Of a DNA stretch of 37,401 nucleotides, positions 1-37,401 are shown in pieces. Source of the DNA: Bacteroidota bacterium (lineage in GTDB: Bacteria > Bacteroidota > Bacteroidia > J057 > JADKCL01); contig JBJOPY010000186.1 in NCBI GenBank assembly GCA_046050405.1, forward strand, positions 1 to 37,401, read 5' to 3'. Position 1 is the stretch's first letter. Each line of letters starts with the position of its first letter. The notes under the pieces are model-generated. The model was not told the DNA's origin. It saw nothing but the letters and a program-made list of their open reading frames with translations, and did no database searches. Made by a program: the position numbers and the translations under genes.

Positions 1-101
1 GTGGTCGCATTGCTGGGTGGGTTGCCGCTGGAGTTGCCCTGCGCCGCCACGAATCTGATGGCGAGCACGAGGATCACCATGAAGGAAAAGATCTTTTTCA
101 T
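1..101 (-). CDS. small secreted protein, N-terminal fragment running off the window start; paralog of 372..758
   Basis: Reverse complement from the ATG at 99..101 reads MKKIFSFMVILVLAIRFVAAQGNSSGNPPSNAT... This signal-peptide-like start is nearly identical to that of 372..758. It is absent from the ORF track because the window edge cuts it. Confidence 0.5.
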   Translation of the reverse strand, partial: MKKIFSFMVILVLAIRFVAAQGNSSGNPPSNAT

Positions 102-168
102 GCGAAGAGACGTAAGGTTGATTTCAGGAAATACACCGCAAGTTAGCGACAACGGCCCAATTCCCGGC
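31..168. repeat. direct repeat copy A (signal-peptide codons plus 5' upstream region of the small secreted-protein genes); partner 688..825
   Basis: By-eye alignment of 31..168 with 688..825 shows only a handful of substitutions and one 1-nt indel over ~138 bp. Confidence 0.85.
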
Positions 169-371
169 GGAAAATTATTGGGGGCCTGCCTCCCGGAGTT
201 CGAAGAGGTGGTTGTCGCCCGCCTCGCCCATCTTGAGACCCTGTTCGAGAACCCACGGTTCAGCATCCGGCAGCACTACTTCCCGATCCTCTCCTGGATC
301 CGCGCCAAGGGCAGCCAGCGGCTCACGATGGAGGTGGAGTTGGAAAATCGAACCGAACCCTTCCCGTGAAG

Positions 372-758
372 TCAGGAGGCATCCGCAACCACGATAATAT
401 CACTCCCGCCCCCGTAACTGACCCTGAAAATCAGCTGGGAGGCCGTCCGGGCAGTGGGATCGCTGTCCACCAGCTGAATCGTCAGCTTCCCCTCCGCGTG
501 CTTCTGCCTCATTTGGGCCAGGTCGAGGCCGAACTGCCTCCCCCATTCGCTGGCCCGGGCCAGGATGGCATCCCGGAGGTCGCCGGGCAGCGTGCCCCCG
601 GACTCCAGCCACCTTTTCCAAGGCTCCGGGAACTTCGAGGACGCCCATGGGGCCGGGGTGGCCGAATTGCCTTGCTGGCCACCATTGGAGTTGCCCTGCG
701 CCGCCACGAATCCGATGGCGAGCGCGAGGATCGCCATGAAGGAAAGGATTTTTTTCAT
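372..758 (-). CDS. small secreted protein of unknown function (128 aa)
   Basis: Lies inside ORF 372..827(-). The internal start MKKILSFMAILALAIGFVAAQGNSNGG... has a typical hydrophobic signal peptide. The start position matches the paralog at 1..101. The mature part has no recognisable domain. Confidence 0.6.
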   Translation of the reverse strand: MKKILSFMAILALAIGFVAAQGNSNGGQQGNSATPAPWASSKFPEPWKRWLESGGTLPGDLRDAILARASEWGRQFGLDLAQMRQKHAEGKLTIQLVDSDPTARTASQLIFRVSYGGGSDIIVVADAS

Positions 759-825
759 GCGAAGAAACGTAAGGTTGATTTCAGGAAATACACCGCAAGT
801 TAGCGACAACGGCCCAATTCCCGGC
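688..825. repeat. direct repeat copy B; partner 31..168
   Basis: See copy A. It covers the first ~23 codons of 372..758 and ~67 bp upstream of its ATG. Confidence 0.85.
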
Positions 826-1120
826 AAAAAATTCCATGGCCGCTCTCAAGGGGATGGAAGGGAGGCTGGGAGCCGCAACCCTGCCGGGAACCGTGGCCCG
901 GCAAGCCCCCCCAAAATCGGCACCTGCTTCCCAGGGGACATCCCGTGCGGGACTATTGCACCCTGCGCCCTTCCGAAACCGAAACACCCCGTCTCCGTCC
1001 AGGATCATCACCCAAACCCCTCCCCTCAGGGAAAAATCCCATCCCCGGGCCAAGACCGCCGAATCCCCTTGCCTGGGCCAGAAATCCCCGGACGATGCCC
1101 GGATCCCCAACCCGCACAAT

Positions 1121-1522
1121 TCACGTTTCACCGGGGCCCGGCACCCGCCCTCCGGACCGCAGATACTCCGGTGTATATATAGGAGTTGGCGTTACGGGTA
1201 CCAATTTCAGCCCATACGCGGCTGCGAAGTCGTGGCCATACTCAATCAACTTGGCATGAATTTCTTCCTCGGTCATGCCAGCGAAGGGATCGTAAGGCTC
1301 GGGATTGAACTTGGGGTTTCTGGGAACGATGAAGGCGGAGAGCCTGATGTACAGCTCCAGCCATTGTACCGGATCCTTGATTTGATCCAGCTTGGAAGCG
1401 ATCCGGTCGATTCTGAGATGCATGGCCTCGGAAATCGCCTCCTGGACCGTGGCGGGGACGGCCCCCTTTGCACCTTTGGGCCTCCCTTTGGGGTTGCCGC
1501 TGGCTCCTTTTTGAAAGGGCAT
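1121..1522 (-). CDS. DUF5681-like small protein (133 aa)
   Basis: Internal start of ORF 1121..1987(-): MPFQKGASGNPKGRPKGAKG...SKLDQIKDPVQWLELYIRLSAF. The GNPxGRPKG N-terminal motif is what I recall for the DUF5681 family, which is often phage or mobile-element associated. It is a paralog of 1887..2255. Confidence 0.6.
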   Translation of the reverse strand: MPFQKGASGNPKGRPKGAKGAVPATVQEAISEAMHLRIDRIASKLDQIKDPVQWLELYIRLSAFIVPRNPKFNPEPYDPFAGMTEEEIHAKLIEYGHDFAAAYGLKLVPVTPTPIYTPEYLRSGGRVPGPGET

Positions 1523-1562
1523 AGTGGTTACAATTTGATTGTTTGCGAATAAAACATCCTTT

Positions 1563-1574
1563 TTGCAAAATAAA
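1563..1574 (-). promoter_or_regulatory. conserved AT-rich box TTTATTTTGCAA, putative Bacteroidota -7-like promoter element for 1121..1522
   Basis: Plus-strand ttgcaaaataaa is identical to the 12-mer at 2300..2311, and it lies 41 nt upstream of the ATG. It resembles the Bacteroidota TAnnTTTG element, but the spacing is one nt short of consensus. Confidence 0.4.
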
Positions 1575-1886
1575 CGATCTTTTTGCTCACGGGGTCGAGG
1601 ATACCTGCGCACCCTGCATTTTTGGCTGGTCTTCGCCGCCGCCACCCGCCGGCGCAGCCACGGCGTACGGGGGGCCGGCCCGGGACGCAGGGATTCCTGA
1701 TACCTCCCGGCAGGGCGCAGGAGATGGCACGGCGGTGTCCTGCCACGGCTGGCAAGGTTGCCGCCAACCCCTTGGCAAGGGCCGAACCCCGCCCCTCCCT
1801 GTGATGACCCCGCCCATCCGCCGCTTGGAGGCCGCTGGCCGGATGCTTCCCTGTGGCCGATGCCATGGACTCCCCTTGTGAAAGAT

Positions 1887-2255
1887 TCATCCCCCGTCTT
1901 GGCTCCTGGTGCCTCCCCCTCCTTCCGTGGATGCCGCTGAATCGATCGGGACAAATTCATAACCTTCCTTGAGAAGAACCTCCTCATATAATTTCCTTAA
2001 CTCTTCTTCTGTCATCTGAGCCACGCGGCTGGGTTGCTCCGGCTGGGGACTCTTGGAAAGGACGAACCCGGTAAGCTTATACATCAGCTCCAGGTATTTC
2101 ACGGGGTCTTTAATCTGGTCCAGCTTGGAAACGATCAGATGGCCCCGCTTTTGCAGCACCTCCGAGATCGTCTGCTTGACATACTGGGGTATCTGCCGGG
2201 TGTCGCCTTTCTGCTTGCCGTCGGGGTTGCCGCTGTATCCTTGGGAATAAGGCAT
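1887..2255 (-). CDS. DUF5681-like small protein (122 aa), paralog of 1121..1522
   Basis: MPYSQGYSGNPDGKQKGD...SKLDQIKDPVKYLELMYKLTGF...MTEEELRKL aligns along its length with the 133-aa paralog, at roughly 40-45% identity by eye. Confidence 0.6.
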   Translation of the reverse strand: MPYSQGYSGNPDGKQKGDTRQIPQYVKQTISEVLQKRGHLIVSKLDQIKDPVKYLELMYKLTGFVLSKSPQPEQPSRVAQMTEEELRKLYEEVLLKEGYEFVPIDSAASTEGGGGTRSQDGG

Positions 2256-2299
2256 ATTGAATGATTCATTAGATTTGTTAGAACAATTTAAAACTCATC

Positions 2300-2311
2300 T
2301 TGCAAAATAAA
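2300..2311 (-). promoter_or_regulatory. conserved AT-rich box TTTATTTTGCAA, putative promoter element for 1887..2255
   Basis: Same 12-mer as 1563..1574, located 45 nt upstream of the ATG at 2255. Confidence 0.4.
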
Positions 2312-2701
2312 AGATTTTTTTTCGTACGCGTGGTGCGTGCGAGGGTCGTGTCCATCCCGGACGATTGGTGCGGGGTCCTTTGGGTCTCCTGCGGGCAAGC
2401 GACGGTGTGCGCCAACTGGCCCGGCAGACGGGAGGGCATCCTCCTGGCCGACCGGGGGGACGCATTGCACGCCGCCGTCCGGCGGAGGCAGTCTCCCCTA
2501 TCAAGACCAGGCCGAAAGCCCCCAGCCGGCCATCACCGGCCACCGAAGTCCAGGGGGAACGGAAATCTTTGGACAGGGGGTGTACAACCGTCCCGGATTG
2601 GTGGATTCTCTGTTATTTTGCCGTGTGATGAATGAAATGCAATGAATGGGACCGGGCCGAGAAATGCGGCGGGCCCCGTGCCGGGAAGTCCCAGTGTCCG
2701 C

Positions 2702-4925
2702 ATGAAAACGGCACAATGGTGGCCGATGACGAACAGGGTGCGCCAGACCATGGTCGCCGCCTTCATCCTGGTCACCGCCCTGATTCTCCCCAAGGATTTC
2801 GTGCCGGAGTTCAATTACGAGCTGGGCAAGCCCTGGGTGGCGCCCTCCTTGACCTCGGACTTTGACTTTGCCATCCACAAGCCGCAGGGCCTGTTCGAGG
2901 AGGAGAAGCGGCTGGCAAGGGAGAATGTCCCGCCGGTCTTCGTGATGGATTCCACCGCCGGCCAGCGGGCATGGAGGGCCGCCGCGTCCGCCATCGAGCG
3001 CTGCTTCGAGGACCTGTCCCTGTTCACGCGGATGGGGGAGGGGGGGGGGGCGGGATTCCCTGCGGCGGCGCATCCAGGCCAGCTACGGGATCGATCCCCA
3101 GCTGTCGGTATCCGGCCACCAAGACCTGCCCGCCTGGAAGGCGTCCTTCATGGGAAAGGCGGAGGCCTTCGTCCAGGAAGTCTATGCCGTGGGCCTCACG
3201 GACACCTCGAAGCAGCTCTTCACCTCCGACCTGATCTACGTCAAGCGATCGGACATCCGCCTGGAGCAGAAGGCCCTGGCACTGTCCACCGGCGAGCTTC
3301 CCGAATTCCTGAATTCCTTCCACCCTGGCCTGGAACCGCAGGAACGCCGGATGCTGACCGCCATCCTCCTGCCCCTGATGCGGCCCAACCTCCACTATGA
3401 CCAGCGCTCGACCGAGATGGAGCAGCTGCTGGCGGAGTCCCATGTGTCACCGGTGGTGGACAAGGTCGCCAAGGGCGAAACCATCATCAGCAAGGGGGAG
3501 CGGGTCAGGGAGATCCATGACCGCAAAATCTCCTCCTACCTCCTTGCACGGGCGACCAAGTTCGGACGGACGCCCTACCTCGTCACCCTCGCCGGCCAGG
3601 CCGTGATGGTCAGCATCGTGACGATGCTCCTGGTGCTGTTCATCCGGAACAACCGCCCGCGCCTGTTTTTCAGCACCCCCCGGTTTGCCCTGGTGCTGCT
3701 GGTGTTCCTGACCATGGTGGGCGTCTTCACGCTGGTCCTGAAGCTGACGGTGCTGACACCCGGGATCGCCGGGCTGAACTACATCTACCTGGCCCCCGCC
3801 TGCATGGTCACCATCATCCTCTCCGCCTTCTTCGACGCCCGGTTTGCCTTCTTCGGGAACCTGATGGTCGCCGTCTTCGCCGGTGCGATCATCCCCAATG
3901 GGTTTGAATACTTCTTCATCCAGCTGGCCGCAGGCACCGCAGCCGTTTACAGCACCACCAAGCTCCGGAACCGGGGAGACTTCTTCATCTCACTGTCCCT
4001 GATCTTCCTGACCTACGTGGCGGTGTACATCGGGTACAAGTTCTACACCCATGGCGACTTCTCCAGCATCGAGTACGTCAATCTCCTGCTGTTCGTACTG
4101 AATGTGATGCTGACCCTCATCACCTACCCGCTCATATACGTCTTCGAGCGGATCTTCGGGATCACCTCCGACCTCACCTACATCGAGCTGCTGGACACGA
4201 ACCATCCGCTGCTCAAGGAGCTCTCCGTCAGGGCCCCGGGCACCTTCCAGCACAGCATCCAGGTGGCGAACCTGACGGAGGCGGTGCTGAACAAGATCGG
4301 CGGAAACAGCCTCCAGGCCAAGGTGGGGGCGCTCTTCCACGATGTCGGGAAGATGCTCAACCCGCTGTATTTCATCGAGAACATCGGCGACCACCAGAAT
4401 CCCCACCTCCAGGTCAGCTACCAGGAAAGCGCGGACATCATCATCCGGCATGTGGCGGACGGGGTGCGCCTCGCCCAGGAACACAACCTGCCGAAGGAGA
4501 TCATCGAGTTCATCCGGACCCACCACGGCACCACCCGGGCGGAATACTTCCTGCGGAAGCACATCGAGGCGAACCCCGGGGAGGAGGTGGACACGGTCGA
4601 GTTCCAGTATCCCGGCCCCCTGCCGTTCACCCGGGAGCTGGCCGTGCTGATGATCGCCGACTCCACCGAGGCGGCGGCCCGTGCGCAGAAGGACCACAGC
4701 CCGGAGAGATTGCTGGCCCTCGTGGAGAGCGTCGTGGATTCCAAGGTGCGCCAGCGGCAGTTTGACAAGGCCAATGTCACCTTCCGCGACCTGGAGGATG
4801 CCAAGCAGGTCATCTTCTCGATGCTGTCCAGCATCTACCATGAGCGGGTGGAGTACCCTGCCCCGGCCCGGCCGAGGGACGGGGAGGCCGGGTCGCGGCA
4901 GGGCCTGCCGGGGATTACCGGATGA
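2702..4925 (+). pseudogene. 7TM-receptor/HD-domain phosphohydrolase (YqfF-like, HDIG type), reading frame broken at a G11 run
   Basis: The N-terminal part sits in the frame of ORF 2642..3400 (MKTAQWWPMTNRVRQTMVAAFILV...CFEDLSLFTRMGEGG). The remainder sits in the frame of ORF 3150..4925, which stays protein-like back to ~3051 (RDSLRRRIQASYGIDPQL...). The downstream part has multiple TM helices and then the HD motifs (HSIQVANL..., LFHDVGK, IRTHHGT). The frame change coincides with gggggagggggggggggc at 3034..3051. Confidence 0.8.
3040..3050 (+). repeat. G11 homopolymer at the frameshift site of the 7TM-HD gene
   Basis: Read directly from the sequence: positions 3040..3050 are all G, preceded by ggggga. 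Confidence 0.9.
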
Positions 4926-4972
4926 CCTGCCTACCTTTGGGCCCTCGGCCGGCCGCATTCCCGGAGATTCCC

Positions 4973-6166
4973 ATGAAGCACCCCGCTTTCCTGTCCGCCC
5001 TGCTCTTCAGCCTTCACTGCCTGCCCCTGTCCGCGCAGCAGGCCCCCCGCCCTGCCCCGCCTGCATGGATCGTCTTCGAGGAGACCACCCATGACTTCGG
5101 CAGCCGGGAATATGGCTCCCCCGCGGAGTGGGCGTTCAAGTTCAGGAACGTCTCCCGCCAGGCGGTGAGGATTTCCGCCGTGAAGGCGGGCTGCGGCTGC
5201 ATGAGTTCCGAATGGCCCAGGGAGGACATCCTCCCCGGGAAGGGCGGAGCGGTCAGGGTCTCCTATCCCTCCCAGCGCCCGGGGGAATTCCGCAAGCCCA
5301 TCTCCGTGACCTGCCAGGGCAGGCCTGACCCTGTCATCCTGTACATCCAGGGCCGGACCGGGCCAGCCCCCGGGGGGGCCGGCACTGCGGAAGCCATGGC
5401 TGCGGCTCCCGCCCTGCCTGCCCCGGACATCGCCTATTCGGTGCCACGGGGCGGGCTCACCTTCGAGAGGACGGTGGAGGACATGGGGAGGATCCTCACC
5501 TCCGAGGAGGACGCGGACATCGTCTTCCGCTTCCGGAACACCTCCTCCTCGCCCATCAGCATCCGGCAGGCGAGGGTCGAGGCCGGCCCCGAGGTGACCC
5601 TGGCGTTCCAGGACGAGACCGTCCCTCCAGGCCAGGAGTCCTCCGTCACGGCGACGATCTCCGGCAGGCGGATGAAGGCGCTCGGCCAGCCGGGCGGATA
5701 CTTCTCCAGGGAATTTGCCTTCCACACGGATGAGGGGGCCCATGCGAAAAAGGAGCTCTCCCTCCGGGGCAGCTTCAAGCCCATTTACACCGAGCGGGAG
5801 AAGGCCACCTCCCCGCACATCGAATTCGTGGCGGCCAGCGTGGAGGGGGAGAGGGTCATCGAGGGGGAGCAGTATGTCCATGATTTCATCTTCAGGAACA
5901 CCGGACAGTCGCCCCTGACCATCATTTCCGCCCAGGCGAGCTGCGGGTGTACTGCGATCCGGCCACCTGCCGGGAGCATCGCCCCCGGCGACAGTGCAGC
6001 CATCACGGCGACATTTGACAGCAGGGGCCGGCTCGGGACGCAAAGCAAAAGCATCGTCGTGACGACCAATGACATCGGGAACCCCACGGTGGTGCTCCGT
6101 TTCAGCCTGGAGGTCGTCCGGGATCCCTTCCACGCAGCAGATTTAGATTTCTCCGGGGAGGAATGA
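4973..6166 (+). CDS. secreted protein with three DUF1573-like repeats
   Basis: Internal start MKHPAFLSALLFSLHCLPLSAQ is a signal peptide. Repeated modules carry the characteristic FxFxNxG...AGCGC / ASCGCT motifs (VKAGCGCM, AQASCGCTA). Confidence 0.75.
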   Translation: MKHPAFLSALLFSLHCLPLSAQQAPRPAPPAWIVFEETTHDFGSREYGSPAEWAFKFRNVSRQAVRISAVKAGCGCMSSEWPREDILPGKGGAVRVSYPSQRPGEFRKPISVTCQGRPDPVILYIQGRTGPAPGGAGTAEAMAAAPALPAPDIAYSVPRGGLTFERTVEDMGRILTSEEDADIVFRFRNTSSSPISIRQARVEAGPEVTLAFQDETVPPGQESSVTATISGRRMKALGQPGGYFSREFAFHTDEGAHAKKELSLRGSFKPIYTEREKATSPHIEFVAASVEGERVIEGEQYVHDFIFRNTGQSPLTIISAQASCGCTAIRPPAGSIAPGDSAAITATFDSRGRLGTQSKSIVVTTNDIGNPTVVLRFSLEVVRDPFHAADLDFSGEE

Positions 6167-6332
6167 TGGCTTAACTTCGCAGACGATACGGGGACCGGTG
6201 GGGCAGGACAGCCTGTCCGCAACTTCATGGGGCCGTTCCCGTATCAGGGGTAACCTTCCTGCCTCCGGGCAACGGACGGTTCTTTGACAGTCGGGAAAAG
6301 ACATGGAGCACTTGCCGATGCACAGGAACAAT

Positions 6333-6696
6333 GGGGGTGAATGGAATAGACGGGTTGTGTTGAGGTGGGTAAGCATGCAGCGCGTTGTGGGAGTAGCGCT
6401 TGAAAGCGAACCCTCGCAGATTATTTGGCAACACACAGTTCGCTCTCGCGGCCTAATTAGATTAGGAAGCTAGACGTCTCTCGGTACGGTATGCCTGCCC
6501 GCTGTACCTATGGGGCGCTCATCCAATGACAGGATCGGGACGCGACGCCCTTAAGCGTCCCTAAGAGACAAGGGATTCATCTCCGGCCATCGCCCTGCCC
6601 ATCGGACAGGCGGGAGAAACATCAAAGATTCGGCTAAGCATGTAGAAAGCCCATCGATCCCCTCTCCGGACCCGGGTTCGACTCCCGGCACCTCCA
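6333..6696 (+). ncRNA. ssrA: tmRNA (transfer-messenger RNA)
   Basis: The 5' GGGGGTG pairs with the 3' CACCTCC, including a G3:U pair, followed by discriminator A; CCA is not encoded. A T-arm ggacccGGGTTCGActcccgg is present. Blocks conserved in Bacteroidota tmRNA are present (GTAAGCATGCAGCGCGTTG and AAGCATGTAGAAAGC). The tag ORF ggc aac aca cag ttc gct ctc gcg gcc taa at 6427..6456 encodes GNTQFALAA. Confidence 0.93.
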
Positions 6697-6699
6697 CGC

Positions 6700-6741
6700 G
6701 GGGGAAGATTCTGAACCATCAGCGTCTTCCCCCCTTTTTTT
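6700..6741 (+). terminator. rho-independent terminator of ssrA
   Basis: A perfect 9-bp stem GGGGGAAGA (6700..6708) / TCTTCCCCC (6725..6733) with a 16-nt loop, followed by C and a T7 run (6735..6741). Confidence 0.8.
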
Positions 6742-6834
6742 GCCCCGCGACTTCCTGCCTGCTTCTGTCGCGCAGCTTCCGGCATCCTGCACGGCCTCAG
6801 GAAGGGTGCCTTGGAAAATGGAGGGGGATGCACC

Positions 6835-7134
6835 GACCGTTTCCCCACCTGGAAGCGAAGCTCGCCACCGGTGCGGCCCATCCCCCAGGTGCGGTGCGTC
6901 ATGCCGAAGCGCCTGCGGTTCATGAAAGCGGGTGCCCCGCAATCGTCCGGCAGACAATTGCGGGGCACCCGGGCAAACATTGCCGGCACACCGTCTTCGC
7001 AGGTGGCCACGAAGAACCCCCCGTCATGCGCCCCACGGCAGGGGGGATGGGAGGATGCTTTTCCCCTCCATCTGCTGCATCGGCCACATGGGATCCGCGA
7101 AATGAGCCGTCCACTCTTCCTGGAGGCCCATCAT
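6835..7134 (-). pseudogene. YbjN-like partner gene of cassette 1, frameshifted and 3'-truncated
   Basis: Starts 9 nt after the stop of 7144..9807: MMGLQEEWTAHFADPMWPMQQMEGKSIL, compared with intact MDIFEQVTAHFAERKWPMQKMEGENIL. A +1 shift near the C/G run at 7041..7046 moves it into the frame of ORF 6561..7010 (VATCEDGVPAMFARVPRNCLPDDCGAPAFMNRRRFGMTHRTWGMGRTGGELRFQVG). Similarity to the intact copy ends at about 6835, so roughly 45 C-terminal codons are missing. Confidence 0.75.
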
Positions 7135-7143
7135 CCCAGTCCG

Positions 7144-9807
7144 TTACAATTGTCCACTGATCGCCGCCCGCATTTCTGTTTCATACACGGATATTTCGAC
7201 TTTCGCGTCGTCTTGGTCCTTCGCGTCGTCTTGATCCTTCTTGGCGGCTGCGGCCTTCTTGTCGGCCTCGTCCTTCTTTTCGGCCTTGGCCTTCCATTTC
7301 TTCCACTTCGCGGGTGTGATGCTGGCAGCGTCCAGGAGGGCTTTCAGGGTGACATGTGCGTATGCCTGCGACTCTTTTTCCCCTGCTTCTCCTTTTGGGA
7401 TGTCGGTGATGACGATCGGGGCCGGGACGAACTCCGACCCGTTCCAGCTCGATTGGCCCAGCCGGTAAACTGCATCCGTGATCTCCTCCTTGCTGGCTTT
7501 CTCCGCCTGCTTGCTCTTGTGTGCCGAGGCGCTGGTTTCCAATTTCAGGTTCTCCGTGGAGAACCTTTCTGGCCGCTCCGACCTGGCGTTCTTGCCACTC
7601 CCTTTCTTCACCCATGTGTCGCGCTTCTCGGAGTCCCCGAGGCTGTTGGCGGATTGGCCAGGTTTCAAGGTCGTTTCTGTACTGCTCTTTACACGCTTTT
7701 TCTTCTCCATCCAGGTGAAGCGCTGGATGTCCAGGAATTCATCCTCTGTGAGTTCTGCAGGCGTCTCACGGTTGATGACTTCGTCCAGGTGACTGTAATA
7801 ATACTTGAAAATCCGGGTTTCCATGGTGCGATACCCTGGAGCCTTGGCTTCCCTCTGGTGGGTGACCGTTCCGCTGTCCGTCAGCATGCCTGCGATTTTT
7901 GTCAGCCGATTGGATGCTTCGTTCCTCCGCCAGCTCAATGCCGTGGTGCCCAGGGTGATCAGCCCTCCGATGGCCGCGAGGGCGATTCCGACCGGGGCAC
8001 CCACGCCCGAGAGCGTTAAGGCGCCGCCTGTAACGGCCAAGGCGCCGCTGACGGTCTTCAATGCGCCGCGCTCCATCTTGCGACCGTTGAGCATCTTCAT
8101 GGCCTTCATGGCCGGGCCGAACTCCTTGTCTATCGCATCCACCTCCTTCAATACCTTCTCCAGCCGCAGCATGTGGGTGAGCAAGTGAGACAATACCTCT
8201 GGATCTTGCGTATTCTTGATCAGGTCGGTGGCGGTGTTCACGGCACCGTTGACTCCTTTCCGGATATCAGACTGGGCCTTCTCTCCCTTCTTGATATCCT
8301 TGTTGGACGACCAGGCACGGAAGATCTGGACACCCCCCACGATCATGTCGATGCTGCCTGTGACGACTCCCAATGCAGCCGATGCGGTTCCCAGTGCCGA
8401 TGCTGTGGCGCCTGCAGTGGTGCCGGCGGCCTTCAGGATGGACGAGCCAAAATCAACCCCCGTCTTGCCCAGGGCGGTGGTTTGGGATCCGAGTTCCAGG
8501 GCGCCTTGAACCATTTCTCGGTTGGTTTTCCCATCCTTGGAGAAGAATTCAATGCCACTCTTGAGCAGGGAGACCATCCCTGAAACGACCGAAAGTTCTG
8601 AGGCCACCATGCCTGCGATTCCGGACTGGGCGACAGCGTTCTTGCCCTGGTTGTGAATGGTATCTATGGTCGAGGCAAAGCTCCAGCCCCCGGACGTCAT
8701 CGCGCCCAAGGAACTCAGCCCCTTGTAGGCAGCTTCCGTTTTTGCCAGGCCGCTCGCCTTTTCGTCTCTCAATTTATTGATGGAATCATAGACACCGAAG
8801 GCACTCGTGCCCACGCCTGCCACGCTGGACACCCCTCCCAGCTCGGGGGTGGTACTGCTCAGCGTCTTGGGTTTTCCATTCGCATCTTTTCCAGCATCCA
8901 GCTTGCCGACTGACCCGGATATTTTCCCTGGCATATCTATGATTGCCTTTACGAGCCCCTCACGGTTCGTTTCCCCGGCATCGGCCTTGACTGCGGTGTC
9001 CTCGCCTTCCTGCTTCGCCTTCCGGACACCCTTGACCAGCTGGTTGAAGTCGGGGTTTAAAACGGTTTTCCAGCTGCTGAGGTCATCGTAATACGCTTTT
9101 TGGCCCATTGCCCTGAAGGCGGCGGACTTTTCCTCGGGCTTGAGCGCCTTGAAGTCCGCCAGGATTTGTTTATTGCGCTCGCTCTTTGCCTTTTCAGCGA
9201 GCCAGCTCTCCACGGACGCAAGGGTGGCGTTCCGTTTGCCCTCATAGCCATTCAGGGCGTCCAGCAGCCTTTGTGCCCTTTGGGTCATCCTGGCCATGTA
9301 CGCATCGTCTTTTTCCTTGGAGCCTCTTTTGAGATCCCCGGTTTTCTGGCTGATGCGCTCCACGTCCACTACCGGAATGCTGGGTAGTTTTTGATGGACT
9401 TGCTCCATGATGGAAGCGTATTCCTTCCCTGGATCTGGCAAATTCTGGTTGGCAGCGGCCTTCTTCTTGCCTCTCAGCTGGGCAGTACCCGCTCCTCCGC
9501 CTCCTTGCCCCGCTTCCCGCTGCTTCCGCTGGGCGGCGGCGGCATTCTCGGCGGTGGCGATGCGCTGCAGCTGTGCAGCCGCCTTTGCCTGCGGGCTGTT
9601 GTTGGCTGCATCCTGCCAAGCGCGGAACTGCTGGACACGGGGGCTGTTGTTGGCCGCCTCCTGGAGCTTGTTCTGGGCGACGAGCCCGGGGCGTCCTGCG
9701 GGGAAGCTGGCCGATTTTTCGGAGGAGAGTCCCAGGTTTGACCCGCGATTTTGCGTGGAGACTTCAGCCTCCTGCTTCTGCTTTGGCTGTGGGGAGTGAG
9801 TTTTCAT
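7144..9807 (-). CDS. cassette 1 large protein (887 aa): Q/A-rich leader plus Gly/Ala/Ser-rich hydrophobic body; putative membrane-active effector, no DUF4157 module
   Basis: A full-length ORF homologous to 11046..14036 over the leader (aa 1-112, NNSPRVQQFRAWQDAANNSPQAKAAAQLQ) and the body (aa ~125-887). There is no N-terminal signal peptide. It has long G/A/S/T-rich hydrophobic stretches and a conserved C-terminal tail ...ETEMRAAISGQL. Confidence 0.7.
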   Translation of the reverse strand: MKTHSPQPKQKQEAEVSTQNRGSNLGLSSEKSASFPAGRPGLVAQNKLQEAANNSPRVQQFRAWQDAANNSPQAKAAAQLQRIATAENAAAAQRKQREAGQGGGGAGTAQLRGKKKAAANQNLPDPGKEYASIMEQVHQKLPSIPVVDVERISQKTGDLKRGSKEKDDAYMARMTQRAQRLLDALNGYEGKRNATLASVESWLAEKAKSERNKQILADFKALKPEEKSAAFRAMGQKAYYDDLSSWKTVLNPDFNQLVKGVRKAKQEGEDTAVKADAGETNREGLVKAIIDMPGKISGSVGKLDAGKDANGKPKTLSSTTPELGGVSSVAGVGTSAFGVYDSINKLRDEKASGLAKTEAAYKGLSSLGAMTSGGWSFASTIDTIHNQGKNAVAQSGIAGMVASELSVVSGMVSLLKSGIEFFSKDGKTNREMVQGALELGSQTTALGKTGVDFGSSILKAAGTTAGATASALGTASAALGVVTGSIDMIVGGVQIFRAWSSNKDIKKGEKAQSDIRKGVNGAVNTATDLIKNTQDPEVLSHLLTHMLRLEKVLKEVDAIDKEFGPAMKAMKMLNGRKMERGALKTVSGALAVTGGALTLSGVGAPVGIALAAIGGLITLGTTALSWRRNEASNRLTKIAGMLTDSGTVTHQREAKAPGYRTMETRIFKYYYSHLDEVINRETPAELTEDEFLDIQRFTWMEKKKRVKSSTETTLKPGQSANSLGDSEKRDTWVKKGSGKNARSERPERFSTENLKLETSASAHKSKQAEKASKEEITDAVYRLGQSSWNGSEFVPAPIVITDIPKGEAGEKESQAYAHVTLKALLDAASITPAKWKKWKAKAEKKDEADKKAAAAKKDQDDAKDQDDAKVEISVYETEMRAAISGQL
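7201..7236. repeat. in-frame 18-bp tandem duplication in the C-terminal tail of cassette 1 protein
   Basis: ttcgcgtcgtcttggtcc / ttcgcgtcgtcttgatcc encodes KDQDDA KDQDDA. It is absent from the cassette 2 protein. Confidence 0.8.
7930..8067 (-). other. 46-aa hydrophobic glycine-zipper-like segment (predicted helical hairpin) of cassette 1 protein
   Basis: GALKTVSGALAVTGGALTLSGVGAPVGIALAAIGGLITLGTTALSW (aa 581-626) has no charged residue after K584 and contains repeated small-xxx-small spacing. Confidence 0.6.
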
Positions 9808-9909
9808 TTTAGAGATGCATTTTTCCGGGCTTTGAGCCAGTTCGAAATATCCAAACGAATCGTTGAAGGAAAGATGGTGGAAACAATGCGCTGCCTTTCA
9901 CGATGCAAC

Positions 9910-9940
9910 GCACTCCATGTGAAAGACCGCCGTATCGCCA
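9910..9940 (-). promoter_or_regulatory. conserved upstream element shared by cassette 1 and 2 large genes
   Basis: The minus-strand core CGGTCTTTCAcatGGAGTGC (9910..9929) matches CGGTCTTTCAtccGGAGTGC at 14132..14151 in 17 of 20 positions. The two lie 103 and 96 nt upstream of their ATGs, in otherwise poorly alignable spacers. Confidence 0.4.
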
Positions 9941-10385
9941 CACCCTCCATTGCGGACAATTGGACATATCCGCATGGACTTGCTGGCGATGCAATCGCGT
10001 GCAATATAGCATGAAAATCGGAATCGTCCAAAAAATCTGAAGAATCCTTCCCTGCCATGAATCCATGTCGCAGGGCCTGACCTCCCGCCTTCGCAGCGAC
10101 GAAGGGAGGGGAATCGCTAAAGCTCCGTTCCCATGGCATCCCTGTGCCAGCTCTTGGGGAGTGCCATCCAAGGCCTGCCCGTGGCGGCGTCCATCACGCG
10201 GTTTTGCAGGGATCCACCGGGGAGGCAGCATTTTACCCAAGACATGGCCAGCCGGAGGCTTCAGCGATGAGGAAGCCCCGTCGTTTGCAAGGGGAACTAT
10301 GCGAGGCAGACACGGGCGTTCCATCACGCCTGAACGACGTCCATGAGCCGTTAGAAGCCCAGCTCACCGCACCGAAGCACCAGGT

Positions 10386-10586
10386 GATCCTTCGGTTTCC
10401 CGATTTCGGCCATCGTTTATCAGGGCAGGGGATTCAGGCTGGGGTGTTCCCAAGCATTCTGCACAGTTCAGCCCGTCACCCACCCTTTTCCATCCAGGGG
10501 CCGAACCAAGTCAGGGAAGGGATTCCACCCTGCCCCGGCCCGGAGCCGATCGCTCGGTCCCCGGCCGGGGCGGATGGCCGTCACCC
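10386..10586. repeat. ~200 bp conserved 3' flank of the YbjN-like gene; partner 14649..14851
   Basis: By-eye alignment runs from gatccttcggtttccc through cagcccgtcacccac...ggggccgaaccaag... to the stop codon. Similarity is lost further into the spacers. Confidence 0.7.
10533..10570 (-). terminator. GC-rich stem-loop just downstream of the intact YbjN-like gene (no U tract)
   Basis: The minus strand reads CCCCGGCC GGGGA CCGA GCGA TCGG CTCCG GGCCGGGG. This gives an outer 8-bp stem and an inner 4-bp stem capped by a GCGA tetraloop. It is conserved at 14797..14835. Confidence 0.35.
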
Positions 10587-11033
10587 CTATTCGGGGAAGA
10601 CGATCGCGAAGGCCTCCTCGTAGGTGGCGTCGTCGTTGATCACAGCGGTGAACCCGGGGAGGTACTTGTCCATCGTGAAGTTCGTGTACAGCGTCATGCG
10701 CTGGAAGAAGTCGCTGTCCGGCGTGAGCCCGCCCAGGTCGGCCCCCACCCGGAAGCGAATCTCGCCATCGGTGCGGTCCATCACCCAGGCGCCATGCGTC
10801 ATGCCGAAGTTCGCGCGGTTCATGAAGGCGGTGACCTCGTCGTAATAGTCCGGCGGACAATTGCGGGGTGCCCGGGCAAACATCACCAGCACATCGTCGT
10901 CGCAGGTGACCACGAAGGCCCATGTGCCATGCGTCCCATTGTAAGGGCAGGAGAGGATGTTCTCCCCCTCCATCTTCTGCATCGGCCACTTGCGCTCCGC
11001 GAAATGCGCCGTCACTTGTTCAAAGATATCCAT
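10587..11033 (-). CDS. YbjN-like protein (148 aa), intact partner of cassette 2
   Basis: MDIFEQVTAHFAERKWPMQKMEGENILSCPYNGTHGTWAFVVTCDDDVLVMFARAPRNCPPD...FMNRANFGMTHGAWVMDRTDGEIRFRVG... This pattern is what I recognise from the YbjN (putative sensory transduction regulator / T3SS-chaperone-like) family. It starts 12 nt after the stop of 11046..14036. It has no signal peptide and no TM segment. Confidence 0.7.
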   Translation of the reverse strand: MDIFEQVTAHFAERKWPMQKMEGENILSCPYNGTHGTWAFVVTCDDDVLVMFARAPRNCPPDYYDEVTAFMNRANFGMTHGAWVMDRTDGEIRFRVGADLGGLTPDSDFFQRMTLYTNFTMDKYLPGFTAVINDDATYEEAFAIVFPE

Positions 11034-11045
11034 TATTGTAGGGGG

Positions 11046-14036
11046 TTACAATTGATTGCTGATCGATTTACGCATTTCTGTTTCTTGATCGGCAGGGGTG
11101 GGCTTGAGGTCGGCCTTGGCCTTCCACGACTTCCATTTGGCAGGCGTGATGCTGGCGGCGCTGAGGAGGGATGTCAGGGTTATATGTGCGTATGCCTTGG
11201 CCTCTTCTCCTCCCCCTCCGAGGAGGACGAGCGGTGCAGGAACGAACTCTGTCCCGTTCCAGCTCGATGACCCCAATCTGTAAACCGCATCCGTGATCTC
11301 CTCCTTGCTGGCTTCTTCCGCCTGCTTGCTCTTGTGTGCCGAGGCGCTGGTCTCCAGTTTGAAATTCTCCCAAGACCAAGAGTCGGGCCGCTCGGATTTG
11401 ACAGCCTTGCCGCTTCCTTTCTTCACCCATGTGTTGCGCTTCTCGGTGTCCCCGAGGCTGCTGGCATCTTTGCCCGGTTGCAAAGTCGTTACCTTTTCTT
11501 TCGGCACGCGGTCTTTCTTTTCCTGCCAGTTGAAGCGCTGGATGTCCGTGAATTCATCCTCTGTCATGTCTGCAGGCGCCTCACGGTCGATGACCTGGTC
11601 CAGATGCTTGTAATAATACTTGTAGATCCGGTTTTCCATGGTGCGGAACCCGGGGGCTTCGGCCGCCCTTTGGTCTGTGACGGTTCCGCTGTCGGTCAGC
11701 ATGCCAGCGATTTTCGTGAGCCGGTTGGCCGCCTCGTTCCTGCGCCAGTTCACCGCCAGACCACCCAGTGAGATCAGCCCGGCAACGGCCGCAATGGCGA
11801 TCCCGACCGGGGCGCCCACGCCCGAGAGGGTGAGTGCGCTGCCGGTAACGGCCAAGGCACCGCTGACGGTTTTCAAGGCGCCGCGCTCCATCTTGCGACC
11901 GTTGACCATCTTCATGGCTTTCATGGCGGGGCCGAACTCATTCTCCACGGCTTTAATCTCTGCCAAGACCTTTCTCAGCCTCCTCATTTCCCTAATCAAG
12001 CTGGAATACGCCTTGGCGTTGCGTGAAACCTTCATCTCCTCGAGGGTCTGGATGAGGGCAGTGTTGATTCCTTGCACCATGGTCGCCTGTGCCGCCTCTC
12101 CTTTCTTGATGTCATTGTTAGAGAGCGCGGCGCGGACGATCTGAACCACGCCGATGACCATGTCGATGGTTCCTGTGATGACCCCCAGGGCTGCAGAGGC
12201 GGTCCCAAGGGCCGTAACTGTTGCACCTGTGGTGGTGCCTGCTGCACTGAGAATCGACTTGCCAAGATCAGCACCTGACTTGCCCAGGGAGGCAGCTTTG
12301 GATCCTATTTCCAAAGCACCCTCGGTCATTTCTCCCGAGGTTTTCCCGTCCTTGGAGAAATAATTATAGCCGGTCTCAAGCAGATCGAGTGTACCTGTCA
12401 CGGCCGTGAGCCCACTACTCACCGCGCCTGCGATCCCAGACTGGGCGACAGCGTTCTGGTCCTTCTCGAGCGGGTTCTTTATTTTGTCGATCGCCCCGGC
12501 AATGTCCCAGGCCCCGGACACCATTGATCCTGCGCTATCCACTCCCGATACGACTGCTTTTGCCTTATCGAACTTGCCAGCCTCTGGATCTCTAAAATCA
12601 TTGACAGCGCTGTAGATGCCGAAGGCTCCCGTTGCAAGATCCGCCCCGCCTTGGATGGCACCCAGGTTAGGATTCACATCAGCCAGGGTCTGGTCATTTC
12701 CCTTATCATCTTTCCCTCCATCCAGCTCACCCACTGCCTCAGTAATACTAGACGCTGCTTCAAAGACTCCGCTCGCCATTTCAGAACGGTTGCTCTCTCC
12801 GGCATCCGCTTCGACCGCCGCATCCGGGGCTACCTGGGTTGCCTGCCGGATACCCACGATCAGTTCGTTGAAGCTGGGGCTTAGGAAGGTTTTCCAAGTG
12901 CTGACGTCATCGTAATAGGCCTTTTGGCCCATCGTCCTGAAGGCCCGGGTCTTTTGGATGGGCGTCAAAGCCTTGAAATTGGCGAGGATTGTTTGATTGC
13001 GTTTGATGTTTCCTGCCTTTTCACCGAGCCAGCCCTCCACTGCTGCAATGGTGGCTGCCTTTTGGCTCGTATAGCCATTCAGGGCATCCAGAAGCTTTTG
13101 TGCCTCCCTGACCATTCTCGCCTTGAACGTAGCAGTCTTCTCAAAACGGCTCTCCGTGGTGTCGTCAGTCTTCTGGCCTATCCGTTCCCGGTCTTCTACC
13201 GGAATGCTGGGTAGTTTGCTGTTGATTTGATCCAGAATTGCCTGGTAACCCGCAGGCGGAGCAGTCAAATTCTGGATGTTCGCAATCTTCCTCTCGCCGG
13301 AAATAAGCTGGGCGACCTTGAGCTGGGTGGGGGCGGATGGGTTGGACAAGGAAGTGAAGGTTTTGTTTTGCAGGACATTGCCGCCCACACTGGCTGCCTC
13401 GGCACCCTTGATGTCCGCTTCCCGCTCCAGGCCTGCATCGTCATTGATCGGAACGGTCCCCTTCATCTGCGTGGTGGGCTGCACCCTTCCCTGCTTCTGC
13501 TGCACCACGTGCCATGCCTCGTGCCCCAGGTGCTTCTCCTGCCCGGGTGCGACGTGGATGTTCTCGCCCTGGGCGAAGGCATGGGCCTGGAGCTGCGCAG
13601 GCTCCGAGGAGTTGTAATGCACCTTCACATTGTCCATGGACATTCCGCTCATGTGTTCGATGCCGGCCTTCAGCTGCGTCGGCAGCCCGGTGTCCTTGTC
13701 CTTCAGCTGGGCGCTATCCGCTCCTCCGCCTTGCTCCATTTCCCGCTGCTTCCGCTGGACGGCGGCGGCGTTGGCCGCGGTGGCGACCCGCTGCAGCTGT
13801 GCTGCGGCCTTCACCTGCGGGCTGTTGTTGGCTGCCAGCTGTAATGCACGGAACTGCTGAACCTGGGGGCTGTTGTTGATGCCCTCCTGGAGCTTCTTGC
13901 GGGCGACGATCTCGGGACGGCCTGCGGAGAAGCTGGCCGATCTCTCGGAGGAGAGCCCCTCCATTGACGTGTGTTCACCCATGGAGCCTTCGGCATTCTG
14001 CTTCGGCTTCGGTTGTAGGGGGGTGTGATTTTCCAT
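11046..14036 (-). CDS. cassette 2 large protein (996 aa): leader plus DUF4157-like module plus hydrophobic body; putative polymorphic toxin / eCIS-type effector
   Basis: Start chosen at MENHTPLQPKPKQ (ATG 14036), by homology with the starts of the other two copies (MKTHSPQPKQKQ, METRKPLQPKLKQ). The track ORF extends to 14135. It contains GLPTQLKAGIEHMSGMSMDNVKVHYNSSEPAQLQAHAFAQGENIHVAPGQEKHLGHEAWHVVQQKQGRVQPT, and the body is homologous to 7144..9807. Confidence 0.75.
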   Translation of the reverse strand: MENHTPLQPKPKQNAEGSMGEHTSMEGLSSERSASFSAGRPEIVARKKLQEGINNSPQVQQFRALQLAANNSPQVKAAAQLQRVATAANAAAVQRKQREMEQGGGADSAQLKDKDTGLPTQLKAGIEHMSGMSMDNVKVHYNSSEPAQLQAHAFAQGENIHVAPGQEKHLGHEAWHVVQQKQGRVQPTTQMKGTVPINDDAGLEREADIKGAEAASVGGNVLQNKTFTSLSNPSAPTQLKVAQLISGERKIANIQNLTAPPAGYQAILDQINSKLPSIPVEDRERIGQKTDDTTESRFEKTATFKARMVREAQKLLDALNGYTSQKAATIAAVEGWLGEKAGNIKRNQTILANFKALTPIQKTRAFRTMGQKAYYDDVSTWKTFLSPSFNELIVGIRQATQVAPDAAVEADAGESNRSEMASGVFEAASSITEAVGELDGGKDDKGNDQTLADVNPNLGAIQGGADLATGAFGIYSAVNDFRDPEAGKFDKAKAVVSGVDSAGSMVSGAWDIAGAIDKIKNPLEKDQNAVAQSGIAGAVSSGLTAVTGTLDLLETGYNYFSKDGKTSGEMTEGALEIGSKAASLGKSGADLGKSILSAAGTTTGATVTALGTASAALGVITGTIDMVIGVVQIVRAALSNNDIKKGEAAQATMVQGINTALIQTLEEMKVSRNAKAYSSLIREMRRLRKVLAEIKAVENEFGPAMKAMKMVNGRKMERGALKTVSGALAVTGSALTLSGVGAPVGIAIAAVAGLISLGGLAVNWRRNEAANRLTKIAGMLTDSGTVTDQRAAEAPGFRTMENRIYKYYYKHLDQVIDREAPADMTEDEFTDIQRFNWQEKKDRVPKEKVTTLQPGKDASSLGDTEKRNTWVKKGSGKAVKSERPDSWSWENFKLETSASAHKSKQAEEASKEEITDAVYRLGSSSWNGTEFVPAPLVLLGGGGEEAKAYAHITLTSLLSAASITPAKWKSWKAKADLKPTPADQETEMRKSISNQL
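11745..11882 (-). other. 46-aa hydrophobic glycine-zipper-like segment of cassette 2 protein
   Basis: GALKTVSGALAVTGSALTLSGVGAPVGIAIAAVAGLISLGGLAVNW matches the cassette 1 segment at 37 of 46 positions by my count. Confidence 0.6.
13404..13688 (-). other. DUF4157-like module (present only in cassette 2 protein)
   Basis: The motif order LPxxLKxxxExxxGxxxxxVKVHxxxxAxxxxxxxxAxAFAxGxxIxxxxG...LxHExxHVVQQ matches my memory of the DUF4157 consensus. The HEAWH codons lie at 13509..13523. Confidence 0.7.
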
Positions 14037-14090
14037 GTGAGTAAGTGATGAATATTTAAACCTGGAAGTAAAAAGTGATAAACAGTTGAG

Positions 14091-14098
14091 CAAATTTA
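14091..14098 (-). promoter_or_regulatory. TAAATTTG, exact match to the Bacteroidota -7 promoter consensus TAnnTTTG, upstream of cassette 2 large gene
   Basis: Plus-strand caaattta lies 55-62 nt upstream of the ATG at 14036, in an AT-rich patch. Confidence 0.45.
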
Positions 14099-14131
14099 AG
14101 CGATAAACATCTGCAACCCCAACTGTGGGGC

Positions 14132-14163
14132 GCACTCCGGATGAAAGACCGATGAATCACCGC
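14132..14163 (-). promoter_or_regulatory. conserved upstream element (partner of 9910..9940)
   Basis: See 9910..9940. It lies just upstream of the putative -7 box, so it would overlap the -33/operator region. Confidence 0.4.
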
Positions 14164-14648
14164 TCCGTGTTCGGAGGAGACAATTGAATGCATCTCTTCT
14201 CTCTGGTGATACATTTTGTCGAAAGTTAATCAAAAATTGGAGCCGCCCAAAATTTTTTTGGGAAATACTTTGGCTTGTTGAAAATCCTTTGCTGAAAGGC
14301 CTCCTGGCTGTCCCGTTTCCCGCCTTCCCAGTGATGGCGGCTGAGCGGAACCGCCAGGCTCATGCCGTCGGCGATCCTGCGGAAGGACATTGGCATTGGA
14401 TGGCGGTGTCCTGGGTCTCGGACTGTCCCGGCATCCACCCCGGGGTGACCCTGGCGACCTCCCCGGAAGCAGTGGCACATCCTGAAACCATGGACGCGAC
14501 CCGAGATAGCCAGCCAAGCGGAAGCTGGCATTGGGCGTCCTCCAGGGAATCCGCGCAAGGCCTATACCGCCCCTCGCATCGCCACGGGGGCGACTCCCAC
14601 GCCCACGGTCGCATGGGTGCATGGCTCCTCCTCCCATTAGGATCGGGC

Positions 14649-23300: not shown

Positions 23301-24182
23301 ATGAAAACGATACAACAATTCATTTCGAAGCATTTCCGGGCAATGGTGAGCGGAGCCCTGTGCATGTTCGCTTCCGCACCGCTTTTCGCAGCCGCTAAAC
23401 CCCCCGTGGTGTTCGACAACGGTTTCCTCCGGGACATCCGGATCTTGATCTACATCCTGATCTTGATCGCCCTGCTGGTTCTGTACATCGCCGTTGTGCT
23501 GAGCGTGAAGGATGTGAGCCGGCTCTCCATCAGGTACATCTGGGAGGGAATCATCGGCGGCAATGCGGCGGATCCTGACATGGGGCATGACTATGACGGC
23601 ATCCGGGAACTGGACAATCCGATGCCGGCCTGGCTGCGCTTCATCTTCGTCGGGACCATTGTCTTTGCCCTCGGTTACCTGGTGCATTTCCACCTCCTGA
23701 AGACCGGTCCCCTCAGCCGGGAGGAGTATGATATCGAGATGGCGACCGCAGCGGAGACCTACAAAAGCGTGGAATTGCCGGACGGCCAGCTCACCCTCGT
23801 GACGGATGCCGGGAGGTTGACGGCAGCCAAGGCGGTGTTCGTGGAGAACTGCGCCACCTGCCACCGCAAGGACATGGGCGGGGAATCCGGCCCGAACCTC
23901 ACGGATGCGTATTGGCTGCACGGCGGATCGGTCAAGGAGATCTACCATACCATCACCAATGGCGTCCCCGGGAAGTCGATGATTTCATGGAGGGACCGCA
24001 TCCCGTCCAGTGAACGCCTGGCCATCGCAAGCTACATCCTGTCCCTGCAAGGCTCCAATCCTGCCTCCCCTCGCGCCCCAGAGGGTGTCCTGGCAGGTGC
24101 AGGGCCTGCCCCTGCGGTGCCGGACTCCGCAGCCGCCGACACCTCCTCCGGCAAGGCGGGGGCAGCAGCCGTGCCCCGCTAG
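23301..24182 (+). CDS. ccoP: cbb3-type cytochrome c oxidase subunit III (CcoP-like), one CxxCH seen
   Basis: Start MKTIQQFISKHF... (ATG 23301). It has the N-terminal CcoP motif HDYDGIRELDNPMPAWL, a TM helix and the haem site ENCATCHRKDMGG. Confidence 0.8.
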   Translation: MKTIQQFISKHFRAMVSGALCMFASAPLFAAAKPPVVFDNGFLRDIRILIYILILIALLVLYIAVVLSVKDVSRLSIRYIWEGIIGGNAADPDMGHDYDGIRELDNPMPAWLRFIFVGTIVFALGYLVHFHLLKTGPLSREEYDIEMATAAETYKSVELPDGQLTLVTDAGRLTAAKAVFVENCATCHRKDMGGESGPNLTDAYWLHGGSVKEIYHTITNGVPGKSMISWRDRIPSSERLAIASYILSLQGSNPASPRAPEGVLAGAGPAPAVPDSAAADTSSGKAGAAAVPR

Positions 24183-24277
24183 CCGCATATCGGGATTCGG
24201 GGCCAGGATGCAGCTGAGATGCGTATATTGGCAACTGAGCCCCTCATTTTAGACCGGAATCGTCCTGTATACAGTGC

Positions 24278-25666
24278 TTGAAGATGGAATTCGAAGCCTT
24301 TAGAGATCAGCTTTACAACGTGGACACCTCGGGGCGTCGCGTCGGGTTTTTCCCTCGCAGGCCGAAGGGGCGCTTTTACAATGCGCGGACAGTCGTGAGC
24401 ATCGTCTTGCTGCTGGTCTTCTTCGGGATCCCATGGATCCAGGTGAACGGAAACCCGTTTTTCCTCCTGGATGTGATCCACCGGAAATTCATCCTCTTCG
24501 GTTTTACCTTCTGGCCCCAGGATTTCGCCCTCTTCGCCCTCTTCGCGGTCATCTTCTTTGTGTTCATCTTCTTCTTCACCACGGTGCTCGGGAGGATATG
24601 GTGCGGCTGGGCATGCCCGCAGACGATCTTCCTGGAGATGGTCTACCGCCGGATCGAGTTCTGGATCGAGGGCGATGCCGGCAGGCAGCGCAGGCTCAAG
24701 GCGCAGGCATGGAACTGGGAGAAAATCTGGAAAAGGGCATTGAAGCATGGCGTGTTTCTCTTGATCGCATTCTGGGTCAGCCACACGGTCATCGCATTCT
24801 TCATCGGCATGGATACCGTGCTGGGATATCTCAGGGATTCTCCCTCTGAGCACCCGCTGCTGTTCGCATTTGTCCTGGCCAATACGGGTGCCTTCTATTT
24901 TGTCTTCTCCTATTTCCGGGAGCAGGCATGCATCTACATGTGTCCCTATGGACGGCTGCAAGGCGTGATGATCGACCAGAGCACCCTCGCGATCAGCTAC
25001 GACCACGTGCGCGGCGAACCACGCGGAAAGCTCCAGAAAGGTGGCGGGGGAGGAGGAGACTGCATCGATTGCAAGCTCTGCATCGCCGTCTGTCCGACGG
25101 GAATCGACATCCGGAACGGCAATCAGCTGGAGTGCGTGAATTGTACGGCCTGCATCGACGCCTGTGACGAGGTGATGGACAAGGTCGGCAAGCCGCGAGG
25201 CCTCATCCGCTACGCGTCCCACCTGCAGATCCTCCGCCGCGCCAAATTCAGGCTCAACACGAGGGCCTACCTCTACCTCGGCGTCTTGACGGTTCTCGTG
25301 GGGGTTTTCATCAGCCTCCTCATCGGATCGGCAGACCTGAAGATGACCCTGCTGCGGGAACCTGGCTCCACCTATGCCACGACCACCTCCGGCAGCATCA
25401 CCAACCTGTACAGCCTGAATGTCGTGAACAGATCTGACCAGGATCGCCACCTGGAGTTCCGGCTGCACAACGCCCATGGAAAAGTCACCGTCCTGGGCGG
25501 GTCTGACCTGGAACTGAAGGCCGGGAAAGCCGCCACGGGGCAGGTATTGGTCGAGTTGACGCCCAGTGAAATCAAGGGGATGAGTTTCGACCTTGAAATC
25601 GATGCCCTGGAGGGCGGGAAGATCCTGAGAACCCTGAAAACCTCATTTATTGGCCCGATGCTATGA
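24278..25666 (+). CDS. ccoG: cytochrome c oxidase accessory protein CcoG/FixG (polyferredoxin)
   Basis: It has N-terminal TM helices, WCGWACPQT, CPYGRLQ, CIDCKLCIAVCPTGIDIR and CVNCTACIDACD. Confidence 0.88.
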   Translation: MKMEFEAFRDQLYNVDTSGRRVGFFPRRPKGRFYNARTVVSIVLLLVFFGIPWIQVNGNPFFLLDVIHRKFILFGFTFWPQDFALFALFAVIFFVFIFFFTTVLGRIWCGWACPQTIFLEMVYRRIEFWIEGDAGRQRRLKAQAWNWEKIWKRALKHGVFLLIAFWVSHTVIAFFIGMDTVLGYLRDSPSEHPLLFAFVLANTGAFYFVFSYFREQACIYMCPYGRLQGVMIDQSTLAISYDHVRGEPRGKLQKGGGGGGDCIDCKLCIAVCPTGIDIRNGNQLECVNCTACIDACDEVMDKVGKPRGLIRYASHLQILRRAKFRLNTRAYLYLGVLTVLVGVFISLLIGSADLKMTLLREPGSTYATTTSGSITNLYSLNVVNRSDQDRHLEFRLHNAHGKVTVLGGSDLELKAGKAATGQVLVELTPSEIKGMSFDLEIDALEGGKILRTLKTSFIGPML

Positions 25667-25670
25667 AACC

Positions 25671-26129
25671 ATGAGCGAAAAGAAAAGAGAATGGTGGCCG
25701 GTCGGGATCATCGCCGCCTTTGTACTCTTCATCGGAGGCGTACTCACGGCGGTGATGATCATGGTCAGGAACGATGTGCCCCTGACATCCGCCGACTACT
25801 ATGCGCGGGAGCTCGCCTACCAGGAACAGATCGACAAGTCCCGGCGTGGCCTGGCTCCCTCACAGAAGCCCGAAGTCAAGCCCCTGGCTGCCACCCAAGC
25901 CGTGGAGATTGTCTTCCCTGGCAGGAAAACTGCAAGCCAGTTCGAGGGGAAGGCCACCTTCTTCCGCCCATCCGACCCTTCCAAGGATTTCTCCCTGGCA
26001 TTGCAGCCGGACGAGGCTGGCCGCCAGTGGGTAGGCATGAGGGACCGCACGAAAGGGCTATGGCTTCTGCAGCTCGAGTGGAGTGAAAACGGCACCGCCT
26101 ATTATTACGAGGAACCCTTCCATCTCTGA
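25671..26129 (+). CDS. fixH: FixH family protein
   Basis: MSEKKREWWPVGIIAAFVLFIGGVLTAVMIMVRNDVPLTSADYYARELAYQEQID shows the typical FixH N-terminus, and the gene follows ccoG. Confidence 0.75.
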   Translation: MSEKKREWWPVGIIAAFVLFIGGVLTAVMIMVRNDVPLTSADYYARELAYQEQIDKSRRGLAPSQKPEVKPLAATQAVEIVFPGRKTASQFEGKATFFRPSDPSKDFSLALQPDEAGRQWVGMRDRTKGLWLLQLEWSENGTAYYYEEPFHL

Positions 26130-26132
26130 TCC

Positions 26133-26918
26133 ATGGTCGTCGCCTTTCTTACCGGCCTTTTCGGAAGCCTGCATTGCCTGGGGATGTGCGGGCCGATAGC
26201 GATTGCCCTGCCGGGTACGGCGCACCAGGGGCCAGGATACCTCTGGGGCAGACTCCTGTACAACCTTGGACGTTTGGTCACCTACAGCCTCATGGGAGGG
26301 ATGGTAGCCATGCTCGGGGTCGCTGCGGCCATGTTTGAGGTGCAGAGATGGTTCTCGCTGGCACTAGGGGCGGCCCTGATCCTCATGGCCCTGTGGCATT
26401 ACGGTGCATTCGGCAGGGGCAAGTGGGCAATTGACCAGTTCCTCTCGGTGGCTTGGCGGCATGCCATGGCAAGGGTGATGCGGCTGAAGGGTTCCGGTGG
26501 CTTGCTCGCCATCGGGCTGATGAATGGGCTCCTTCCCTGTGGTCTGGTCTATGCGGGACTGTTCATCGCCGCCAATTCCGACCATGCCTGGCAAGGGATG
26601 GCTAAAATGGCTGCTTTCGGACTGGGCACCCTTCCGATGATGCTCATGCTCAGCTGGTCGGGAAAGTGGCTGGTGTCACGGCTTCGCACCCATGCGCGGT
26701 GGGTGATGCCCGTGACGATGAGCTTCCTGGGTTTGATGTTCCTGCTGAGGGGAATGGCACTTGGGATTCCCTACCTGAGCCCGAAGCTGGAACAGGGGGA
26801 GGCCCCCGGGAAGATGAAAATGTCTTGCTGTGAAAAGATGCATGACGGCGCCCCGGATCCAGCGAAACCGTCCGTCGGATGCAGCGAGCCCGGGATGCCG
26901 CCCTCGGAAACCCCTTGA
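26133..26918 (+). CDS. TauE/SafE- or DsbD_2-like membrane protein commonly ending Bacteroidota cbb3 clusters
   Basis: MVVAFLTGLFGSLHCLGMCGPIAI... and LMNGLLPCGLVYAGL are polytopic, and the gene follows fixH by 3 nt. Confidence 0.65.
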   Translation: MVVAFLTGLFGSLHCLGMCGPIAIALPGTAHQGPGYLWGRLLYNLGRLVTYSLMGGMVAMLGVAAAMFEVQRWFSLALGAALILMALWHYGAFGRGKWAIDQFLSVAWRHAMARVMRLKGSGGLLAIGLMNGLLPCGLVYAGLFIAANSDHAWQGMAKMAAFGLGTLPMMLMLSWSGKWLVSRLRTHARWVMPVTMSFLGLMFLLRGMALGIPYLSPKLEQGEAPGKMKMSCCEKMHDGAPDPAKPSVGCSEPGMPPSETP

Positions 26919-26938
26919 ACGGAGGGATCTCGTTTCCT

Positions 26939-27532
26939 TCATTTGAAGGCTAGCTTGATCCCCACGCTGATGAACCTGCAGCGCCAGTACTTCCGGGTCA
27001 GCATCCAATTCCTGTTCATGTTTGTCAGGGAATAGTTCCATCTCAGGAAAGCACCGATGTGCGGGTTAAAAAAGGCAGTGGCACCCACGCTTCCCGAGAC
27101 ATTCCAGCGGTAGAACTGCGGCGACAGGTCCAGCCTCTGCGGCCCAAACCCTGATTTCGCGGCAAGCAATACATCGACGGACGGCCCCGCCTCCGCGAGG
27201 AGATGCCCGCCCTCACGGCTTCCCGATACCCGGTAACGCACCAGCCACGGGACGTCCAGGAAGGTCAGGCTGTATTGCTCATAGCCGAGGATGACCTCCC
27301 GGCTGCCGCGCTTCCCGAAACTGATTTCCGGCATCACCGAGAGGTGGTCTGTGATATCGTACCACGCGAAGCCTCCCAAGGCATAGCCTAGTTTGTTGTA
27401 GCCTCCCCAGCTGTCGCCGTCGATTTGACTGGCGATGCCAGTGGCCAGGATTCCGCCGCCCACATGCTGCGCAGGCATGCCACCCTGGAAGGCCAGCCAT
27501 AGGCACAGGGCCATCACCCGCTTGATTTCCAT
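26939..27532 (-). CDS. outer-membrane beta-barrel protein (PorT/OmpA-barrel-like)
   Basis: Internal start MEIKRVMALCLWLAFQGGMPAQ is a signal peptide. Alternating hydrophobic strands follow, with C-terminal ...FISVGIKLAFK. Confidence 0.55.
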   Translation of the reverse strand: MEIKRVMALCLWLAFQGGMPAQHVGGGILATGIASQIDGDSWGGYNKLGYALGGFAWYDITDHLSVMPEISFGKRGSREVILGYEQYSLTFLDVPWLVRYRVSGSREGGHLLAEAGPSVDVLLAAKSGFGPQRLDLSPQFYRWNVSGSVGATAFFNPHIGAFLRWNYSLTNMNRNWMLTRKYWRCRFISVGIKLAFK

Positions 27533-27656
27533 GCTCCAAAGATAATCCGCCGGCCGATGCCGCAGCGCAGGGAACGCCGGATCCGGAAAACATTCCCCGA
27601 ACATCGCGAGGCTCGCTAAAAAATTCTATCTTCGCCTTGAAGATGAATGAGGTTAC

Positions 27657-28430
27657 ATGTACATGAAGTGTCGGTTTACACCCAGCTTGTGGATGATGGC
27701 ATTGCTGCTGGCATTTGCAGCATGCAAATCCAGGAAGGACGCCCAGAAGACGCCAACGATCCGCACCATCCCTGACAGTGTGGCGGCCGCCTACCGCGAG
27801 GATGCGGCACGACTGACGGTGCGCGAGCTCTACAGAACCTCCCAACCCGTCGAAGACGATGCGGAGCTGCCCCAGGACCGTGTAGACTATTATTACGACC
27901 TATTGTCACGGGTCTACTGGATGTGCGTGGACAGCCCATCGATCCCTGACCTCACCGGAATCCACACCCTGAAGCGTCCAGATCTGCGGCAGGTGCGCGT
28001 GGTGCTGGACAAGGATTCTCCCTTCAAGGAAAACTGGAGCAAGGGAATCTTGCTCACCAGCAACCTCTACCTGAACCAGCTGATCGCCAAGCACGAGCTC
28101 ATGATCAAGAATTACCGCGAGACCCATGTGGGCCCCATGCTGATCCTGGAATCCCCGAATTACCTGAACACCCCGGAGCTGGCATTCTTGATCAAGAATT
28201 TCGAAACGGTACGGAGTGCAGAGCCGGAGGGAGCCTCCAGTGACGGCAATGACATCACCTGGGGGACGGATTCCAAGAATGCCATGTCACTGAAATACAG
28301 CATCGGGGCGATCAACTGTCAGAGCGACTGCATCCAGCGGAAGTATTGGATCTTTCATGTGTTGCCTGACAGCTCCATCCGGTACATGGGCACCCGTGGC
28401 ATGATTCCGAAGGAACTGGAGCCGAGGTAA
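27657..28430 (+). CDS. lipoprotein of unknown function
   Basis: MYMKCRFTPSLWMMALLLAFAACKSRKD contains a lipobox-like LAFAAC. No domain was recognised. Confidence 0.55.
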   Translation: MYMKCRFTPSLWMMALLLAFAACKSRKDAQKTPTIRTIPDSVAAAYREDAARLTVRELYRTSQPVEDDAELPQDRVDYYYDLLSRVYWMCVDSPSIPDLTGIHTLKRPDLRQVRVVLDKDSPFKENWSKGILLTSNLYLNQLIAKHELMIKNYRETHVGPMLILESPNYLNTPELAFLIKNFETVRSAEPEGASSDGNDITWGTDSKNAMSLKYSIGAINCQSDCIQRKYWIFHVLPDSSIRYMGTRGMIPKELEPR

Positions 28431-28556
28431 GATGATTCGGGTGGGTGGAAGTCCATGCGGTCAAGGGGGAGGCTATCGGACGTCATCTCCGTATGCCGGT
28501 CATTTCGAGGGAAAGGAGACCCCCATTTTGCTCTTGTACCTTGTTTGTCCCGCACA
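28390..28556. repeat. imperfect direct repeat, left copy (overlaps the 3' end of 27657..28430); partner 29764..29939
   Basis: gcacccgtggcatgattccga...gaggtaagatgattcgggt...ctccgtatgc...gctcttgtaccttgtt...cgcaca aligns with the right copy at roughly 70-75% by eye. Confidence 0.7.
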
Positions 28557-28610
28557 GCCAGAACAGCGAACCAACTTCAAATGGTCGATAAACTTTAAAA
28601 ATAGTGCATA

Positions 28611-29501
28611 ATGGAAAAGAAAATCATTGCGGTTGTTGGCGCGACGGGAAATCAAGGAAAAGGGGTGGTAGACGCCCTTGTCAAGGAAGGTTCATTTCTA
28701 GTAAGGGCCGTAACTAGACAACCAGACAACTATCATGGAAAAGCCCACGAGGCAGTAAAGGGTGATTTGAAAGATGCCGAATCATTGGTTGAATCCTTCC
28801 AGGGTGCCCATGGGGTATTTGTGGTAACTAATTTTTGGGAAGGTGCGGATGAAATAGCCCAAGGCAGGAATGCGATGGAGGCCGCAAAGAAGTCAGGGGT
28901 CAAACACTTTATATGGTCAACCCTTCCAAACGTTGAAGTGATGAGTGGCGGAAAATTTGACGTACCTCACTTTACTGGAAAGGCGAAGGTGGATGAGTTG
29001 GTCAAGGATGCTGGATTCGAGCATTACACCTTTGTGCAGGCGCCCTTCTATTTTCAGAACCTCGTAGGCATAATGGCGGCTCAAGGACAGCAGGATGGCA
29101 CGATGGGTTGGACGCTTCCAATCGATCCAGCGAAAAGAGTAATTCATATGGCAGACATTCATGACCTGGGAAAGGTGGTTGCCGGAGCATTTTTACATCC
29201 TGAGAAAGTAGGGAAAGGGAGTTATTTGTCATTGGCCTCTGAGTTGAATAGTTTCAATGACATTCTTGCAGCATTCAAGGAAAATGGCAAGGAATATAGC
29301 TTTCACCAGGTGCCGGCTGACGTATTCTCAGGATTCTTCGAAGGAGCAGGAGAGCTCGCACAAATGTTCGCGTATTTTGAAGCACATACCTACATGGGTG
29401 AGAATGCTGAGCCGAGGATACAGTTGGCGAAAGAAATCGCAACGGAGGAGTTGACATCGTTGCGTGATTGGATTCAACAAAACATAAAGCAATATGCCTA
29501 A
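28611..29501 (+). CDS. NmrA-family NAD(P)-binding protein
   Basis: MEKKIIAVVGATGNQGKGVVDALVKEG... is a Rossmann GxxGxxG of the NmrA type, and there are later matches (FIWSTLP, VPHFTGKA). The gene is visibly AT-richer than its neighbours. Confidence 0.8.
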   Translation: MEKKIIAVVGATGNQGKGVVDALVKEGSFLVRAVTRQPDNYHGKAHEAVKGDLKDAESLVESFQGAHGVFVVTNFWEGADEIAQGRNAMEAAKKSGVKHFIWSTLPNVEVMSGGKFDVPHFTGKAKVDELVKDAGFEHYTFVQAPFYFQNLVGIMAAQGQQDGTMGWTLPIDPAKRVIHMADIHDLGKVVAGAFLHPEKVGKGSYLSLASELNSFNDILAAFKENGKEYSFHQVPADVFSGFFEGAGELAQMFAYFEAHTYMGENAEPRIQLAKEIATEELTSLRDWIQQNIKQYA

Positions 29502-29763
29502 GGGGAACCTTTCCAGTCGTCATTGACTTGGGTTCCAGTGGCATATCGCAGCGACAGCGGAGCCGTTCAGGCAGTCGCATACCATGATGCCGCCACTGGA
29601 AACTGCCGCAGAAGTCGGTCAGGTAGTTTCTGCCGGGCCCGACACAGCATACGACACCTCGTGTCCATCCCTACCGGCAAAGTTTCCGACAGGCATGTTT
29701 TGTTTCCCTCGAGTAACCCCTTCAGGAGCCAAGTATTTTACACGGCTCCCCCAGGGTGCCTGT

Positions 29764-29939
29764 GCACCCGTGGCATGATTCCGAGGGGACGGGTGCCGAG
29801 GTAGGATGATTCGGGTATCTCGCATTCCATGCGATCAAGTGCGGGAGGGGAGACCTTCGGACGGCCTCTCCGTATGCAGGCGGTAGTTAGTGGGGGAGGA
29901 GGCGCCAAGTTCGCTCTTGCACCTTGTTGATCCTGCACA
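29764..29939. repeat. imperfect direct repeat, right copy; partner 28390..28556
   Basis: See the left copy. This copy carries a relic of the same C-terminal codons (CTRGMIPRGRVPR* versus GTRGMIPKELEPR*). Confidence 0.7.
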
Positions 29940-30038
29940 AGGGGTAATCCAGGCCGGGCTCGAACACTCGCGTGGAATGGCCAAGGACTTGATCTTTGCG
30001 TTTACTTTCATTAAGATTGAACATTTAGGACATCGGAA

Positions 30039-30590
30039 ATGAAAAACCTAACCAAAGGAAGCATATTGATCTCGGAGCCGTTCCTCAAGGATCCCAACTT
30101 CATCCGGTCTGTAGTGTTGCTCACCGAGCACAATCGCGAGGGATCCATCGGCTTCATCTTGAATAAACCAATCCGATACAAGCTCAACGAGGTCATCCAG
30201 GAGTTCCCCGCCTTTGATGCGACAGTGTACATGGGTGGGCCCGTCCAGCAGGATTCGCTGCACTTTATCCACAGGATAAGTTCCCTCGCGGAAGAGGGGG
30301 ATGAGGTCACCCCGGGAGTTTTCTGGGGGGGCGATTTTGAGAAACTCAAGCGAATGGTGCGGCTGGGGATCGTAAAATCCGAGGATGTTCGGTTTTTTGT
30401 AGGCTATTCAGGCTGGGGTCCCAGTCAGCTGGAGCAGGAAATGGAGATGAAATCCTGGATCATTGCGAGTCGCCCTGACGAATTCGCATTCGCACCGCGT
30501 GCAGAGTCATTGTGGGGGGAAATCCTTCAGAGGATGGGCGGCAGGTACAAGGCGATGGCTAACTATCCCGTGGATCCCTCTCAGAACTGA
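30039..30590 (+). CDS. YqgE/AlgH family protein (UPF0301)
   Basis: GSILISEPFLKDPNFIRSVVLLTEHNREGSIGFILNKP...GGPV...GYSGWGPSQLEQE is the family signature. Confidence 0.85.
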   Translation: MKNLTKGSILISEPFLKDPNFIRSVVLLTEHNREGSIGFILNKPIRYKLNEVIQEFPAFDATVYMGGPVQQDSLHFIHRISSLAEEGDEVTPGVFWGGDFEKLKRMVRLGIVKSEDVRFFVGYSGWGPSQLEQEMEMKSWIIASRPDEFAFAPRAESLWGEILQRMGGRYKAMANYPVDPSQN

Positions 30591-30702
30591 GGCAGCGTGG
30601 GGATCGATCTCCATATTCGATGGACTTCTGTGGATGACCCCGACACTGCGCCGTGAATCGAACCCTTGTTTTCTGCGCAAGCCTCCGTGTGGCGAGGCAG
30701 AA

Positions 30703-31953
30703 TCATTGGGTGCAGAATTGCGCCAATTGATCGGCTGCCCGGGGCTCATTGAGCATGCTCGCCTGCCGCCATGCGTCACACGCATCCTTGGTGTTACCAT
30801 TCTGGTGCCTGGCGATTCCCAAGCCAAGGAACGCCTCGCCTGATTGGGGGAAATCCTGGGTTGCTTTCACGAAATCGTCGATTGCATTCTGAACCTCCCA
30901 CAATGACAGGAAAACGTATCCCCTCCGGAGCCGGAGGCTTACATTCTGGGGATCCAGGGCCAGTGCTTGATTCAAATCAGGAAGGGCCTTCTTCGGCTTG
31001 CCGAATTTCTCCCATATACTTGCACGGTTGGCGTAGGCTTCCGTGATGACGCTGCTCCTTTTCAGCGATTTCCCATAGTACCGCTTGGCAGCCACCAGAT
31101 CCCCAAACTTCTCATTGCAAAACCCGCGCTTGTACCATAAAAGGGCATTTTGCTTGTCCTTTTTCACCACCAGGGCGTAGTCGGCGTCGGCATTGTAATA
31201 TTCTTCAGTCGCCATGTAGGCCTCAGCCCGGTAGTACCTGGCCTTGAGGTTGCCGGGGTTCATTGCCACCCCTGTCGTTGCATACTCGATGGCCTTCTGG
31301 TAATTTCCCTGCTGGAGCTGCGAGAGGCTGCTGAGTTCATACACGTGAGGGTATTCGGGGGCAAGTTGTTTGGCTGTCAGCAGATCCGCCATCGCCTCGT
31401 CGGCGTCCCCGTCCTCCAGCTTGACCTCTGCCAGCCCGACATAAGACATCGGAAAATCAGCGTTCAGGCGGATAGCCTCTTCATAGGCCTTCCGGGAAAG
31501 CGCATTGGAGTCCAGCTTTGCATGGGACTGTGCCAGTCCATACCATGCCTGCCAACATCGGCCATCCATCTGGATGGCCTTCTGAAACTCCCCGATGGAT
31601 TCCTGGTGATCGCCGGCAGCCTGGATGATTCTCGCTTTTCCTTCTCGGTACAGCACCTGGCCGGGCTGAAGCCGGATGGCCTTCTCCATGTCTTGCAAGG
31701 CCATGGGATACTTGGAAATGCAGCTGTAAGCCAGGCCCCGGCCATAGTAGGCCTCCGCATAGTCCTCCTTCAATGCGAGGGACTTGGTGAAATCGGCAAT
31801 CGCCATCTTGCAGGCCTGGCACCTGAACTTCGCTGTGCCGGTCAGGAAATAGTCTTTCGCAGTCATGTTTTGACCGGAAACAATCCCCAATGCTTGACTG
31901 AACCACCCAATCAAGCTACAGGCCACCCACATTTTTGCACCAACCTTCATCAT
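30703..31953 (-). CDS. tetratricopeptide-repeat protein with N-terminal signal/anchor
   Basis: Multiple AxxYYxRGxAY / AWYGLA TPR motifs occur throughout, and the N-terminus MMKVGAKMWVACSLIGWFSQALG is hydrophobic. Confidence 0.75.
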   Translation of the reverse strand: MMKVGAKMWVACSLIGWFSQALGIVSGQNMTAKDYFLTGTAKFRCQACKMAIADFTKSLALKEDYAEAYYGRGLAYSCISKYPMALQDMEKAIRLQPGQVLYREGKARIIQAAGDHQESIGEFQKAIQMDGRCWQAWYGLAQSHAKLDSNALSRKAYEEAIRLNADFPMSYVGLAEVKLEDGDADEAMADLLTAKQLAPEYPHVYELSSLSQLQQGNYQKAIEYATTGVAMNPGNLKARYYRAEAYMATEEYYNADADYALVVKKDKQNALLWYKRGFCNEKFGDLVAAKRYYGKSLKRSSVITEAYANRASIWEKFGKPKKALPDLNQALALDPQNVSLRLRRGYVFLSLWEVQNAIDDFVKATQDFPQSGEAFLGLGIARHQNGNTKDACDAWRQASMLNEPRAADQLAQFCTQ

Positions 31954-32158
31954 GACTCGCCAAATCCAATGGCCAAATTACTGAATTTTGACTTCGCCAT
32001 CGTCTGCACACGACGAGTGGGAACAACAGCCACTGCATAGGGGAGGTATTTTAATGGATTATGATTCAGCCGTTTGAGGTTGGTTCTGAAAAATTTCGCA
32101 TCCCCATGCAACGAATCTATGGGGACGATCATCTTAAGGGCGTAATTGGAAGCTTGGA

Positions 32159-32734
32159 GTGAAATTGTTCGGGAGACATACAGACGAGGAGCAAATGGTC
32201 AGAGGCTGTGTCAAGGGGCAGCAGGAGCACCAGGAGGCACTCTACCACCGATTCCATCGCAAGATGTTCGGTGTATGCCTCCGCTATGCTCCCGACCGTG
32301 AAACTGCCGAGGACATCCTGCAAGACGGCTTTGTCAAGGTGTTCAGAAACATAGGGAGCTACGCTGGGAAGGGTTCCCTCGAAGGCTGGATCAGGAGAGT
32401 GATGGTGAACACCGCCCTCGAATCGCTCCGAAAGCAATCGGCCATGTACCCGGTGGTGGACATCGGGGAAGTCGCGAATTCCGATGGCGGGTGGGATCTG
32501 ATCTCCCAGATAAACGAGCAGGACATCCTCCGATTGGTCCAGGCGCTGCCTGTGGGATACCGCACGGTCTTCAACCTCTATGCGATCGAAGGCTACTCTC
32601 ACAAGGAGATCAGCGAGCAGCTGAACATCTCGGAAGGAACCTCCAAATCACAGCTGGCCAGGGCAAGGCAGACGCTGCAAGAAAATATCCAAGGTCTAAT
32701 GCAAGAAAGTTATGGAGCAGCGCGACAGGTTTGA
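32159..32734 (+). CDS. ECF-type RNA polymerase sigma-70 factor (GTG start as in ORF track)
   Basis: Region 2 reads AEDILQDGFVKVFRNIGSY...GWIRRVMVNTAL. Region 4 reads GYSHKEISEQLNISEGTSKSQLARARQTLQ. Confidence 0.85.
   Translation: MKLFGRHTDEEQMVRGCVKGQQEHQEALYHRFHRKMFGVCLRYAPDRETAEDILQDGFVKVFRNIGSYAGKGSLEGWIRRVMVNTALESLRKQSAMYPVVDIGEVANSDGGWDLISQINEQDILRLVQALPVGYRTVFNLYAIEGYSHKEISEQLNISEGTSKSQLARARQTLQENIQGLMQESYGAARQV

Positions 32735-37401: not shown

Follow-up and report, generated by a model that had tools for sequence, protein, structure and literature searches.

Three leader-bearing genes beside a tmRNA gene

The window, i.e. the whole 37,401-nucleotide (37.4-kb) stretch of DNA analysed here, carries three neighbouring toxin-like genes on the minus strand (7144-9807, 11046-14036 and 15741-16301, hereafter copies 1, 2 and 3), all of which begin with a collinear N-terminal leader of ~115 amino acids. 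They are paralogous cassettes of one toxin family, lying in a tandem array bordered by a tmRNA gene (6333..6699, plus strand; ARAGORN; Rfam RF00023, 119.9 bits). Islands typically insert at such genes; a search of the array's flanks turned up neither an integrase nor an att-like repeat of the tmRNA 3' end. The flanks of the window consist of housekeeping genes (cbb3 oxidase, P-type ATPase, Usp, tmRNA), and the window contains neither a structural gene of a contractile injection system (CIS) nor an AAA+ gene.

Cassette 2 is the only one of the three that is fully intact. The copy 2 gene (11046..14036, minus strand) encodes 996 residues made up of the leader, a DUF4157 domain and a ~750-residue helical body. 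Its start was placed at the ATG at 14036 and not at the GTG at 14135 because identity to the related gene P0002, from another metagenome, begins about 40 nt upstream of 14036. The original prediction held that copy 2 has an extra DUF4157-like module before the body and this was borne out: an optional DUF4157/eCIS_core zincin-like module (13314..13703, minus strand; motif HEAWHVVQQ) is matched by Pfam PF13699 at residues 118-183 (E 1.1e-8, 35.6 bits, cut-off 22), and homology between copies 1 and 2 picks up again at 9390 <-> 13217 (BLASTN). AlphaFold2 (AF2) predicts an alpha/beta domain at residues 120-219, with block-mean pLDDT of 73-91 for residues 120-190 and 57-79 thereafter. A Foldseek search of the PDB with the leader plus DUF4157 model returned nothing at E <= 0.001, and three sequence queries against the PDB (leader profile, copy 2, and the YbjN-like protein described below) gave no matches.

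Copy 1 (7144..9807, minus strand, 887 residues) passes from the leader straight into the body, as had been proposed; its protein has no match in Pfam or NCBIfam, and neither copy 1 nor copy 3 has a DUF4157 domain in Pfam. The copy 1 body is 59-67% identical to its relatives P0003 and P0002. The body is helical with Gly-rich hydrophobic segments; an AF2 model computed from a 4-sequence alignment contains helices only, at a mean pLDDT of 42.6. Neither leader nor body is covered by any model in Pfam or NCBIfam.

In copy 3 the original prediction of a switch to an unrelated, AT-richer HTH segment also proved correct. A 332-nt low-GC foreign segment (15621..15952, minus strand) stands in place of ~2.3 kb of body and encodes, in frame with the leader, an XRE/MBF1-like HTH (Pfam HTH_3, PF01381; E 6.4e-10, 39.4 bits, cut-off 23), with the ORF stopping at 15741. 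Its GC content is 0.43-0.47 versus 0.62-0.65 in the leaders, and BLASTN detects no homology to cassettes 1 or 2. Membership of the aMBF1 family was ruled out, the NCBIfam match being sub-threshold (41.7 bits, cut-off 110), and a search for the origin of the HTH returned only weak matches to phage transcriptional regulators (41% identity). The window by itself shows just two payload types, body and HTH.

Each cassette also has a YbjN-like gene on the minus strand. That of cassette 2 (10587..11033, 148 residues; PF10722, 26.9 bits, cut-off 22) is intact and is a conserved partner of the body family: a similar gene of ~150 residues lies 3' of homologous bodies at three other loci (L001, L002 and L003), and a YbjN-like gene always comes after genes of the copy 1/2 body family, for which it may serve as an immunity protein or a chaperone. 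As a general partner of leader genes it was rejected, the other 79 loci having no homologues. The cassette 1 gene (6843..7134, 3' of copy 1) is decayed by DNA alignment, frameshifted and with its 3' part replaced; the copy at 6561-7010 gives no PF10722 match in Pfam, and repeat families D8-D10 run through this region at offsets of 3903, 3900 and 3902. A +2 insertion within a poly-G tract (DNA alignment, columns 83-84) breaks the cassette 3 gene (14852..15303), whose downstream part (14852-15256) still matches PF10722 at 25 bits (cut-off 22). Because these two YbjN-like genes are frameshifted or truncated, we call two of the three cassettes degraded, and the array in the window may have lost part of its function.

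The C-terminal tail was claimed to be kept in all three copies and to be a second constant handle. At the DNA level it is indeed kept: the last ~100 body codons persist in locus 3 (15314..15620, minus strand) at 88% nucleotide identity to copy 2 11345..11046, within a longer BLASTN match at 88% of 15620..14724 to copy 2 region 11345..10460. This stretch, within which there is a 66-residue ORF (15314..15514), lies beyond the copy 3 stop codon and is thus a remnant outside the copy 3 protein. The idea of a general handle was abandoned, since a comparison of 1,293 related sequences shows the tail on no other proteins than those of the body family found here (P0002, P0003, P0004).

A common leader with a sharp end

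The leaders span 9466..9807 in copy 1 (residues 1-114, ending AQLRGK), 13695..14036 in copy 2 (residues 1-114, ending AQLKDK) and 15954..16301 in copy 3 (residues 1-116, ending AQLHGK), all on the minus strand, as defined by alignments and BLASTN (block 9807..9466 <-> 14036..13695 for copies 1 and 2). They are clearly homologous: over 115 residues the other two proteins are 68-69% identical to copy 1, mean column identity is 83%, and nucleotide identity among the copies is 74-81%. The BLASTN homology blocks stop at 9464-9466, 13691-13695 and 15953-15955, so that the three breakpoints coincide to about 4 nt, right behind the codons for AQL-x-x-K (Ala-Gln-Leu-x-x-Lys). A single junction after this motif had been predicted, and the mapping places it at the nucleotide level. 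We propose that it corresponds to the domain boundary between leader and payload, the place at which in-frame rearrangements survive.

Several observations point to exchange at the module boundaries. Firstly, the DUF4157 module of copy 2 has on either side a 9-nt repeat, CGCCCAGCT, which encodes AQL and lies at 13705-13712 and 13306-13313, and DUF4157 was probably lost from cassette 1 via deletion between the two AQL-coding repeats. Secondly, P0002 and copy 2 share 90-97% identity over leader and DUF4157, but only about 75% from the second AQL triplet on. In cassette 3, a foreign HTH-bearing fragment has displaced most of the body. The leaders themselves bear similar marks: that of copy 3 is a mosaic, copy 2-like over its 5' two-thirds and copy 1-like over its 3' third (informative-site test with Fisher p 8e-4 at the best cut and p 0.007 by permutation), and leader dS (0.36-0.43) is about half of body dS (0.78), a sign that heads have been exchanged or homogenised. 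Of the recombining middle that had been proposed, the recombining junctions therefore stand (DUF4157 presence or absence, repeats, the P0002 identity break), while active recombination does not, two cassettes being degraded.

These data bear on a sceptical account in which the junction is nothing special: the array would be a decaying tandem triplication, copies 1 and 3 would be non-functional, and the breakpoints would coincide only because in-frame rearrangements at a domain boundary leave long ORFs. The broken YbjN-like genes, the missing ~2.3 kb of body and untranslated tail of copy 3, and a leader dN/dS between paralogues only moderately below 1 (0.38-0.56) are what such decay would leave. 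Yet the copy 1 ORF is intact and a contig of a different sample encodes the identical 887-residue protein, the identity break between strains at the second AQL site is independent, leader and body differ in dS, and the same boundary is in use across hundreds of unrelated proteins (see below). We consider this account improbable.

The leader is strongly hydrophilic (GRAVY -0.92 to -1.05), has 70-76% disorder-promoting residues and no Cys, and lacks a hydrophobic Sec/Tat-like segment. In the AF2 model of the copy 2 head (57-sequence alignment), residues 1-40 have low pLDDT, helices are predicted at 41-54, 57-70 and 73-102, and a low-confidence linker (103-119) lies at the junction, with the DUF4157 fold next. 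The leader thus comprises ~40 hydrophilic disordered residues followed by three short helices separated by Asn-Asn-Ser-Pro caps and a flexible linker that ends in hydrophobic-Gln-[Lys/Arg/Leu]-x-Lys. The expectation of a disordered leader holds for residues 1-40 and the linker but not for residues 41-102.

The leader family in other genomes

With the copy 1 leader as query, a word-indexed search recovered copy 3 alone, and the leader looked unique until a profile built from the three leaders was searched exhaustively against a library of 1.84 billion proteins. This search returned 667 representative proteins at E <= 1e-3, 77 of them at E <= 1e-10. Copies 3 and 2 score E 5.9e-61 and 2.7e-60, values that are circular since the profile was built from them; the 665 further matches are independent evidence against chance. 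The match is nearly always N-terminal (residues ~7-100), in proteins of 83-1859 residues, and many members come from Algoriphagus and other Bacteroidota. Metagenome contigs scanned for leaders of the window type yielded no more than two loci, L083 and L084, both distant and without a link to CIS genes, and viral contigs yielded none. By sequence, the leader is a large, uncatalogued and previously undescribed conserved family.

What follows the leader varies widely. HExxHxxQQ occurs about 150 residues in for 73 of the 152 top sequences, the others running straight into unrelated sequence, and eCIS_core is found by Pfam in 51 of 105 members; about half of leader proteins thus carry DUF4157 next. 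Other Pfam domains among the 105 are Ribonuclease, Endonuclea_NS_2, XOO_2897-deaminase, Peptidase_C2, GDPD and MLD, so that payloads include RNases, nucleases, a deaminase and proteases. The C-termini of 222 leader proteins fall into 176 clusters, and not into one fixed downstream domain; up to 11 of these clusters mix members with and without DUF4157, as judged by the HExxHxxQQ regular expression only. Paralogues at one locus diverge directly behind the junction motif, which across the family reads P-I-Q-[KR]-K (AQL-x-x-K here), its Gln being 93% conserved in 150 proteins.

We asked what this motif might be for. The leader and junction could chiefly form a processing unit, in which hydrophobic-Q-[KR]-K would be a putative cleavage site of the DUF4157 zincin, acting in cis or in trans, and the leader a pro-region or inhibitor removed to release or activate the toxin. 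The conserved Gln lies in a predicted flexible linker, and AQL-type motifs flank DUF4157 on both sides in copy 2 (VQRK...AQLKDK before, TQLKVAQL after), P0002 and P0004. Zhang et al. 2012 predicted the PVC-metallopeptidase, i.e. DUF4157, to be an autoproteolytic releasing peptidase (PMC3482391). [quoted passage not shown] We regard a chiefly processing role as unlikely; it could coexist with the loading role proposed below.

Of the 82 genomic contexts of leader genes examined, at least 10 have CIS genes (CIS_TMP, Pvc16_N, Baseplate_J, DUF4280, conserved AAA+) directly beside the leader gene, and 72 (about 88%) have no CIS genes within 10 kb. One context holds CIS_TMP and AAA with a tandem row of four leader genes behind them (L004), another Baseplate_J, DUF4280 and Pvc16_N (L008), and a third Pvc16_N (L064); at L086/L087 and L088 leader genes lie directly downstream of CIS_TMP, with AAA also present in L088. 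An AAA+ protein of ~450 residues, 42-48% identical across phyla, is encoded within 10 kb of a leader gene in 7 of 79 genome loci.

A probable role in loading eCIS cargo

Because the leader sits on many different toxins and is often encoded beside injection machines, we infer that it probably constitutes the N-terminal cargo-loading region of toxins delivered by an extracellular contractile injection system (eCIS), a particle resembling a phage tail. This organism would then have an eCIS. A packaging signal had been suggested in the original prediction, and homology and context (modularity of the family, CIS neighbours, AlgoCIS-like architecture) support it. A cognate AAA+ ATPase, encoded with particle genes elsewhere in the genome, would recognise the leader and feed the unfolded cargo protein into the tube lumen, by analogy with AlgoCIS Cgo1 and Cgo2. 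Everything behind the leader linker would be exchangeable: an optional DUF4157 zincin-like module, by the same analogy not needed for loading, then any of many toxin domains. Counted against the loading role are the lack of CIS genes in the window and in the 72 contexts, the predicted helices at residues 41-102, the degraded look of two cassettes, and the published view that loading sequences are unconserved between systems.

The leader might instead direct proteins to another export route, such as a Bacteroidota-type T6SS or other non-CIS pathway. T9SS signals are C-terminal, and the leader has no segment suited to Sec/Tat. The window has no eCIS genes and DUF4157 is occasionally reported in T6SS effectors (cited in PMC11297309), but the neighbours in other genomes are eCIS hallmarks (CIS tape measure, Pvc16_N terminator, CDC48-like AAA+) and not T6SS ClpV/TssBC. 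This route appears very improbable.

A bolder extension of the loading role is that the family is a portable, sequence-defined tag co-evolving with one clade of eCIS AAA+ (Bacteroidota, Cyanobacteria, Proteobacteria). The invariant terminal motif would then be a dedicated functional site, either the point at which the DUF4157 zincin cleaves, in cis or in trans, to shed the leader, or a hand-over point for the ATPase, and the short, conserved coding repeats at the junctions (GCCCAGCT here) would double as microhomology for cassette exchange. We hold this full combination to be possible although rather unlikely. If true, it would run counter to the prevailing notion that loading signals of eCIS lack a conserved sequence, and orphan cargo genes would be recognisable anywhere in a genome.

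Cgo1 and Cgo2 have a disordered N-terminal domain and DUF4157 in common and differ in their C-terminal domain (PMC8894135); loading of AlgoCIS cargo requires the N-terminal domain and the AAA+ protein Alg15, DUF4157 being dispensable (10.64898/2026.05.27.728243). The N-terminal domain of Cgo1 and Cgo2 (UniProt A3HTB0, A3HTA9) is the one DUF4157-type loading sequence for which experiments exist, and the present genes resemble these two in architecture. In both cases at least two cargo genes have a similar hydrophilic N-terminus, DUF4157 and differing C-terminal domains, DUF4157 is optional (for loading in AlgoCIS, as a module in the leader family), and leader genes in other genomes, like cgo1 and cgo2, have tape-measure and AAA+ genes next to them. 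In contrast to AlgoCIS, the window genes are orphans, the 37 kb around them holding no CIS genes, residues 41-102 of their leader are predicted to form helices, and they carry a different payload, the helical body with its Gly-rich hydrophobic segments and YbjN-like partner gene. Of known eCIS-associated toxins (EATs), 88% lie within ten genes of an eCIS operon (PMC11297309), a proximity not seen in the window. Copy 2 has the NTD-DUF4157-CTD cargo layout, with HExxHxxQ and a hydrophilic, disorder-prone N-terminal region.

DUF4157 is an eCIS core marker (PMC8213781), and the PVC-type polymorphic toxins and EATs (Zhang et al. 2012; Geller 2021; Danov 2024) are defined by it together with N-terminal biochemical properties, no conserved signal sequence having been detected in those studies. 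The leader family shares with them a constant N-terminus recombined with many unrelated C-terminal toxin domains, the polymorphic-toxin pattern of Zhang et al. 2012, as well as the DUF4157 HExxHxxQ signature, hydrophilicity and many members without obvious immunity genes. The constant element here, however, is a sequence-conserved leader of ~100 residues upstream of DUF4157, which persists without DUF4157. Photorhabdus PVC payloads (Pdp1, Pnf) and Serratia Afp18 also have a transferable hydrophilic N-terminal region that brings them into the tube lumen, assisted by a Pvc15-type AAA+, but their signals are described as about 20-50 residues long, without DUF4157 or a reported conserved sequence. 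Most likely, the window genes are a further member of a known eCIS cargo type, the conserved leader family itself being undescribed.

At present, eCIS cargo is recognised mainly via proximity to particle genes or DUF4157, and loading signals are described as non-conserved. A profile of ~100 residues with a sharp end would allow simple cataloguing of cargo, including cargo without DUF4157 and far from CIS loci; the defined end would be a natural fusion point for engineered payloads, and natural pairs with and without DUF4157 offer a way to ask what this domain does. The window displays exchange of heads and payloads at nucleotide resolution. In this it recalls the orphan-module arrays of CDI/Rhs systems, with tandem related toxin cassettes, partner genes, recombination between copies and some degraded members; CDI/Rhs orphans, however, are C-terminal toxin-immunity modules without the N-terminal trafficking part, whereas in the window the N-terminal leader stays on every copy, and loss or replacement affects the payload.

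Leader and junction in the three cassettes

Three large minus-strand genes, here called copies 1, 2 and 3 (7144-9807, 887 aa; 11046-14036, 996 aa when counted from an ATG at 14036; 15741-16301, 186 aa), have collinear hydrophilic leaders at their start, with 68-69% protein identity to the leader of copy 1 and 74-81% nucleotide identity. BLASTN blocks covering the three leaders end at 9464-9466, 13691-13695 and 15953-15955, and similarity is lost in all three copies within ~4 nt, immediately past the codons for Ala-Gln-Leu-x-x-Lys. Since these ends coincide so closely and the leaders are collinear, the leader coordinates and description in the original prediction are correct, and the common breakpoint that it implied, termed the junction here, holds at the nucleotide level.

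The leaders have a GRAVY of ~-1.0, 70-76% disorder-promoting residues and no Cys, and their net charge over residues 6-21, counted from the sequences, is ~0 to +1. In an AF2 model based on a 57-sequence alignment, residues 1-40 are disordered and are followed by helices 41-54, 57-70 and 73-102 with NNSP in between, the block-mean pLDDT being 84-91 over residues 41-80 and falling to 73 by 91-100. A low-confidence linker, residues 103-119, holds the junction, and the alpha/beta domain of DUF4157 (Pfam eCIS_core) lies beyond it. This position, between the leader helices and the DUF4157 domain, makes the junction a predicted inter-domain linker.

Past the junction, copy 1 continues straight into a ~770-aa body, while copy 2 carries a ~133-aa module between junction and body. 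This module, which had been described as DUF4157-like, indeed matches Pfam eCIS_core (E 1.1e-8) and contains HEAWHVVQQ. Homology between copies 1 and 2 restarts at 9390 and 13217, respectively (BLASTN). The same 9 nt, CGCCCAGCT, coding for Ala-Gln-Leu, are found on both sides of the copy 2 module (13705-13712 and 13306-13313), and the window has 7 sites of the 8-mer GCCCAGCT versus 2.3 expected, 4 of them at the junctions. Because the post-junction residues of copy 1 (RGKKKAAANQNL) align with the residues of copy 2 past its second AQL (SGERKIANIQNL), copy 1 looks like the product of a DUF4157 deletion between the two AQL repeats.

The leader family and its link to contractile injection systems

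A word-indexed search with the leader gave no matches outside the window; when an HMM of the three leaders was searched exhaustively, 667 representative proteins were retrieved at E <= 1e-3, 77 of them at E <= 1e-10. The match is nearly always at residues ~7-100 of host proteins of 83-1859 aa, and no model in Pfam or NCBIfam covers it. The family consensus, MNTHADKTQENKSQSV..SQ.QSGGESTFQFVDNRPEAVAQRKLQEMANNSPQVSQLRAFQDMANNSPQAKQAAQLQAMADN.SAQQQQPIQKK, closes with a sharply conserved end motif, P(56%)-I(64%)-Q(93%)-K/R(83%)-K(70%), directly past which same-locus paralogues diverge. AQL-x-x-K is the local form of this motif, of which the window leaders have two (VQRK... and AQLxxK). About half of the top matches go on to ENNTGLPDNLK... 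and HExxHxxQQ, i.e. DUF4157, and the rest run straight into unrelated sequence. Where the leader or DUF4157 is followed by 100 or more residues (222 leader proteins), the C-termini fall into 176 distinct clusters. Up to 11 clusters, with DUF4157 called by the HExxHxxQQ regex only, mix DUF4157-plus and DUF4157-minus members, paralleling copy 1 versus copy 2. Toxin-type payloads recognised by Pfam include Ribonuclease, Endonuclea_NS_2, XOO_2897 deaminase, a calpain-type protease, GDPD and MLD.

A genome scan for the leader returned 79 loci, mostly in Bacteroidota (Algoriphagus, Flavobacteriaceae, Pedobacter, Hymenobacter and Marivirga) but also in Cyanobacteria, Gammaproteobacteria, Nitrosomonas and Desulfobacter. 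The commonest neighbour is a ~450-aa AAA+ ATPase (7 loci, 42-48% identity across phyla); one AAA+ clade is represented in L004, L008, L040, L048 and L088. In locus L008, Baseplate_J, DUF4280, Pvc16_N and AAA genes lie upstream of the leader gene, and a Pvc16_N gene is near that of L064. In an Algibacter MAG (L004, 2893-10825), a CIS_TMP tape measure gene and an AAA gene precede a tandem run of four leader genes, each with a C-terminus of its own and only one with DUF4157. Two of three metagenomic long-contig contexts place the leader gene just downstream of CIS_TMP, one of these two with AAA. Also beside CIS_TMP, L086 (10001-10798) has a 78-aa leader-only ORF and, after it, a distinct 164-aa eCIS_core ORF; leader and DUF4157 appear either split into two genes or separated by a frameshift.

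Altogether, genes of contractile injection systems (CIS) lie within 10 kb of leader genes in at least 10 of 82 contexts. As loci for extracellular CIS (eCIS) are present in ~2% of genomes (PMC8213781), chance would give far fewer, and we infer an enrichment far above chance. Most family members are orphans, as in the window, where no contractile-injection genes were found in 37.4 kb.

The architecture matches, in its domain layout, that of AlgoCIS cargo. The disordered NTD and DUF4157 are common to Cgo1 (UniProt A3HTB0) and Cgo2 (A3HTA9), which are distinguished by their CTDs (PMC8894135), and loading into AlgoCIS requires the NTD and the AAA+ protein Alg15, DUF4157 being dispensable (bioRxiv 10.64898/2026.05.27.728243). 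DUF4157, under the name PVC-metallopeptidase, was described as the domain that stays constant at the N-terminus of PVC-type polymorphic toxins (PMC3482391), and subsequent work established it as a core marker of eCIS (PMC8213781). The three genes are best explained as a tandem array, partly in decay, of a single toxin family with eCIS cargo leaders. According to the literature, no conserved eCIS loading sequence is detected (PMC11297309; bioRxiv 10.64898/2026.05.27.728243); for this clade, the present family would run counter to that view. What is added here is the size, conservation and defined end motif of an uncurated leader family, together with head/payload exchange visible at base level.

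Body, tail and evidence of exchange at the junctions

The body family is rare. Searched against the database, the body had only three relatives, each carrying DUF4157: copy 2 itself, P0002 (67% identity, with the leader of the window) and P0004 (33% identity, with another leader). A ~150-aa small gene follows P0002, P0004 and copy 2 on the independent contig L001; its YbjN match is weak or faint in L001 and in L002, the contig of P0002, and in L003, that of P0004, none is on record and the likeness is by sequence. Predictions give a helical body that includes Gly-rich hydrophobic stretches (e.g. copy 1 residues 595-626), its AF2 model being unusable (pLDDT 42.6). P0004 and its upstream neighbour, a 1203-aa protein with a GHSLGG lipase motif, have a common N-terminal leader unlike that of the window and including the motif ...LQNI..VQAKLTIGEPNDKYEQEADRVAAQVV (L003 175-3786 and 3959-7060), which may represent a second, unrelated leader family of similar use.

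Most of the body is missing from copy 3. Directly after AQLHGKN comes a 332-nt segment (15621-15952) in which BLASTN found no similarity to the other two cassettes. The predicted switch to an AT-richer HTH segment was recovered: GC is 0.47 versus 0.62-0.65 in the leaders, and an XRE-type HTH (Pfam HTH_3, 39.4 bits) is in frame with the leader up to the stop at 15741. This HTH (15741-15952, minus strand) resembles MBF1/XRE regulators, with a sub-threshold aMBF1 match in NCBIfam, and an ATG (MQEYKP...) lies within a few nucleotides of the start of the foreign segment. Since a Tox-HTH class is listed among PVC-type toxins (Zhang et al. 2012, PMC3482391), the leader-HTH fusion may be genuine cargo. 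Homology of locus 3 to cassette 2 restarts at 15620 (BLASTN, 88% identity) and comprises the last ~100 body codons, the downstream gene and beyond. With the copy 3 ORF stopping at 15741 and body homology present only from 15620, what locus 3 keeps of the conserved tail is a remnant that is not translated.

In a set of 1,293 related sequences, the C-terminal tail is confined to body-family proteins; it is part of the body payload and not a second universal handle. Of the two constant handles first proposed, homology and genomic context support the leader as a packaging signal; the tail is not supported as a handle.

There is evidence of exchange at the junctions. Firstly, P0002 (L002 293-3412, from another metagenome) has 90-97% nucleotide identity to copy 2 from ~40 nt before the ATG through leader and DUF4157 (window 13300-14076), falling to ~75% between 13330 and 13300, where the second AQL triplet lies; the P0002 body is in parts nearer copy 1. 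Secondly, synonymous divergence among the paralogues is 0.36-0.43 in the leaders, about half that of the bodies (0.78). Thirdly, the leader of copy 3 is a mosaic that resembles copy 2 towards the 5' end and copy 1 towards the 3' end (permutation p 0.007).

State of the array and its surroundings

A ~150-aa YbjN-family gene (PF10722) follows each of the three bodies, and only the middle one is intact. The one after copy 1 (6843-7134, minus strand) is frameshifted, with other sequence in place of its 3' part. In the one after locus 3 (14852-15303, minus strand), a poly-G run carries a +2 insertion; this could also be a homopolymer assembly error or phase variation. Near its C-terminus, copy 1 has a Lys/Asp/Ala-rich low-complexity insertion, missing from copy 2, which includes an 18-nt tandem repeat (7195-7230, minus strand). 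A small ORF (9804-10139, minus strand), called as an 84-aa gene on L001, overlaps the copy 1 start; Pfam gave no match for it, and copies 2 and 3 have no counterpart of it upstream.

The array directly adjoins a tmRNA gene (6333-6699, plus strand; tag peptide GNTQFALAA), a type of gene at which islands classically insert, but neither an integrase nor an att repeat was found. The other genes of the window are housekeeping genes: an HD-7TM receptor, DUF1573, Usp, a P-type ATPase, cbb3 oxidase with Fix genes, an ECF sigma factor and a DEAD helicase. On the side opposite the array, ~4.3 kb upstream of the tmRNA gene, a 288-aa ORF (1121-1987, minus strand) matches DUF5681.
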